A stretch of 64,000 nt of DNA from a virus (IMGVR_UViG_3300037400_003300:16273-80272), one strand, 5' to 3'. Shown: positions 1 through 64,000, counted from the stretch's first letter. Numbers and translations: made by a program. Notes: generated by a model not told the origin, from the sequence alone.

Positions 1-23
1 TGCAAAGCAGAAAGTGAGAAAAC

Positions 24-209
24 ATGAGCCTACATATTACAAATAAGGAAGTACAAAAACAAATTAAACAGCTTGGATATAAAGGATGTAAAAATTGCCA
101 ACATCAAATAGAACCATTAAGAATGTGTAAATGGGCTGAACAGGGCGGTGATGGACGTATTCATTTGATTTGCCCTATGTGGGATAAGGAAGAAAGTGAG
201 GATAAATGA
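24..209 (+). CDS. hypothetical small Cys-rich protein
   Basis: ORF track; CxxC...C motifs; GAAAGTGAG RBS-like motif upstream. Confidence 0.35.
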   Translation: MSLHITNKEVQKQIKQLGYKGCKNCQHQIEPLRMCKWAEQGGDGRIHLICPMWDKEESEDK

Positions 210-364
210 GTATTGAAGATAAAATCAGAAATGCTAAATCTAATGATTGGCTAACAGAAGGCATTCCCAAATGGCAAATATGGTTGATTGTAAGATGGGC
301 AGTATTCAAAGCGAGATTTGAACTGTTTTTGAGAAAAGTGAGGATTATAGATGGCAAAGCGTGA
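206..364 (+). CDS. hypothetical small protein
   Basis: ATGA overlap with upstream stop; 52 aa; hand-translated. Confidence 0.25.
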   Translation: MSIEDKIRNAKSNDWLTEGIPKWQIWLIVRWAVFKARFELFLRKVRIIDGKA

Positions 365-857
365 ATTGATAGATAGAAGCAACCTTGAGATTACACCAAT
401 CGCGACAGATGATTATGGCGGAAATAAAGTTGTAGCCGCAGTGCTGCTGGAAGATGTTGAAAAGGCACACGTAATCACCGAACAGGAGATAATAAAGCCC
501 TATATCGAGAAGCTGAAAGCAGATGTCGAGGCCCTCAACGCAATTAACCTTGACCTTGCAGCTGAGAACGAGGACTTGGTAGAGAGAATCGGAAAACTCA
601 TCGGATATATAGATTTCTTGAGGAACACAGCACAGGGGAAGAAGAAAAGCCTCAATCTCTTGGAGAAGGTTGTTAAAGGCGAGTTGGAAGAGATTCGAGC
701 AGAGGGAGAGAATTTTGTTAAGCTGAGAACGGGCTATATACCTATTGATGATGTAATGTCAGTGTTTGATGATTTTATGTGCGGCGAGGTGGATGAAGAG
801 GGCACAGAAACATTTTTGGAAATGCTGAAAGACAAGGCAGAAAGTGAGGAAAAATGA
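351..857 (+). CDS. hypothetical protein (paralog of 3122..3427)
   Basis: shares MAKRE...EQEI[IV]KPY[IF]EKL segment with ORF 3122. Confidence 0.45.
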   Translation: MAKRELIDRSNLEITPIATDDYGGNKVVAAVLLEDVEKAHVITEQEIIKPYIEKLKADVEALNAINLDLAAENEDLVERIGKLIGYIDFLRNTAQGKKKSLNLLEKVVKGELEEIRAEGENFVKLRTGYIPIDDVMSVFDDFMCGEVDEEGTETFLEMLKDKAESEEK

Positions 858-1387
858 AAAGATACATAGCTGCTTTAGAGATTGAAGATGATGAAGAGAT
901 TATTGATGCAAGCGTGTCTTACAGTTACAGAAGTAATGGCATGAATTACAAAGCAACAGAAAGAATGCAGCTTAAAGAAGAAAGCGAGGATGCAAGGAAT
1001 AAAACATATGAAGATGGATTAAATGATGCATGGGAAGCGGCAAGAACCGTTGTTGATTGCAAAGTGCCTTTTGATTTTTGGGAATTGTCAAGCGGGCAAT
1101 CAATGTTGGCAGTATTTAGACGATATTCGGTAAAAGAAGCGATAGAAAAGATTCGAGAATACGAGGAAGAACAGAAAAAGGCGGCTGAGATTAAGATAGG
1201 CGACAAAGTAACTGATGATGACGGATGGGAGGGCGTAGTGACGTGGATAAGCCCCGATGGCGAGTACCTATTGATAATACAGAAAGATGGAACCGCACTT
1301 CATTGGAAGAAAGAGAGTTTCAAAAAGACAGGGCGGCACTTTTCACAGATAGAAGAAGTATTAAAGCGGTTGCAGGAGGGCGAATGA
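854..1387 (+). CDS. hypothetical protein
   Basis: ORF track; start codon overlaps preceding stop (translational coupling). Confidence 0.45.
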   Translation: MKRYIAALEIEDDEEIIDASVSYSYRSNGMNYKATERMQLKEESEDARNKTYEDGLNDAWEAARTVVDCKVPFDFWELSSGQSMLAVFRRYSVKEAIEKIREYEEEQKKAAEIKIGDKVTDDDGWEGVVTWISPDGEYLLIIQKDGTALHWKKESFKKTGRHFSQIEEVLKRLQEGE

Positions 1388-1544
1388 TACAGAGACAGAA
1401 AGTGAGGAGCCATGAAACATAAGATTGATTATATGTTACAGATTATACAGTTATATTCTTACAAATTACCCACATGTAAGATTGGTAATGCTATTATGGA
1501 TTTTCGGCTAAAATACATACTGAACAGAAAGTGAGGGATAAAGA

Positions 1545-1742
1545 ATGGCTAATGCAAAGAAATGTGATATTTGCGGAGACCTGTATGAGTCTCCTATATG
1601 TAATGATGTAGTTAGAATCCATTTAGATTTCGGACATATGGGTGACCGCTATGTTGATTTATGTGATGTTTGCTACAGAAATGTTTGTAATTTTGTTAAA
1701 CCAACTCTTCCGAAAGATTGCTCAGTTGAAAGAAGAAAGTGA
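1545..1742 (+). CDS. hypothetical zinc-ribbon-like small protein
   Basis: CDICG...C...CDVC motifs. Confidence 0.4.
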   Translation: MANAKKCDICGDLYESPICNDVVRIHLDFGHMGDRYVDLCDVCYRNVCNFVKPTLPKDCSVERRK

Positions 1743-1751
1743 GAAGTAAAG

Positions 1752-1903
1752 ATGGCAACATATGAAATCACGGCAGAAATGAATTTGAAAAAGATTATCG
1801 CCGAATCAAAGGAAGTCGCACAAGCCTTAAATGACTTCGCTGATAATCTTGAACGGATTGAAAAGAAGTATGCAGAGTCGCAGAAAAGTGAGGGCGAAAA
1901 GTG
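1752..1903 (+). CDS. hypothetical small protein
   Basis: hand-translated 50-aa ORF with GAAAGTGAG motif upstream. Confidence 0.3.
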
Positions 1904-2065
1904 AAGAAACCTGCATTTGTTGAAATGGCAGAAAAAGACATGAAATTTGAAGCGGATTACGTAGTAAAAAATCTTATAGATTATGCAGAGCGAAACTGTA
2001 TTGAATATGATTTTATTTGCGAAACATTCCTAAAGGCGTTTCACAAAAGAGCAAAAGAAAAGTGA
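1901..2065 (+). CDS. hypothetical small protein
   Basis: GTG start after GAAAAGTGAGGG motif; 54 aa. Confidence 0.3.
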   Translation: MKKPAFVEMAEKDMKFEADYVVKNLIDYAERNCIEYDFICETFLKAFHKRAKEK

Positions 2066-2075
2066 GGGATAAGAA

Positions 2076-2598
2076 ATGAGTTTTTCACAACAAGTTAAAC
2101 AAAGCATAAACGGAGATGAATATTATACCCCACAAAAAGCGGTGGATATGATTATTCCATATATTCTAAGGGGGGTATAAAACAATATGGTGCCCGTTTG
2201 ATAAGGCGGATAGTAAGTTTGTAATGACTTTTAAGGATAAAGGCTTTGATGTCAGTTATGGACATATAGAAACAGGACAGGACTTTTTTGAATATCAAAA
2301 ACCAAAGGGAGATATAGTTGTATCTAATCCACCATTCAGCAAGCGAGACAAGATATTTCAAAGGTTGTATGAATGGGATATACCGTTTGCTTTGATTATC
2401 AACTTTAACGGATTGTTTGATAGCAAAAAAAGAGCAGATATTTTTAGAAAACATAAGGTTGAAGTGCTTGTGCCAAGAGGAAGAATGAAATTTTACCACA
2501 GGGATAAAGGGCTATTAAATAGTCCGAATTTTCAAAGCATATATGTCTGTAATCGGTTATTAGATAATCAGATTGTTTTTGACGAAACTACGTTTTGA
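2076..2598 (+). pseudogene. DNA N6-adenine methyltransferase (phage Dam family), frameshifted at G6 tract
   Basis: N-part MSFSQQ...DEYYTP...ILRG ends at 2180. The downstream frame opens at 2170 and gives YKTIWCPFDKADSKFV...VVSNPPFS (NPPF motif IV). One fewer G in GGGGGG (2170-2175) restores one ORF. Confidence 0.65.
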
Positions 2599-2623
2599 AC
2601 CACAGGAAAGTGAGGAATAAGGA

Positions 2624-2923
2624 ATGGCAGATATAGAGTTGGTAATTAAGATACCAGAGGAAACTGTAAATGGAATAAAGGATAATGCTATGTTCGCTAA
2701 AGATATAGCAGATCGTATTAAGTGGGATATAACAAGTGCAGTAGTCAAGGGTGTTCCACTTCCTAAAGGGCATGGGAGAATAGGAGATTTAGATGCTTTA
2801 CGATGTGAAAACACTGATTTTGATACATATAAAGACTATTGCACAATGTTTGATGAAATTGACGCGGCAGAAACAATCATAGAAGCAGATAGGAGAGAGG
2901 TAGAAGATGGGAATAACGATTGA
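2624..2923 (+). CDS. hypothetical protein
   Basis: ORF track; RBS-like motif. Confidence 0.4.
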   Translation: MADIELVIKIPEETVNGIKDNAMFAKDIADRIKWDITSAVVKGVPLPKGHGRIGDLDALRCENTDFDTYKDYCTMFDEIDAAETIIEADRREVEDGNND

Positions 2924-3098
2924 TGAAGATATGGCAAACAAAGTGATAGATAAGTTGCCCTCTGCAATACCACTATCCGAACATGAAAAGTTTATATTAT
3001 CTCAAATGGTTAATTCTGATGCAAAAACCATTGAAGAGATTGGTCTAATGTATCAAAAACAGTTAGCTGAAATATATCAACAACAGGATTTTACTTGA
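2907..3098 (+). CDS. hypothetical protein
   Basis: ORF track. Confidence 0.35.
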   Translation: MGITIDEDMANKVIDKLPSAIPLSEHEKFILSQMVNSDAKTIEEIGLMYQKQLAEIYQQQDFT

Positions 3099-3121
3099 AT
3101 CGTTAAAGGAGGACAGGAGTA

Positions 3122-3427
3122 ATGGCGAAGCGTGAATTTATATCAAGAGAAGAAGCGTTATCACATCCGTTCGCTAATGGCAAATACGACCATAAAAACG
3201 CAGATATAAACTTTATATTAGGACACGAAAGCTATAAAGAATGGTTGGAAACCTTTCCTGTGTTTACCGAGCAGGAGATAGTTAAGCCTTATTTTGAGAA
3301 GTTGACAACTAAAATACAGCAACTAAGAGGTTGCTCATGTTCAAATTCAGATGGAGTTATTGATGATATAGAAGATATAATAGACAACCTATTATCAGAA
3401 CAGGAGGTGCAGGAAGATGGCAAATAG
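3122..3427 (+). CDS. hypothetical protein (paralog of 351..857)
   Basis: AGGAGG RBS; shared motif with ORF 351. Confidence 0.45.
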   Translation: MAKREFISREEALSHPFANGKYDHKNADINFILGHESYKEWLETFPVFTEQEIVKPYFEKLTTKIQQLRGCSCSNSDGVIDDIEDIIDNLLSEQEVQEDGK

Positions 3428-3668
3428 GTGTTTATTAGCAAAGACTAGATTAGAAGAGTTTAAGCAATGGCTAATTGCTAAAGGATGGCAAATACAGGAG
3501 CCAAAAGGAGAATATGAAGTATTGAGAGCTGTTAATAAAGAAATACGCAAAAAGCCACTTATAATCTTTACCAGAATTGATGCCAAGGTGCATTACAGCA
3601 TTCAGGATAGTGACACGGGTATTATAAGAGAATTTTTAGCTGAGGGCAGAGAGAATGACGTTAACTGA
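3417..3668 (+). CDS. hypothetical protein
   Basis: ORF track. Confidence 0.4.
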   Translation: MANRCLLAKTRLEEFKQWLIAKGWQIQEPKGEYEVLRAVNKEIRKKPLIIFTRIDAKVHYSIQDSDTGIIREFLAEGRENDVN

Positions 3669-3915
3669 TTACATGAAAGAAAAGTATGATAACCGGGAAG
3701 ATAAAGATAATATATTTGGCGTTGGTATAACAGATGCAGAGTTCATACATTTTGCGATAGAGTATCTTCTTGGCGAAAATTGGTACGTTGTAGATCCTTT
3801 GGGAAAGAATCAGATTAACGAAATTGCCTTATATGAAATTCTTGAGAAGTATTCAAAGAGATATAAAAAAGAGATTAGAGCAAATGAACGAAGAAAGAAA
3901 ATGCAAGGAATGTAA
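3655..3915 (+). CDS. hypothetical protein
   Basis: ORF track. Confidence 0.4.
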   Translation: MTLTDYMKEKYDNREDKDNIFGVGITDAEFIHFAIEYLLGENWYVVDPLGKNQINEIALYEILEKYSKRYKKEIRANERRKKMQGM

Positions 3916-4033
3916 GCATTTTAAGCTTGTTAGCCATTCGCATATTATGGACAAAGATAGATTTCCTATTTGGTCATGTGAGAAGTGGGATTGCGAATTT
4001 GAAAAGGAAGAAAAAGATGAAGATAACAATTGA
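3884..4033 (+). CDS. hypothetical Cys-rich small protein
   Basis: CKECKHF...WSCEKWDC; likely internal start of ORF 3824. Confidence 0.3.
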   Translation: MNEERKCKECKHFKLVSHSHIMDKDRFPIWSCEKWDCEFEKEEKDEDNN

Positions 4034-4196
4034 TTGGTCTATCAGAGTCCCAAATTTTATTGCACCGTACATACCAAACATTGTTTATAAATTTTGTGAT
4101 GTAATAGTAAAGGTCAGAACCGGAGAGCCACTTAGTAATAAAAGCGTAAGAACGTATCTTGTAAAAAAACAAAAAAAGAAAGATATGCACGCATAA
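4018..4196 (+). CDS. hypothetical small basic protein
   Basis: internal ATG of ORF 3927; ends in a K-rich tail. Confidence 0.3.
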
Positions 4197-4223
4197 CTTA
4201 TCACGGTCAATTATGGGAAAGGA

Positions 4224-4409
4224 TTGGATAAAAATATGGGCGGAAAATATTCTATTCATGCAAGAAATTATAAAGATAAAGTATGGATGATTGGATTGTT
4301 CACTGATAATTTACTACAAGCTATTTTTACCTGGATTAAAGCATTATTTCTCTATGATCTAGTTGATTTTACAACAAGGAGAGAACGTGATGAGAAAAAT
4401 AGTGATTGA
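4224..4409 (+). CDS. hypothetical protein
   Basis: ORF track. Confidence 0.3.
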   Translation: MDKNMGGKYSIHARNYKDKVWMIGLFTDNLLQAIFTWIKALFLYDLVDFTTRRERDEKNSD

Positions 4410-4654
4410 TATATCAGATAAAGCATACGCTCATACATAAAATCTAGGATGTATATGGCACCAAGATAATAAGGAGATTGCAAATGCAATAAATGATGGC
4501 AAAGTGCTACCGACATTTAAAACTAAAGGAGATATGGTCATATATATGCTAGGCCGATTTGTTTATTCTTGTAACCTTGATAATGGTTTTATTGAAGTAT
4601 GCTTACAAAAAGGTGACGAGGAGATTATTATAACCTGTAGCGAAGCGTGGTGGA

Positions 4655-4951
4655 ATGCACCATATGAAGAATGACATAGGAGATGATAACTTGATTAAAG
4701 AATTAATGCAGGAATGGATACTAGAACGCAATGTAGTAATAAGAAGCTTAGATGTTGAAAAATTTAAAGCATTTTGGAAAAAATGGAGTGCAAGAGGATT
4801 TTATAGAAATGGGCTTCCGCTTCCGGATGATGAAGTAATCGAAATATCACTTTATAAGATGCTCTATAATTTAGAAAGCGCAACAGAAGAAGAAAAAAAT
4901 AAAGCAAAAGAGTGGCTTGAAAGTAGGGGCTATGACATATATGTAATGTAG
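4655..4951 (+). CDS. hypothetical protein
   Basis: ORF track. Confidence 0.4.
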   Translation: MHHMKNDIGDDNLIKELMQEWILERNVVIRSLDVEKFKAFWKKWSARGFYRNGLPLPDDEVIEISLYKMLYNLESATEEEKNKAKEWLESRGYDIYVM

Positions 4952-4961
4952 GGGAGAAAAA

Positions 4962-5294
4962 ATGACAATATTAAATGAAAGGGAATACCGTATTTTCTTA
5001 TCAGCTATGAGTAGAGAAGAAAAGGTATGTAGACTCTTAGATGATAAAGACGGGTATCAGAATAAAGGAATAAAGTTAGTTCCGATATGCAAAAGTATAA
5101 AACATAAAGTTAAATCTGCGGTTCCGGCCAAGTATGCATATTGGGAAAATGCAAGGACTGAAGGTAAATATAAATGTTCTGCATGTAAAGGAAAACACAT
5201 AGATCCTGAAGAGGGTGAATGGGAAGAAGTATTTGATTATAGATATAAGTATTGCCCAAATTGCGGAGCACAAATGGATATTGGAAGGGATTAG
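4962..5294 (+). CDS. hypothetical zinc-ribbon protein
   Basis: CSACKGKH...CPNCGAQM. Confidence 0.45.
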   Translation: MTILNEREYRIFLSAMSREEKVCRLLDDKDGYQNKGIKLVPICKSIKHKVKSAVPAKYAYWENARTEGKYKCSACKGKHIDPEEGEWEEVFDYRYKYCPNCGAQMDIGRD

Positions 5295-5339
5295 ATGCTA
5301 TGTATTGTCATGCATAGAAAATGATAAAAGGGGGTATAA

Positions 5340-5762
5340 ATGACATTTTATGAAGCTTGTAAAGAGATTGAAAACATATCATTTGTAGATCCTGAAATAA
5401 TTAATAGTTCGCGTAGCCAATCATTGAAAGATCGAAAGCAAACATTAGCAGCTCTTACAATTTTAGAGTTAGCACAAAAAGGTAAACTATTTTCTAAAGA
5501 ATATGTAGATCAGGTGTTGTGGGAAAGAGATATAGCCACAACGCAGCTTGACGAAATAGGAAAAAGCCTTGGTGAAAAAATGGATGATGTAAAAACTGTA
5601 ATTACTGCAAGATGGATAGAAAAAAGACACGGATACTTTGAATGTTTAAATTGTCATTGTGATACCAACAGACTTGATAAACATGGCTACCCTATAGGAC
5701 AAGACGTAAAACATAATAGACCAAAATATTGTCCACATTGCGGAGCAATTATGGAGGAATGA
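5340..5762 (+). CDS. hypothetical protein with C-terminal zinc ribbon
   Basis: CLNCHC...CPHCGAIM. Confidence 0.45.
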   Translation: MTFYEACKEIENISFVDPEIINSSRSQSLKDRKQTLAALTILELAQKGKLFSKEYVDQVLWERDIATTQLDEIGKSLGEKMDDVKTVITARWIEKRHGYFECLNCHCDTNRLDKHGYPIGQDVKHNRPKYCPHCGAIMEE

Positions 5763-5765
5763 ATT

Positions 5766-5984
5766 ATGAAGATTACGCTTGGCATATCAGTAATATTGAT
5801 CGTTTATTATTTAGGATATTCCATAGGTTTTAAATCCGGTGTTAGAGCATTTGTAGAAGAACTTAATAAGATGTCAAAAGAGTTTTTAGATAAGACAAAT
5901 GAACTTAAGAAGGAAGTTAATAAGACAAAGGAACTTGAAAAAGAATTTGAAAAAGAAAACAATATTATAAAGGAATGTGAATGA
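5766..5984 (+). CDS. small membrane / coiled-coil protein
   Basis: N-terminal TM helix, KE-rich C-terminus. Confidence 0.4.
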   Translation: MKITLGISVILIVYYLGYSIGFKSGVRAFVEELNKMSKEFLDKTNELKKEVNKTKELEKEFEKENNIIKECE

Positions 5985-6421
5985 TGACTAATTATAATGA
6001 TCTGAACATTTTTGAGAAAGCTAATCTTGCCAGGGATTTAAACATGGATACTGTTGACCAAGTAGCTGCAATGATAAATGCTAAGACAACCAATAGAAGT
6101 CAAAGAAGAAGGCTTGAAAAATCCTTAAAGAGAGTAAATACAATTTACAGTCACGTTCAAAATAGAGTTGATAGAAGCGCTTATACACAGTATCAAAAAG
6201 CAGTTGACGAAAATTTTCTTCACTTCTACTCTATTCTAGCTCTTACGATGAAAGAAGATTATCACTGGAGAGAAGATGAAACACACGATCAGATAAGCTC
6301 ACTTTTGGAAAAAGTAGATAATAAGATAAATAAGTATGCTGAAAAGGGATATAATACAAAAGATTTAGTTAAACTTTTAGATGAAACATGTGATATTAAA
6401 CTCATAGCTGATACTCATTAA
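5981..6421 (+). CDS. hypothetical protein
   Basis: ORF track. Confidence 0.45.
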   Translation: MMTNYNDLNIFEKANLARDLNMDTVDQVAAMINAKTTNRSQRRRLEKSLKRVNTIYSHVQNRVDRSAYTQYQKAVDENFLHFYSILALTMKEDYHWREDETHDQISSLLEKVDNKINKYAEKGYNTKDLVKLLDETCDIKLIADTH

Positions 6422-6426
6422 AAAAA

Positions 6427-6483
6427 TTTTCGGAATCCGAAATTATTGACAAAACTTTAACAGTTTTTTCGGAATCCGAAAAT
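6427..6483. promoter_or_regulatory. two copies of 17-bp palindrome TTTTCGGAATCCGAAAA (parS-like / ParB operator) downstream of parB
   Basis: perfect palindromes at ~6427-6443 and ~6466-6482; third copy at 8581. Confidence 0.5.
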
Positions 6484-6503
6484 TTTTAAGTGGAGGCAAA
6501 TTA

Positions 6504-7757
6504 TTATATTTTCTGTGCCTGAATGGTACTTATCTGATTAACAATATCATCAAGATTACCGGCCTTGTCATATGCTATAGCAAGCTTTTTAAGCTGTCCC
6601 GGATTTAACCTCATTAGATCATTATCATCAATCTTTGTATCTGCGAAAACTTCCACTCCTTTATATTTTCCTGCCATAAGTTCAGCAAAAATATAAGCGT
6701 TTTCTAAAATCAGTCTAATATCATTATATTCAGCCATAAGACTATTTATCTCTTTTGGCTTTAGATCATCTAACTGATTGCTTTGAATTGTTTTTCTAAA
6801 AGCAGAAAACTTAGAAGAATACTTATCAAATAAAGTAAGATTCTTTTTATCATCTGTTTTAACCGGCGAATCTTTCTCTTCATTTGGTCTTGCAGAAAAT
6901 AAAGCAGCAATAAGCGAAGATACTTTTGCTTGTCTAATAGAATCGTCATAACTTTTATCAAAATCATCGGTACTATGAAGCTGTTTAAGAAGCTTATCAA
7001 CATCTTTTCCAAGAAGCTTATGCCCATTTTTTACAGCGTCCATAATAGCCTTAACAATAATCTTCTGACTATCCTTATCGTAGCTACAGATAGAAGCCGC
7101 CTGCTCGATAAGAATTACACCATCACGTTCTGCTTCTATAAGTTCATCACAAGCCTTTAATAGCGATTTATATTTCCATACAGTGTTTTTCTTGGCATTA
7201 AATTCATCGCAAACAATATTGTCAATCTGAGCCTGACTTTTTATTCCTTGCTTGCGTAAGATGTTTTCAAGATATTTAATCTGATGTGCGATATAAATAT
7301 CTCCACCTTCAGCAGATGCCTTGATAGAGCCTCTTGAGTGTATGTTTGCCCTTAAAAACTGTAATCGTCTGTCAATCTCGTCTTTAGGATATGGATAAAC
7401 GTCACATTTTACCTTTTCCTTTTTTAGATATTTCATCGCGGCTACTCTTCGGTGTCCGGAATAGATCATGAATTTACCTGAATCTTCACCGGAAAGTTCC
7501 CAGACTTCAACAGCAGTCTTAAAGCCAACTTCTTCAATTCCCTTTGCAAGATTAGAAATAGAATCGTCTGTTACCGGGCCAAAAACATAATCATTACCAA
7601 AGCCATCACTATCTATATAATCAACTAAAAGATCAATAGATATTTCCCTATCTGCGTTTTGAGGTTCAATTTTTGATTCTTTGATTATTTCTTTTTCCTG
7701 TTCTTGTTTTAAAGAAACCTTTTTCACATTGGAAAAAAAATCATTTGCCACTACCAA
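6504..7757 (-). CDS. parB: ParB-like partition protein
   Basis: YSGHRRVAAMKYL ParB-box motif; overlaps parA stop. Confidence 0.8.
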   Translation of the reverse strand: MVVANDFFSNVKKVSLKQEQEKEIIKESKIEPQNADREISIDLLVDYIDSDGFGNDYVFGPVTDDSISNLAKGIEEVGFKTAVEVWELSGEDSGKFMIYSGHRRVAAMKYLKKEKVKCDVYPYPKDEIDRRLQFLRANIHSRGSIKASAEGGDIYIAHQIKYLENILRKQGIKSQAQIDNIVCDEFNAKKNTVWKYKSLLKACDELIEAERDGVILIEQAASICSYDKDSQKIIVKAIMDAVKNGHKLLGKDVDKLLKQLHSTDDFDKSYDDSIRQAKVSSLIAALFSARPNEEKDSPVKTDDKKNLTLFDKYSSKFSAFRKTIQSNQLDDLKPKEINSLMAEYNDIRLILENAYIFAELMAGKYKGVEVFADTKIDDNDLMRLNPGQLKKLAIAYDKAGNLDDIVNQISTIQAQKI

Positions 7758-8559
7758 TTACCTCCAAAAGTTCAGCTGCAAATTCTCTATAATCGTCAGC
7801 ACCATTATTTGAGCCGTAGTTATATATTGAGCCTTTTGATAAAGCAACTTTCTTATCTGCAAGCTTAGTAACATCGGATATGTTCATAAAGCCTTGTACT
7901 TTCGGAATTGCCGCTGAGTCACGAATCGTTGTATTGAATGTATGAACAATAGATTCGTCAAGTCCTTTAAATTGTTCCTTGATATTACTCTGAACGGATT
8001 TTTTTCGTTCATATTTCGTGAGAAGAACACCATAAACTTCAAGTGAAGGATTAAGTTCTTCTTGAATTTCACCAATATTCTCTAAAAGAGATGCAAGACC
8101 ATCAATAGCAAAGGTCTCCGGTTCCATTGGAATAATTATGCCATTGGATGCAGTTAATACATTATCCATCATTATGCCTGCTGAGGGACCAGAATCCATG
8201 ACTATAACATCATAATCTTTTTCAATCGGCATGATTGCATTTTTTAATTTAGTTTCCCTTGCTTTAGCATTGATAAGTTCACCGATTGCTAATTTGAGTT
8301 TATTATTTGCCGGGGCTATGTCACCCATAGCATTGCCTTTAACTATGATCTCTGAAAGAGGAACTTTTTTTAAGATAGCATCATAGATAGTAAGCTCGTT
8401 TTCATTTACTTGAAAAACTTTACTAGAATTTCCCTGGGGATCGAAGTCGATAAGTAAGACCTTATAACCAATTTGAGTTAATGCGTCTGTAAGACAGATA
8501 GCAGTAGTTGTTTTACCTACACCACCCTTTTGATTTACAATTCCAATTTTAATAGCCAT
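7741..8559 (-). CDS. parA: ParA/Soj-type partition ATPase
   Basis: deviant Walker A KGGVGKTTT at N-terminus. Confidence 0.85.
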   Translation of the reverse strand: MAIKIGIVNQKGGVGKTTTAICLTDALTQIGYKVLLIDFDPQGNSSKVFQVNENELTIYDAILKKVPLSEIIVKGNAMGDIAPANNKLKLAIGELINAKARETKLKNAIMPIEKDYDVIVMDSGPSAGIMMDNVLTASNGIIIPMEPETFAIDGLASLLENIGEIQEELNPSLEVYGVLLTKYERKKSVQSNIKEQFKGLDESIVHTFNTTIRDSAAIPKVQGFMNISDVTKLADKKVALSKGSIYNYGSNNGADDYREFAAELLEVIGSGK

Positions 8560-8580
8560 TTTTTAACCATCCTCTCTTAA

Positions 8581-8597
8581 TTTTCGGAATCCGAAAA
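8581..8597. promoter_or_regulatory. third TTTTCGGAATCCGAAAA palindrome in parA promoter region
   Basis: identical palindrome 22 bp upstream of parA start codon. Confidence 0.45.
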
Positions 8598-8628
8598 TAT
8601 TGATAAATATTTAACAATGTTTATATAA

Positions 8629-8819
8629 TCAGTTCCAATCTAAGTTAATTTTCTTTTTCTTTTTTGCACAGTAGATTAGATATTGATTGATAAGTGTCTG
8701 ATAGGGAATACCAGATACAGAAGCCTGATCTCTAAAGTATTTGACAGCATCAGCACTTACTTCCATTGTTACCCTTTGTTTTTTGATAAAAGGGATTTCG
8801 GTTTGAGAATCCATCATTG
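8629..8819 (-). CDS. BrnA/CopG-like ribbon-helix-helix protein (orphan antitoxin-like)
   Basis: VTMEVSADAVKYFRDQ...GIPYQTLINQYL motif; GGAGG RBS before MMDSQ; TGTGTATAAT extended -10 upstream. Confidence 0.5.
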
Positions 8820-9077
8820 CATACCTCCATAATAGATTTTCAATTAAAAATCGAATATGCAAATTATACACATTAAAAATACATTTGGCAAGAGTTAATT
8901 TTATTTTGGCAACAACAATCCCTTTTTTGTTGTTGTTTATAAAAGAGTAAATTAATAGATAAAGTATATTAATAATAGATACGTATATTAATAAATATAA
9001 TATATAACAACAATATTCTTTTATTAATTAGGGAAACAAGAAATGGCTTAAATACTGGGTTTGAGGCGCGTTAGTGT

Positions 9078-9244
9078 GTGCAAATATGGGAGTAATTGCG
9101 TGCAAATATGGGAATAATTGCGTCTAAATATGGGAGTAATTGTGTGCAAATAGCGGATTTTTCCAAAAAATAAATTGTGTATTAAAAGCGGAAAAGTTGT
9201 GTGCAAATATGGGAGTAATTGTGTGCAAATTTGGGAGCGGTGAA
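9078..9244. repeat. iterons: 4 tandem + 2 further 22-bp repeats GTGCAAATATGGGAGTAATTG(C/T)
   Basis: direct repeats at 9078, 9100, 9122, 9144 (partial), 9201, 9223; AT-rich surroundings; upstream of rep. Confidence 0.7.
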
Positions 9245-9546
9245 TAGTGATTTTGGTAAAATGCGTACAAAAAGCGGATATGGGTAAAATTACGGCAATT
9301 TTTGTGCATAATACCAAATAAAATATTAATTTGCGATAACCATATTACAATAAAACAACTATAAATCGAATTGTCAAAACATTTAAACCGCATATCTGTG
9401 GGATAAATTAATCATGAACAAAAAGAGGGTGGCAATTTTTGTAAATTGTGCATAAAAAGCGGAAATTTATATTGTAATTCATAATTTTTTATGATAAATT
9501 TGTAATTAAGTGCACAAAAAGAGTAATTTAAGTAATAAGGGAATTA

Positions 9547-10767
9547 ATGAAAAAAAGTAACAACGATTGGCTAATTAAAGTTTATTTTACGAAAAGCAAT
9601 AATCTAATCACATCAAAAAGCCGAATGACAATTATCGGAAGGAAGGTATTAGATGCTGCGATTATGAATGTCCGGGAGACATATGATGAGTATGGGAATC
9701 CTATAATAAAAGCAGACATCGATGGACAGGAACTAAAGAAATTCATTGGAAGAGATTATAACTCAATATATGACACAGTAAAAAGCCTGATTAAACCTAA
9801 ATCACAGAAAGGGGCCGATGCATTAAAACCATCTCTTCTTGATTGGAAAGTCATTATAGCCGATGACGATAGACAACAGATCATTGGAATAAATGTTATC
9901 ACATTAGCGAAGTATACTAATGGAAAATTATCTATAGTTTTTAATAACGCTTTAAAGCAAAATCTTATTGGGCTAAAGAAGAATTATACTATGCTCAATA
10001 GGGATATAATCTCCAAATTTTCAAGTAATTATTCATATCAGCTCTACCAGATTTTCAAAAAGACAATTGATAAAGAATTAAGCAGATTAAAAGAAGATGG
10101 GATTGATAATGGCAATCATCCATTTGAGCTTATTTTTGACATAATTGATCTTAAAGTTCAGCTTGGAGTAATAGAAGCAAGCGAAAACGACATTTTATAT
10201 AAAGCAATAATGAATAATAATGTCTGCACCTATGAAGAGGTTATCAGGATTGATGACGATGAACTTGTAGAAAGACTTACAGAAAGTAGGAACTTCAGAA
10301 GATATGCTGTAGAAAAAGCAAAAAAAGAGATAAATGAAATCTCTGACATAAAGATGGATTATAAGCCGATATACGGAGGCAAAGGCGGAAAGACGGTAGG
10401 CTTTAAATTTTTCATTCAGTATAAAGAAATTGAAAAGGAAAAAGAAGAAAAAGAGCCTGACGAAGTAGATATATTTGAATTTATTGATAAGGTCCGGGAG
10501 ATAATAAAAGAGCCTGTTTTAAGCAGTAAAGAGATAAAGAGTATATCGGATGCAGCTGGGTATGACCTTGATAAGATTAAAAAAGCTTATAACGTATATC
10601 AGCAACAAGACAATGTAAGAAATGTTCCTGGATTTATCATAGATGCGATTAAAAATGATTATAAGGAACTTCCAGGAAAGAAAAAATCACCTGCTCATTT
10701 TGGCATGGAAAGGGAATATACACCGGAATTTTTTAGCGAACTTGAAAAAAGACTTGTAGAAAATTAA
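9547..10767 (+). CDS. rep: iteron-type plasmid replication initiator (Rep_3/RepA-like)
   Basis: N-terminus NNLITSKSRMTIIGRKVLDAAIMNV resembles the Rep_3 N-terminal pattern; sits next to the iterons. Confidence 0.6.
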   Translation: MKKSNNDWLIKVYFTKSNNLITSKSRMTIIGRKVLDAAIMNVRETYDEYGNPIIKADIDGQELKKFIGRDYNSIYDTVKSLIKPKSQKGADALKPSLLDWKVIIADDDRQQIIGINVITLAKYTNGKLSIVFNNALKQNLIGLKKNYTMLNRDIISKFSSNYSYQLYQIFKKTIDKELSRLKEDGIDNGNHPFELIFDIIDLKVQLGVIEASENDILYKAIMNNNVCTYEEVIRIDDDELVERLTESRNFRRYAVEKAKKEINEISDIKMDYKPIYGGKGGKTVGFKFFIQYKEIEKEKEEKEPDEVDIFEFIDKVREIIKEPVLSSKEIKSISDAAGYDLDKIKKAYNVYQQQDNVRNVPGFIIDAIKNDYKELPGKKKSPAHFGMEREYTPEFFSELEKRLVEN

Positions 10768-10778
10768 GGAGTAATGCC

Positions 10779-11114
10779 ATGGAAGTATGCGAAGAAATGC
10801 AGAAATTGCGTGATTGGCTTGATGAGAATGGCATTAATTGGGAGGACAATTCAGAAGATTTACGTAGGCATATGCTAAACGATTTTGCACCCGAATATGA
10901 AATGTGGGTTGTAAGAACTCAGTTTAAAATAAAAAATGACTTCATCTCCGTAATCAACGGGCATGGTACTTATGGTGGATATGGAATAATAAGCGAAGAA
11001 AACCAAGGGCTTTTAGAAGTGATGGGATTGTGGAATGGTATCCGAGGGTGGATGACATGCGAAGAAATAACTGAGAAAATCACGGCGAAATATTTTAAGA
11101 CATCGGAGGAATGA
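10779..11114 (+). CDS. hypothetical protein
   Basis: ORF track. Confidence 0.4.
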   Translation: MEVCEEMQKLRDWLDENGINWEDNSEDLRRHMLNDFAPEYEMWVVRTQFKIKNDFISVINGHGTYGGYGIISEENQGLLEVMGLWNGIRGWMTCEEITEKITAKYFKTSEE

Positions 11115-11115
11115 C

Positions 11116-11664
11116 ATGATTAGCTTAGATTATGTAAAAGAACATATCAGTGAGATTGAATTTGATAACTGGCTTCATCAGTGCAGATTTACAAAGAGGT
11201 TTGTTGACTTTTTACCGACAAGTGAGTGGAAAAAGTTTGGATTTGAGTATCAAGGAAAAGAAGAACATATACCTAAAGAGTGGACAGAGGAAAATGTTAT
11301 TACCCAGCTTAAGTATGACCTTGATTTTGCGATTGAGAAAGCGCTTGGTCAAAGGGGAATGTCAGCAAGCCTTATGAATGATGTTTTAAGGTCATGGTGC
11401 ATAGTCCTTGAGAATGGGCTTGAAAATATAGATTACGGATGGTATGGAGATAGTCTTATCAAAGCAATCGATGAATACTATGATTTTGGGTTATACGAAG
11501 AAACAAAAGAAGGGTTTATTGAAAGCAGATTGCAATGTTTCAAAGATTCAATCTTTAAAATATTGCAAATGGATGGATATAAGATCAAAGTCGATGAAGA
11601 TGTCATGACTGTTGAGCTTGGTGATATCTGCACAGCAAAGATACAGATAACTAAAGGGGATTAA
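11116..11664 (+). CDS. hypothetical protein
   Basis: ORF track. Confidence 0.45.
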   Translation: MISLDYVKEHISEIEFDNWLHQCRFTKRFVDFLPTSEWKKFGFEYQGKEEHIPKEWTEENVITQLKYDLDFAIEKALGQRGMSASLMNDVLRSWCIVLENGLENIDYGWYGDSLIKAIDEYYDFGLYEETKEGFIESRLQCFKDSIFKILQMDGYKIKVDEDVMTVELGDICTAKIQITKGD

Positions 11665-11667
11665 GGC

Positions 11668-12198
11668 ATGGATGATATTATCTTTATGATGGCAAAAGAA
11701 TATTGTGGTGGAAATATTGGCGCTTTATCTTTCTTCTGTGAAGGATTAAAATTTGACACCATGAAAGCAAATGAAGGCTTTGCCAGAATGTATGAAAATG
11801 GGATAACTAATGAAAAACTCTATATGCTCTGGAATGATTGTTGTGATAGGGATACTAAAAGAGCAGTATATATAATGCTTCATGATAATATCGATAGTAT
11901 TCATAAGCATATCAATTATGGTAATGGCAGGGGAATACCGTATACAGAAGCCGAACCTGAACCATATAAGAGAGAAAAAGATGGAGAGTGGTATATATTC
12001 ACTTTCCTAAATGACGGAAAGAAAAATAGTGGGAAATGTGTCAAGATAAAAGGCACTTATGGCGAAGCAAGAGAAAAGATGGTTGATAAATATGGAACTC
12101 ATTTTGCTTTTCAATATCCGGAAGAAGAATGGGAAACAAATTGGAATAACCCGGATAGATTTTATCGAATGGAAGATATTATAGAAATAATAGATTGA
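11668..12198 (+). CDS. hypothetical protein
   Basis: ORF track. Confidence 0.45.
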   Translation: MDDIIFMMAKEYCGGNIGALSFFCEGLKFDTMKANEGFARMYENGITNEKLYMLWNDCCDRDTKRAVYIMLHDNIDSIHKHINYGNGRGIPYTEAEPEPYKREKDGEWYIFTFLNDGKKNSGKCVKIKGTYGEAREKMVDKYGTHFAFQYPEEEWETNWNNPDRFYRMEDIIEIID

Positions 12199-12211
12199 GG
12201 GGGATATTAAA

Positions 12212-12766
12212 ATGGCTTTTATAAAGGCAGTCACGCCAAGAACATTGCACGAAGTATGTGGCGTATATCATGGCAACTGGAATAAAGAAATGGATAGATG
12301 TTGGGAAGATTACGAAAGAGGATACTCGGTGTGTTCAAGAATGATATACACTAAGCAATTTGGCAATGTAGAACATGTTACCATAACAAGACAGCATTCC
12401 GAAGGAAGCCCACTTATTCCAACAGGCGGTGAAATGGCTATTGGTTGGAAAGAAAAAATGATGATCAAGAACGAACTTTTCGGAGAGGACCGCTTTGCAA
12501 TCGAAGTATATCCCAAGCAGGAAAATCTAATCGATGATTCAGACGTGTATCATCTATGGGTATTTAACAAGAAATATGATATGCCTTTTGGAATCCACCC
12601 AAGAGAGCATAAAAAGGCTATCAATCGTGGAGATGCGAAGCTGACAATGGATGAATTTAAAGCCTTAGAAACAGAGATAGAAAAACATAAGCCAAAGGAT
12701 TCAGAGAAAATTGATAATGCTGTCTTGGGGATGTTAGAAATGTTTAGTGGGGAAAATAATGACTGA
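12212..12766 (+). CDS. hypothetical protein
   Basis: ORF track. Confidence 0.45.
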   Translation: MAFIKAVTPRTLHEVCGVYHGNWNKEMDRCWEDYERGYSVCSRMIYTKQFGNVEHVTITRQHSEGSPLIPTGGEMAIGWKEKMMIKNELFGEDRFAIEVYPKQENLIDDSDVYHLWVFNKKYDMPFGIHPREHKKAINRGDAKLTMDEFKALETEIEKHKPKDSEKIDNAVLGMLEMFSGENND

Positions 12767-12922
12767 GAATGAGATAATTTTGCTTGCACTACTGAAATTA
12801 AAAAGAAAAGAAATGGCAATTCTAATTGAACAGCATATTCAGCAAAATGGTTTTCTTAGTGACGAAGCAGGGAAAGAACTTCGGAAGATTCTAATGGGAG
12901 AGCAAGGGCATGGTAAAGATTG
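12761..12922 (+). CDS. small protein (paralog of 14937..15254)
   Basis: hand-translated; shares QxNGFLSxEAGxxLxKxL with ORF 14937. Confidence 0.35.
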
Positions 12923-13082
12923 ATAGTTTCAAAACAGCAAAAGCATATTTGCTGGATATGAGAATTAGGTTTGATAAGACTATGGCACCAGAGATGAAGG
13001 CTGCAATGGAATATACATTCAAAGCGCTAGATGCACAGATCGTTTTGGAAAGTGCGGGTGATAATGATGTCAAGAATTTGTG
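12909..13082 (+). CDS. small protein (paralog of 14198..14358)
   Basis: shares YLxxMRIxFxKTMxP motif. Confidence 0.35.
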
Positions 13083-13246
13083 ATGATACTTGCCCAAACT
13101 GTCTTTATATCTGTGAAGGTGATTTTTTATGTAGCTTAGCAAATGAACTTGTCATTGTTGAATGGACACCTGTGTATGGGGAATGCATCAAAAATAGAAG
13201 AAGCCTATTAAACGACAAGAAAAAGAAAAAAGGGAATACAAAATGA
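13031..13246 (+). CDS. hypothetical Cys-rich protein
   Basis: CDDTCPNCLYICEGDFLC. Confidence 0.3.
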   Translation: MHRSFWKVRVIMMSRICDDTCPNCLYICEGDFLCSLANELVIVEWTPVYGECIKNRRSLLNDKKKKKGNTK

Positions 13247-13584
13247 GAGATGAAAAAGAATATCTTGATAAAGTTTTGTGGGATGACGATCCAGCTCTTT
13301 TACATAGAGGATTAAAGGCAGGGATGATAATTTTCCCAAAAGGACAGAAAGCCAGTGTTGTAGTAGGAAGAAATGAACATGGGATGGAACATGTGAGCAT
13401 AGAGATGTTTGTTGACCGCCTTCCTAAGTGGAATGAGATGTGTTTTATTAAAGATATTTTTTGGGATGAAGAGGAAAAGGTCGTGCAGATACATCCTAAA
13501 AAGAGTGAGTATGTCAATATGACGGAAGCCCTGCATCTATGGAGACCTATTGATGGTGATTTTTCAAGATTAAACAACGGCTAA
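13243..13584 (+). CDS. hypothetical protein
   Basis: ORF track. Confidence 0.45.
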   Translation: MRDEKEYLDKVLWDDDPALLHRGLKAGMIIFPKGQKASVVVGRNEHGMEHVSIEMFVDRLPKWNEMCFIKDIFWDEEEKVVQIHPKKSEYVNMTEALHLWRPIDGDFSRLNNG

Positions 13585-13604
13585 TTCTGAAAAGAGGGAT
13601 ACAT

Positions 13605-14030
13605 ATGTTTCTATTAGACGAAGAGGATATATGTTCAAAGGAAGAACAGAAACAAGAGGCTCTTTACCGAATGAATAAGCTAAACATTCTTCCGGATGTC
13701 ATTGATACATTTGAAAAGAGCAGCGAGATTAAATGTTCAGATTATGGAAAGATCATTGCAGTCCCCAAGAATATCCTTAAAGATATAAGACGATGGGAAG
13801 CTGACTACGGATGTCTTGCATATCATGTGGTACATAGTAAATTATATGGATTCGAGATATACAATGCGCTTTCTGTATCAAATTATATGGAAGATTGGGT
13901 TTACGAAAGAAGATTGATAGATAGTTATTGTTCAATGGCTTATACGATAAATGTAACCAAGCCGGATTATTCCGAATCCGGTTCAATACAACTATATAAC
14001 TATAATGGGGTATTGGAGAGGATAAACTGA
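13605..14030 (+). CDS. hypothetical protein
   Basis: ORF track. Confidence 0.45.
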   Translation: MFLLDEEDICSKEEQKQEALYRMNKLNILPDVIDTFEKSSEIKCSDYGKIIAVPKNILKDIRRWEADYGCLAYHVVHSKLYGFEIYNALSVSNYMEDWVYERRLIDSYCSMAYTINVTKPDYSESGSIQLYNYNGVLERIN

Positions 14031-14031
14031 T

Positions 14032-14220
14032 ATGAGCGCAAAAGAATACCGAGAAGCATTTAATCATATGACAGATGAAGAACATGAACTTATGTGGGAT
14101 TTATTTATGAGCGGTGAAAACCATGATTGCCATACTTGGGTGACTTTTGGAAATGTTGAAAGAGTTGTAGGCAAAATCATCTTAGGGAGAGTGGAGAATG
14201 AGCGACGAGATGGGGTATAA
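14032..14220 (+). CDS. hypothetical protein
   Basis: ORF track. Confidence 0.35.
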   Translation: MSAKEYREAFNHMTDEEHELMWDLFMSGENHDCHTWVTFGNVERVVGKIILGRVENERRDGV

Positions 14221-14358
14221 AGAAGCAAGAGAGTATCTTCAGAACATGAGAATTTTTTTTGCTAAGACAATGGAACCTAGATTGACACAGGCACTTTTGC
14301 GTGCAGATGAAGCGCTGATAGAGAAAATCGCAGAAATAGAGGGGGCAGAACATGAGCG
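14198..14358 (+). CDS. small protein (paralog of 12909..13082)
   Basis: hand-translated MSDEMGYKEAREYLQNMRIFFAKTMEP... Confidence 0.3.
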
Positions 14359-14705
14359 AATTTGACGAGCTTTTAAAAAAAATAGCACTTGCAACTTTTT
14401 TTGATAAACTTAGTAATATAACGCCTGGGTTAATAGAATATAAAATTGATACACAAGGAGTAGTAGAAGCTCATACAGAAGGTAGATCCATTGAATTAGA
14501 TTTCTTAACCGCAATAATTATTAGGGATAGAATTAAAAAAGTAGCTAAGGATCTTGGCGAAAAATATATAGATACATATTTCGATCTTATGAAAGAAATC
14601 ATTCCTTTAATTGATAAGTTTGAAGAGAAAATAATTGAGCCAGATAAGTCGGACATAGATTCAATTAAAAAGTTTAATGATTTATTTAAGGATCTAGGCT
14701 TATAG
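14352..14705 (+). CDS. hypothetical protein
   Basis: ORF track. Confidence 0.4.
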   Translation: MSEFDELLKKIALATFFDKLSNITPGLIEYKIDTQGVVEAHTEGRSIELDFLTAIIIRDRIKKVAKDLGEKYIDTYFDLMKEIIPLIDKFEEKIIEPDKSDIDSIKKFNDLFKDLGL

Positions 14706-14716
14706 ATTGGAGAAAG

Positions 14717-14950
14717 ATGGAAAAAAGATTAGTTGATTATATCAATAGTACAGATAATTCAATAATATTTGCAGAGATGACAAAAGAGCTTAATCCGGTA
14801 AGTGGATTTTGTGGCCGCAGCGATGAACTTGTTGCACTTAATATAGCGATAACTATAAAACTAATAAGAGGCTGTGATATTGAATTAAATGAATATTTTG
14901 AATTTTTAAAACAAGCATACGAGAAAGGATTTCTGGATGCTGAATCTTAA
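14717..14950 (+). CDS. hypothetical protein
   Basis: ORF track. Confidence 0.4.
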   Translation: MEKRLVDYINSTDNSIIFAEMTKELNPVSGFCGRSDELVALNIAITIKLIRGCDIELNEYFEFLKQAYEKGFLDAES

Positions 14951-15254
14951 TGAAACAATTCTTGTTGAAATAGTAAGAGTAAATACAAAAGAAGTAGCTG
15001 CATTATATCTTCAGGATTATATTCAGAGCAATGGCTTTTTAAGTAATGAAGCTGGGGATATAATCAAAAAGCTATTAAAAGAAAAAGATGATAAACCTAA
15101 GCCTGATGTAAAACCAAATATAGAACAGATGATAAAAGAAATAGAGGAACTTCCTGATACCATTTATAGCGGCAGCATAATGGATGTAACAGGTGTTTCC
15201 TGTAAAAATATGAAGGATAAAGTCATTGAAATCATTAGAAAATACTCCAAATAA
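14937..15254 (+). CDS. hypothetical protein (paralog of 12761)
   Basis: QSNGFLSNEAG motif. Confidence 0.4.
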   Translation: MLNLNETILVEIVRVNTKEVAALYLQDYIQSNGFLSNEAGDIIKKLLKEKDDKPKPDVKPNIEQMIKEIEELPDTIYSGSIMDVTGVSCKNMKDKVIEIIRKYSK

Positions 15255-15576
15255 TCAAATAGGACAACGTATCAAGTATTTGTTAATCCATAATAGAATG
15301 AACCAAAGGGACCTTGCAGATAAAGCAGGCATTACGTATACATCTTTATCTAGGTATATTAACGGCGAGCGCACTCCGAACAGTAAAATCTTGGCAAAGA
15401 TTGCTACTGCGCTTAACATAGATGCAAACTTTTTACTTGGAATAAATAAAGACATAGAAGATCCGGAGAAAGATTTTTATAAGGCCCAAAGATTAACGGC
15501 AAGAAGTGCTGATAAATGGACTAAGAAACAGAAAGCAGAATTAATCCTTGCGATAATGGGAGTTAATAATGATTAA
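15226..15576 (+). CDS. XRE-family helix-turn-helix transcriptional regulator
   Basis: IGQRIKYLLIHNRMNQRDLADKAGITYTSLSRYINGERTP HTH_3 pattern; stop overlaps tnpB-like start. Confidence 0.6.
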   Translation: MKSLENTPNNQIGQRIKYLLIHNRMNQRDLADKAGITYTSLSRYINGERTPNSKILAKIATALNIDANFLLGINKDIEDPEKDFYKAQRLTARSADKWTKKQKAELILAIMGVNND

Positions 15577-16735
15577 ATCAATCAAAGTAATGCTACTTCC
15601 TAATAATTTTCAAAAAACAAGGTTTCATCAACACGCGGGAGCAGCAAGATTTCTTTATAACTGGGCACTTGCAAAAGAAGAAGAGAATTACGAAGCAGGC
15701 GGAAAGTTTATTTCTTATTATGAACTTGCAAAAGAGCTTACAGAGATTAAGAAAACAGATGAATATGCATGGCTAAATGATATATCTGCTTGTACTTGTC
15801 AGGCTGCGATTAAAGATGCTTGTGACGCTTATAATAATTTCTTTAAAAAACGAGCCAGGCATCCAAAATTCAAATCAAAGAATAAATCGGCCCCTAGTTT
15901 TGCACAAACAGATCAGGCTATAGAGTTTACTTCTACACATGTTAGACTTAGCAGTTTATCTAAAAGTCTTAAAAGGAATAGAAAAAAACTAAACTGGGTA
16001 AGGCTTGCCGAACATGGCAAGATACCAATAAATGTAAAGCATAGCAATCCAAGGATAACTTTTGATGGCATAAATTGGTGGATTAGTGTAGGAATAGACT
16101 ATCCGGAAAATGATGTTAAATTATCTGAGGAGGGATTAGGTGTTGATCTGGGAATAAGGAACCTTGCTGTATGTTCTGATGATAACATTTATCCTAACAT
16201 CAATAAGACCAAGGCGATCAAAGATTTAGAGAAAAGAAAACGAAGATTGCAACGAAGTATATCCAGGAAATATGAGATGAACAAAAAGGGGGATGAATTT
16301 GTTAAGACAAAAAATATAATAAAAGATGAGAAAAAGTTATTAAAGATGCATCAAAGGTTGAGTAATATCAGGAAAAATTATCTGCATCATACATCCAAAG
16401 AGATTGTCGGAAAGAATCCTAAATTTATTTGCATTGATGATCTTAATATTCAAAGCATGATGAAAAACAAGTATCTTGCAAAAGCTTTTCAAGAACAGTC
16501 TCTTTACGAATTTAGCAGGCAGCTTGAATATAAGAGCAATTTTAAAGGAATTAAATTTATACGAGCAGATAGGGACTATCCATCATCAAAGAAATGTAGC
16601 ATTTGTGGAAGGATAAAGAAGAATTTAAAGCCTTATCAAAAGTTATATAAGTGTGAATGTGGAAATGTAATTGATATTCATAAGCAAGCTGCATTAAATC
16701 TTAAATCTTATGGTGAAGATATTATTGCAGAATAA
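15569..16735 (+). CDS. tnpB: TnpB-like (IS200/IS605 OrfB family) RuvC-fold protein; Cas12/TldR-like candidate
   Basis: OrfB N-terminus; RuvC-I GVDLGIRNLAV (D193); RuvC-II ICIDDLNIQSM (D290 in place of the canonical E); zinc finger CSICG...CECG; RuvC-III region DIHKQAALNL (H371 in place of D). No tnpA nearby. Confidence 0.8.
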   Translation: MIKSIKVMLLPNNFQKTRFHQHAGAARFLYNWALAKEEENYEAGGKFISYYELAKELTEIKKTDEYAWLNDISACTCQAAIKDACDAYNNFFKKRARHPKFKSKNKSAPSFAQTDQAIEFTSTHVRLSSLSKSLKRNRKKLNWVRLAEHGKIPINVKHSNPRITFDGINWWISVGIDYPENDVKLSEEGLGVDLGIRNLAVCSDDNIYPNINKTKAIKDLEKRKRRLQRSISRKYEMNKKGDEFVKTKNIIKDEKKLLKMHQRLSNIRKNYLHHTSKEIVGKNPKFICIDDLNIQSMMKNKYLAKAFQEQSLYEFSRQLEYKSNFKGIKFIRADRDYPSSKKCSICGRIKKNLKPYQKLYKCECGNVIDIHKQAALNLKSYGEDIIAE

Positions 16736-16910
16736 TAATATTGTACCGGAAGCTGGTCCGGGAATTTACGCCTACGGAGTGTACTTGAACTTGTTAGTAG
16801 ACAGCACCACCGTCGAAAGCATACACGATGAAGTAGGAATGGAACATATAAGTATATCTTATTATAAGTTTTCAGCCGGGAGTAATCCCTTGCATCTTAA
16901 TAATTTGACC
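16736..16910 (+). other. leader / possible scaffold-RNA region between the tnpB-like gene and the array
   Basis: non-coding; CCGGAAGCTGGTCCGG and CAGCCGGGAGTAATCCC hairpin potential. Confidence 0.3.
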
Positions 16911-17338
16911 TTTTAGAAGTATGTAATTTTGCATAGATGTAAAGCCTGGCACTAAAGAAAGACATAGAGGTATGTCTTTTAGAAGTATGTAATTTTGCAT
17001 AGGTGTAAAGCACAGCTTTCAGACATATCTTTATAGCCAAAACTTTTAGAAGTATGTAATTTTGCATAGATGTAAAGCTAGACATGCTGAGATAGTTTGC
17101 TGTGATTACTTTTAGAAGTATGCAATTTTGCATAGGTGCAAAGCTACTGTGATGAAGACTACGTTGCTTTTAACTAGAAGTATGTAATTTTGCATAGGTG
17201 TAAAGCACCATCTTTCCATCAGCATATCCATCGCCTCTTTTAGAAGTATTCAATTTTGCATAGGTGTAAAGCTGATTTCATAAAAAAGACATATGAGGAT
17301 TTCTTTTAGAAGTATGCTTTTCCATGTAGATGCAAAGC
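16911..17338 (+). CRISPR. CRISPR-like array: 7 repeats of 35 nt (TTTTAGAAGTATGTAATTTTGCATAGGTGTAAAGC) with 6 spacers of 23-32 nt
   Basis: repeats at ~16911, 16977, 17044, 17110, 17168, 17238, 17304; internal hairpin UAUGUAA-UU-UUGCAUA with a compensatory C/G change in repeats 4/6; period ~66 nt. Confidence 0.55.
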
Positions 17339-17835
17339 GGGCCACATCGCATCACGATTTAAAGATATGCAATATTACATAGATGCAAAGCTGGCAGTAT
17401 CTTATAAGAAGCTATTTAAACTTCTAAAGGTATCTAAATTTGCATGGATGCAAAGCGTTTACGATATTGGAAGGGAATTAGTTTGCATTGATGCAAAGCA
17501 GCAAATAATTCTGATGTAAAGCCTACGTTCTCATGACAAGAGAAATCAATTATTACTTCTAAATAATTGCAAAGCAAATATGGTTATATTTTTAATGCAA
17601 AGCAAATGTATTTATGTTTTTGATGCAAAGCCAGATCGTTTTTTGGGTTGATAATATTTTTAGAAGCTTGACAAACCATACACCAAACTCATTAAAGCAA
17701 GCTTCTTTAAATTTATCAAGATGCAAAGCGACGGATAGATACATTGATATGAAAGGTCAATAGCAAAGTGAAGAATGTGTTTGAAGAAGAAGCAAAGCGG
17801 GCGCGAGATGATTTTCTAAAGGTGTAAAGCTAAGG
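17339..17835 (+). repeat. degenerate distal repeat relics of the array
   Basis: more than 10 units ending ...GATGCAAAGC / GTAAAGC with decaying similarity. Confidence 0.5.
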
Positions 17836-17867
17836 ATGTTCATAAGCGGTAGAAAGAGGGAAGCAAA

Positions 17868-18077
17868 ATGAGTCCAGAAGTAACTAGAATAGTTTTATGT
17901 ATGCTTAGTATAAATGTTATGATTTTATCGTATTTAACACTAAAAATAACCATACAGCAGCGGCACACACTCTTATTGATTGAAGATATTATAAAAGATA
18001 TGAAAAATAATAAATACAGTGAAACACTTGCAGATATAAAAAATTATACCGGAGGAAAAAGAAGTGAAAACAAATGA
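17868..18077 (+). CDS. small membrane protein
   Basis: hydrophobic N-terminus. Confidence 0.35.
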   Translation: MSPEVTRIVLCMLSINVMILSYLTLKITIQQRHTLLLIEDIIKDMKNNKYSETLADIKNYTGGKRSENK

Positions 18078-18264
18078 GTTAGATCAGAGAATTGAAAAAG
18101 CAAGAAAGAGAGTAAAAGAAAGTAAGGCTGCATATGACAGGGCATCTAAGGAATTAAAGAATCTATTGGAAAAAAAGAAATTGATACAAGCAGATGAGAT
18201 CATGGATGCAATAGCGAAAAGCGGTAAAACATACGAAGAAGTTCTTCAATCAATTACTGCATAA
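18064..18264 (+). CDS. small coiled-coil protein
   Basis: ORF track. Confidence 0.35.
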   Translation: MKTNELDQRIEKARKRVKESKAAYDRASKELKNLLEKKKLIQADEIMDAIAKSGKTYEEVLQSITA

Positions 18265-18377
18265 TCAGCAAGATAGTGTTCAAGATATGCAATGTTTAAC
18301 TGTGTAAAATATGCTACTATTATTTCAGGTGGTAGCGGTTCCCTTGATAGTAATTGATAGGGAGGAACGGCATCGAT

Positions 18378-18494
18378 ATGGATTATATCAAGTTAGTAAC
18401 AGCTATTGTAGCAGTGATTAACTGCTTGATTAACATTATCGAGCTTGTTCTCAAATTTATAGAGAATAAGAAAAATAATAAAAACCGCTCCTGA
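18378..18494 (+). CDS. 38-aa hydrophobic peptide MDYIKLVTAIVAVINCLINIIELVLKFIENKKNNKNRS
   Basis: GGGAGG RBS; conserved in copy 2; basic C-terminus. Confidence 0.4.
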   Translation: MDYIKLVTAIVAVINCLINIIELVLKFIENKKNNKNRS

Positions 18495-18516
18495 CCTGCG
18501 AAGTCGAGCGGTTTTT
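18482..18516 (+). terminator. rho-independent terminator overlapping the peptide stop codon
   Basis: AACCGCTCCTGACCTGCGAAGTCGAGCGGTTTTT. Confidence 0.5.
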
Positions 18517-18601
18517 AAATTGACTTAACTTCAAGGGCATCGCTACCACTTGTTTAATCTATTATAACACGTAGTAATATTTTATCAACAGGAGAAAATT
18601 A

Positions 18602-18805
18602 ATGCCAAGAAGCGAAGCAAAAAGACGAGCTGATAATAAATACAATCTGGCTCATTATACGGTGCTTGGTTGCAAGATGAAGATAACAGAGGCAGAAGAG
18701 TTTAAAACGGCCTGCAAGGGCTCAGGAACAACCCCTAATGCTGTCTTTAGAAAAGCAATAGAAAACTTTATGAAGAATTATAATAGCGGGGTAAAAGATG
18801 TCTGA
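18602..18805 (+). CDS. small DNA-binding protein (RHH/excisionase-like) upstream of recombinase
   Basis: position and size; basic N-terminus. Confidence 0.35.
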   Translation: MPRSEAKRRADNKYNLAHYTVLGCKMKITEAEEFKTACKGSGTTPNAVFRKAIENFMKNYNSGVKDV

Positions 18806-19814
18806 GAATAAGAGTCAATACACTGATAAGATCAATAAGCTTTTAAATGAAATGCCTGATTTTGTTTCAGATTTTATTTATAACTTTGGCCGGGTTGAGA
18901 ACTATGCGACTAAACTTGAATATTGCCGGGACATAAAGATTTATCTTGAATTTATTGCTAATTATCTTAATGACAATTGCGAAAAGAGTATCAGGGAACT
19001 GTCAATAAAGGATGTTTCTAATATAGAGATCCTTGATATAAATAGATTTCTAACAACACTTTCAGGAAATCACAAGGAATCAACCGTAAAAAGGAAACGT
19101 GCCTCATTATCAAGTATGTACGGATTTTTTGTAGCTACAGGTAAAATGTCTCGCAATCCAATTGCAGCTACTAAGACAATAAAGGTTCCAAGTAAAGAGG
19201 TTGTTTATTTAACTAACGATGAACAACGGATATTTCTCAATACTGTAAGGCATGGAACTAAGCTTCGGGACTCAATTGCAAAGGTCCATTATATCTATGC
19301 TGATAGAGATTCGGCCATGTTTATATTACTTCTGGATACCGGCCTTCGTGTTTCCGAGATGCTTGATACGGATATTATTGATTATAATCTTGAAGAGTGC
19401 AGCGTTGTTGTTACAAGGAAAGGTGGCGATACTCAGATAGTATATTATTCCGATGAGTGCAGAGATTATCTTAAAAAATACTTTGATGCTCAAAAGGCTA
19501 AATATGGATTATCAGAAAAGAATTTAAAATTTCCCGCTTTCACTACTTCTACCGGCAATAGATTGGGAGTACGTGCGGTTGAGATCCTTGTAAAGAAATA
19601 TGTATCTGTATGCCTTCCGGACAAAACAAAGATAATATCACCACACAAATTAAGATCGAGTTTTGCTATGAGTTTCTATGCTGCAAGTGACAATGATATT
19701 CTACTTCTAAAAAAGAAAATGAACCATAAAAGCATACAGACAACAAACATATATGCAAAAGCCTCTGATACAGCCATGAAGGAATCAAGGTCATTGCTGC
19801 AGGGATTAAGATAA
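18798..19814 (+). CDS. tyrosine site-specific recombinase / integrase (XerC/D-like)
   Basis: LLLDTGLRVSE (R), HKLRSSFA (HxxR), TTNIYA (Y). Confidence 0.8.
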   Translation: MSENKSQYTDKINKLLNEMPDFVSDFIYNFGRVENYATKLEYCRDIKIYLEFIANYLNDNCEKSIRELSIKDVSNIEILDINRFLTTLSGNHKESTVKRKRASLSSMYGFFVATGKMSRNPIAATKTIKVPSKEVVYLTNDEQRIFLNTVRHGTKLRDSIAKVHYIYADRDSAMFILLLDTGLRVSEMLDTDIIDYNLEECSVVVTRKGGDTQIVYYSDECRDYLKKYFDAQKAKYGLSEKNLKFPAFTTSTGNRLGVRAVEILVKKYVSVCLPDKTKIISPHKLRSSFAMSFYAASDNDILLLKKKMNHKSIQTTNIYAKASDTAMKESRSLLQGLR

Positions 19815-19819
19815 AATAA

Positions 19820-19856
19820 AAGCTGCTTGAGTAAATCTCAAACAGCTTTTTATATT
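19820..19856. terminator. bidirectional terminator between convergent genes
   Basis: AGCTGCTTGAG-TAAAT-CTCAAACAGCT hairpin followed by a T-run. Confidence 0.45.
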
Positions 19857-20985
19857 AAACATATTGCTTCTCATGTTGATGACTTGCGATCACATTAGCA
19901 AGCCCGGCCTTATCAGAATCACTAACAAAACATCCCTGTGCACGTATTGGCTTGTTACCACCTTTTTTAATAAGCATATCGCCCCTTCCGAAAAGTTTTT
20001 CTGCACCTGTTTGATCTAAGATAATACGGGACTCCATAGAACTAGAAGTGTTAAGCGCAATTCTAAATGGGAAGTTAGCTTTAATAAGGCCCGTAACAAC
20101 GTCATGTCTAGGCGACTGAGTTCCTATGATAAGATGTATACCGCAGCCCCTTGCTTTCTGGGCAAGCCTTACAATGTATTCTTCAACCTCTCTGTTTTTC
20201 AGAATAAGATCGGCAAACTCGTCAATAATACATATTTCTCTTGATAATTCATGGCCTTTTGAATGGTATTCATCTATATCATCACAGCCATTTTTAGCAA
20301 GAAAAGCGTAGCGACTTTCCATAGAAGCACATAGCCTTGATAGAAGAGAATATGCTTCATGTTCATTACTAACAAGGTTGATATAGGTATCTTTATATTT
20401 ATTAAATTCAGTTCCCTTCATATCAATAACGTCAATGATATTACTTGTTACATCATTTGATCTTGACGTTGCATAAATGCTATGCATTAGAAGGGAAGCA
20501 AGTATAGAGTGGATAGTCTCAGATTTACCGCTTCCGGTTGTACCCGCTATTAGAATATGCGGGGCCTTGGCAATGTCTGTATAAACAGCTTTTCCATTAA
20601 GATCCTGGCCAAGTACAACGGAAGTCATACTTGTACTATCATGGAATTTATCTGTATATAGGCTGCCAAAAGGAATAACATTAAACGTCCCTTGTCTCTC
20701 AATAACAATTGTATCAGCAGTCTGATAGTAGGATATATTATCTGATCTAAGGGCGGCTGCAAGCGTAGATTCAATAGCTTTCTTGGCCCTGAGTATCTTT
20801 CCATTTAGTGTAACATCCAAAGGAAGGTTGATAATATACCTAACTACCTGTGCGCTTTCTTTAACGTCATTAACTCTAAGGCCATACTGTTCAAATATCC
20901 TGTTAATGTTTGAAATATCCTGTGATTTTAATGGATAGCTATTATTTGAACATACTGTATTTAGATTTAGATTTCTGAATGCCAT
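19855..20985 (-). CDS. FtsK/SpoIIIE-family DNA translocase ATPase
   Basis: Walker A GTTGSGKSE, Walker B ICIIDEFADL. Confidence 0.75.
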   Translation of the reverse strand: MAFRNLNLNTVCSNNSYPLKSQDISNINRIFEQYGLRVNDVKESAQVVRYIINLPLDVTLNGKILRAKKAIESTLAAALRSDNISYYQTADTIVIERQGTFNVIPFGSLYTDKFHDSTSMTSVVLGQDLNGKAVYTDIAKAPHILIAGTTGSGKSETIHSILASLLMHSIYATSRSNDVTSNIIDVIDMKGTEFNKYKDTYINLVSNEHEAYSLLSRLCASMESRYAFLAKNGCDDIDEYHSKGHELSREICIIDEFADLILKNREVEEYIVRLAQKARGCGIHLIIGTQSPRHDVVTGLIKANFPFRIALNTSSSMESRIILDQTGAEKLFGRGDMLIKKGGNKPIRAQGCFVSDSDKAGLANVIASHQHEKQYV

Positions 20986-21003
20986 GTTTTAACCTTCTCT
21001 CAA

Positions 21004-21342
21004 TTACTTTATGTATATTGCAACGGTATGATTTTCTTCATTCTCATTAAAATCATCAACGATACAATCATAGTGATCTTGATTTAATTCGTATCTTGTC
21101 TCATTCTTATAGATATACACTCTTTTCTTAAGTTCATCATATGAATATGCTTCGAAATAATTGAATTCGAGATAATGTACAAGTACAGTCCTGACATCAA
21201 TAGTACCAAAACGAAAAGTCATATTATCACCGTCTCCATAGTATACATCAAAGTTGGGAAGATGATCTTTTAATGTTTTGATAATAACATCCCAAGACTT
21301 ATCGTTACAGTTTTCAGCTTCAAAATTTACTTCATTTATCAT
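21004..21342 (-). CDS. hypothetical protein
   Basis: ORF track; conserved AGAGGTTTAAAAAT-ATG start context. Confidence 0.4.
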   Translation of the reverse strand: MINEVNFEAENCNDKSWDVIIKTLKDHLPNFDVYYGDGDNMTFRFGTIDVRTVLVHYLEFNYFEAYSYDELKKRVYIYKNETRYELNQDHYDCIVDDFNENEENHTVAIYIK

Positions 21343-21372
21343 ATTTTTAAACCTCTCTTTTTCTATAAAAAT

Positions 21373-21663
21373 TTATTCGCTATCATTTGATTCGATAATT
21401 TCTGCATCAAGTCCGTAATATTGGGACTTTTCATGGAGTTCTTTTTCGGCTTCTGCTTTTGTTTCAAAACCTTCGCTATAGATATATCTAGCTTTATTGA
21501 ACACATAATATTTTTTCATTTTTGTATCGTCAACAATATTCCAGCCTTCTTTTTCTATTTCTTCATTCGTGAAATATGCATGGAGTTGTTGTTCTGCTTC
21601 CTGAATGTTTTTCGCATAGGAAAATTCCATGTATTCACTATTATCATTTATTGCATAGAACAT
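21373..21663 (-). CDS. hypothetical protein
   Basis: ORF track. Confidence 0.4.
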   Translation of the reverse strand: MFYAINDNSEYMEFSYAKNIQEAEQQLHAYFTNEEIEKEGWNIVDDTKMKKYYVFNKARYIYSEGFETKAEAEKELHEKSQYYGLDAEIIESNDSE

Positions 21664-21672
21664 ATTTTAACC

Positions 21673-22005
21673 TCATATTTTTACTGAAATAGCATTATTA
21701 AGATTATTAGCAATTTCCATTAGAGTATCTTTTGCCTCTTGGCAGTCATCAAGTAATTCCCTGATCGAACTAGGGACACCGTTTTCGCCTCGCATATTGA
21801 CATAAATTTCAACCTCAGCATCAACATCATAATTCTCTGCGTATGCAGTAAACTTATCAACAAGGTTTTCAACAGTCCCGTCATAATCAATTTCAACCGG
21901 AATATCCTGGCCGGCTGTATCGGTCCAAAATTCAATAAGTGCAGAATCCTTTTTTATTTCATAAGATATTCCCATATTATCTAAAACTTCTTCAATTCTT
22001 TTCAT
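21673..22005 (-). CDS. hypothetical acidic protein
   Basis: ORF track. Confidence 0.4.
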   Translation of the reverse strand: MKRIEEVLDNMGISYEIKKDSALIEFWTDTAGQDIPVEIDYDGTVENLVDKFTAYAENYDVDAEVEIYVNMRGENGVPSSIRELLDDCQEAKDTLMEIANNLNNAISVKI

Positions 22006-22039
22006 ATTATTTACCCTTGTTTTTAACCTCTCTCTTTAT

Positions 22040-22336
22040 TTAACAACCTATAACTTGTCTTACAACATTCTTAAGCATAACCTCATACTTGTGCCAGTCA
22101 TCATCTGTGGGTTGAATAGTGGAATACTTCACAAAATCCATTCCAAAAATACCTAATGCGTTCTGATCTAACCAATGCCATAGACTGTTTCTATTAGCAT
22201 TGGTAAGTTTTATTCGCAGATCGGTTGTAAAACCATTACAAAATCTAATTGCTTTTATTGCCTCATTATCAAGTGTAATTTTAAAATTATCCTTATCAAC
22301 ACTAGCTTTCATTAGTAACCTCATTTCTTTATACAA
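22040..22336 (-). CDS. hypothetical protein
   Basis: ORF track. Confidence 0.4.
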   Translation of the reverse strand: MYKEMRLLMKASVDKDNFKITLDNEAIKAIRFCNGFTTDLRIKLTNANRNSLWHWLDQNALGIFGMDFVKYSTIQPTDDDWHKYEVMLKNVVRQVIGC

Positions 22337-22566
22337 TCTCTATTTGCTGCCACTTCATCTGGATAAAAGATTTCTACAATGGTGGTGTACGACTCATTAA
22401 GCAAGTTAGCAAGCTTGAAAATAAAAGCTATTTCTATTTTCTGGCGTATGCCATTAACTCTTTTATTCATGTTAGGATAATCGATTTTACTTTGAAGGCA
22501 AAAATCGCGTAGTGAAGTGTAACCTTTTTTCTTTAATAAAGCATTGAACATTTCTTTTGTTGACAT
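22321..22566 (-). CDS. XRE/Cro-like HTH regulator
   Basis: KGYTSLRDFCLQSKIDYPNMNKRVNG...IEIAFIFKLANLLNES. Confidence 0.5.
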   Translation of the reverse strand: MSTKEMFNALLKKKGYTSLRDFCLQSKIDYPNMNKRVNGIRQKIEIAFIFKLANLLNESYTTIVEIFYPDEVAANRDCIKK

Positions 22567-22614
22567 TGTTTTACCTCGCTATGTTATTTTGTACCATTGT
22601 ATCACCTATCAGAA

Positions 22615-22833
22615 TTAATTTCTACATTCATTTGATCGAATTAAATCAATTAATTCAGTTGCTTTTTTATATTCTGCGGACTCAATATCCCAGTTCCAGT
22701 CTTTTCGCATTTCTATAAGATTATAGAGAATATCTGAAATAGACATATCACTATGAATACTATCACGGTCCGCAGTCTCAAAAGGATCTACAAAGTCCAA
22801 AAACTCAATATACTTTGTATAAATACTTGCCAT
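22615..22833 (-). CDS. hypothetical protein
   Basis: ORF track. Confidence 0.35.
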   Translation of the reverse strand: MASIYTKYIEFLDFVDPFETADRDSIHSDMSISDILYNLIEMRKDWNWDIESAEYKKATELIDLIRSNECRN

Positions 22834-22837
22834 ATCT

Positions 22838-23296
22838 TTAACCCCATTCCGCTTCTTTCATTTCCGGCATACGCCACACAATGTTATTTGTTATAGCTAT
22901 TTCAAGTTCCTTTAATGCCTTAAATAAATCAGTCTTAATAGTAGAATCCTCGCTAACCTGATAAATATAGCAAGAGAGTGTCTTTAAAAGCTGATATTCC
23001 CAAGGCTGCGGCGCTTTTTCAGTATCAATCGGATGATATAATGTCTTATAATCTTTTGGCATTTCAACATCAATATCACAGTCGGCCTCATAACGGTTAT
23101 TAAATGCAGCCACATTAAATGCATAAAGCTTTTTGAATATTTCCTTTGTAGGTGTAGAATGGTAGCCAAGGTTAAGGGCCTCATTTAACAATCTTGGAAT
23201 AGAATATCCAAAATAATCATAACCAAAATCATTTAATGTCTTGATATAGTCCGCAAGGCCGGCGATCACTTCTTCTTTCATAATAAAACAACTCAT
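22838..23296 (-). CDS. hypothetical protein
   Basis: ORF track. Confidence 0.45.
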   Translation of the reverse strand: MSCFIMKEEVIAGLADYIKTLNDFGYDYFGYSIPRLLNEALNLGYHSTPTKEIFKKLYAFNVAAFNNRYEADCDIDVEMPKDYKTLYHPIDTEKAPQPWEYQLLKTLSCYIYQVSEDSTIKTDLFKALKELEIAITNNIVWRMPEMKEAEWG

Positions 23297-23347
23297 TTTT
23301 AACCTCTTTTCTTATGTTTCCAGGGGCCTTGCCCCCGGAAAATATAT

Positions 23348-24280
23348 TTATTTTACGATTTCTTTTATTTCTGCATAGGAAACTTGGCCTTGTATTGGCG
23401 TTCCGTCTGCATATACCATATGCTTTTCCAAAAATTCAAATGTTATATTTTTGCTGCCGCCTCTCAAATAGCGTACATTGCCCCACTTTTCAACATTGAC
23501 GATCATTCCTTTTTTCAATGATTTACGATCAATTATTCCGCCTTGCTGCTGGATAAGCGCGTCATAATATGCGGCCTTCTCAATGTTTGTTTCAATTATT
23601 TCCATAGCATTGTCAATATACTTGTTATATTTGTCGCTATCGTCGGGATACTTTTCGATCATTTCTTTATAGTATTCAACATTGCGATTTTGTGCGCGAA
23701 TAGTCTTTTCCGCATCGTCAATACGACGTTGACAAAATCCCTTGGAAGGAATCTCTTTTGCCTGCCTTGCAATTTCCGCACGCTGCAAATAATATTCAGA
23801 CTTGCGAAATTCCTCAAAACCTTTTTCATAGCTTGCCCACATTCTATTGCGTTTATTAGTAAAGGCCCGGCCAGCAGATGTATTAATGTTCGGTTGCGTA
23901 AAAAATGCTATATCACCATGCATACTATTTATCGGCGCTTGCAATTGTTCGGCGCGTTGTTCGGCTTTTTCTGCCTTGTATTTGTAGCGATCGGCCCGGC
24001 GTTCTGCCTTCTCAATGCGCCTGTTTTCTTGGTCCTCAAATGACAATCTTTCGCCGATGGTTCCTTTATTCTCTAAACCTAAATTCAATGCGATTTCGCG
24101 CGGTCTATAAAGATGTGGGAACTTGCAACGACTAATCCATGCAGCAGATCGACGACTAAAAAGGAAATTACTTTTAATTGCTGATTTGTCGTCATTAGAT
24201 AATGACATATATTTTTCCTTGTCGAAATGCAATTCAATTTTTCCAGTTTCCTTGTTTTCAATAAAATAATTTTCAGACAT
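23348..24280 (-). CDS. hypothetical coiled-coil protein (start of CpG-rich island)
   Basis: ORF track; KAEKAEQRAEQLQ coiled coil. Confidence 0.45.
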   Translation of the reverse strand: MSENYFIENKETGKIELHFDKEKYMSLSNDDKSAIKSNFLFSRRSAAWISRCKFPHLYRPREIALNLGLENKGTIGERLSFEDQENRRIEKAERRADRYKYKAEKAEQRAEQLQAPINSMHGDIAFFTQPNINTSAGRAFTNKRNRMWASYEKGFEEFRKSEYYLQRAEIARQAKEIPSKGFCQRRIDDAEKTIRAQNRNVEYYKEMIEKYPDDSDKYNKYIDNAMEIIETNIEKAAYYDALIQQQGGIIDRKSLKKGMIVNVEKWGNVRYLRGGSKNITFEFLEKHMVYADGTPIQGQVSYAEIKEIVK

Positions 24281-24295
24281 AATAAACCTCTTTTC

Positions 24296-24505
24296 TCATA
24301 GATATGAATAAATAAAATTATCAATAGCAACAGAGTCTTTTTTATTTAAAAGATCCTGTAATATATTTGCTTCTTTTGCGGTTATAAGTCTTTTCACACG
24401 TTTAAAGCCATTGGCATATACGTTATTAAATCTATTATATTCCGCATATATTCCAGTCTTTTCTTTTATCAATTTAAGATTTCGATCAATAACTTTTCCT
24501 GGCAT
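24296..24505 (-). CDS. hypothetical protein
   Basis: ORF track. Confidence 0.35.
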   Translation of the reverse strand: MPGKVIDRNLKLIKEKTGIYAEYNRFNNVYANGFKRVKRLITAKEANILQDLLNKKDSVAIDNFIYSYL

Positions 24506-24511
24506 ACGTTT

Positions 24512-24874
24512 TCACCCCTCTATATATTCTTTTCGATAGCTATTCCATGTATCCAATAGCCATTTAATATCACTACCAAAAGTACATTCATTGTCTATTA
24601 CGTCACCCGCGGCGTCAATAGGGCAATTCCAGTCCATATCATAGTCGCACTGCATTATAGAATTGCGCGGCTGCATTGCGATCTTACCAAACAATGTATA
24701 ATCGCCGGTATTTTCATAGTCCATGTAAGCAAAACAAACTGCATACAGATTGTCATTATCCCTAAATAGCGGGCAAAACCACGTACCGGAATAGTCTTTT
24801 GTCGTCAATGCTTCTTTTGCGACGTTCATAACATTATCAATCATTGCTTTTTCTTTTAATTCTCTATAAATCAT
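24512..24874 (-). CDS. hypothetical protein
   Basis: ORF track. Confidence 0.4.
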   Translation of the reverse strand: MIYRELKEKAMIDNVMNVAKEALTTKDYSGTWFCPLFRDNDNLYAVCFAYMDYENTGDYTLFGKIAMQPRNSIMQCDYDMDWNCPIDAAGDVIDNECTFGSDIKWLLDTWNSYRKEYIEG

Positions 24875-24890
24875 TTTTCAAAACCTCTTT

Positions 24891-25631
24891 TCATGCCGGT
24901 ACTTTGTCAATACCATTTACTTTTAATAGGTTGATAAAGTCCGGAAATGTTTTATTTTCCAGTATTTTTTCAACCCGTGTTTTTAGTTCGAGATCGACAA
25001 TTTCAATAGCCTCTTTAAAACTTCCATTAAAAGAAGCACAAGGCAGGCCGCAACATGGTACAATAATATGCTTTAATCCTTTTATTTTGGCGTCGGCCGA
25101 TACAATCCAGGTTAATCCGAACTTATTAAAGGCTTTAGCGTTATAATCAATAGCAAGTTGATCGCGTTTAATCATTTTATATGCAATTGCTTTTTCAAGT
25201 TTTATTTGTGTTTCAATATCCAGACGACTGACATTAAAGTTATCAATTAAAATATCATTCAATTTATTTAGACGTGTAAACGCGTCAGAAACACCGGATA
25301 AAACCTTTTTATCGTATGAATAAACCTTTTTTGTATGATTAAGATCGTCTACCATAGCAACAAATATAGAATGCAATTTTTCCGCTTTTTCTTTTCCATT
25401 AAGATCGTCAATTAGCATAGATACGACTTTTTTATAATCAATTAGCGAAAATTTACATATCAAGTTATAAAGTTTTATTTTGAAATATCCTTTTCCGGAC
25501 TTGTATTCTATTTCAATATATTTATCATTTGCATTTTCCAGGCAATCAATTAATAATTCGTTGTTTGCGTAGGTGTATGCAATTTCTAATTGTGTTCTAC
25601 TCATGTTTAATACCTTCTTTCCAGTGCTCAA
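24891..25631 (-). CDS. hypothetical protein
   Basis: ORF track. Confidence 0.45.
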   Translation of the reverse strand: MSTGKKVLNMSRTQLEIAYTYANNELLIDCLENANDKYIEIEYKSGKGYFKIKLYNLICKFSLIDYKKVVSMLIDDLNGKEKAEKLHSIFVAMVDDLNHTKKVYSYDKKVLSGVSDAFTRLNKLNDILIDNFNVSRLDIETQIKLEKAIAYKMIKRDQLAIDYNAKAFNKFGLTWIVSADAKIKGLKHIIVPCCGLPCASFNGSFKEAIEIVDLELKTRVEKILENKTFPDFINLLKVNGIDKVPA

Positions 25632-25885
25632 AAATCATAAATAAATGAATACATGACTTCCATATCTGAAATACACGGTGTTTTATTCATTTCATTTATA
25701 AAATTTATGTGTTCTGAAAAATCATTATCTGAAAGTTTGCAAGCTTCTTTTGCTTGTAAAACAATCAAGTCATTTAAACTTTTTCCATGTTTTTGTAATG
25801 CGAGATTATTTAATTCTTTTTTCAGATCGTCGTTTACGTCAAAAAATTTAATGTATGCATTTAATAAAGAATTGTATTTATCCAT
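25628..25885 (-). CDS. hypothetical protein
   Basis: ORF track. Confidence 0.35.
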   Translation of the reverse strand: MDKYNSLLNAYIKFFDVNDDLKKELNNLALQKHGKSLNDLIVLQAKEACKLSDNDFSEHINFINEMNKTPCISDMEVMYSFIYDF

Positions 25886-25904
25886 TTTTTCACTAAACCT
25901 TTTT

Positions 25905-26378
25905 TTATATTGAAATTTTTAGTAATGAATCATTGTATTGATCGCCGTATTTATCAATTATCTTTTTCAGCTTGTAATTAAGCATTTTATGCATAGAATC
26001 ATAAATACCTTTTACATGATATTCATGTATTAAATTTTCACATTCTGTTATAGATTGATCGCGGTAAAAATAATAATTTTCCGCAGCGGCTTTATTTTCT
26101 GACGTTCTAATTGCCAAATAGTAGTTGTATTTATTAGTTACGTAATTAAAGCGGATATTAGAACGGTGAAAAATATCAAGGTTATAACGCTTTACATATT
26201 TTTGTATTTTGTCAATTTCTGCGCGCAGCGGATTAATATCTGTATTTTCCAGCATTATTTCTGCGGCTGTATATGTATAGCCGGGCGCGTTGTAAAAATA
26301 GTGTTCGTCGCCATATATATTCAATTTGTATGTATAGTTATTCTTTTTTAGATAATTGCACAATGTTTCAATAGTCAT
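25905..26378 (-). CDS. hypothetical protein
   Basis: ORF track. Confidence 0.4.
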   Translation of the reverse strand: MTIETLCNYLKKNNYTYKLNIYGDEHYFYNAPGYTYTAAEIMLENTDINPLRAEIDKIQKYVKRYNLDIFHRSNIRFNYVTNKYNYYLAIRTSENKAAAENYYFYRDQSITECENLIHEYHVKGIYDSMHKMLNYKLKKIIDKYGDQYNDSLLKISI

Positions 26379-26393
26379 GTTTTTAACCTCTTT

Positions 26394-26810
26394 TTAAAAA
26401 TTCAATAGATAATATTCTTTTATTAGCTCGATTTTTTCCGGCGTCTTTTTCCCGGCTAAACTATTAATCAATTCAATTTGTTTTTGATATGATGTATAAT
26501 TAAATATTTCATCCAAAATACGCGAGTAGTTATGATTAAAATCATATCGATCAATAGTTAATGCAATATTCAATCTATCAATTGTTTTTTGTTTGTGATT
26601 CCTGGCGATATTTTCAATTTTTATCATTGCATCGGCTGGAATATATCCGGGCCGGACAAATAATTTTATATTTCCGGCCGGTGATATATGCGCAACTTTT
26701 TTATAGTCGCCGTGATCATACACGGCGCTATTACATACCGTTGCGCCGTTTCCGAAATAACCAACGAATAGTTCAAATTTTTCCATGTTTAAAACCTCTT
26801 TAAATCGCAT
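26394..26810 (-). CDS. hypothetical protein
   Basis: ORF track. Confidence 0.4.
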   Translation of the reverse strand: MRFKEVLNMEKFELFVGYFGNGATVCNSAVYDHGDYKKVAHISPAGNIKLFVRPGYIPADAMIKIENIARNHKQKTIDRLNIALTIDRYDFNHNYSRILDEIFNYTSYQKQIELINSLAGKKTPEKIELIKEYYLLNF

Positions 26811-27735
26811 TTAATCGCGTGTAAATGTCGTTATACTCATTCATAAAGTTATCAATAGACTTGTATTCTTTATTTTTATCGCTATTTTCCAGACGTTCAA
26901 AACTTCTAAAAATGCCTTCTATACCGTGAAAATAATCAAGTTTTTTATTTACACTAGCAATATCCGCCGCCGTTGTTGCTTCCACTAACATATTAATGAC
27001 ATTGTTCTTTTTATCCAGAATTGCAGCTTTTAAAGCTTTTATTTTGTCGGTATTATCAATACATATATATGCATTTTTTGCTTTTTCTGCGCGTAAAATT
27101 GCAGCCCTGCGGCGTAAAGTCTCGCGACGATACATAAGTAAATAGCCGGATTTATCTATTAAAGAATTAATATCCATAGTATTGTATCTATATGTATCAA
27201 GTTGATAGGTTAATCCGTCATTGTCGGTTGTCTGCATGTTTAATGAATAAATGCATTTTTCTGTGCTATTATAAGGTGTGTTAACTTGTGCTTTTAAAAG
27301 CTTTAAACGCTGCATAGAATCTATATTTTTACGCGCTGGAATGCTTAAAAAGTCCCTATTTTGACATATTACAATAGTGTGTGTGGCGTTTTTACGGACC
27401 GATTCAAAATCCGACTTTGTATAAAATGTATCAAGTGATACAAATTTATTGTTATTGTATCCAGTTGAATTAATGTCTTTTTCCATATTTCCACTAGGAT
27501 CAAGGACCGCAACGCGATAATTTGTACAATACGCCGTGTTGGACCGGGTAAGCATTACAAAAATATCTTTTTTAGGTGTATAGCCGGCAGCGGCTTTTAT
27601 AATCTGATTTATTGTAAATTTTCCCGCTATGTCAAAAATATAATAGGGCTTTATAAAATCCAGGCCTATGCAGGCATGCAAACTTTGCAAAATTCTTTTA
27701 TTTTCTTTTAATAAGCTATGTAATAATGTATTCAT
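26800..27735 (-). CDS. hypothetical protein
   Basis: ORF track. Confidence 0.45.
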   Translation of the reverse strand: MNTLLHSLLKENKRILQSLHACIGLDFIKPYYIFDIAGKFTINQIIKAAAGYTPKKDIFVMLTRSNTAYCTNYRVAVLDPSGNMEKDINSTGYNNNKFVSLDTFYTKSDFESVRKNATHTIVICQNRDFLSIPARKNIDSMQRLKLLKAQVNTPYNSTEKCIYSLNMQTTDNDGLTYQLDTYRYNTMDINSLIDKSGYLLMYRRETLRRRAAILRAEKAKNAYICIDNTDKIKALKAAILDKKNNVINMLVEATTAADIASVNKKLDYFHGIEGIFRSFERLENSDKNKEYKSIDNFMNEYNDIYTRLNAI

Positions 27736-27739
27736 ATGT

Positions 27740-27949
27740 TTAAATCCCTTCTTTTTTTAATATTTTGGTTGTACGATCTTTTAAAATTTGATTGTATTTA
27801 TTTATTGCGTTACCGCGTCTAAAATACCACGGGCTTATTTGTTGCGAAAATCCGCAACCGGTCCGGACCATAACGCAAAATTGATTAATTTGTTGATTGT
27901 CTTTTATAACGAAATATGGAAAAGACTCTTTTATAATTTCTATGCGCAT
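27740..27949 (-). CDS. hypothetical protein
   Basis: ORF track. Confidence 0.3.
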   Translation of the reverse strand: MRIEIIKESFPYFVIKDNQQINQFCVMVRTGCGFSQQISPWYFRRGNAINKYNQILKDRTTKILKKEGI

Positions 27950-27952
27950 TTT

Positions 27953-28273
27953 TTAGCCCCCCATTATTAAATCTAAAAAACTTTTTTCAAGTTCTGCGGC
28001 GGCTGTATAACGCGCAGTAACATTAAATATATATTTATAGTCACTTAAATCAGCAAAAATTTTACTATAGAGACGGGCCCCGGCGACGGCGACGGGATAA
28101 AAAGCATTAATAGCTTTTTCCCTAGAATAATTTCCGCGTTTAAAATATCTATTTAAGTTTTTACAAATAGGAATAATATATTGATCGTATAAATCCGCGT
28201 TGTTTTCGATAAAAAGTGATAACTCGCGGGATTCCGTTGTGTTATTGATATACATGTTTTTTGTCTTTTTCAT
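27953..28273 (-). CDS. hypothetical protein
   Basis: ORF track. Confidence 0.4.
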   Translation of the reverse strand: MKKTKNMYINNTTESRELSLFIENNADLYDQYIIPICKNLNRYFKRGNYSREKAINAFYPVAVAGARLYSKIFADLSDYKYIFNVTARYTAAAELEKSFLDLIMGG

Positions 28274-28276
28274 AAT

Positions 28277-28471
28277 TTACCCCTTTATAAATCCAGTATT
28301 TAATATTGTTAATAGTTCCTTTTTTGATACATTTGTAAGTTTGATTTTTTTAACTGGATAATTCCAGTTAACAGCGTTAAAGACTGGAATATATCCGAAT
28401 ATTTCAAAATTTTGAATTATAAAATCCGTGTTATATCTCTTTAAAATAGTGGCTATTTCGTAAAGATTCAT
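28277..28471 (-). CDS. hypothetical protein
   Basis: ORF track. Confidence 0.35.
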   Translation of the reverse strand: MNLYEIATILKRYNTDFIIQNFEIFGYIPVFNAVNWNYPVKKIKLTNVSKKELLTILNTGFIKG

Positions 28472-28762
28472 GTTTTTAACCTCTCTATAATTGTTATATT
28501 GTACGTTGTTGTTTTGTACTTGATAATGTAATTATATTACTATATAAAATTGTTGTCAAGTACCATTTTTAAATTTTTTAAATTGTTTTTTAATCCAGTA
28601 TTTATGCGGGTTTACAAGGATCTTTACAAATTGACGATAAAAATATTATTGATTGACGTTTAAAAAGTGTGTACACTATTATTAATAAGTAAATATTGAA
28701 TGTTAAGGGATAAACGGCCCGCATTCTTTTTCTATTGTGAAAAGTTTGCGAGTCGTTTTTAA

Positions 28763-29479
28763 ATGCCAGGGACCGGAAAAATGAATATTGAAAATATAGT
28801 AAAGAATACAATTAAAAATACAGATACCGCCGGCGGCGGGAAAATTGACGATCTTTTGCAGCATGAAATATTAACCGATGATATAAAAAATGAAATTTTT
28901 GAATGCTGGAAAAATGATCTTGATATCTATATTGACAACTACGCACAGACAAGTCCAGATATTAACGCGAATAAAGGCATGTTTAAATGTAGCTTGGAAA
29001 CTTGGCAAGCATGCGCTAGTGATATAGGCCGGAATTACTTCTTTAAAAATAGATACTTAATAGATAAAAAGAAAATAGCCGCGCAGGGCGGCGGGACAAT
29101 ATACCGTGATGATCTTTTATTAATCGGCCTGGAATTATATGAATATTACTGTAATTTGTTTAGAAAACAATTTTTTATTTATGATTGCACGCGGTTTTTA
29201 GGAATATCAAAAGAAGTGTTATATAGATTAAATACATTGCACAGTGACTTGCTAAAAAGGGCCCACACAATTCAAGAATCCAGCATGCGCACAGCATTGG
29301 CAAGCGGCCGCAGCAATGTTACTGCTATAGCAATACTATTAAATCACGATTACAACTATACAAGGACAACCGAAATAATACATAGTAGCGATAGAATTAA
29401 ATCAGCCGATACATTGCCAGTGCTTAAAATTGACGATATACCAAACAATGAAATTAAAAGATCGAGTGAAAACATGTAA
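28763..29479 (+). CDS. hypothetical protein
   Basis: ORF track; divergent from the minus-strand cluster. Confidence 0.45.
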   Translation: MPGTGKMNIENIVKNTIKNTDTAGGGKIDDLLQHEILTDDIKNEIFECWKNDLDIYIDNYAQTSPDINANKGMFKCSLETWQACASDIGRNYFFKNRYLIDKKKIAAQGGGTIYRDDLLLIGLELYEYYCNLFRKQFFIYDCTRFLGISKEVLYRLNTLHSDLLKRAHTIQESSMRTALASGRSNVTAIAILLNHDYNYTRTTEIIHSSDRIKSADTLPVLKIDDIPNNEIKRSSENM

Positions 29480-29527
29480 AAAGTGCACTGTTACGGCGTT
29501 TTCAGGGCTGCAAACATCCGTTTACAA

Positions 29528-29553
29528 TTGCGTAAAATTGTAATTTTGCGAAA
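29528..29553. promoter_or_regulatory. imperfect inverted repeat TTGCGTAAAATT-GT-AATTTTGCGAA upstream of RHH operon (possible operator)
   Basis: dyad symmetry ~190 bp upstream of the first RHH gene. Confidence 0.25.
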
Positions 29554-29746
29554 AAGAGTCAATCAACACGGCGTAGGGGTTCCGGGCCGATGAAGGCCAC
29601 CCCCAGGCTTAGCCCCTCAGTCACCGAAAAAACAAAAGAGGGTAATACAAACCGCACAACCATGCAGGTTAACCAATTTTCATCATGAAATAAAAAATAG
29701 GCCAAAAATGCTGCAAACCTAGTTAACTTCTAAAGGAGAGGGGATT

Positions 29747-30118
29747 ATGGCAGAGAAAAAGGTAATAGGAATAAAAGTTGGAGCAGAAGATTATAGAAGA
29801 TTAGAAATCATTGCAGACCGAGAGAACATGAGCATTTCAGCGATTTTAAAACTTTGTGTGAATGCAATTATCAATAATGAGATAGAGCTAGAGAAAGGTG
29901 AGCTAAAGCTAGGAGTTAACTACGTTTGCGAGGATTTAGACACACCATTTGGGGAGAAAGTAGAGCGAAAATTAAACAAACTACGTGAGAGGGAGTATCC
30001 GGAGTGGTATATCGAAGCGCTGAAAGAGCAGATGTTAACTAGCTTTGACGCACAAATAGAGATGTTACCGAAGAAATTCAACCCAAAAAGAATGCGAAGT
30101 GATGATTGGGGGTGCTGA
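29747..30118 (+). CDS. ribbon-helix-helix DNA-binding protein
   Basis: IGIKVGAEDYRRLEIIADRENMSISAILKLCV RHH pattern; AGGAGAGGGG RBS. Confidence 0.5.
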   Translation: MAEKKVIGIKVGAEDYRRLEIIADRENMSISAILKLCVNAIINNEIELEKGELKLGVNYVCEDLDTPFGEKVERKLNKLREREYPEWYIEALKEQMLTSFDAQIEMLPKKFNPKRMRSDDWGC

Positions 30119-30120
30119 AG

Positions 30121-30372
30121 ATGCCAACGAAAGATTCCATGATAAAGACCGCAAGGATCACGCAGGAAACCTGGAGAAAGATGGAAGCATACATGGAGAG
30201 GGAAGATGTGACCTTCTCAGGAGCAATAAGAAAGCTGGTCGAGGAAGCGGACATACCGAAGCAGCGTAGGGAGTTTGTAGACACGAAAGAGCTGGTAGAC
30301 CTCTGTGAAAGAAGGAATATCGAACCACAGACACTAATAGATGGGCTTGTAAGGGAGTTAAAGAGGGGATGA
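30121..30372 (+). CDS. ribbon-helix-helix DNA-binding protein
   Basis: KTARITQETWRKMEAYM...SGAIRKLVE. Confidence 0.5.
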   Translation: MPTKDSMIKTARITQETWRKMEAYMEREDVTFSGAIRKLVEEADIPKQRREFVDTKELVDLCERRNIEPQTLIDGLVRELKRG

Positions 30373-30539
30373 GTAGTAGTAAGACACAGACAAGAACCAT
30401 AAGGATAAAGAATGAGACAGCGGATTTCTTCAGAGACAAGCCACTTAACAAAGTAGTTGAGAACGTGCATGACCTGGCACTAAAGAAAGACATAGAGGTA
30501 TGTGAGAATGGGAAAATTTCTATACTCAGTGGACGGTGA
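30369..30539 (+). CDS. ribbon-helix-helix-like small protein (contains the protospacer)
   Basis: RTIRIKNETADFFRDKPLNKVVENVHDLALKK; hand-translated. Confidence 0.4.
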   Translation: MSSSKTQTRTIRIKNETADFFRDKPLNKVVENVHDLALKKDIEVCENGKISILSGR

Positions 30540-30864
30540 GCATTTTGAGGAACTTGGGCATGTATCGGATATAGAGCTTAGTGCTGAAGAGGAAGAGGTA
30601 GCCGAGAGATTTTTTACGCCAGATACGATTGAATTAACTATGCAAGCGCCAGAGTTAAATATGGACGGATTGGTTCGCAGCATGCTTGGCCAAAGTGCGT
30701 ATAACTCGATAAAACTTAGGCAAGACGGGTATTTAAGCCCTGAGAACGGGTGGTTCACACCAGTTGAGAGTCCGGCGATAAAACTTATTGAAAAAATAGA
30801 CAAAGAGAGGAGAAGGCATGACAAAGAAAGAGAGAGAAGCACTAAATCAGGCATTGAAGAATGA
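30502..30864 (+). CDS. hypothetical acidic protein (the gene whose RBS/start region matches spacer 1)
   Basis: ORF track; GTG 30502 or ATG 30508 start after AGAGG. Confidence 0.45.
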   Translation: MRMGKFLYSVDGEHFEELGHVSDIELSAEEEEVAERFFTPDTIELTMQAPELNMDGLVRSMLGQSAYNSIKLRQDGYLSPENGWFTPVESPAIKLIEKIDKERRRHDKERERSTKSGIEE

Positions 30865-31012
30865 GTTTTTAGATCAGGACGAAGCTGAGATGCGAAAAGG
30901 GTACAGAGAATTTGCAAGGCAGCTTCAATTAGCGCAGGAAGAAATGGGGCTTACAAGATATGAGGCAATAATATTCCTGTCAACCTTGATAGGGAATAGT
31001 ATGCATAAATGA
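30818..31012 (+). CDS. hypothetical protein
   Basis: ORF track. Confidence 0.35.
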   Translation: MTKKEREALNQALKNEFLDQDEAEMRKGYREFARQLQLAQEEMGLTRYEAIIFLSTLIGNSMHK

Positions 31013-31139
31013 AAAATAACAGCGCCAAGAATTTTCGTAGCTACAGGATGTGAAGCCCTTACGAGGGAGCAACCTCATGGAGAGGAGATATGTTGTAGTG
31101 AGCTTTAGACGGATGGCGCACCTAAATAGGAGGATGTAT

Positions 31140-31547
31140 ATGGACACAAGAACTATCAACGAGCATTATGCCGAGATAGGTGCTGAGCTTATTGAGAAGG
31201 AAGAAGCACTTGAAGGCATAAGAAACAGCACTGCGACCATCATTTATCTGTCTAGTGAACACAAAAAGACGGGAAATGGGAAGGTGGTCAAGGCACAGTG
31301 CGAAAAAATCTCCGACAAGTACAAATGGGGGATTCCATGTGACTTCACGATAACGGTTTTTGAGCCAAATTGTGAAGGAATGACCGAGGAACAGATGAAA
31401 ATGCTTATTTTCCATGAGTTATTGCATGTAAAGATAAGCTACAAGGATGACGGAACGGAAGTTTTTGGTATTAATCCACATGATCTTGAGGATTTTAAGC
31501 TGATTATTGACAGGTTTGGCACAGAGTGGGCGGAGGTAAAGGAATGA
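31140..31547 (+). CDS. HExxH (SprT-like) putative metallopeptidase-domain protein
   Basis: AGGAGG RBS then ATG at ~31140; FHELLHV motif. Confidence 0.45.
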   Translation: MDTRTINEHYAEIGAELIEKEEALEGIRNSTATIIYLSSEHKKTGNGKVVKAQCEKISDKYKWGIPCDFTITVFEPNCEGMTEEQMKMLIFHELLHVKISYKDDGTEVFGINPHDLEDFKLIIDRFGTEWAEVKE

Positions 31548-32494
31548 TAGCATTTGTTATTGGTATTATTGCTACTATCGTGGCATTTTTCATACTTGGA
31601 ATTGATTTTGATGAAGTAGATTTTATGTGGGAGCCAAAGAAAAGGCAGGTGTTTTCGCTTATAGGACTGATTATATGTCTTTTAGGCTTTATAAAGACGG
31701 TTCCGACAGGTTCAACCGGTATCGTAACAACATTTGGTAGGATCGAGAACATTACTTTGGATGCGGGCATACATTTTATGGCACCTTGGAAGAAAGTAGT
31801 TAACATGGACAACCGGACACAGAAACAGTCCATAGAGATGCAGTGCTTTAGTTCAGATATTCAGGAAGTAAGCGTTATATACACGGTAAATTACCAGATA
31901 AACAAAGCAAATGCGCAGGAAATCTACAGGACGATAGGAAAAGAGTATTTTGACAAGATAGTAATGCCAAAAGCACTTGAAGCAGTAAAGTCAGTATTTG
32001 CCAAGTATACGGCTGAGGCGCTTGTAGCATCAAGAGCAGGGCTTTCAAAAGAGATTGAAGCAGTGCTTGTGGATGATCTTAGCAAGCAGAATATACAGAT
32101 CACTGCAACATCTATTGAGAACATTGATTTTACCGATGCTTTTACAAATGCAGTTGAAGCAAAGCAGGTAGCTGAGCAGAACAAGTTAAAAGCACAGACA
32201 GAACAGGCGCAGGCAACACTTGAAGCACAGGCACAGGCTGAAAGACAGGTAATAAAAGCCCAGGCAGATGCAGATGCGTCAATTCTTGCAGCAAAAGCAG
32301 ATGCAGAGGTTGCAAAGATCAGTTCTGACAGCGCACTTTACCAAGGCGAGAAGGAAGCATCCATTTTACAGAGAGTTGGAGAGCAGCTTGCGAAATATCC
32401 TGACCTTGTAAAGTACAAATACATTGAAGGCTGGGATGGCAAGATGCCACAGACAATACTTGGAAACTCAGATGTGATCATGGATATGAGGTAA
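31526..32494 (+). CDS. SPFH/Band-7 (stomatin/prohibitin-like) membrane protein
   Basis: N-terminal TM helix, SPFH core, Ala/Gln-rich coiled-coil tail. Confidence 0.65.
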   Translation: MGGGKGMIAFVIGIIATIVAFFILGIDFDEVDFMWEPKKRQVFSLIGLIICLLGFIKTVPTGSTGIVTTFGRIENITLDAGIHFMAPWKKVVNMDNRTQKQSIEMQCFSSDIQEVSVIYTVNYQINKANAQEIYRTIGKEYFDKIVMPKALEAVKSVFAKYTAEALVASRAGLSKEIEAVLVDDLSKQNIQITATSIENIDFTDAFTNAVEAKQVAEQNKLKAQTEQAQATLEAQAQAERQVIKAQADADASILAAKADAEVAKISSDSALYQGEKEASILQRVGEQLAKYPDLVKYKYIEGWDGKMPQTILGNSDVIMDMR

Positions 32495-32498
32495 AAAA

Positions 32499-32813
32499 AT
32501 GGCAATACCGACGTATGGACCGGGCGTACACAGATTAAAGATTGAGCCAATGGACATAGGACATGCAAGGGTAAGCATTGATGACACGGTAGTACGCGCA
32601 AGCAAGGTAGACGTACATATGGAAGTTGGTTCGATGCATCAGGCGGAGATAACACTTCTTGGTCAGCCTGAGATGGACATTGACTCGTTAATTACCTTTG
32701 ATTTTAGTCCAAAAACTGTGAAAAGAGCAGTTGATGTGCTTAAGATAGCGCTTAGAAAGAATGACTTTATCGCAAGATTAGGTCTTGAAGAGTTAAATAA
32801 TTTAGAGCGGTGA
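32499..32813 (+). CDS. hypothetical protein
   Basis: ORF track. Confidence 0.4.
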   Translation: MAIPTYGPGVHRLKIEPMDIGHARVSIDDTVVRASKVDVHMEVGSMHQAEITLLGQPEMDIDSLITFDFSPKTVKRAVDVLKIALRKNDFIARLGLEELNNLER

Positions 32814-32923
32814 GAAGGATAAAACCTTTTCATCGTATTAGCCGGGAGGCAGAGTTCGACGGAGCAAGGAACACCACTCTCTGACAAAAGTGGGCGGATC
32901 TGCAATAAAAAGAAAGGGAAGGT

Positions 32924-34687
32924 ATGGCTTCTAATGACCTTATCAGAGCATTTGAAGGCTATAAAACATATTATGACAATCATGGCGCAGATGAAGCGCT
33001 TATAAATGCCTGTGTAGAAGCTGCAAAGACCGCTTTTTTTATTGAAAAAGATGAAAAATACGGGTTAGGCATTACAGGAACGACTAAAAACTACATAAAT
33101 GAGCTAGTTCTGACTAAGACTGGCGCGGGATTCTTTGATCTTGAGAGATATGCGATAGCAAATGATACAGAGTATACCATCATCAATACCGGTTACGACA
33201 TCTATAGGCTAGAGTCTTTCTCAAGATTTGAATCGTACATGCACTACATCGAAAGGGACAGGAGACAAGAAAAACGTTTTTACCTTCCGAGAAGATGTAC
33301 TTTAGGGATAGTAGCAAATGATATGCAGCGTTTGGAAGATGATGAACTTGATGTTTATGGACTTAGTTTACCATCAAGAACCGGTAAGAGTTCAATCTGT
33401 ATCTTCTTTCTTACATGGGTAGGAGTACGAAAACCAAACAGCCATAATGCGATGGGTGGGCATTCTGGACAGCTTGCAAAGAGATTCTACAGAGGTCTTG
33501 ATAACATAATCGAAACACCGGATTACCGATACGATGAAGTGTTTCATTTATGGAATCCTGAATACCGAGCAGTCTTACAGGCAAAATCATCAGATCCAGC
33601 AGAATTTACACTTAATCTGGGTTCACCTGATGAGTTTTCAACCTTTACATGCCGAGGAATAGACGGAACATGGACGGGTGCTATCGATGTATCTTCAGAT
33701 GGTTACTTATACGTGGATGACCTCATAAGAGACAGAGAACATTCACTTAGTCCATCACGAGTTGAAAATACTTATCAAGAGTATCAGAACAAGATGCTTG
33801 ACCGTATGAATGACGGTGCGAAAAAGATGCTTGTCGGTACTTTATGGACAGTAAATGATCCGCTTGAGCGTGAGAGAAAGGTAAATGATGGCAATCCAAG
33901 GGCATTGTTCAGGAAGATACCTGCTCTTAACGAAAATGATGAGAGTAATTTCCAATACACGGTCAAAGGATTTTCTACTGAGTATTACAAGAACATGCGA
34001 GACAGGCTTGATAAGGCTGAATGGATGGCAAAATTCCAGCAACAGCCATTTGTCAGAGAAGGTCTTACGTATCCTATCGAGGAACTGCGGTTTTTTGATG
34101 GATTTTTACCGGTTGGAAACTGTTCGACTATCGCACACATAGACGTTGCTTTTGGTGGTGGAGACAGGTTATCAATGCCGATATGTAAGGATTTTGGCGA
34201 AGAAAAGAAGTATATCGTGGGCTGGATACATGATAGCCGTTCACCAGGATTTACGGTTCCAAGAGTAGTTGATGCGATTGACAGATACTACATAACAAAG
34301 CTTTACATAGAGAAAAACTCAGGTGGACAGCTCTATGCAGATAAAGTCTCAGAAGAAATGAAGAACAGAGGAATAAACCACTGTAAGATTGAGCTTTATT
34401 CCGCACCTAATAAGATTTCAAAGAATGACAAGATAAGCGGATATTCAGATTATGTAAAACGCAATTTCTTGTTCTTATCGGCTAAAAGCCGTGATATTTA
34501 CGAGGAAGATATAGATTTTTATAAGCAAGATGCCGACTACCGCAAGGCATTGGACGAGATGACAACATTCAGTATTGAGGGAAAGGGAAAGCAGTTTGAT
34601 GATTCACCGGATTCCATCTCTTCACTTGCTATGAAGATGGATAACAGGCGGTCAACAAAAGCAAGGATAATGAGTTCACCATTATGA
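32924..34687 (+). CDS. terL: terminase large subunit
   Basis: Walker A-like LPSRTGKSS; VDDL; C-terminal nuclease-like IDVAFGGGDR; 587 aa. Confidence 0.8.
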   Translation: MASNDLIRAFEGYKTYYDNHGADEALINACVEAAKTAFFIEKDEKYGLGITGTTKNYINELVLTKTGAGFFDLERYAIANDTEYTIINTGYDIYRLESFSRFESYMHYIERDRRQEKRFYLPRRCTLGIVANDMQRLEDDELDVYGLSLPSRTGKSSICIFFLTWVGVRKPNSHNAMGGHSGQLAKRFYRGLDNIIETPDYRYDEVFHLWNPEYRAVLQAKSSDPAEFTLNLGSPDEFSTFTCRGIDGTWTGAIDVSSDGYLYVDDLIRDREHSLSPSRVENTYQEYQNKMLDRMNDGAKKMLVGTLWTVNDPLERERKVNDGNPRALFRKIPALNENDESNFQYTVKGFSTEYYKNMRDRLDKAEWMAKFQQQPFVREGLTYPIEELRFFDGFLPVGNCSTIAHIDVAFGGGDRLSMPICKDFGEEKKYIVGWIHDSRSPGFTVPRVVDAIDRYYITKLYIEKNSGGQLYADKVSEEMKNRGINHCKIELYSAPNKISKNDKISGYSDYVKRNFLFLSAKSRDIYEEDIDFYKQDADYRKALDEMTTFSIEGKGKQFDDSPDSISSLAMKMDNRRSTKARIMSSPL

Positions 34688-35055
34688 GTTTAAATGAGAA
34701 AACAGTTGATGAAAAGACATTTAAAGAGTGTTGTGATCTGATGCTGAGCGGTAGGATGCATCCGGAAGTGGCTGCATATCTCACGGGATTATCAAGACCA
34801 ACGTTTTATAAGAGAGTCAATCAATATTATGATCCTGAGAGATATGGGGAGTTGCCTGAAGATTTCTTTTCCGGCAGAAAATCAGTCTGGAAGGAAAACA
34901 CCGGATGGATAAAGAATAGTGTAGCGGTTCAAAGGTACATTGAGAATCAGAAAGAGAAGCAAAGACGCAGGATTGAAAGGCGGCAGAGGTTAAGGGAAGA
35001 GTTAAACAGAAATAAAGCAGTAAAAGCTGACAAACTTCCCAGATTGGAGGACTGA
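34684..35055 (+). CDS. HTH-containing basic protein (DNA-binding; possibly terminase small-subunit-like)
   Basis: LTGLSRPTFYKRV HTH; Arg-rich C-terminus. Confidence 0.35.
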   Translation: MSLNEKTVDEKTFKECCDLMLSGRMHPEVAAYLTGLSRPTFYKRVNQYYDPERYGELPEDFFSGRKSVWKENTGWIKNSVAVQRYIENQKEKQRRRIERRQRLREELNRNKAVKADKLPRLED

Positions 35056-35210
35056 TGGCAATTGTATTTAAAACGGCTGTAAGTGTAATTTCACTTGCAA
35101 TGATGGGGATTCTTATAGCGATAGGAATGAAAAGTGATGATACAGGAAAGACAGTTTCAAATGTATTGATGCTTATCTATGGACTCTGTATTGTGGCTAT
35201 GTGGGTGTAA
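35055..35210 (+). CDS. small membrane peptide
   Basis: 51-aa two-TM ORF, hand-translated. Confidence 0.3.
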   Translation: MAIVFKTAVSVISLAMMGILIAIGMKSDDTGKTVSNVLMLIYGLCIVAMWV

Positions 35211-35213
35211 AGT

Positions 35214-35624
35214 ATGAATAAGAGAAAATTGGACAAATATAATATAAATAAATTCAGATACAGGGAATTATGTGCTTTTTGTTTGCAATATCAGGATTGG
35301 AAAGATGAACTTAGCAACAATGTCTACTTTTCGGCCATAAAATATGACGGAGCAAAACCATCTAACCATCAAGCTTCCGATACTACAGCCAAACACGCCC
35401 TTAGAATGCTCAAGCTTAAGAGAAATTGTGATCTTATAGAGAAATGTGCGAAAGAAGCCACAGCAAAAACAGGTGGAGAGATATGGAGATACATCATAAA
35501 AAATGTTTGCTTTGAAGTTTCGTACAGGTATATGAAAACATACGATGAAATTCCTATCGAAAGAGCGACATTTTTCTCATATAAGAGGTATTTTTTCTAT
35601 TTATTAGATCAGGAAAAGGATTGA
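35214..35624 (+). CDS. hypothetical protein (possible late-gene regulator)
   Basis: ORF track. Confidence 0.35.
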   Translation: MNKRKLDKYNINKFRYRELCAFCLQYQDWKDELSNNVYFSAIKYDGAKPSNHQASDTTAKHALRMLKLKRNCDLIEKCAKEATAKTGGEIWRYIIKNVCFEVSYRYMKTYDEIPIERATFFSYKRYFFYLLDQEKD

Positions 35625-35652
35625 ATGTTGAATAAATTATCAATTTTGATAT

Positions 35653-35872
35653 AATAAAGAAGAGTGGTAGCGATACCCCTTGATTAAGCAAATAAAAAAG
35701 TCCGCTTAACTTGTGAGGTTAGGAGCGGTCTTTTTTATTGTTCTTTTTGTTCTTTAGAATATCGAACAATAGCCTTATGATATTCAATAGAAAATTGCAC
35801 AATGCAATAATCTCTGAGATAGTCATAGGCATCACGTTCCTTTCCCTTATATTTCAAGGGAAACCGCTACCA
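35653..35872 (-). mobile_element. MITE-like cassette copy 2 (inverted relative to copy 1)
   Basis: TIRs AGTGGTAGCGATACCCC / GGGAAACCGCTACCACT; the internal sequence is recognisably homologous to copy 1 (not scored). Confidence 0.5.
35717..35827 (-). CDS. 36-aa hydrophobic peptide MTISEIIALCNFLLNIIRLLFDILKNKKNNKKDRS
   Basis: homolog of the copy-1 peptide; terminator hairpin CCGCTCCTAACCTCACAAGTTAAGCGG downstream. Confidence 0.4.
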
Positions 35873-36048
35873 CTAAGAGATACTATACCACAGAAGCCCA
35901 ATAAAATAAACTTTATATAAAAATGTAGACTTTTTTATATAACTTTGGTTGTAAAATGGTAGTGTAAAATAATATAAACAGAGCCTATAGGGCATTTAAA
36001 ATACAGCAAGCCTTACCTTCGGGTGGGGCTTTTTTATATGGTGAAAAT

Positions 36049-37599
36049 ATGGGCGGTAGGAAAAAGATAATGACCGATGTTCCGGTCGTTACTGCTGAAA
36101 ATATAATATCGATTATTCAAAAAGCAATCGGAGACCATAAAGAAAACGCTGCTAAGATACAGGAATTATTTGATTTTGAAGAGGGCTTTCAGCCACTTCA
36201 AAGAGTGAAGGTGTATCGAAGCGATATTGATATAGATGTGACTGATAACGTAGCTAATGAGATTGTTGAGTTTAAAGTTGCTCTAAACTATGGAAATCCT
36301 ATTTCTTTTAAGAAACGTGGATCTGTAGATGGGATGATTGAAGCAATCGAGATGTGGAATGACCAGTATTTCCTTACGGATTCAGATTCAAGCAATCAGG
36401 AACTTGCAAGAGATTTTGAAATCTGCGGTATTGGAAATGTTTTTATTGATATAAATACTGATTATGAGGAAGGCGATTCTTACTACACAAGAACAATCTT
36501 AAATCCAAGGACTTCATTTGTTATTTACTCATCATATTACTATGACCGCAGACCGATGGTAGGTGTAACGTTCCGTAAAGATTCAGATGGAGTAACGCAT
36601 TACACGGCATTTTCTAAGGATTTCAGATTTGAGATAAAGTATTGGATAATCCAGAATCCGGGGAAAGAAGATGAACCGGTCTGGGCGCATGAGGATAGGA
36701 GTGGAGAAGTAAATCCACTTCATGCGATACCTATTATCGAATATTTTAGAAGTTATGACAGAATGGGATGCTTTGAAAGGCAGATTCCCGCAATGAACAA
36801 CCTTAACCTGCTTGTTTCTGACTTCTCGAATGACGTAGACCAGAACACACAGGTTGTATGGTGGGCAAATGATTGTGAGTTTGAGACCATACAGGTTGTA
36901 AATGAGGATGGGACTGTTACTGAGCAGGTAAAACATCCAAAATCTAACGAATGGCTTCAGACATTTACAACAAGAGATGGCAAGATACCGAAAGTTCAGC
37001 CACTTATCGTTAATTACGATTACGCGGGAATGCTGAATAATTATATGTCTCAGAGAGCATTGATACTCCAGAAGTGTAATGTGCCTCAGAGAAATGATAA
37101 TTCCGGAGGAAGCACAGGTGTTGCAATGAGTGATGCTACCGGATGGAGTGCAGCTGATATTGCGGCAAATAAAGAGGAAATGATTATCTCTAAGAGTATC
37201 AGACGGGAGATAAAAGTTATCTGTGCTGCGATAAGAGAAAGCGCATGTCCTTTGGACAGTCCACTTAGAAAGATTAAGCCATCCGATATTGAGCCAAGCA
37301 TAAAGAGACAGAAGAATTATGAACTTTCAGTAAAGACAACGGCAATATCTAATCTGATTAATATTGGATTCAGTCTTGAAGATACGCTTGATGCTGTACC
37401 ACTGTTTCCAGATCCGGCACAGGTTATTGAGCGAAGTAAAGAAGGTGTGGAAGCATATCAGAAAACAAAACTTAAGCAATCCGAAAAGAGTGAAGAAAAA
37501 GAAGCAACGCCCGGTTCAGACGATCCCATATATCAGATTGAGAACAGCCCTAATATAGATGGAATGAACACAGATAATGGCGAAGAGGATGAAAATTGA
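36049..37599 (+). CDS. portal protein
   Basis: 516 aa; position between terminase and head-morphogenesis genes. Confidence 0.65.
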   Translation: MGGRKKIMTDVPVVTAENIISIIQKAIGDHKENAAKIQELFDFEEGFQPLQRVKVYRSDIDIDVTDNVANEIVEFKVALNYGNPISFKKRGSVDGMIEAIEMWNDQYFLTDSDSSNQELARDFEICGIGNVFIDINTDYEEGDSYYTRTILNPRTSFVIYSSYYYDRRPMVGVTFRKDSDGVTHYTAFSKDFRFEIKYWIIQNPGKEDEPVWAHEDRSGEVNPLHAIPIIEYFRSYDRMGCFERQIPAMNNLNLLVSDFSNDVDQNTQVVWWANDCEFETIQVVNEDGTVTEQVKHPKSNEWLQTFTTRDGKIPKVQPLIVNYDYAGMLNNYMSQRALILQKCNVPQRNDNSGGSTGVAMSDATGWSAADIAANKEEMIISKSIRREIKVICAAIRESACPLDSPLRKIKPSDIEPSIKRQKNYELSVKTTAISNLINIGFSLEDTLDAVPLFPDPAQVIERSKEGVEAYQKTKLKQSEKSEEKEATPGSDDPIYQIENSPNIDGMNTDNGEEDEN

Positions 37600-38233
37600 T
37601 GAACTTAATATCTTAAGCAGTGAGAATACGCATGAAGAGGAGTCTTTTGATTATAAAGATTATATGGAGCATTACTTTGATACTATGCAAATCTCCGAGA
37701 AGCAAAAGAGAGAGCGTATTGAAGAAGCAAAAGAGATACTTGATGCAATCTTACTGTTTTTGATATGGTGCGAAGAAAATCCTGAGAACGTGCAAAGAGA
37801 AGATACAAAGCGCGATATGGAAAATCTTTACAAAGAAGTCATCTTTCAGAAAGTCGAGCCTGATGATTTTGTTGATATGTACGTTCTGTTCTTTATAAAC
37901 AATCTGGTAGAAGTAACAACGGAGAATGAAGGTGATGAATACTTCACATCTGTTGAAAGAGCTACAAAGATTGCATGTAATGAAGCAAACAGCGTTATCA
38001 ACTATTCAGAACTGCAAAGAGCCATTGAACAGGGATACACTTATAAGCAATGGCACACAGAGCTTGATGAGAAGGTTCGTGAGACTCATCAGGAGATGGA
38101 AGGTGTTACGATTCCTATAAACGAGCCGTTTTTTGTTGGTAATTCCAGGATGATGATGCCACATGACATAACAATGGGAGCGGATGCGAGAGAGATAGTT
38201 AATTGTAGGTGTTCACTTTCATTTTTGGATTAA
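37577..38233 (+). CDS. head morphogenesis protein (SPP1 gp7 / Mu F family)
   Basis: C-terminal REIVNCRCSL motif. Confidence 0.7.
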   Translation: MAKRMKIDELNILSSENTHEEESFDYKDYMEHYFDTMQISEKQKRERIEEAKEILDAILLFLIWCEENPENVQREDTKRDMENLYKEVIFQKVEPDDFVDMYVLFFINNLVEVTTENEGDEYFTSVERATKIACNEANSVINYSELQRAIEQGYTYKQWHTELDEKVRETHQEMEGVTIPINEPFFVGNSRMMMPHDITMGADAREIVNCRCSLSFLD

Positions 38234-38409
38234 TATGGTTCGGGACAGAGACGTTAAACCTGTTCGAGAAGTCGTAGAGCGCGACTATAAATAAGGCTCA
38301 ATCGTATGAATACCGAGAGCGGCGGTCATAATACCGCTTATAAAATGTAAACCTTTGAAAGCTATGATGCATATCATGGCTTTTTTTATTGCTCAAAAAG
38401 GAGAAGGTC

Positions 38410-38598
38410 ATGATTACAAGTATTCAAGCAAATAGCGCAAACGGTGTAGGACATTTAGCATGTGATACAGAAGCAGACCTTGCTAATCTTCCGGATTACG
38501 CAAAATCAAATAACTTGAAACAGGGGACTGACTGCATTGTTATTGATACATCCAACGTATACATGATGAAGTCGGATTATACCTTTAAGCAGATTTAA
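38410..38598 (+). CDS. hypothetical small protein
   Basis: RBS AAAGGAGAAGG. Confidence 0.35.
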   Translation: MITSIQANSANGVGHLACDTEADLANLPDYAKSNNLKQGTDCIVIDTSNVYMMKSDYTFKQI

Positions 38599-38609
38599 GG
38601 AGGAAAACT

Positions 38610-39032
38610 ATGGATGTTATATCGTATGTTCTCTCCAAACGAATAGCTGAAGGCGCAGTATCGGGCGTGGCAGAAATGACTGTTGATGGGCAGACCTTAA
38701 ATATAGAATGTACGGATGGAACACACCTGGAAATGGATTTTCCTATGCCTGCTGATGGTGCATCTATAACAGATGTTGAGATCATCTCAAATGGACATCT
38801 TATCTGCACGTTATCTAATGGGAATACGATTGATGCAGGGAAAGTCCCAGACGTACTTACAAGAATCGAGTCTGTCAGCGACATAGACGATGTTGAGCTT
38901 GACGCTCTTGCAGATGGGCAAGTTCTTTCGTGGGATGAAACAAGTGGCAAATGGACTAATAAGGATACTGGCGGTTCAGTAGATGAACTGACACAGGAAC
39001 AGGTAGAAAACCTGCTCTCAATAATACAATAA
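38610..39032 (+). CDS. tail-fibre-associated protein
   Basis: AGGAGG RBS; in tail-fibre-like module. Confidence 0.4.
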   Translation: MDVISYVLSKRIAEGAVSGVAEMTVDGQTLNIECTDGTHLEMDFPMPADGASITDVEIISNGHLICTLSNGNTIDAGKVPDVLTRIESVSDIDDVELDALADGQVLSWDETSGKWTNKDTGGSVDELTQEQVENLLSIIQ

Positions 39033-39042
39033 AGGAGAAAAT

Positions 39043-39702
39043 GTGATGGCAAATTTTGTTTCTAATGACAATATGACCGAATTGATGAATGGTATTGCAA
39101 CAAAGTTTAATAGTCTTGGAGGAGCATGGAAGTTCAGAGGTTCTGTTACATTCGCTAATCTTCCATCAACTATCACCCCTGCAATGGCAGGTTATCTTTA
39201 CAACGTGACCAATGACTTTACAACAGATGCTAGATTCGTTGAGGGTGCAGGCAAGAAATACAAAGCAGGAACCAATGTAGCAGTTGCAGATTTGACTACA
39301 TATTCAGCTGTAACACCGGTTGGTTCAGAAGATCCTTCATCGGAAGGCTGGTATGAGCTTATCAATGGAAAATACATTCTTTCAACAGATACAGTAGTTG
39401 ATAGTGAAAAGACATATTACAGTGCTGTAGTAGATGTGAAGTTTGATGTAGCGGGTTCTTTTGAAGATTTAGAGAATGTCTACAACATGATCGCAGGTAC
39501 ATTTGATGATACAGAGCCTTACAGCACTGGCGATGTTGTAATTTATGAGGGTGGCCTTTACAAATTTAAAGCGGATCATGCAGCAGGGGCTTGGGATGTT
39601 TCTGAGGTTGATAGTACAAAAGTTGCAGACCTTGTTACAGCAGCAGAACCAGACAGCCTTACGCCTGCACAAATCAATGCGTTGTTAGCACTTCTTGATT
39701 AA
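39043..39702 (+). CDS. tail fibre-like protein (paralog of 59552..61003 N-terminal region)
   Basis: shared FxxLPS...G.LYNVTxxFTT...EGAGxxYxAGTNV and ...GKTYY segments. Confidence 0.5.
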   Translation: MMANFVSNDNMTELMNGIATKFNSLGGAWKFRGSVTFANLPSTITPAMAGYLYNVTNDFTTDARFVEGAGKKYKAGTNVAVADLTTYSAVTPVGSEDPSSEGWYELINGKYILSTDTVVDSEKTYYSAVVDVKFDVAGSFEDLENVYNMIAGTFDDTEPYSTGDVVIYEGGLYKFKADHAAGAWDVSEVDSTKVADLVTAAEPDSLTPAQINALLALLD

Positions 39703-39713
39703 GAGGGAAAGAT

Positions 39714-40166
39714 ATGAGTCTAAAAAACTATATGGCTTATGGGGATGCTGAAACCATCCTCACAAGCTATGCAAATAGAATAAAGCAAAGTCCTACGACA
39801 TTTGTTGGAACAACGGCAGAGTGGAATGCACTATCAGCTTCAGAAAAAGCAGAATATGTCCTTGTAGACATTACTGACGATGAGAGTTCACTTTCAGGAA
39901 TGCCAAGATTTCCAGATTATTCTAATCAGATTACAGTTGATGGAAGCCCTTGGACAGCTACAGAAGATTGTTATATTACTTATACATTATGCAATAGTGT
40001 ATACAGTACAGATAACAGGCTTCAGATTGATGGAAATGTTGTTAGTACCTATAGTAGCGCAGGTGGAACTTATGTACATCAATTCAATGGTTATGTTAGA
40101 GAAGGTCAGATAATATCTGCGGATGACGTTTATAGTCTTAGAGTATTTCCGCTACTAGGAGATTAA
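39714..40166 (+). CDS. hypothetical structural protein
   Basis: ORF track. Confidence 0.4.
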   Translation: MSLKNYMAYGDAETILTSYANRIKQSPTTFVGTTAEWNALSASEKAEYVLVDITDDESSLSGMPRFPDYSNQITVDGSPWTATEDCYITYTLCNSVYSTDNRLQIDGNVVSTYSSAGGTYVHQFNGYVREGQIISADDVYSLRVFPLLGD

Positions 40167-40180
40167 GGAAGGAAAAGACA

Positions 40181-42142
40181 ATGGGATTATATAAGAATAA
40201 TAATGGTGTTTTAATTCCCATAGCAGGGCGCGGAAAAGCGGAATATGGAGCAAGCACTACAAGAAGAAATACTTGGACAAATAGCGAAGCTATAAATCCG
40301 GATTCAAGTATTGCCTTTTCTGTATCATTCGATGTACCGATGCCTGATGATAATTATGAGGTCGATTGGACTTGCAGTGCAAGCGCATTACACCCTGTTA
40401 TAGAAGGAAAGACAGCAAGTGGTTTTACAGGTCATGCATATAGGCTTATATCTCCTGCGGTAGAAATCGGGAATGGTGTTATCAATTTTACAGCATTCAG
40501 ACTATATACGGATCTTGAATACAACGAACTTTTAGATGATACTTCCGGGTTAATAAAAAACACCTCAGAGATGGGAGCTGTCAACCTATTTGAGACCACT
40601 TTAAAAAGTCAGAGGTACAATAAGGTAATCTATTCAGTTAATGCCGATGGAACAATTGGCATTGAGGTACTTGAAAGACCTACAGGAAGTACCGGAAATA
40701 TTATTGGGTGGATTGAGGTAAAGGCAGGAGAGACTTATAAGCTCACAGGTGGAATATCTGAAACCGAAAGACTTGAACTTAGGAATGCCGATTATAGTGC
40801 GTGGACAAATAATACAGCAGGTAAGACTGTTTCTTCTCCGGTTGTAGCCACAAACATTGATACATTTATGCCTAATGATGATGCTACTATAATGGTTTAT
40901 TGCCGCATAGATGAAACAGGCAACACCGGAAATGTCGGCACTTTAGAGCCTATGATAAGATTTGCTTCCTTTTTGGAGGACACTTTCTTACCGTATGCAA
41001 AGACCAATAGGCTTTTGACAGTAGAAACAGATGAATTATTCGATAACGCCTCTATGCTCAAAGGCATGACAGCAATAACAGTTCAGACGGATCTTGATGA
41101 TGTTACTACTTTAGGCAATTACTATAAATCAAGCACATCTATATATGTGACTAATGCTCCGACAGGAATCGATTCAGAGACAAGTGCGATATTCAGGCTT
41201 AATGTTGAGAACGGTTCTGATTCTACAGATAAATACATACAGACAATCATCAAGAATGATGGGACAACCTACAAAAGAGGTTATGACGGAACGAATTGGA
41301 GCAGCTGGATAGAGTTTGCTTCAAGTGCCACTGTTTCAAGCATAAATACAAGGCTTACCGCAGCTGAAACAGATATAGACAACCTTGAATCAAGTAGATT
41401 AAAGACATATACGTCTGATGCAACGGCATGGGACACGGTGCCTACATCTTTAAGCGTAAAGCCTGTTACAAGTGGCGGCATAAAGACTGCGCTTGATAAT
41501 AAGCTTGCTACATATGCAGGTGATGATACAGCTTGGGACACAACCCCTACAGCGAACAGCACAAACCCTGTTACAAGTGGCGGCGTAAAGACTCAGATTG
41601 ACACTATCAACGGCAACAAGGCTAATCAGACTGTCATAGCAACAAGGCAGGCTAATCTTGTCGCTTCAAGAAGGTACGAGATCGGAGATCAGTTCATTTA
41701 CAATAACACTCTGTATAAAGCTACACAGGTTATTGAGCCAAACACAAATATCAATATCGCGGCAGGTGGAAATGCTACAACGGCAGACAATATTAGTTCG
41801 CAAATTAGCAATTTAGGGAATTACTCAACAACTGAACATTTAACAGGCAAATATTGGGTAGGTGGGAAACCGATATATAGAAAAGTAGTTAATTTTGGTA
41901 TGTTACCGAATAATACAGTTAAAACAGTAAATCATAATGTTTCTGGTATTTCTGATTGGGTATCTTTTTATGGTATAACATGGAACAATGCGAAAACTAG
42001 CATGGTATTACCTCATGTTGATTTTGATTCTTCATATTCTGTTGCGCTTTGGGTTACTTCAACAGCTATTACAATAAAAACAGGGCAAAATAGAAATGAA
42101 TTTTCAGAATGCTATGTGATACTTGAATATACCAAAACGTAA
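40181..42142 (+). CDS. tail fibre / receptor-binding protein with invertible C-terminal segment
   Basis: AWDTxPTxxSxxPVTSGG(I/V)KT repeats; inverted repeat at 41797 lies inside the gene. Confidence 0.6.
   Translation: MGLYKNNNGVLIPIAGRGKAEYGASTTRRNTWTNSEAINPDSSIAFSVSFDVPMPDDNYEVDWTCSASALHPVIEGKTASGFTGHAYRLISPAVEIGNGVINFTAFRLYTDLEYNELLDDTSGLIKNTSEMGAVNLFETTLKSQRYNKVIYSVNADGTIGIEVLERPTGSTGNIIGWIEVKAGETYKLTGGISETERLELRNADYSAWTNNTAGKTVSSPVVATNIDTFMPNDDATIMVYCRIDETGNTGNVGTLEPMIRFASFLEDTFLPYAKTNRLLTVETDELFDNASMLKGMTAITVQTDLDDVTTLGNYYKSSTSIYVTNAPTGIDSETSAIFRLNVENGSDSTDKYIQTIIKNDGTTYKRGYDGTNWSSWIEFASSATVSSINTRLTAAETDIDNLESSRLKTYTSDATAWDTVPTSLSVKPVTSGGIKTALDNKLATYAGDDTAWDTTPTANSTNPVTSGGVKTQIDTINGNKANQTVIATRQANLVASRRYEIGDQFIYNNTLYKATQVIEPNTNINIAAGGNATTADNISSQISNLGNYSTTEHLTGKYWVGGKPIYRKVVNFGMLPNNTVKTVNHNVSGISDWVSFYGITWNNAKTSMVLPHVDFDSSYSVALWVTSTAITIKTGQNRNEFSECYVILEYTKT
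41797..41814. repeat. inversion site IR1-L TTCGCAAATTAGCAATTT
   Basis: 18/18 match to the reverse complement of 42399-42416. Confidence 0.7.
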
Positions 42143-42400
42143 TTAAACTTTTATGCAAACAATACCAGCACTCATTGTTACATTGTTAGCCCCACTTACC
42201 ACCTTTGTACATTGAACATCAACATAATTACTCACTACATGTATTGCAGAAAAAACAACTGTCCAGTCGTTTGTGCTAAAAGCAAGCAATGAATGATAGG
42301 CGTAACCACTTGGAACATATAATCTTACAGATATGGTGTTTCCTAGATTCATGTTGTTGTATGTGGTATCGCCTATTACGGTTTTAAAGCGATTGGTCAA
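42143..42400 (-). CDS. alternative tail-fibre C-terminal cassette (promoterless, inverted)
   Basis: no own N-terminus; the IR encodes SQISNL in the same frame as in the + gene. Confidence 0.55.
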   Translation of the reverse strand: MTNRFKTVIGDTTYNNMNLGNTISVRLYVPSGYAYHSLLAFSTNDWTVVFSAIHVVSNYVDVQCTKVVSGANNVTMSAGIVCIKV

Positions 42401-42416
42401 ATTGCTAATTTGCGAA
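42399..42416. repeat. inversion site IR1-R (reverse complement of IR1-L)
   Basis: AAATTGCTAATTTGCGAA. Confidence 0.7.
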
Positions 42417-42483
42417 ATAAATAAAAATCGAATTAGATAAAAAAATGCATTCTAAAATAAAGACTTTTATAAAGGAGAAAAAA

Positions 42484-42747
42484 ATGAAAACAAAATTTTA
42501 TACTCTTATTATCAAGACTTATGATAATGGAGCCGATGACAAAACATCGTTGTATACGTATGACACATTCGATGAAGCGATTTCCGCAGCTCATACTCAG
42601 TGGGGACAGAACGTCGGTGCTGACACGATAGCAAGAGTTATGGCAAAGGTAACTAGCAGTTACGGAGTAGATTATCCTCTTCATACGCTGTATTGGGAGA
42701 AGCCCCAGCCCCAGCCTGAAGAAGAGGAAGAGGAAACTTCAGAGTGA
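42484..42747 (+). CDS. hypothetical protein with acidic PQPQPEEEEEE tail
   Basis: AAAGGAGAAAAA RBS. Confidence 0.4.
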   Translation: MKTKFYTLIIKTYDNGADDKTSLYTYDTFDEAISAAHTQWGQNVGADTIARVMAKVTSSYGVDYPLHTLYWEKPQPQPEEEEEETSE

Positions 42748-42880
42748 TTCTTATAAAAAGGTAAAGAATTTATAAGAAACCTCTGCTATGTATATGCTAA
42801 TAATTTGCAGAACAGAAAACTCATTTCATTATGAAAAAAATATGATGCCCCTTGTCGATATAATAAGGCAGGAGGTGCTT

Positions 42881-43867
42881 ATGGAAGAAGTAATTAATAA
42901 AATCGTAAATGCAATGGATGATTTAACACCAGAGCAGATCAGAAAATTAAGGAATGTGTTGGTTATTAATTTGAATAATCAACCAAGTCAAAAAAATGAA
43001 GTGAGTATAGGGATTGAGAATTGGGAGCAGATTATTAAGAATTATCTAGGATGTAAAAAACTTGAAAACTGTGCAGATGGAACCATTATGAACTATCGAA
43101 GAATTTTAAGGATAATGTATTCTGAGATTGGAAAATCAATAAAAGATATAACGTCTAATGATTTGAGATTTTTTATGGCTAAGTATATAGAAGAAAGAAA
43201 AATCTCGATGCAATATTCAGAGAACATTAGGCATATTTTGAATGGATTCTTCAGATGGTGTCAAGATGAAGAAATAATCCAGTCGAATCCGGCGAGAAAG
43301 CTTCAAAGGATAAAAGTTCCAAAGCTAATAAAGAAACCTTATACAGCAGAGGAAAGACTTAAACTTACAAGAACAGCAAAGTGCATGAGAGACATGGCAA
43401 TCATGGAAGTTTTGTATAGCACTGCGGGCAGACTTGGAGAAATCCTTGCTTTGAATAGAGAGGATGTAAAGTTTATTGGTAACAAAGCGGAAATCATAAT
43501 ATATGGACAGAAAGGCAAGGCAGAGAGAAAAGTCTTTCTTACAGAGCAAAGTGTTTATTATCTGAAGAGTTACCTTGAAAGTCGAACAGATAATGATCCT
43601 GCATTATTTGTATCTTTAAGAAAGCCATTCCATAGGATTGATGAAAGAGCAGTTCAGTTAATGATTAAGAATCTCGGAGAACGATGCGGAGTTGTTGCAC
43701 ATCCACATAAGTTCAGAAGGACTCTATTAACTGATATGAGTAAACGTGGAGCAAATATTCAGGACATAAAGGAATATGCCGGACATGTGAAGATTGAAAC
43801 GACCATGCTCTATGTTTCGACCAATGAAGAGTCAGTAAAAGCAGCATTTGATAGATGCATAAGCTAA
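42881..43867 (+). CDS. tyrosine recombinase (candidate invertase for the flanking invertible segments)
   Basis: GGAGGTG RBS; ...STAGRLGE (R), HKFRRT (HxxR), TTMLYV (Y). Confidence 0.75.
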   Translation: MEEVINKIVNAMDDLTPEQIRKLRNVLVINLNNQPSQKNEVSIGIENWEQIIKNYLGCKKLENCADGTIMNYRRILRIMYSEIGKSIKDITSNDLRFFMAKYIEERKISMQYSENIRHILNGFFRWCQDEEIIQSNPARKLQRIKVPKLIKKPYTAEERLKLTRTAKCMRDMAIMEVLYSTAGRLGEILALNREDVKFIGNKAEIIIYGQKGKAERKVFLTEQSVYYLKSYLESRTDNDPALFVSLRKPFHRIDERAVQLMIKNLGERCGVVAHPHKFRRTLLTDMSKRGANIQDIKEYAGHVKIETTMLYVSTNEESVKAAFDRCIS

Positions 43868-43912
43868 TGTAATGAACTCTTTTAGGCTGTCCGGAAGGAT
43901 GGCTTATTTTTC

Positions 43913-44254
43913 ATGCATTTTTTTAATGTGGTAAGGGACGTTAGAAAACATGCGCAATTTAGCAAATTTGCGAACGCTGGGGCGAAAGGAACTTATTTTA
44001 TTCTTGCTCTTAACGCAACATACACAGCAGGTTCCGATGGCTATTTGCAAATGTCTGCCAGTGCTCCTGCGGGTTCGGCAGTAATCGTTGAATTTTACGA
44101 TAGAAGTGGTGTCCATATGTTTACTGTGTTTGAGGTAACACCAGTCCAAAATATGGGCTCAAGCTCTGCTATATATGTTAAGAAAGGAATGATGTTTAAA
44201 GCCACAAGAATTGATGCTGGCGCACAGGCTATCTTCAATCCATTTAGTTATTGA
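43913..44254 (+). CDS. 113-aa protein with invertible C-terminal segment
   Basis: IR2-L at 43956 lies in codons AQFSKFAN. Confidence 0.5.
   Translation: MHFFNVVRDVRKHAQFSKFANAGAKGTYFILALNATYTAGSDGYLQMSASAPAGSAVIVEFYDRSGVHMFTVFEVTPVQNMGSSSAIYVKKGMMFKATRIDAGAQAIFNPFSY
43956..43975. repeat. inversion site IR2-L AATTTAGCAAATTTGCGAAC
   Basis: 20/20 reverse complement of 44493-44512. Confidence 0.7.
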
Positions 44255-44264
44255 TAACGTTTAT

Positions 44265-44492
44265 TTAAAGCCAAACCAAAAACCTCACTGCTATATTTGC
44301 GCTCTCGTTATTGAACGCTTGGCAAATTGAGCTTGCCCCTGAAGTATTTGAATTGTAATTAATAAAATACCTTGCTGTTTGCTGGCAAACACAAGTCATT
44401 CTGGATTTAGTACCGAAAAATTTTCCTGATGGGAGAAAATATTGCCCCCATGATTGAGGCGGCACTACAATCCAGTCTGAATCATAATCTGG
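44265..44492 (-). CDS. alternative C-terminal cassette for gene 43913 (inverted, promoterless)
   Basis: frame through the IR reads EFSKFAN, same as the + gene. Confidence 0.5.
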   Translation of the reverse strand, partial: PDYDSDWIVVPPQSWGQYFLPSGKFFGTKSRMTCVCQQTARYFINYNSNTSGASSICQAFNNESANIAVRFLVWL

Positions 44493-44512
44493 GTTCGCAA
44501 ATTTGCTAAATT
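44493..44512. repeat. inversion site IR2-R GTTCGCAAATTTGCTAAATT
   Basis: shares TTCGCAAATT core with IR1. Confidence 0.7.
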
Positions 44513-44595
44513 CCGTAATTAAAGTATTTATATAAAGAGCATAAAGATTGCTTTTAATTTTTTTAAAATCAAATGGATTAAAACAGGAATTAAAA

Positions 44596-44721
44596 TGCCA
44601 GTAAAGAAAGTAAAAGGTGGTTACAAATGGGGCGATAGCGGAAAAGTATACAAGAAAAAAGAAGATGCTTTAAAGCAAGGACGCGCCATAGAAGCCAATA
44701 AAAAGAAGAAAAAGCGTTGAA
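44596..44721 (+). CDS. small lysine-rich protein
   Basis: 41-aa ORF MPVKKVKGGYKWGDSGKVYKKKEDALKQGRAIEANKKKKKR. Confidence 0.3.
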
Positions 44722-44904
44722 CCTTTCAAGGTCAGATGGTACAGTATAGAAAAAGGTGCTACCCACGATAACGGTTAACCCGAAATAATGGTAATAATAC
44801 CCGCTAGTTTCTCAGGCTGGGCGGTTATTTTATTGCCTGATAATTTTTGAATATTAACAGGGATAAGACATTCCATTACGGAGTGTCTTTTTTGAGGGCA
44901 AAAT

Positions 44905-45243
44905 ATGTTTACAACAGGGCAGATTTGGGCTTTTTTTGTAGTACTTATAGGACTTATCCTTACGATATTAAACATCATAGAGAAAGTAATCCTTTTAAAA
45001 GCAAGGTCAAAAGAACCACAGGCTAAGTTAGAGAGCAGATTAGTGGCTCTTGAAACATGGAAATCAGAAGTGAATCAGAGACTTGATAAGGATGAAGAAC
45101 ACTTTGACAAGATTGACGAAGGTAACAAGGTAACACAGCAGGCTTTACTTGCGCTGATGGATGCCGCTTTGTCAGATGATGGAAGTAAAGGTGAACTGAA
45201 ATCAGCAAGAAAAGACCTCTATGAATATCTGTCAAAGAAATGA
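44905..45243 (+). CDS. membrane-anchored coiled-coil protein
   Basis: N-terminal TM helix. Confidence 0.4.
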   Translation: MFTTGQIWAFFVVLIGLILTILNIIEKVILLKARSKEPQAKLESRLVALETWKSEVNQRLDKDEEHFDKIDEGNKVTQQALLALMDAALSDDGSKGELKSARKDLYEYLSKK

Positions 45244-45455
45244 AAGGAGACACCATGAAACTTAGTGATTTCTTGGCTGCTTTAAAAAATCCTAATGTTC
45301 AGGTTGCAGTTACCGACTTGCAGGATGCTGAGATATGCAAGATTTTTGCTTCTTCTTATCCAGCGCTTGATGAATCGGTCAGCGAGAGAACAATAAACAG
45401 ATGGTCAATCAAAACAGCAACAAGTATAGAGATTGTGCTGAATGATGCTCCATAA
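45240..45455 (+). CDS. hypothetical protein
   Basis: ORF track. Confidence 0.35.
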   Translation: MKGDTMKLSDFLAALKNPNVQVAVTDLQDAEICKIFASSYPALDESVSERTINRWSIKTATSIEIVLNDAP

Positions 45456-46192
45456 AATTATTGGACTTCAACTTTAAATGTGATAGAATAGCATGGATGC
45501 TACCAAAAGCGGTAGGCGGTTGGCTCTTTGCCAGGTTATACCTGAGAACTCCCTTATTAAAGGAGGTGTTTTATGGGAAATCTGCTATGGAGCTTTGATG
45601 CTAAGACTATTGCTTATTACTTTGAGCATGGACTTAGTGATAATGGGAACTATAATCCTCATTGTTGCAATCATATCAAAGTTCAAGAAATAAATTTTTC
45701 CATCAAAAAAGACCGCTGAACACTTTGACCGAGTAGAAAGCGATCTCTTTTGATTGCAACTATTAATCAGAGCTAACCGTCTATCGGTAGCATCTTTCTA
45801 CAGACATAATAACATAAATCCTATAAAAAGCAAAATTCCATAATGCTTGCTAGCCAAATCATCCCCCATGATTGGCTTTATCTCCTCCTACAAGGCATCT
45901 ATGTTTCATCGCATAGATGTCTTTTTTGTCTGCAAAGGCATAATTTTTCCTTTTACTAGGGCGTATGACAGTCAAATGTCATGCGCCTTTTTCTTTGTCT
46001 GCCAAGATGAAGACTCGTTATTAAACCTCCGGGGTGCCTATCTGTCAAAGGATTCGTGCCCTATCACGCTCAGAGTAATCTGGGCGTTTTTTTGTGTCAA
46101 GGAAAAGACTTAGAAACCCTGAGAGAACAGCAAACACGCCATGAGGTTAGAGAAAACCTCACCAAAAAACACGAAAAGGAGAAAACAAAGAT

Positions 46193-46858
46193 ATGAAGAA
46201 CAGAACCATCGGAACCAATGAATTGTTGCCTATGAACTTACAGTTTTTTGCTGAGGATGCGGGTGAGGGGGCAGACGAAAGCTCCGGTTCGACGGACAAC
46301 GGAGAAACAAAGCCTGAACCCGATGAGGGCGAACCATCCAAGAGTTATGAGGATGCGTTAAGTGAGATTGCCGCAGCTAAAGCGGAAGCAAAGAAGTTAA
46401 AGGCAGAAAGGGACGCGGCACTTAAGAAAAGTGGTGAGATTTCCAAACAGCTTAGAGCAAAGATGTCTGAAGATGAACTGAAAGCAGAACAGGATGCACA
46501 GGCTAAAGAGGAATACGAAGCTCATGTAAAAGAACTTGAGCAGTACAAAGCCGAGAACGAAGCACTTAAGCGTTATAGGCTTCAAGGCATGACTGATGAT
46601 CTTGCAGCCAAAGCTGCAAAAGCAGAAATCGAGGGTGACATGGATGCTCTTGCGGATGTTCAGAAACAGCATACGCAGTCTCTTATCAAAGCAAAGGAAG
46701 CTGAATGGAAAGCGTCACGCCCAAGAGTAAACGTTGGCGATGATGAGGATTCTTCTATGACAAAGGAAGAGATTTTAGCAATTCAGGACAGAGATGAACG
46801 TACCAGGATGATTGCTAAGCATCTTTCTTTGTTTGAACAAAAAAACAAAGGAGAATAA
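46193..46858 (+). CDS. scaffolding protein
   Basis: acidic, coiled-coil; N-terminal MNLQFFA motif; upstream of the capsid gene. Confidence 0.55.
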   Translation: MKNRTIGTNELLPMNLQFFAEDAGEGADESSGSTDNGETKPEPDEGEPSKSYEDALSEIAAAKAEAKKLKAERDAALKKSGEISKQLRAKMSEDELKAEQDAQAKEEYEAHVKELEQYKAENEALKRYRLQGMTDDLAAKAAKAEIEGDMDALADVQKQHTQSLIKAKEAEWKASRPRVNVGDDEDSSMTKEEILAIQDRDERTRMIAKHLSLFEQKNKGE

Positions 46859-46861
46859 AAG

Positions 46862-48007
46862 ATGGCAGCTGAAAAAAATCTAATCAAAAAAGCCGATCTT
46901 GCTAGAGCAAGAGAAGTCGATTTCGTCTATCGCTTTACCGACAGTATCAATAAGCTTGTTGAAGCTCTTGGTGTAACAAGAAAGGAAAAAAAGGTTGCAG
47001 GTACTTTTCTTAAGGCTTACAAAGCAACCGGAACTCTTCAGGACGGACTTGTAGCAGAAGGTGATCTTATTCCTCTTAGCCACTACAAGACTATACCTGT
47101 TAACTTCGGTGAGATTCCTTTCAAGAAATGGAGAAAGGCTACATCCGCTGAAGCTATTATCGAAAAAGGCTACGAACAGGCTGTAACAATGACAACAGAC
47201 GAGATGCTCAAGGATGCTCAGAAGGGTATCAAGAAGTATTTCTTCAACTTCTTGTCACAGGGCACAGGTCTTGCATCAGGAACAACTTTCCAGTCAACAC
47301 TTGCAGCTATTTGGGGACAGCTTCAGGTACTTTTTGAAGATACAGAGATTGCAGCTGTATACTTCATGAACCCACTTGATGTTGCTGATTATCTTGGAAC
47401 AGCTCAGATCACATTGCAGACAGCTTTCGGTATGTCTTATATCGAGAACTTCCTTGGACTTGGAACAGTTATCCTTAATTCCAATATTCCAAAGGGAACT
47501 ATCTATGGAACTGCTAAGGAAAACATAGTTCTTTACTACATTCCTGTAAATGGTGCTGATCTTGGAGAGGTATTCCAGTTCACATCTGATGAGCTTGGAT
47601 ATATCGGTATCCATGAAACATCTGATTATGACAACATGACAGCAAAAGATACTGTTGTTTCCGGTATCGTTTTGTTTGCTGAGAGAATCGATGGTATTGT
47701 TGTTGGTTTTATCGGTGGTTCTATCACACCTACAATCACAACTGACGTTGATGAGATCACAATTCCTGTTGGCGGAATGGATACAATCCATGCTAAGGTT
47801 GCACCTGCTGGAACATCCTTCACATGGACATCTGATGACACAACAGAAACATATGTTAAGGTTACTCCTGGACTTGACAATGCAGATGTTGTTATCACAG
47901 GTGTTGCAACAACAATTTCCGGTGGAACAGATTCACCCGTTACACTTACATGCACAGCAGGCGGCGTAACAAAGACTGTAACTGTTACTGTTTCAGCTAG
48001 TGCTTGA
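46862..48007 (+). CDS. major capsid protein with C-terminal Ig-like (Big_2-type) domain
   Basis: position and size; the C-terminal ~90 aa is rich in T/V and G, like an Ig-like decoration domain. Confidence 0.55.
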   Translation: MAAEKNLIKKADLARAREVDFVYRFTDSINKLVEALGVTRKEKKVAGTFLKAYKATGTLQDGLVAEGDLIPLSHYKTIPVNFGEIPFKKWRKATSAEAIIEKGYEQAVTMTTDEMLKDAQKGIKKYFFNFLSQGTGLASGTTFQSTLAAIWGQLQVLFEDTEIAAVYFMNPLDVADYLGTAQITLQTAFGMSYIENFLGLGTVILNSNIPKGTIYGTAKENIVLYYIPVNGADLGEVFQFTSDELGYIGIHETSDYDNMTAKDTVVSGIVLFAERIDGIVVGFIGGSITPTITTDVDEITIPVGGMDTIHAKVAPAGTSFTWTSDDTTETYVKVTPGLDNADVVITGVATTISGGTDSPVTLTCTAGGVTKTVTVTVSASA

Positions 48008-48026
48008 TGAAAGAAGGGGAAGGCGT

Positions 48027-48371
48027 ATGCAGTATGAAGTAATTAGATACTTTACTGATGCGCAGGATAACGAGCATGCTTACCGCGAGGGAGATATCTT
48101 CCCTCGCGAGGGGCATACCGTATCAAATGCGCGTATTAGTGATTTGCTTAGTGGAAATAACTTTCAGAGAGTACCTCTTATTAAGCGCGTGACAAACACA
48201 AGCGTTAAGAAAGAGAAGAAGGTTGAGGAAGCTAAGGAATACACAGCAGAGGACATCATGAAAATGCCTTACATGAAGCTCAAATCTCTTGCAAGGCAGA
48301 ATGATGTTGATGTTAAGGACAGGGAAGCTGTTGATATAAGAAATGATCTTATTGAAAAACTGGGGTTGTGA
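48027..48371 (+). CDS. head-tail connector region protein
   Basis: gene order. Confidence 0.35.
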   Translation: MQYEVIRYFTDAQDNEHAYREGDIFPREGHTVSNARISDLLSGNNFQRVPLIKRVTNTSVKKEKKVEEAKEYTAEDIMKMPYMKLKSLARQNDVDVKDREAVDIRNDLIEKLGL

Positions 48372-48715
48372 TTATGACAAAGAATGAGATGCTTGATGAG
48401 ATTTTTGAAAACTTAAAAGTGGAGATAAATGCAGATGATTCTCAATCTGATAAGGTAAACGAGCCTCTTTTAAGATTGAAAGTCGAAGGGGCATATCGTG
48501 ATGTCAAAAGGGCGAGGAATTATCCAAGTCACTATGCCGAAGCATGGGTTGAAAATGATATGCTAAATTATTATACCAACATAGAATCGGTTGCAAGATA
48601 CGATTACAACAAGGTAGGCGCTGAGGGACAGTCTACTTATAGTGCTGATGGAACAAGCATTCAGTATCTTAGCAGAGACAGTCTTTTCAGAGGCGTTTAT
48701 CCTATCTCAAGATAA
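48368..48715 (+). CDS. head-tail connector (gp6-like) protein
   Basis: size and position. Confidence 0.4.
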   Translation: MIMTKNEMLDEIFENLKVEINADDSQSDKVNEPLLRLKVEGAYRDVKRARNYPSHYAEAWVENDMLNYYTNIESVARYDYNKVGAEGQSTYSADGTSIQYLSRDSLFRGVYPISR

Positions 48716-48726
48716 GGAGGGCAATA

Positions 48727-49160
48727 TGAGAGTTGCAAGAAGAATAAAGCAGCGTATGTATTATGCACTTCTTATAGGGAAAGAGCCTATCTATGAACGG
48801 GATGATAATGGGAATATTATATATAGAATCCATGCCGGAGAGCGAATACCTGTTGAAACGGGTGAATTTAAGGATAAATATTCTGAGCCTATAATGTTTT
48901 TTAACTCAATCTCAGGACAGCTTACAGAGAATGAACTACAGGCGTTTGGAACGCAGAACATGGCAGATGCAAAGATGACTTATAAAAGAGGACAATATCC
49001 ATTTAGGACCGGCACTCTTATCTGGAAGCAGTCAGAGATAAAGTACATCGGTGATGAGATTGATCCGGCATCTGCTGATTTTAGAGTTATGGGCGTTATG
49101 AATGAAGGACAGCTCTTTTGGAAAGCAATGATGCAAGCGGTATCTAACAATGAAAGTTGA
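48727..49160 (+). CDS. head closure / head-tail adaptor protein
   Basis: AGGAGG RBS; gene order. Confidence 0.4.
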
Positions 49161-49701
49161 AATATCTCTTAATGAAAAAAGCGTAAATCATGCTATAGGG
49201 CAATTAAAAGCATATCGAGATAGCTTGGCTACAAAGAATGAGCAGTTTGTTTATGAACTTCTTAATCTTGGTATCAGTGTAGCTGAGGAACACGCAGGGG
49301 GATATGGCAAATATATTACTTTTTCAAAGGAAGGAAAAGGTGGCATAACAACCATAGGTTATCTTGTCGGTGAAGATGCACAGAAGATAATCGCTGAATG
49401 GGATTATTATGGCGAAAGGAAAACTGCTGTGCTTAGTCCTATTCTTCTTGCTGAGTTTGGTAGCGCAACATATGCAGAGGCCCTTTTTGATGTAGAGGGT
49501 GTAGGTCAAGGAACTTTCCCCGGACAAACACATGCTTTTGAAAATTCATGGTGGTACAAAGAGTGGGATGAGAATGGTAAAGGTGAATGGAAGAGAGGAC
49601 GAGGCGTAACGCCTACTCATCCAATGTATCACGCCAAGATGAAGATGTATGAGCAGATTTATAACGTAGCAAGAAAGGTATTCAGAACTGATGGTAGATG
49701 A
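49150..49701 (+). CDS. head-tail joining protein
   Basis: gene order. Confidence 0.35.
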   Translation: MKVEISLNEKSVNHAIGQLKAYRDSLATKNEQFVYELLNLGISVAEEHAGGYGKYITFSKEGKGGITTIGYLVGEDAQKIIAEWDYYGERKTAVLSPILLAEFGSATYAEALFDVEGVGQGTFPGQTHAFENSWWYKEWDENGKGEWKRGRGVTPTHPMYHAKMKMYEQIYNVARKVFRTDGR

Positions 49702-50128
49702 AATATGGTATTCCAAAATTGAATCTTATATATTGACTATTCTTAAGTATGAGCTTGTACAGAAACTTTTGGCACCATTTCCGAATCTTACTTGCACTAC
49801 TTCCAATCAGGAAGAATCGCTTGAATTTGTTGGTGATTTCCCTACTATGTACGTTCACATGTTACCTCCGTATGAAGAAGGTAGGGATTTAACCAATGAG
49901 ACAGTTAATGGCATCAATTGTACTTTTGAACTTGTCGTTTATTCCGACAAGTCTGAAAAAGAATGTCGCAACATCATAACCGCAGGTATTCAGCAGATGA
50001 AAAAGTTGCATTTCAACGTTGAAACGTTTCCTGATCCTAGAACGTCAGATAAGAAGTATATTGCGATTACAAGACTTAACAGAGTAATTGCAAGCGGTGA
50101 TAAGGAATTAGTACCGCAAGATGAATGA
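49691..50128 (+). CDS. tail completion protein
   Basis: gene order. Confidence 0.35.
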   Translation: MVDEIWYSKIESYILTILKYELVQKLLAPFPNLTCTTSNQEESLEFVGDFPTMYVHMLPPYEEGRDLTNETVNGINCTFELVVYSDKSEKECRNIITAGIQQMKKLHFNVETFPDPRTSDKKYIAITRLNRVIASGDKELVPQDE

Positions 50129-50216
50129 TTTAGCTCAACAGAGCTTTTCATAGATAAAACGAAGAGAGGAGCAATCCTCTTTTTTTTAATGCCATTTATG
50201 GCAGAAAGGAGATAAT

Positions 50217-50702
50217 ATGGCAGTTCAAGAGGCAGGTCTGTCCACATTAGGAGTTAAATTTGGATACGCCGTTGAGACTGTTGCAGGAACACAGCCCGCA
50301 GCATTCATACAGCTTGAAAGATGTAATGCGATTGCTGGTATCGAATTGTCTACTGAGACTATCGATGCCTCAGCTCTTGAAGATTATATCACAAAGTATA
50401 TCGCCGGACGTCAGGATTCAGGCGGTGAGTGGACAATTACATTTAACTACACAGCTGAAGTAGCAACACAGCTTCAGACAATGATCTCAGCTTACAACAC
50501 AGCAAAGGCATCTAACCTTAAGACATGGTTTGAGGTTTGGATTCCTAATGCTACAAATGGATTCTATGTAGTTGCACAGCCCCCTCAGAGACTTCCCATG
50601 CCGGAGTTCTCACAGAATGAGCTTCTGACAATCGAAGTTGGCTTTGCGGTTGAGGATTATAAGGGCGAGCTTACAGCTATCGAGCCAGCAGCGGCGGGGT
50701 AA
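50217..50702 (+). CDS. major tail protein
   Basis: 161 aa immediately upstream of the chaperone pair and tape measure. Confidence 0.65.
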   Translation: MAVQEAGLSTLGVKFGYAVETVAGTQPAAFIQLERCNAIAGIELSTETIDASALEDYITKYIAGRQDSGGEWTITFNYTAEVATQLQTMISAYNTAKASNLKTWFEVWIPNATNGFYVVAQPPQRLPMPEFSQNELLTIEVGFAVEDYKGELTAIEPAAAG

Positions 50703-51034
50703 ATAGCTCTGGTGGAAGTGGCAATCAGAGCGGTAACTCTAGTCAGACCACTGGTTATCTTGATGCAACAGCACTCGGCGCAATGTCTGATTCTGATATC
50801 CTTGCTCTTGCAACAGAGAGAGGTTACACAATAGGAGCAGAATCGGATACTACTGAAGAGATTATCAATGACTTCCTGGACGAGCAGGAACTTAAGTATC
50901 CATTCACTCAGGCAGAACTTGAGGAACTTACAGTTAATGAAATCGAGGCTATTGCATCAGCAAGAGGTTACACGATAACCGAGACACTTAAAGCAGACAT
51001 TATTACTGAGTTTTTGTCTTTGCAAAATGCTTAA
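50663..51034 (+). CDS. -1-frame C-terminal extension of major tail protein (putative frameshift fusion)
   Basis: frame -1 opens at 50663 and overlaps the MTP end. It encodes Gly/Ser linker NSSGGSGNQSGNSSQTTG with no start codon, then two ~30-aa ARGYTI...EFL repeats. GGGG at 50696-50699 lies just before the TAA stop. Confidence 0.5.
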   Translation, partial: GRAYSYRASSGGVNSSGGSGNQSGNSSQTTGYLDATALGAMSDSDILALATERGYTIGAESDTTEEIINDFLDEQELKYPFTQAELEELTVNEIEAIASARGYTITETLKADIITEFLSLQNA

Positions 51035-51100
51035 CGGAACATGGGGCGGCTTTCGGGCTGCCCCTTTCCCTTTAAGCAGATGGGAAAGGAAAAGGATTAT

Positions 51101-51505
51101 ATGAGAACTTTTTTGATTAACGACAAAAGATATGTAGCAAAAGAATTTACTTTCGGCGCAGTAAGACAGCTTGAAGGTTATGGACTTTCGCTTACTGATG
51201 TACAGAATAAGCCAATGACTCTTGCGGCAGCTTACCTTGCATTCTGTGCGAATATCAACATGGATGCAGCTGATAATGAGATCCAGGAGCATGTTATCAA
51301 TGGTGGAAACCTTGATGGTATTTTTGAGGCTGTTACTGAAGCCATGAATGAATCACGTTTTTTTCAGGCGCTCAACAAAAAGGCGGAAGCAGAACAGGAA
51401 GTTCAGAATATTCCGGAAGTTCCAGTAGTTCCGGTAGTACCTCTTCAGGAAATTCCGGTTCAGGCAGTAACAGCAACACAGGTGGGAGAAGCAAGAATAC
51501 AGTAA
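51101..51505 (+). CDS. tail assembly chaperone (gpG-like)
   Basis: position before the tape measure; the -1 partner follows. Confidence 0.6.
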   Translation: MRTFLINDKRYVAKEFTFGAVRQLEGYGLSLTDVQNKPMTLAAAYLAFCANINMDAADNEIQEHVINGGNLDGIFEAVTEAMNESRFFQALNKKAEAEQEVQNIPEVPVVPVVPLQEIPVQAVTATQVGEARIQ

Positions 51506-51909
51506 AATATAAGACTCTTACCGAAGAATATGAGAAAGAACTTTTACCTTCAGTATTGGCAATGGGGTATTCATATTGGGATTTCTGGAATATGAATCCA
51601 AGGATATTAGAGCCAATACTTGAAGGTTATAAACTTAAACGAAAGATAATAGATGAAAATCAATGGCTTATGGGTGGCTATGTTTTTGAAGCGGTCTCTA
51701 TAGCTATAGGAAATATGGCAAAGAAGAAAGGCCAGAAGCCAAATAATTATTTTGAAGAAATAAAAAAGCCAGCGTTGCAGGCAATTAATTCTGATAATGG
51801 AGAATTGACAGAAGAAGAGAAGCAAAGAAGGCTTGATCTTCTCATGGCAGGACTCAGAGTTAAACAGGCAAACTTTGAATTGGCAAAACAGCAAAAGAAG
51901 GGGCAGTGA
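51352..51909 (+). CDS. tail assembly chaperone GT-type -1 frameshift extension
   Basis: T7 slippery site at 51358-51364 lies 6 nt after the -1 frame opens; Ser/Gly-rich linker; canonical G/GT arrangement. Confidence 0.6.
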   Translation: MTFFSGAQQKGGSRTGSSEYSGSSSSSGSTSSGNSGSGSNSNTGGRSKNTVKYKTLTEEYEKELLPSVLAMGYSYWDFWNMNPRILEPILEGYKLKRKIIDENQWLMGGYVFEAVSIAIGNMAKKKGQKPNNYFEEIKKPALQAINSDNGELTEEEKQRRLDLLMAGLRVKQANFELAKQQKKGQ

Positions 51910-51930
51910 TTTAGGTCGCTGCCTTTTTCT

Positions 51931-54900
51931 ATGAGGATGAATACTATGAATGTAGATTCATTAAATATACAAATCAAATCTAGCGCAACTGATGCAAAAA
52001 AGTCTTTAGATAGTCTTATTACTTCACTTAAAAACTTAAACAAACAACTTGGACTTAAAGAGGGCACAAAACTTGCGACCACATTAAAGACTATCTCCAA
52101 CTCTGCTGTTTCTGCGTCTGCCGAAATTAATAAGATTAGTGGAACCGGACTTGAAAAGGTTTCTAAAGAAGCAGCCGTAGCGCAGAAGTCAATTCAGAAA
52201 CTCGCAAAAGAAGGCGAAAATGTAAAGAAAACAATTGAAGGGTTTAAATTTCCTGATTTTGATAGATACTTCGGTGTGATGAATGACAAGTTTGAAGTAT
52301 CTGAATCTATGGAAAAAGGAACCAATAATGCGATTAAGAACATTAAAAATCTTGGATTCGTTATAAAAAACTTGGATGATTCTGCTCCGGAACGTGTAGT
52401 TGAGGATGTACAAGAAAAACTTCTTCCTGCAACAACAAGAGTTAATGACCAGATAAAAGAATTAGCGAAGAATTTTAATGAAGTAAGCGAGATAAAAGTT
52501 TTTGATGTTGCAACAAAGAAAACAGAAGCAACATCATATCAGATTGGGAAATTACTCGCTTCCGTAAGAGAATATAAGAAAATTATATCCGAAATGGAGA
52601 GCGGAAAACGTGCATTTGATCCTAAAATGTACAGTGATGCAGTAATAGGTCTTAATCAAGCAAAGAAATCTATTGATGCATACAAAAAATCATTATCTAC
52701 TACTGAAGAAGTGGCAGATGCTTTATCAAGAAAAATGGAATTGATTAGTTCCAGGTCGGCAGGTGCATCTATTCCAAAGGATTTTAAAGCAATTTATGAT
52801 AATGCATTAAAGTCAGCGCAAGCAGCAGATGAACTGGCAAAGGGAACTCAGAAAGCCAAAACAGAGATTGAACATTTACTTGAGAAGTATAGGGAATATA
52901 AAAAGATTATCTCTGAAATGGAAAGTGGGAAAAGACCTGTTGATGAGAAAGAATATAAAGAAGCAGTCATAGGTTATTCCAAAGCCAAAGAAGCAATCGA
53001 TGAGTATAAAAAATCTCTTGATAAAATACCAGACAGGCCAAAACTGTCATTTTTCAAGGATGTAATACCGCAATTGCTTGTGCTAGAGCGTGGGTTTGGC
53101 AATTTATCGAATAAATTTAATGCATTGGCTGACAAGAGTACGAAGTTGTTCAAAATAATGATTACCCCTTTGAAACTTGCAGCTAGAGAGTATACTGAGA
53201 AATTTCAAGGAATCAAACATGCTGTAACAGGATTTCGCGAACATTTTATTTCAAACATGACTAAGGTTTCTCAGTTTTGGGCAAAAACAATGCGAACATT
53301 TACTTTCATGCTTGTTCGTAAAGCAATAACTGCTATTATTTCCGAAGTAAATAATGCAATAAAATCGCTAGCTCAGTTCTCTAATACGATGGGAACTCAG
53401 TTTAATCAAAGCATTTCAAACCTTGTGGCTGATTTTCAATATCTTGGCCGTTCTATTGTAAGTGTATTCGCTCCTCTTCTTGAGATGATTACGCCTATTA
53501 TCGATGCCATTGTTGAAAAAATCGCAACATTGCTTTCATATATAGGAATGCTATTTGCTGCTTTAGGAGGAAAGTCTTCTTTTACTAAGGCAAAAAAAGA
53601 GGTGACGAATTATGGTGCAGCTGTAGGGAAAGCCGCTAAGTCTGTTAGTACTCTTACAATGGGTATTGATGAACTTAATATCTTGTCTGAAAACAAAGGC
53701 GGTGGAGGTGGCGGAGCTGGTTCACCTCTGGCGGGTTGGGAAGAAGTGGAAATTCCCAACTGGATAAATGGCTTTGCCAATAAAGTGAAGAAAACATTTG
53801 GTGATCTATTTGAACCAATGTTAAAGGCTTGGAGAGCAGCAAAAAATTATATACTTTCTGGTTGGGAGTATATGACGGATGAGATGAAGAAGCTTTTAGC
53901 ATCGATATGGCGAGATTTTATAAGAGTATGGAAAAGCGATGTAGTAACCAATATCTTCTATCAGCTTTTAATGATGGTTGGAGATATTGAAAGAGTAATA
54001 GGTAATCTTGCTAAGAGATTTAGAGAAGCATGGGATAATGCGGATGCAGGTTACAATATCTTGATGAATATTGCCAAAGCCATATATAAAATTGTTGAAC
54101 ATGCTCGCAATGTCACTCTATATATGGTGAGATGGAGCGATGAATTAACGTTTGATCCCCTTATACAATCTTTAGTAAGACTAACTGATAGTTTTATTAG
54201 ATTGGCAGACTTTATTGGCGGTGTATTTGAAGATGTCATGAAAAACGTTGTTCTCGAATATATCGGGTGGTTAATTGAAGAAGGGCTTCCACATCTAAAT
54301 AATACAATAGCAGAAGTTATTGATGCCTTCAATTTTGATAAGATAAGGCAAGACCTCGAACCATTTGAAAAAGCTTTTATAACGGTGCTTGAAAATATTC
54401 ATACCGGAACAACAAACGCTTTAGGAAATCTTGGCAAGCAATTAGCAGACTTTACTGATTCAAAGGAATTTACGGATTTTCTGGTACGTTTATCTGAAAT
54501 TATGGGAATGATTTCAGCAGAAGATGTTGAAAAACTTCTTACAGGAATTGGAAAAGGCATTTTAGATATTGCTGAGTCCGTTGTGAAATTTGTTAATTCA
54601 GATACTTTCATGAATTTCATGGAGAGTATTGATGAATGGTTCGAGAATCTTTCGGCGGATGATATTGCAGATGGTCTTACCAAAATAGCTCATGCAATTC
54701 TTCTTTTTAAGTTTGGAGCTTTTGCGGCTGAAGGTGTCGCAGCTTTCTTAAAAGTAATATTGACATTACAGGCGTTTAGCAATATTTCAAAAATCGCAAC
54801 TGGATTAACTGCAACAGGCGCAGGAGCAACAGCTGCCGCTGGAGGATTTAGTGCATTTACAGCAGCAGCGCTTCCAGTTGTAGGAATACTTGCCGCGATT

Positions 54901-56850
54901 GTTTTAGTTGTTGCTTCTCTTATTGCTGCATATGGTGGACTAGGTGGAGCATTACAAGAAATAAAAAGAAGATTTGATGAAGTAGTTACTGTTCTAAAAT
55001 TAGTTGCCGAAAAGATTGGAATTACTGATGTTATAAATCAGTTAAAGGAATCTCTACAGAGACTTGGGGAGAAACTTGCAAAATTAAAAGATCTTTGGGA
55101 TGTTCTTTTAACAATCATTCAAATAGTTGCTGTTGTATTAGGTACTGTGCTTCTTGTGGCATTTGGAGTAGTGATAGGTGCTGTAAACTTTTTGATTGAT
55201 TGTCTAGGCGCTTTGGTTGATGTTCTTAGTGGCGTAGGAACAATGATTAAAGGTCTTTTCACGGGCGATTGGAGTGCTGTAAAGGAAGGTGCGGTTAGAG
55301 CAGGAAAAGCAATTGTAGGTGAACCTTTTGGTGAAAGCATTATTGATACAATAAGCGGATACAAAGATAAAATTAAAGGCAGCGTGACAGGTGCAATAAA
55401 TGATGGATTAGCAGATGTTCCTTCTCTTACAAAGAGTACGTCTGAAAATATCGGAAAATCTATTGCTGACAATGAAACTTCATCGCTTATTCAAAGTATC
55501 AATAATTCTCAATCAGCGGTAAACGGAGCTAATGTTGGATTACTTGCAGGAGTATTAAATACAGTAAATACGGCTGATTATGCTACAGCTGGTAATACAT
55601 TTGCATCTTCTGAATACTCGGCATATCAAGATAGTATCTCTGCATTAGATTTTTCAAATCTTGGAATTGAATGGAACACTAAGACAAGTGATGCTTTAAA
55701 AAATAGCGGAGAATTATTCTCAAATGCCAATAAAGAGACCTCTGAAGCAGGCGCAAATGAATTTAGCCAGAGCTATGTAGATGCTATAACTAATCAGAGT
55801 GGCATGGGCGAGAGTCTAAATAAATATGGAAAGTCTATCGGAGCTGAATTTACTAATGGAATGGGTGATGGAATAAATGAACAGGTTAGTGCAATCTGTG
55901 AAAGGATAGTATCACTTTTCCAGACAACGCTTACACCAGATAAGTTCGTTTTTATGGGCACATCTATCTCAAATGCTATCGCTCTGGGAATAAACCAGGG
56001 AATGCCTGTAATAAGCACAGCGCTTGTCAATATTCTTTCGTATATGACGTTGACAATACAAAATTATGTCAATCTCATGGGTACGACTATTCCTAGTCTT
56101 ATCTTACCGGCTCTGACTTCTGCATTCGAGATATTTAGGGCATGGTTTAACGAGTCAATGACTGCATGGTGGAACGATGATGTTGTTCCCTTATTTGCTG
56201 ATGCAAAATGGGATGAAGAGATATTTACACCACTGGCTGATAACATCCATGAACATTTTGATTTATTTAGCACATGGTGGAACACTACGCTACTTGCATG
56301 GTGGGAAGACCAAGTTGTTCCTTGGTTTGAAGAAAAAAAATGGGGTGAACAATTTGAACATATCCTTAAAGTAGCGATTGAAGTCTTTGCTAAAGTTCGA
56401 GAAGCAATTAAAACGCATATAGAGAATGCGGAATATGATGTTAAATTTGCTTGTGAGAATATGAAAGACTCAATCCAAAGTGTTATTGATGAGATTGATG
56501 ACCTTATTGAAAAACTCAAAGAGGTTCCTAGTGAAGTTACATTCCATGCGCCACATGGCTATGCAGAAGGTGGTTTTCCGTCTTCAGGTTCATTATTCTT
56601 TGCCAATGAAGCAGGCCCGGAACTTGTGGGTACTATTCACGGAAATACTGCGGTAGCAAATAATAATGAGATTACAGGAATCAGGGAAGCAGTACTTGCA
56701 AGCGGCAATCAGGAATCAGAACTTCTTGCCAGACTTATCACAATAACGCAGGCACTTCTTGATAAAGAGCCTGTCGTTATTGATGATAGGAATATAGCAA
56801 GAATGGCTACAAGCGGCCAGGGAAGGCTTGGAATGAATATAATAACGTAA
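51931..56850 (+). CDS. tail tape measure protein
   Basis: 1639 aa, coiled-coil, internal duplication (EYKKIISEMESGKR x2), Gly8 tract, hydrophobic segments. Confidence 0.85.
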   Translation: MRMNTMNVDSLNIQIKSSATDAKKSLDSLITSLKNLNKQLGLKEGTKLATTLKTISNSAVSASAEINKISGTGLEKVSKEAAVAQKSIQKLAKEGENVKKTIEGFKFPDFDRYFGVMNDKFEVSESMEKGTNNAIKNIKNLGFVIKNLDDSAPERVVEDVQEKLLPATTRVNDQIKELAKNFNEVSEIKVFDVATKKTEATSYQIGKLLASVREYKKIISEMESGKRAFDPKMYSDAVIGLNQAKKSIDAYKKSLSTTEEVADALSRKMELISSRSAGASIPKDFKAIYDNALKSAQAADELAKGTQKAKTEIEHLLEKYREYKKIISEMESGKRPVDEKEYKEAVIGYSKAKEAIDEYKKSLDKIPDRPKLSFFKDVIPQLLVLERGFGNLSNKFNALADKSTKLFKIMITPLKLAAREYTEKFQGIKHAVTGFREHFISNMTKVSQFWAKTMRTFTFMLVRKAITAIISEVNNAIKSLAQFSNTMGTQFNQSISNLVADFQYLGRSIVSVFAPLLEMITPIIDAIVEKIATLLSYIGMLFAALGGKSSFTKAKKEVTNYGAAVGKAAKSVSTLTMGIDELNILSENKGGGGGGAGSPLAGWEEVEIPNWINGFANKVKKTFGDLFEPMLKAWRAAKNYILSGWEYMTDEMKKLLASIWRDFIRVWKSDVVTNIFYQLLMMVGDIERVIGNLAKRFREAWDNADAGYNILMNIAKAIYKIVEHARNVTLYMVRWSDELTFDPLIQSLVRLTDSFIRLADFIGGVFEDVMKNVVLEYIGWLIEEGLPHLNNTIAEVIDAFNFDKIRQDLEPFEKAFITVLENIHTGTTNALGNLGKQLADFTDSKEFTDFLVRLSEIMGMISAEDVEKLLTGIGKGILDIAESVVKFVNSDTFMNFMESIDEWFENLSADDIADGLTKIAHAILLFKFGAFAAEGVAAFLKVILTLQAFSNISKIATGLTATGAGATAAAGGFSAFTAAALPVVGILAAIVLVVASLIAAYGGLGGALQEIKRRFDEVVTVLKLVAEKIGITDVINQLKESLQRLGEKLAKLKDLWDVLLTIIQIVAVVLGTVLLVAFGVVIGAVNFLIDCLGALVDVLSGVGTMIKGLFTGDWSAVKEGAVRAGKAIVGEPFGESIIDTISGYKDKIKGSVTGAINDGLADVPSLTKSTSENIGKSIADNETSSLIQSINNSQSAVNGANVGLLAGVLNTVNTADYATAGNTFASSEYSAYQDSISALDFSNLGIEWNTKTSDALKNSGELFSNANKETSEAGANEFSQSYVDAITNQSGMGESLNKYGKSIGAEFTNGMGDGINEQVSAICERIVSLFQTTLTPDKFVFMGTSISNAIALGINQGMPVISTALVNILSYMTLTIQNYVNLMGTTIPSLILPALTSAFEIFRAWFNESMTAWWNDDVVPLFADAKWDEEIFTPLADNIHEHFDLFSTWWNTTLLAWWEDQVVPWFEEKKWGEQFEHILKVAIEVFAKVREAIKTHIENAEYDVKFACENMKDSIQSVIDEIDDLIEKLKEVPSEVTFHAPHGYAEGGFPSSGSLFFANEAGPELVGTIHGNTAVANNNEITGIREAVLASGNQESELLARLITITQALLDKEPVVIDDRNIARMATSGQGRLGMNIIT

Positions 56851-56904
56851 GTGTAAGGCGGTTGTCTGTCAAAGGGCATCCGCCTATTTTAATGGAGGTG
56901 CAGT

Positions 56905-57288
56905 ATGGCATTTCTTGAAGTTAATGGAATTGAATTACCTTGTCCGAGCGTAGGACTTGAGATTATTTTAAGTGATGCTGTTAATTCAGGTCGAAATGCT
57001 AACGCGGAGGTTATTGCAGAAAAAGTAGGAAAGACAAACCTTAAATACAATAATCTTATGTGGAAATGGCTTACGCCTGATCAATGGAGTTTAATATGTA
57101 ATCTTTTTTCAAATTTCTTTGTTACTGCAAAGGTATGGAGTCCACTAGAAAATGATTTTGTGATATTGAAGATGTATCCGGGCGATAGATCAGCACAGGT
57201 CTATTGGCTTGATGAAGACCATACCACTCCAAGAAATTTTATGGACTGCAAGGTGAATATCATTGATTGCGGACTTATAGGACGATGA
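56905..57288 (+). CDS. tail protein (distal tail region)
   Basis: gene order. Confidence 0.35.
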   Translation: MAFLEVNGIELPCPSVGLEIILSDAVNSGRNANAEVIAEKVGKTNLKYNNLMWKWLTPDQWSLICNLFSNFFVTAKVWSPLENDFVILKMYPGDRSAQVYWLDEDHTTPRNFMDCKVNIIDCGLIGR

Positions 57289-57298
57289 GGGCTAATAG

Positions 57299-59542
57299 AT
57301 GCAAGCAGTAAGTTCAGCATATAGAGCAGAGCAAAAAGAATATTTAAGAGAAGAAGGATATATCTGGGTATATCTTGGTGTTATATCAAAAGAAGCTCAG
57401 GCACATGCAAAGCCAAATGGAACGTTTACGCTATATTCATCTCCACAGCTTGTTAATTCTACGGTGCCATTTGAGGGATATTATGCGATTCCGGAAGAAA
57501 ACTTTATCAGAGCAGATGGAACACAGTACTTTCTTCCAAGAAATAAGAACTCTTTTGCATTATATCAAGGATTAGTAACTCAGGAGATGTGTGATTCAGT
57601 TACATTTACCTTTGGAAAGTACACTCATCTTGATATTAAGGGACTTACTATTGACTTTGGTGATTATTATCCTACTAGCTTTGAAATCACAAATGGTACA
57701 TATACATATTCATATACAAACGATAAGCCTGGCGAATGGGTTACAGAAGATATATTCAGAGATACAGACCACATTACTATAACACCTAATGAGATTGTAG
57801 GCGGACAAAAGAGATTTAGGATAATTTCTATATTGTTTGGTATTGGACTTATGTTCGATAACAATTCGCTTATATCAACATCATGGAAATCTGAATGCTC
57901 TCATGTATCGAATGAGTTGCCTACAAAAGCATTTTCATTTGCTATTGATAATACTAATAAGAGGTTTGCAGCGGATGATCCTAACTCATATCTTGCTTTC
58001 CTTGAGGAACAGCAGGAGGTTGAGTTTGAATATGGACGAAATCTAAAAGATGGAACGCTATATGCGATTCCAGGAGGAAAGCTAAGACTTAAAACATGGT
58101 CTAGTGATGATACTCGGGCGAGCTTTAGCGCAGTAGGATTTCTTGATTACACAGAGAGCAAATATTACAAAGGCAAATACTATCCTAATGGTATTTCATT
58201 ATATGATCTTGCAATTGAAGTATGTCAGGATGCAGGCATAGAGAAATACACAATTGATAATTATCTTCAGACAATGCATACAAAAAATCCTCTACCTATT
58301 GAAAAACATAAAAATTTGCTTCAGCTCATAGCAAATGCATCTCGTTCTATCATGCGTGAGACAAGAGATGGAGGAATAGAGATAAAGAGTTCGTTTACAC
58401 CGGATATTGTGAGTGTAACGACAAATGGCCAGACCATCTATTCAAATGCTGAGAATGTATTTAAAGAGGATATCACGGTCAGCGATTATGCAACCTCTGA
58501 GAAAAATTTCTCACGTTTGGATGGGCTTCATTATTTCTTGCCAAGGACTTCGAGAGTATATGCTGCAACAGGTTATATTTCTTCTCATGTATCAAATGCA
58601 AATGGCACTTTCTCGACTAATCCAGAGATAACAATAGAGTGGGAGGCAGCTTGGACATTCTTTGGAATGAGTTTAGCGTTCTATAATGCAAAGCCAAGCA
58701 GTTTTACTATCTATTCATATAACTACAATGAGCTTGTTAGCAGTAAAGAATATGATGAGATAGATTATTTGACTGTTATTGAAGATGATTTTGTTGGAAT
58801 AAGCAGGATGCGCATTGTTTTTAACAAAACAAGTCCTTACCAAAGGATTCACCTCTCGCATGTTTCTTTTGGAGATATAACGGATTATGTGCTTGATTAC
58901 TCTGATATGACATCTTCTCCGACTGCATCAGTGGCAGAGAAGGTAAAGAATGTAAATGTTACTTACTATGAATACAGCTATGGAAGCTCACAAAAGAAAA
59001 TAAGTTCTACTATGGCTGTTGCGGGTAATAACGTAGTCACATTTAAAAATCCTGCATACAATTACTCATTAAGTTATGCAAGCGTTCAGCCGGGCACGTT
59101 AACCATTATAAGCAGTGGTGCATATTATGTTGAGTTTACTTCTTCTATTGCAGCTGAAGTAAATATAACCGGTATTGAATTTGTAGTATCAACAAAGGAA
59201 GTAACACAGGAAGTCAGGCAGATAGGTACAGATAAGACAGCATCGAATGTACTTATCGACAATGCAATTGATGCGCAAAACGAAGCGGAGTGGCTTGCAG
59301 ACTACTTTGCAAATGATATTGATTATATTATTTCTTATCGTGGTGAGCCTGCGTTAGATCCAGATGACCTTATTTACACAGAGAATAGAAGTATTGAGAA
59401 AAACCTAGTAAGAATAACAAGTACACAAATTGATACAAGCACCGGAATGAGTATGAGTTGCAAGTTAAACGCAAGGCGAGTAAGTTATGTACTTCCTGCG
59501 GTTGTTGGTTCTGCAATTGTTGGCGAGAGTGCTGTACATTAA
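57299..59542 (+). CDS. tail-associated structural protein (Dit/Tal-like)
   Basis: 747 aa after the tape measure. Confidence 0.45.
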   Translation: MQAVSSAYRAEQKEYLREEGYIWVYLGVISKEAQAHAKPNGTFTLYSSPQLVNSTVPFEGYYAIPEENFIRADGTQYFLPRNKNSFALYQGLVTQEMCDSVTFTFGKYTHLDIKGLTIDFGDYYPTSFEITNGTYTYSYTNDKPGEWVTEDIFRDTDHITITPNEIVGGQKRFRIISILFGIGLMFDNNSLISTSWKSECSHVSNELPTKAFSFAIDNTNKRFAADDPNSYLAFLEEQQEVEFEYGRNLKDGTLYAIPGGKLRLKTWSSDDTRASFSAVGFLDYTESKYYKGKYYPNGISLYDLAIEVCQDAGIEKYTIDNYLQTMHTKNPLPIEKHKNLLQLIANASRSIMRETRDGGIEIKSSFTPDIVSVTTNGQTIYSNAENVFKEDITVSDYATSEKNFSRLDGLHYFLPRTSRVYAATGYISSHVSNANGTFSTNPEITIEWEAAWTFFGMSLAFYNAKPSSFTIYSYNYNELVSSKEYDEIDYLTVIEDDFVGISRMRIVFNKTSPYQRIHLSHVSFGDITDYVLDYSDMTSSPTASVAEKVKNVNVTYYEYSYGSSQKKISSTMAVAGNNVVTFKNPAYNYSLSYASVQPGTLTIISSGAYYVEFTSSIAAEVNITGIEFVVSTKEVTQEVRQIGTDKTASNVLIDNAIDAQNEAEWLADYFANDIDYIISYRGEPALDPDDLIYTENRSIEKNLVRITSTQIDTSTGMSMSCKLNARRVSYVLPAVVGSAIVGESAVH

Positions 59543-59551
59543 GGAGGAACT

Positions 59552-61003
59552 ATGGCATATCCTAAACATATTTGGAGAAAAGGAGAGATTATTAACGCTG
59601 AGCCTCTAAATAACATTGAGAATGGTATTGCAAATGAAGAGACAAGGGCAACAGATTCGGAAGTAATCTTAGATAATAAAATAGAGGCAAATAAGTCTGC
59701 TTCTGATGATGCAATTGCTACAGAATCAATAAGAGCTTCCACCGCAGAGGATGAACTATCTCAGCGTATAAATGCTTTAAATCTAAACTTTGCTGATTTA
59801 CAAAATTATGTAAATAAAATGAGTTCAGCCACATATAAGGCAAGCGGTTCAATATTATTTTCTGAATTGCCAGAACTAAGTGGAAATAACGTAGGTAATG
59901 TTTATAACATTAAGGAATCTTTTACGACTACATCTGATTTCTACGAGGGAGCAGGGCATACTTACGGGGCAGGTACAAATGTATCGATTATTCAAGTAGA
60001 AGACTCAGATTATCAGGTCACTCAAGTCAGCGTTGGGGATAATCCATTAGAACTTGGCTTGTATGAATATGATACTCAAACTGATACTTATATTCTTACT
60101 ACGGACACTTCGCCTGAAAGTGGGAAAACATATTATATAAGAAATGTGACAATTAATTATTTTTATGACGTAATGACAGCATCTATTGACACATCAGAGT
60201 TTGTCAAATACACAGACATAGCAACTAATAGTAGATTGGGAATTTGCAAGCCTGATGGAAGTAGTATTCATATGAATGATAGAGGTACTTTCTATCTTAA
60301 TGTCAGAAATCCCGAAGATGTGACTAGTCATGTAGATAATTTATCACTTGCCATTCATCATGCAGAACTTGCTAGATATGGTTTCTTTGTTGGTGATTGG
60401 TTTGATGGGACGAATTATAGATATTTCATTGCAGGATATAATCCTTTTCGCGGTAATCGTTCAAGCGCTGCTGACCCAGCAAGTTCAATATGCTTAGATG
60501 TTGACCATGTGGCACTTGTTTTTTCTGTTGGGCAGCTTAAATGGCATGATTCTGGAACATCTGTTATGAACGTTGGTTATGCGGGTTCAGATTATCAGAA
60601 TTACTTAGAAACAACAGTAATGAATAATGTCAAAAACGACATGATAGAGCTACTTGGAGGTGAAACAGGACTTGAATATTTGAGAGAGCAGACTAAGTAT
60701 TTTAGAAGAAATGATGATGAACCCGCTCTTTCGAGAGATAGACACAAGTATATATCTGCTTTAACAGAGAGACAGGTTTATGGTTCAGCTCTTTATTCTA
60801 AAGACCAGTTACAGACAGGTGAAGCATATCATCAGCTTGAAATCTTCCAAAAATATCTTCCTGTCATGAGCCTTGAAGGAGGCTTTTGGCTGAGAGATAT
60901 TGCATCGAGTGCATCTGCATGTTGTGTAGATGACAATGGAATGCCTAGTACTGATTCATTTAGAAATACAAGAAATGGTGCGGCAATGATCTTATTTAGA
61001 TAA
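59552..61003 (+). CDS. tail fibre protein (paralog of 39043..39702)
   Basis: shared segments with ORF 39043. Confidence 0.5.
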   Translation: MAYPKHIWRKGEIINAEPLNNIENGIANEETRATDSEVILDNKIEANKSASDDAIATESIRASTAEDELSQRINALNLNFADLQNYVNKMSSATYKASGSILFSELPELSGNNVGNVYNIKESFTTTSDFYEGAGHTYGAGTNVSIIQVEDSDYQVTQVSVGDNPLELGLYEYDTQTDTYILTTDTSPESGKTYYIRNVTINYFYDVMTASIDTSEFVKYTDIATNSRLGICKPDGSSIHMNDRGTFYLNVRNPEDVTSHVDNLSLAIHHAELARYGFFVGDWFDGTNYRYFIAGYNPFRGNRSSAADPASSICLDVDHVALVFSVGQLKWHDSGTSVMNVGYAGSDYQNYLETTVMNNVKNDMIELLGGETGLEYLREQTKYFRRNDDEPALSRDRHKYISALTERQVYGSALYSKDQLQTGEAYHQLEIFQKYLPVMSLEGGFWLRDIASSASACCVDDNGMPSTDSFRNTRNGAAMILFR

Positions 61004-61012
61004 GGAGTTATT

Positions 61013-61477
61013 ATGGCTTGGACAACACCAAAAACAGATTGGAAAACTGAATATAGCAATATAAATATATATTTAGGCGACTTTTTTAATGTCGAAGATT
61101 ACAATCGTATCAAAAATAATCTTCAATACATTGACGATAGAGCTAAAGAACTATTTTATAATGTCCCCGTGATAAATCTTGGTGCTGATAAGCATTTTCC
61201 AATACCCGGAAGTCCTGATTTTAACAATGACAATATATTTGCTGACGAAATAAATGCTATTGAAAATGGGCTGCAAGGGATACAGGATGCTATAAATTTA
61301 TTTGATTATGGTAAGGCAAAGCTTTTCTATGAGAATGGAGCATTTATTGATTATAAGGAACTCAACAGATTAGAAAGCGCTTTTCTTGACCTTTATGACC
61401 ATATCGAAAGTTCAATCGCAGGTAAAATGAGACTTTCTTTCAGGCTTGGACAGTCTGGAAGCACAATAAAAGTTTAA
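61013..61477 (+). CDS. hypothetical tail-fibre-associated protein
   Basis: gene order. Confidence 0.35.
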   Translation: MAWTTPKTDWKTEYSNINIYLGDFFNVEDYNRIKNNLQYIDDRAKELFYNVPVINLGADKHFPIPGSPDFNNDNIFADEINAIENGLQGIQDAINLFDYGKAKLFYENGAFIDYKELNRLESAFLDLYDHIESSIAGKMRLSFRLGQSGSTIKV

Positions 61478-61492
61478 GGGAAAGGAGTAATC

Positions 61493-61723
61493 ATGGATAA
61501 ACTTACAAGCAGAAAATTTTGGATCTGTGTTGCTGCATTCTTAGCAAGCGTAGCAACATCAATCTCCGGCATCTCTACAAGTAATGAGACTATCACGATT
61601 ATCGGAACTGTTTGCGGTATTTTTTCAGCAGCCATTTATGCTTTTTGTGAAGCATGGGTAGATGCAAAGTCACTTGATGTTGACATAAGTAAGATGCCTC
61701 TTGATGATGATGAGGATGAGTGA
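61493..61723 (+). CDS. holin
   Basis: 76 aa, two TM helices, acidic C-terminus, directly upstream of the endolysin. Confidence 0.55.
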   Translation: MDKLTSRKFWICVAAFLASVATSISGISTSNETITIIGTVCGIFSAAIYAFCEAWVDAKSLDVDISKMPLDDDEDE

Positions 61724-62427
61724 TGAATACGGTAGATAAGGTTCTTAAAATTGCAGCTGAAGAAGTTGGATATTTGGAAAAATCGAAGCTTGCATATCAA
61801 AAGAACCCAGATATTATTTACCAAAAGACCGCAGGTGCAGGAAATGACAATATAACTAAATATGGATATGAAATGAACAAAATATATCCTGCTACTATGG
61901 ATAAGTTTTCTTTATGGTGTGATGCTTTTGTTGATTGGTGTTTCTATAAGGCATATGGAGTAACAACAGCTAAATCGCTTCTTAATGGCAACTTCGATGA
62001 TTATACTGTTGCATCATGCCGAATGTATGAGAAACATAAAGCACTTGATAAAGTACCTACTATCGGAGATCAGGTTTTTTTTACAAAGAATGGTAAATCA
62101 AGCGGATGCTATCATACAGGAATTGTTTATGATTTAGATAATAATTTCTTTTATACTATTGAAGGCAATACTTCAAATGCCAATGCTGTAGTAAGTAATG
62201 GTGGCGGAGTATCTAAAAAGAAGTATAATAGATTCAACTATGCAGGAAGAGTCCTTTTCGGACATCCAAAGTATGATACAATACCCAAGAAGTCACTTGA
62301 TGAGATTGCAAAAGAAGTAATAATCGGTAAATGGGGTAATGGTGAAGAAAGAAAAAAGCGATTGACTGAAGCGGGATATGATTATGAAACCATAAGAGTG
62401 CTAGTTAATAAATCTGTAAAAATATAA
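61720..62427 (+). CDS. endolysin: CHAP domain + CW_7 (Cpl-7-like) cell-wall-binding repeat
   Basis: Cys in WCDAFVDWC, His in CYHTGIVYD; C-terminal IIGKWGNGEERKKRLTEAGYDYETIRVLVN. Confidence 0.65.
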   Translation: MMNTVDKVLKIAAEEVGYLEKSKLAYQKNPDIIYQKTAGAGNDNITKYGYEMNKIYPATMDKFSLWCDAFVDWCFYKAYGVTTAKSLLNGNFDDYTVASCRMYEKHKALDKVPTIGDQVFFTKNGKSSGCYHTGIVYDLDNNFFYTIEGNTSNANAVVSNGGGVSKKKYNRFNYAGRVLFGHPKYDTIPKKSLDEIAKEVIIGKWGNGEERKKRLTEAGYDYETIRVLVNKSVKI

Positions 62428-62479
62428 CAAGATGATGTATAATATTTTCTGAAGTACTACTGAAAGGACATGTTTTATT

Positions 62480-62806
62480 ATGAAAAGTGCGGCTGATAAT
62501 TTAAAAAACGAATTGGGGATTGACCTTGACAAACCAATTCCTGCATCTTTCAATGTGCCTTATTATGTCCATCAGGACGATATGAACAGGCAAGACCAAA
62601 GCCACAAGATTGAAAATAATTGGAAAAATGCAATCATTTGTGGACTTATCTTTGTCTATGCTATTACTATCTTTGGCTTTCTTATTTATGAATCGAATAA
62701 GTCAAGCGTACCGGTAACAGTCACTCAGACTACACCAAGCGGAAATAATAGTTCTTATATAGGCAGAGACAATATGAGTGTAAACACACCCGAAATGACG
62801 GAATGA
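62480..62806 (+). CDS. single-TM membrane protein
   Basis: central hydrophobic helix. Confidence 0.4.
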   Translation: MKSAADNLKNELGIDLDKPIPASFNVPYYVHQDDMNRQDQSHKIENNWKNAIICGLIFVYAITIFGFLIYESNKSSVPVTVTQTTPSGNNSSYIGRDNMSVNTPEMTE

Positions 62807-62876
62807 TATATAGCTAGTTTTTTGAGGAAGTTCTTTATTAGAACTTCCTTTTTTTATTGCAGAAAGGAGCAGAATA

Positions 62877-63559
62877 TGGCACTAAGAACTGATTATAGAG
62901 ACGATATTTTTAGCGGCAATCGAAAATATTCTCAAATAGATAACGGCGATGGTACTATATCATTTACTGATGAAACTCAGTATGATCAAGTAGGTGATTC
63001 ATTTGGTGCAACTCAGATAAATGAGATTGACGGGAAAATAAATGGACACGATACAAATATTAGCAACATAAATACTAATGTATCAAATATAAATACTAGA
63101 TTAACTAATTTGAGCAACGATTTAGTTGCTCAAGGAACAAGATTTTATTTTGATACCAAAAATGGAAAGTGGGGATGGAACTCAAGCCCATCACGAGGTG
63201 CTGATACATTCCACCCTTTTAATCAGATTCAAGCAATTTCTATTCCTTTTGTTTCTACAATTGGTACAAGTGAGAATGCAAATCATTTAGTAAGAACTAC
63301 TGTAGATATTAGAGAAGTTGCAAGAATGACTGTTGAAAATTGGTATACAAATTCTTATCAATATGGAAGGCAAAGAGCTACTATAGCATTAAGTGTTGAT
63401 GGTGTGAACTTTTATAATATATGGGATGTGACTCCGACTGCTACAAGTGTTCCATGCGGAACTTGGGAGGTAACGAATTATAATTTTGTAAAATTTGAAG
63501 CGAACGCGTATGGAGCGGGAATTGAAAGTGGCTTTCATAATATTTCATTATATAATTAA
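62877..63559 (+). CDS. hypothetical protein
   Basis: AGGAGCAGAAT RBS then ATG 62877. Confidence 0.4.
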
Positions 63560-63618
63560 AATTCATGCATTGAGTTTACGTAATGATGCTTTAAAGCAGA
63601 ATTTATTAAGAGGAATCA

Positions 63619-63858
63619 ATGGAGTATAAGAATCATAAATTAAAAGAAATGAAAAAATCGACCATAGAAGAAATTGTCAATGAGCATGTTGTAGGATTCA
63701 AAGCAAAGCGTAATCGCAGATTGCTCATATTAAGATGGTGTGATGGACTAACATATGAGGAATTAGCAGAAGAACTGGATATGTCTGTAAGCCAAGTAAA
63801 GAAGATAACATACGATTATGAGAAAGTTCTTTGTAAACATTTGAGGGTAGAAGAATAA
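63619..63858 (+). CDS. small sigma-70 region-4-like HTH protein
   Basis: RRLLILRWCDGLTYEELAEELDMSVSQVKK. Confidence 0.45.
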   Translation: MEYKNHKLKEMKKSTIEEIVNEHVVGFKAKRNRRLLILRWCDGLTYEELAEELDMSVSQVKKITYDYEKVLCKHLRVEE

Positions 63859-63864
63859 ACATTG

Positions 63865-63899
63865 AGGCTCCGGGGTTTCGCTTGGAGCCTCTTTTTTAT
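63865..63899 (+). terminator. rho-independent terminator
   Basis: GAGGCTCCGGGGTTTCGCTTGGAGCCTC + TTTTTT. Confidence 0.6.
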
Positions 63900-64000
63900 T
63901 TGTTTTTGGCTTTCATTTCACGTCTATATTCATCTGCGATATAATCCGGGCCATTCATCCACATATCTGTGTCTTCGTCAAAAAGCATATCACCTGTTTC

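Follow-up and report, generated by a model that had tools for sequence, protein, structure and literature searches.

The invertible segment across the recombinase gene from a phage tail-fibre switch is probably the silent half of a four-site shufflon

Phage host range is set by tail-fibre shufflons, and the same shufflons confuse metagenome assembly and annotation. At the pneumococcal ivr/creX type hsdS loci, the gene of a tyrosine recombinase is located between the expressed gene and silent partial copies, as it is in the locus that we describe here. Among phages, the Rin shufflon has been described in Bifidobacterium prophages (Mavrich et al., 2018; PMC6109161) and also in Eggerthella prophages (PMC8778435). 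We analyzed a window of 64,000 nucleotides of viral DNA (IMGVR_UViG_3300037400_003300:16273-80272; all positions are counted from its first letter) in which one recombinase gene has an invertible segment on either side, and compared it with related loci retrieved from sequence collections (handles of the form L001). We consider it likely that a tail-fibre shufflon with four sites is operated by the recombinase encoded at 42881-43867, that the segment at 43953-44515 forms its second half and is silent, and that the two cassettes of this segment, 2a and 2b, are spare fibre tips and not the end of a separate 113-aa protein.

A megablast search of positions 39000-46000 against 50,697 phage records returned no match and, using tblastn, the recombinase reached at most 37% identity in cultured phages, so that no annotated reference is available for this locus. 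The tail-fibre gene (40181-42142, + strand, an ORF of 653 aa) consists of a constant part that runs to site A and of the expressed tip 1a. The constant part is 84-95% conserved in L007, L012 and L042, and different tips are joined at the site A point in L001, L007, L012, L042 and L058, which locates a crossover site inside the 3' part of the constant gene. Cassette 1b (42143-42406, - strand) is the silent alternative tip of this first segment; in L001 it is the tip joined to the fibre. A small conserved gene (42484-42747, + strand, an ORF of 87 aa) separates site B from the recombinase gene, followed just upstream of the recombinase gene by a degenerate site-like sequence (pseudo-site E, 42792-42815, - strand) that matches the position of site B in L005 and forms the left end of the block, made up of the recombinase gene and segment 2, that is missing from L042. 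Within the fibre gene, we also observed two tandem 105-nt units that are 73% identical (41405-41606; ..TY.SDATAWDT.PT..S.KPVTSGG.KT..) and are found in 2 or 3 copies in relatives.

The recombinase (42881-43867, + strand, 328 aa) was assigned from Pfam, PHROG and NCBIfam profiles as a Xer-like tyrosine recombinase without an arm-type N-terminal domain. It matched Phage_integrase (1.3e-28) and Phage_int_SAM_4 (2.7e-9) in Pfam and integrase in PHROG (2e-40); its NCBIfam matches were XerA/XerC/XerD-like and below the cut-offs, and no Rci model was matched. The catalytic R-K-H-R-H-Y residues (R184, K211/K213, H276, R279, H302 and Y311) are invariant in the alignment, and dN/dS for this gene is 0.04-0.05. 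Its transcript ends at an intrinsic-terminator-like hairpin with a T-run (43883-43911, + strand). Further along are the codons that precede the core of site C (the leader, 43913-43960, + strand, whose frame is open in the window lineage only), cassette 2a (43961-44254, + strand, reading SKFAN AGAKGTYF...NPFSY) and cassette 2b (44265-44507, - strand, reading SKFAN PDYDSDW...FLVWL). Two observations concern the surroundings. In the region 36049-48007, the fibre genes and the shufflon, along with a holin-like gene (44905-45243), have the portal and Mu-F head genes on one side and the genes for scaffold and major capsid protein on the other, an unusual place for a host-recognition module. Beside site D, a 41-aa lysine-rich protein (44595-44720, PHROG 31267) recurs unchanged in 307 blocks of the contig collection, most of them from bovine or rumen samples, which indicates that the phage family is widespread.

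The repeat that bounds segment 2, AATTTAGCAAATTTGCGAAC, is present once per strand in the window, at 43956-43975 (+) and 44493-44512 (-), and no further copies were found in the 64 kb with up to 3 mismatches allowed; 0.03 matches were expected by chance, and two copies were present in 0 of 100 shuffled sequences. The full inverted repeat spans 23 nt with one mismatch, 20 nt of which are perfect (43953-43975 and 44493-44515), and delimits a segment of 563 bp (43953-44515) beside the recombinase gene. Across the left repeat, the + strand ORF 43913-44254 (113 aa) reads ..HAQFSKFAN followed by AGAKG..; on the opposite strand, the frame 44265-44534 reads ..TEFSKFAN followed by PDYDSDW.., terminates at 44265-44267, and lacks a start codon ahead of the repeat. 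The original prediction, made from the sequence alone, had described this geometry correctly: the 20-mer lies inside the AQFSKFAN codons of the 113-aa gene with its perfect reverse complement at the distal end, and translation confirmed that the - strand ORF lacks a start of its own and continues in frame as EFSKFAN through the distal repeat. It had also proposed the exchange of a 92-aa tail for one of 76 aa. Inversion would indeed change which ORF tail abuts the left flank, with the correction that the alternative tail is 75 aa long (76 codons including the stop).

Using an exact-protein look-up of a 67-aa fragment of cassette 2a, we retrieved two independent assemblies from other samples, L001 (Logan SRR9036511) and L002 (ENA ERZ27256908), in which the flanks are 99.95-100% identical to the window and 43953-44515 is reversed at 99.6% identity. 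The alignment blocks overlap exactly in both repeats, which places the breakpoints inside them. Recombination between sites C and D inverts segment 2. The second invertible segment that had been predicted across the recombinase gene from the first is thus borne out by L001 and L002, and its bounding repeat is related to the repeat of the fibre segment. In L001 the fibre segment (segment 1) is reversed as well, the L002 contig ends at the fibre-distal repeat of segment 1, and either orientation of segment 2 is found among the more distant relatives L004, L007 and L012. Only two complete configurations were seen, with both segments as in the window or both flipped. A further contig, L015, is 100% identical to the window and ends at 43985, just beyond the left repeat, the pattern expected of an assembler that meets a mixed population. 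Short-read assemblers can misjoin at inverted repeats, and the apparent inversion could in principle be such an artefact; however, the repeat of 23 nt is below the k-mers used, and long contigs obtained from separate samples with different assemblers (window, L001, L002, L004, L007 and L012) include both orientations, so we regard this explanation as having a negligible probability. Overall, the rearrangements with breakpoints in the sites comprised the inversion of both segments and the replacement of cassettes exactly between sites.

The repeat of segment 1 (41793-41814 and 42399-42420) lies inside the 653-aa fibre gene, on the other side of the recombinase gene. By scanning all fetched loci, we identified a site layout common to the four sites A, B, C and D, consisting of a left arm, a 7-bp spacer (TTAGCAA) and a right arm that is an inverted copy of the left one, with consensus sequences GTTCGCAAA (left) and ATTTGCGAAC (right); this design holds across about 20 related loci. 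Site A (41796-41821, + strand) has the left arm GTTCGCAAA (9/9 to consensus), its spacer at 41805-41811 and the right arm TTTAGGGAAT (6/10). Site B (42392-42417, - strand) has the left arm TTTCGCAAA (8/9), its spacer at 42402-42408 and the right arm TTTGACCAAT (5/10). On the segment 2 side, site C (43950-43975, + strand) combines the left arm ATGCGCAAT (6/9) and the spacer 43959-43965 with the right arm ATTTGCGAAC (10/10), and site D (44493-44518, - strand) combines the left arm TTACGGAAT (5/9) and the spacer 44503-44509 with the same right arm ATTTGCGAAC (10/10). The arm that is kept in good condition is therefore the outer (left) one in the segment 1 sites and the inner (right) one in the segment 2 sites. 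In the spacer, AGC-AA(T/A) encodes Ser-Asn/Lys, and the cassette always continues in that frame, both for the four cassettes of the window and for those of the approximately 20 loci. By spacer polarity, A/C and B/D are direct pairs, and A/B, C/D, A/D and B/C are inverted pairs. Repeats are near-perfect within each pair of sites in the window and the arms differ between pairs, so that recombination across pairs is probably rarer than within them.

The register of the sites was fixed using relatives in which both arms are intact (L018, L019, L029 and L045-L051). An alternative register, in which A would be direct with D via the shared GTTCGCAAATT and cross-recombination would yield a truncated fibre (..SSQIC*), was dropped, since the relatives show the full arm-spacer-arm design and a constant cassette frame. 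The sole IMG/VR match to the two-good-arm site TTCGCAAAWTAGCAANNTTGCGAAC was L041, in which a different cassette is joined to a fibre end; it is not an A x D product of the window phage. One relative carries an irregular cassette: at L007:5640-5760, the distal segment 1 cassette is one base out of frame with its site, which may reflect a decayed cassette or a sequencing error.

In the model of the original prediction, taken here with the corrected tail length and widened to include a short fibre, segment 2 would be an independent second switch acting on a small protein (a fibre partner, a chaperone or a short fibre) that starts at the ATG at 43913, and inversion would swap its C-terminal 92 aa for 75 aa behind a fixed promoter and the first 21 codons. 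Several observations are consistent with this: the ORF is open from its ATG in the window, L001-L003, L012 and L015 with both cassettes in frame, small proteins of 94-195 aa with this C-terminal domain exist, and the window phage itself encodes a 150-aa protein with a similar 'PDYSN' C-terminal part. However, the open leaders are 96-100% identical to one another and count as a single lineage, and the frame is broken in the other lineages, by a TAG together with the absence of a start in L004, by a TGA in L005/L016 and by a TAA in both L007 and L017, amounting to four of the five window-clade lineages that carry segment 2; the corresponding flank is closed in a sister clade too, by a stop that precedes the site by two codons. 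The region around the ATG also argues against a translated leader. The hairpin at 43883-43906 (-15.1 kcal/mol, z = -3.6) is conserved in L004, L005, L007, L017 and L046, the ATG follows its T-run by 1-2 nt, and no promoter-like site was found between the recombinase stop and the ATG at 43913. The only SD-like motif is located about 14 nt upstream of the ATG, inside the hairpin, leaving no usable ribosome-binding site. The leader is thus probably not translated, some translation being possible in the window lineage, where the ORF is open. The proposed unit of a fixed promoter and 21 codons does not fit a terminator that abuts the ATG and a leader that is broken in relatives, and the 21-aa N-terminus offers no virion-attachment domain.

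Two other ways of translating the cassettes in place were examined and rejected. Gene callers place internal starts that give ORFs of 67 and 66 aa, and conservation begins upstream of them, for instance at PDYDSDW; read-through from the recombinase gene, which is in the same frame as the 113-aa ORF, would meet two intervening stops (TAA and TAG). No family was assigned to the 113-aa ORF, to 2b, to 1b or to the fibre by scans with Pfam and PHROG.

Cassettes of the same kind are the C-termini of fibres elsewhere. In L009, the fibre continues in frame from the end of its constant part (..NATTADNVTSQIS) into a cassette with 75% identity to 2b, which we describe as a fibre-tip domain. In L040, a complete segment 2 module of the L007 type (94.6% identity over 609 nt, bounded by sites) is found at a 400-aa fibre gene with one of its cassettes fused in frame; both of its sites are hybrid, made of a fibre-side left arm and a segment 2 right arm. 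The L004 fibre expresses a cassette that L007 stores in segment 2, and one pair of cassettes occupies different slots in L051 and L053. Conversely, slot D of L003 (96% identical to the window) holds a cassette of the segment 1 type, resulting in a site with two poor arms. A profile of 2a retrieved 21 representatives among 1.84 billion proteins, with the 2a-like domain at the extreme C-terminus of proteins of 143-685 aa (P0008, 685 aa; P0009, P0016 and P0023), and several profile matches of about 100 aa start with site-encoded residues. Cassette 2a also aligns with the expressed tip of L019 (E-values 1e-5 to 5e-7, in a small database), and AF2 models it as a jelly roll made entirely of beta strands that matches C1q-like and tail-fibre proteins weakly; together with the profile and dN/dS, this is the basis on which we describe 2a as a jelly-roll fibre-tip domain of a 'YTAxSDGY' family. 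The role as fibre partner or chaperone is not supported by these comparisons, in which 2b-like cassettes and cassette 2c are fused to the fibre gene (L009, L040 and L004) and 2a is C-terminal on fibre-like proteins. Taken with the state of the leader, they make a separately switched small protein unlikely. The census of expressed tips was drawn from contigs; among 5.8 billion proteins searched, we found no long fusion protein with 2a or 2b.

Both cassettes are under purifying selection, including in lineages with a broken leader. For 2b, dN/dS is 0.06-0.19 (for example dS 0.45 and dN 0.04 between the window and L007); for 2a it is 0.22 between the window and L017 (dS 1.2) and about 0.58 among close relatives, which indicates only moderate constraint. 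Since the cassettes are constrained although the leader is broken, they are expressed somehow, and not via this leader. Constraint also bears on whether segment 2 is an invertible regulatory element, such as a promoter for the downstream 41-aa and holin-like genes. Weak promoter-like matches are present inside the segment (+ strand 44442-44471 and - strand 44509-44481), but they score 9/12, and 11 such matches were found versus 13.7 expected in shuffled sequence; with the segment filled by two conserved coding cassettes, we consider a regulatory role very improbable.

We then return to the reading that we prefer, in which 2a and 2b would be promoterless spare fibre tips and the 113-aa ORF an accident, an open frame that happens to run into site C. 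Stored tips would be used only once joined to the constant part of the fibre, through recombination of a segment 1 site with a segment 2 site. Recombination of A with D would turn round everything between these sites, the recombinase gene included, and a subsequent B x C event would restore the orientation of the recombinase gene and leave the cassette pairs swapped; the flip of segment 2 would choose which of its two tips is presented next. Site-specific exchange between co-infecting relatives would provide a second loading route. In the window's lineage, neither a fibre::2a or fibre::2b fusion nor a flipped recombinase gene was found, the contigs that span both genes being three (window, L001 and L015), and the fibre-fused cassettes of L009, L040 and L004 are homologous to segment 2 cassettes without being the window's own.

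That cassettes move from one slot to the other is supported by comparison with relatives, namely by hybrid sites, a shared spacer change and a block flip in the sister clade. In the hybrid sites, right arms move with the cassettes and left arms stay with the flanks, which indicates that exchange occurs in the spacer. The three sites of L017 that are visible, A, B and C (4152, 4711 and 5839), all have TAGTAA in place of TAGCAA, with the Ser codon kept (AGT for AGC). The sister clade (L026, L027 and L030, from human gut metagenomes, with a recombinase 53% identical to that of the window) has a constant gene of 149-159 aa, a pair of cassettes, the recombinase gene and a second pair, with four near-identical sites (GTGAACTAAATAGTAAGAC) and a different set of four cassettes in each genome. 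Between L026 and L027, the outer flanks are 98.8-99.4% identical and are swapped relative to the recombinase block, so that the recombinase gene is co-oriented with the constant gene in one and convergent in the other, which requires A x D or B x C recombination. In the third genome of this clade, the contig opens with 55 nt (L030:1-55) that repeat the flank and site found downstream of the recombinase gene (L030:1729-1783) and that here adjoin a cassette from upstream of that gene; a circle excised when direct sites recombined could account for this, as could a simple overlap in the assembly graph.

Cassettes also move between genomes. In L058, L056/L059, L060 and L012, flanks or recombinase modules that are 99.6-100% identical to the window enclose different cassettes exactly between the sites, and at least 5 different cassettes abut the same site B (segment 1, 41793-42420). 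Precise replacement of pairs within near-identical flanks indicates that phage genomes frequently exchange pairs of tips at the sites. The recombinase module is itself mosaic with boundaries at recombination sites, as L012:5519-7095 is 99.8% identical to window 42399-43975, from site B to site C only, a stretch with the small gene, the recombinase gene and the leader, and 84-91% identical outside. Inversions alone cannot split a tail-to-tail pair; as relatives nevertheless show individual cassettes in new combinations, routes besides inversion must contribute. Two contigs from one study (L056, SRR30827617, and L059, SRR30827636) share a deletion of 43084-44732, by which they have lost segment 2, the 41-aa gene and the greater part of the recombinase gene, and would be a locked variant without recombinase. 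The 45-kb contig IMGVR_UViG_3300033463_000266 (L009:1-137 and L041:12504-12557) has a fibre end fused to one cassette at its start, and the same fibre end, inverted and fused to another cassette, at its end, with no recombinase gene in the 6 kb downstream; this looks like the assembly signature of a shufflon with at least 5 cassettes.

Such traffic between genomes would also be needed if segment 2 were a passive reservoir, a hitchhiker that is flipped since its sites are still recognized, that never reaches the fibre within one genome and that is used over evolutionary time via co-infecting phages. The precise replacement of pairs described above fits this explanation, as does the lack of an A x D product in the window lineage. 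Most relatives (L018-L022 and L045-L052) have segment 1 only, and L042, whose fibre is 94.6% identical, has neither recombinase gene nor segment 2, with 42798 joined directly to 44503, inside site D (L042:7870-7890), a junction suggesting that the entire block was gained or lost at sites. Against a purely passive role stand the purifying selection on 2a and 2b within segment 2 across lineages, the spacer shared by all four sites together with its coordinated change in L017, and the two-sided layout, which is kept at 53% recombinase identity and in which the block is flipped between 99% identical genomes. On balance, a passive reservoir seems to us rather unlikely, and we retain a silent half that can be loaded onto the fibre.

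The decay of one arm per site, complementary between the segments, may have a function like that of the lox66/lox71 half-sites. A segment could then flip back and forth freely, and loading by A x D would generate a site in which both arms are good and another in which both are poor, biasing or locking the new configuration and setting up a hierarchy of fast and slow switching. Co-infecting phages could also use these sites to exchange tip pairs, in the style of recombinase-mediated cassette exchange. Both kinds of hybrid site predicted by this idea exist, with two good arms in L040 and two poor arms at site D of L003; we put it forward as a speculation that we ourselves rate as doubtful.

If segment 2 is a silent half, the recombinase gene of a fibre shufflon can divide it in two, with a reserve of silent tips on one side, and each phage may have four receptor-binding tips, not two. 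The silent slot would then yield spurious small proteins from gene callers, for example the 113-, 67- and 125-aa ORFs. Precise replacement of pairs between sites in genomes that are otherwise 99-100% identical suggests that tips are drawn from a common pool, and related rumen and gut phages appear to trade tips by site-specific recombination. The abundance of the family makes it a workable natural system in which to study the choice of partner sites by a Xer-like invertase.

The locus is best read as a tail-fibre shufflon of the Rin type whose layout is unusual in being split, the recombinase gene lying between an expressed pair and a silent pair. As in the Rin system (PMC6109161), the nearest known counterpart, an armless XerD-like tyrosine recombinase is encoded beside the cassettes, crossover takes place in the 3' part of a constant receptor-binding or fibre gene, each of the dissimilar, promoterless C-terminal cassettes follows a short asymmetric site, and inversions were seen by genome comparison. 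Unlike in the Rin system, where rin is located at one end of a single array, the recombinase gene of the window is between two pairs, the sites have an unrelated sequence (no copy of the rix motif TTCCCTAACCC occurs in the window), the half-sites show complementary decay, and host and phage lineage are different, the phages here being low-GC ones from rumen and gut metagenomes. The R64 shufflon (Rci, sfx and pilV) is alike in using a tyrosine recombinase on sites with a 7-bp spacer and one well-conserved arm, a likeness of site design only, and in keeping silent C-terminal cassettes for one constant gene, with inversion of single or grouped segments. It differs in that its target is a pilus adhesin and here a phage fibre, in that rci lies outside the invertible DNA, and in that sfx sites all conserve the same arm, whereas here it is the left arm in segment 1 and the right arm in segment 2.

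The exchange of fibre C-termini by inversion, with a change of host range, is shared with Gin, Cin and Min (Mu, P1 and p15B) and with the gin shufflon of the FR-phi phage (PMC13418256), and Min has several segments, as here. However, the Gin, Cin and Min enzymes are serine invertases under enhancer/Fis control and the window recombinase belongs to the tyrosine family, and the switchable unit of Mu and P1 includes a separate assembly gene (U/U'), for which we find no support here. In phase-variable type I restriction hsdS systems (cf. PMC7672463), the target gene and its function are unrelated to those of the window. Finally, the shufflon of BV01-like Phocaeicola phages (PMC13596623) resembles the locus in being multi-cassette, recombinase-flanked and overlapping with the 3' end of the fibre gene, with all configurations seen in reads, and differs from it in forming a one-sided array of three cassettes with the motif TGGGAGAACT in a different phage group.
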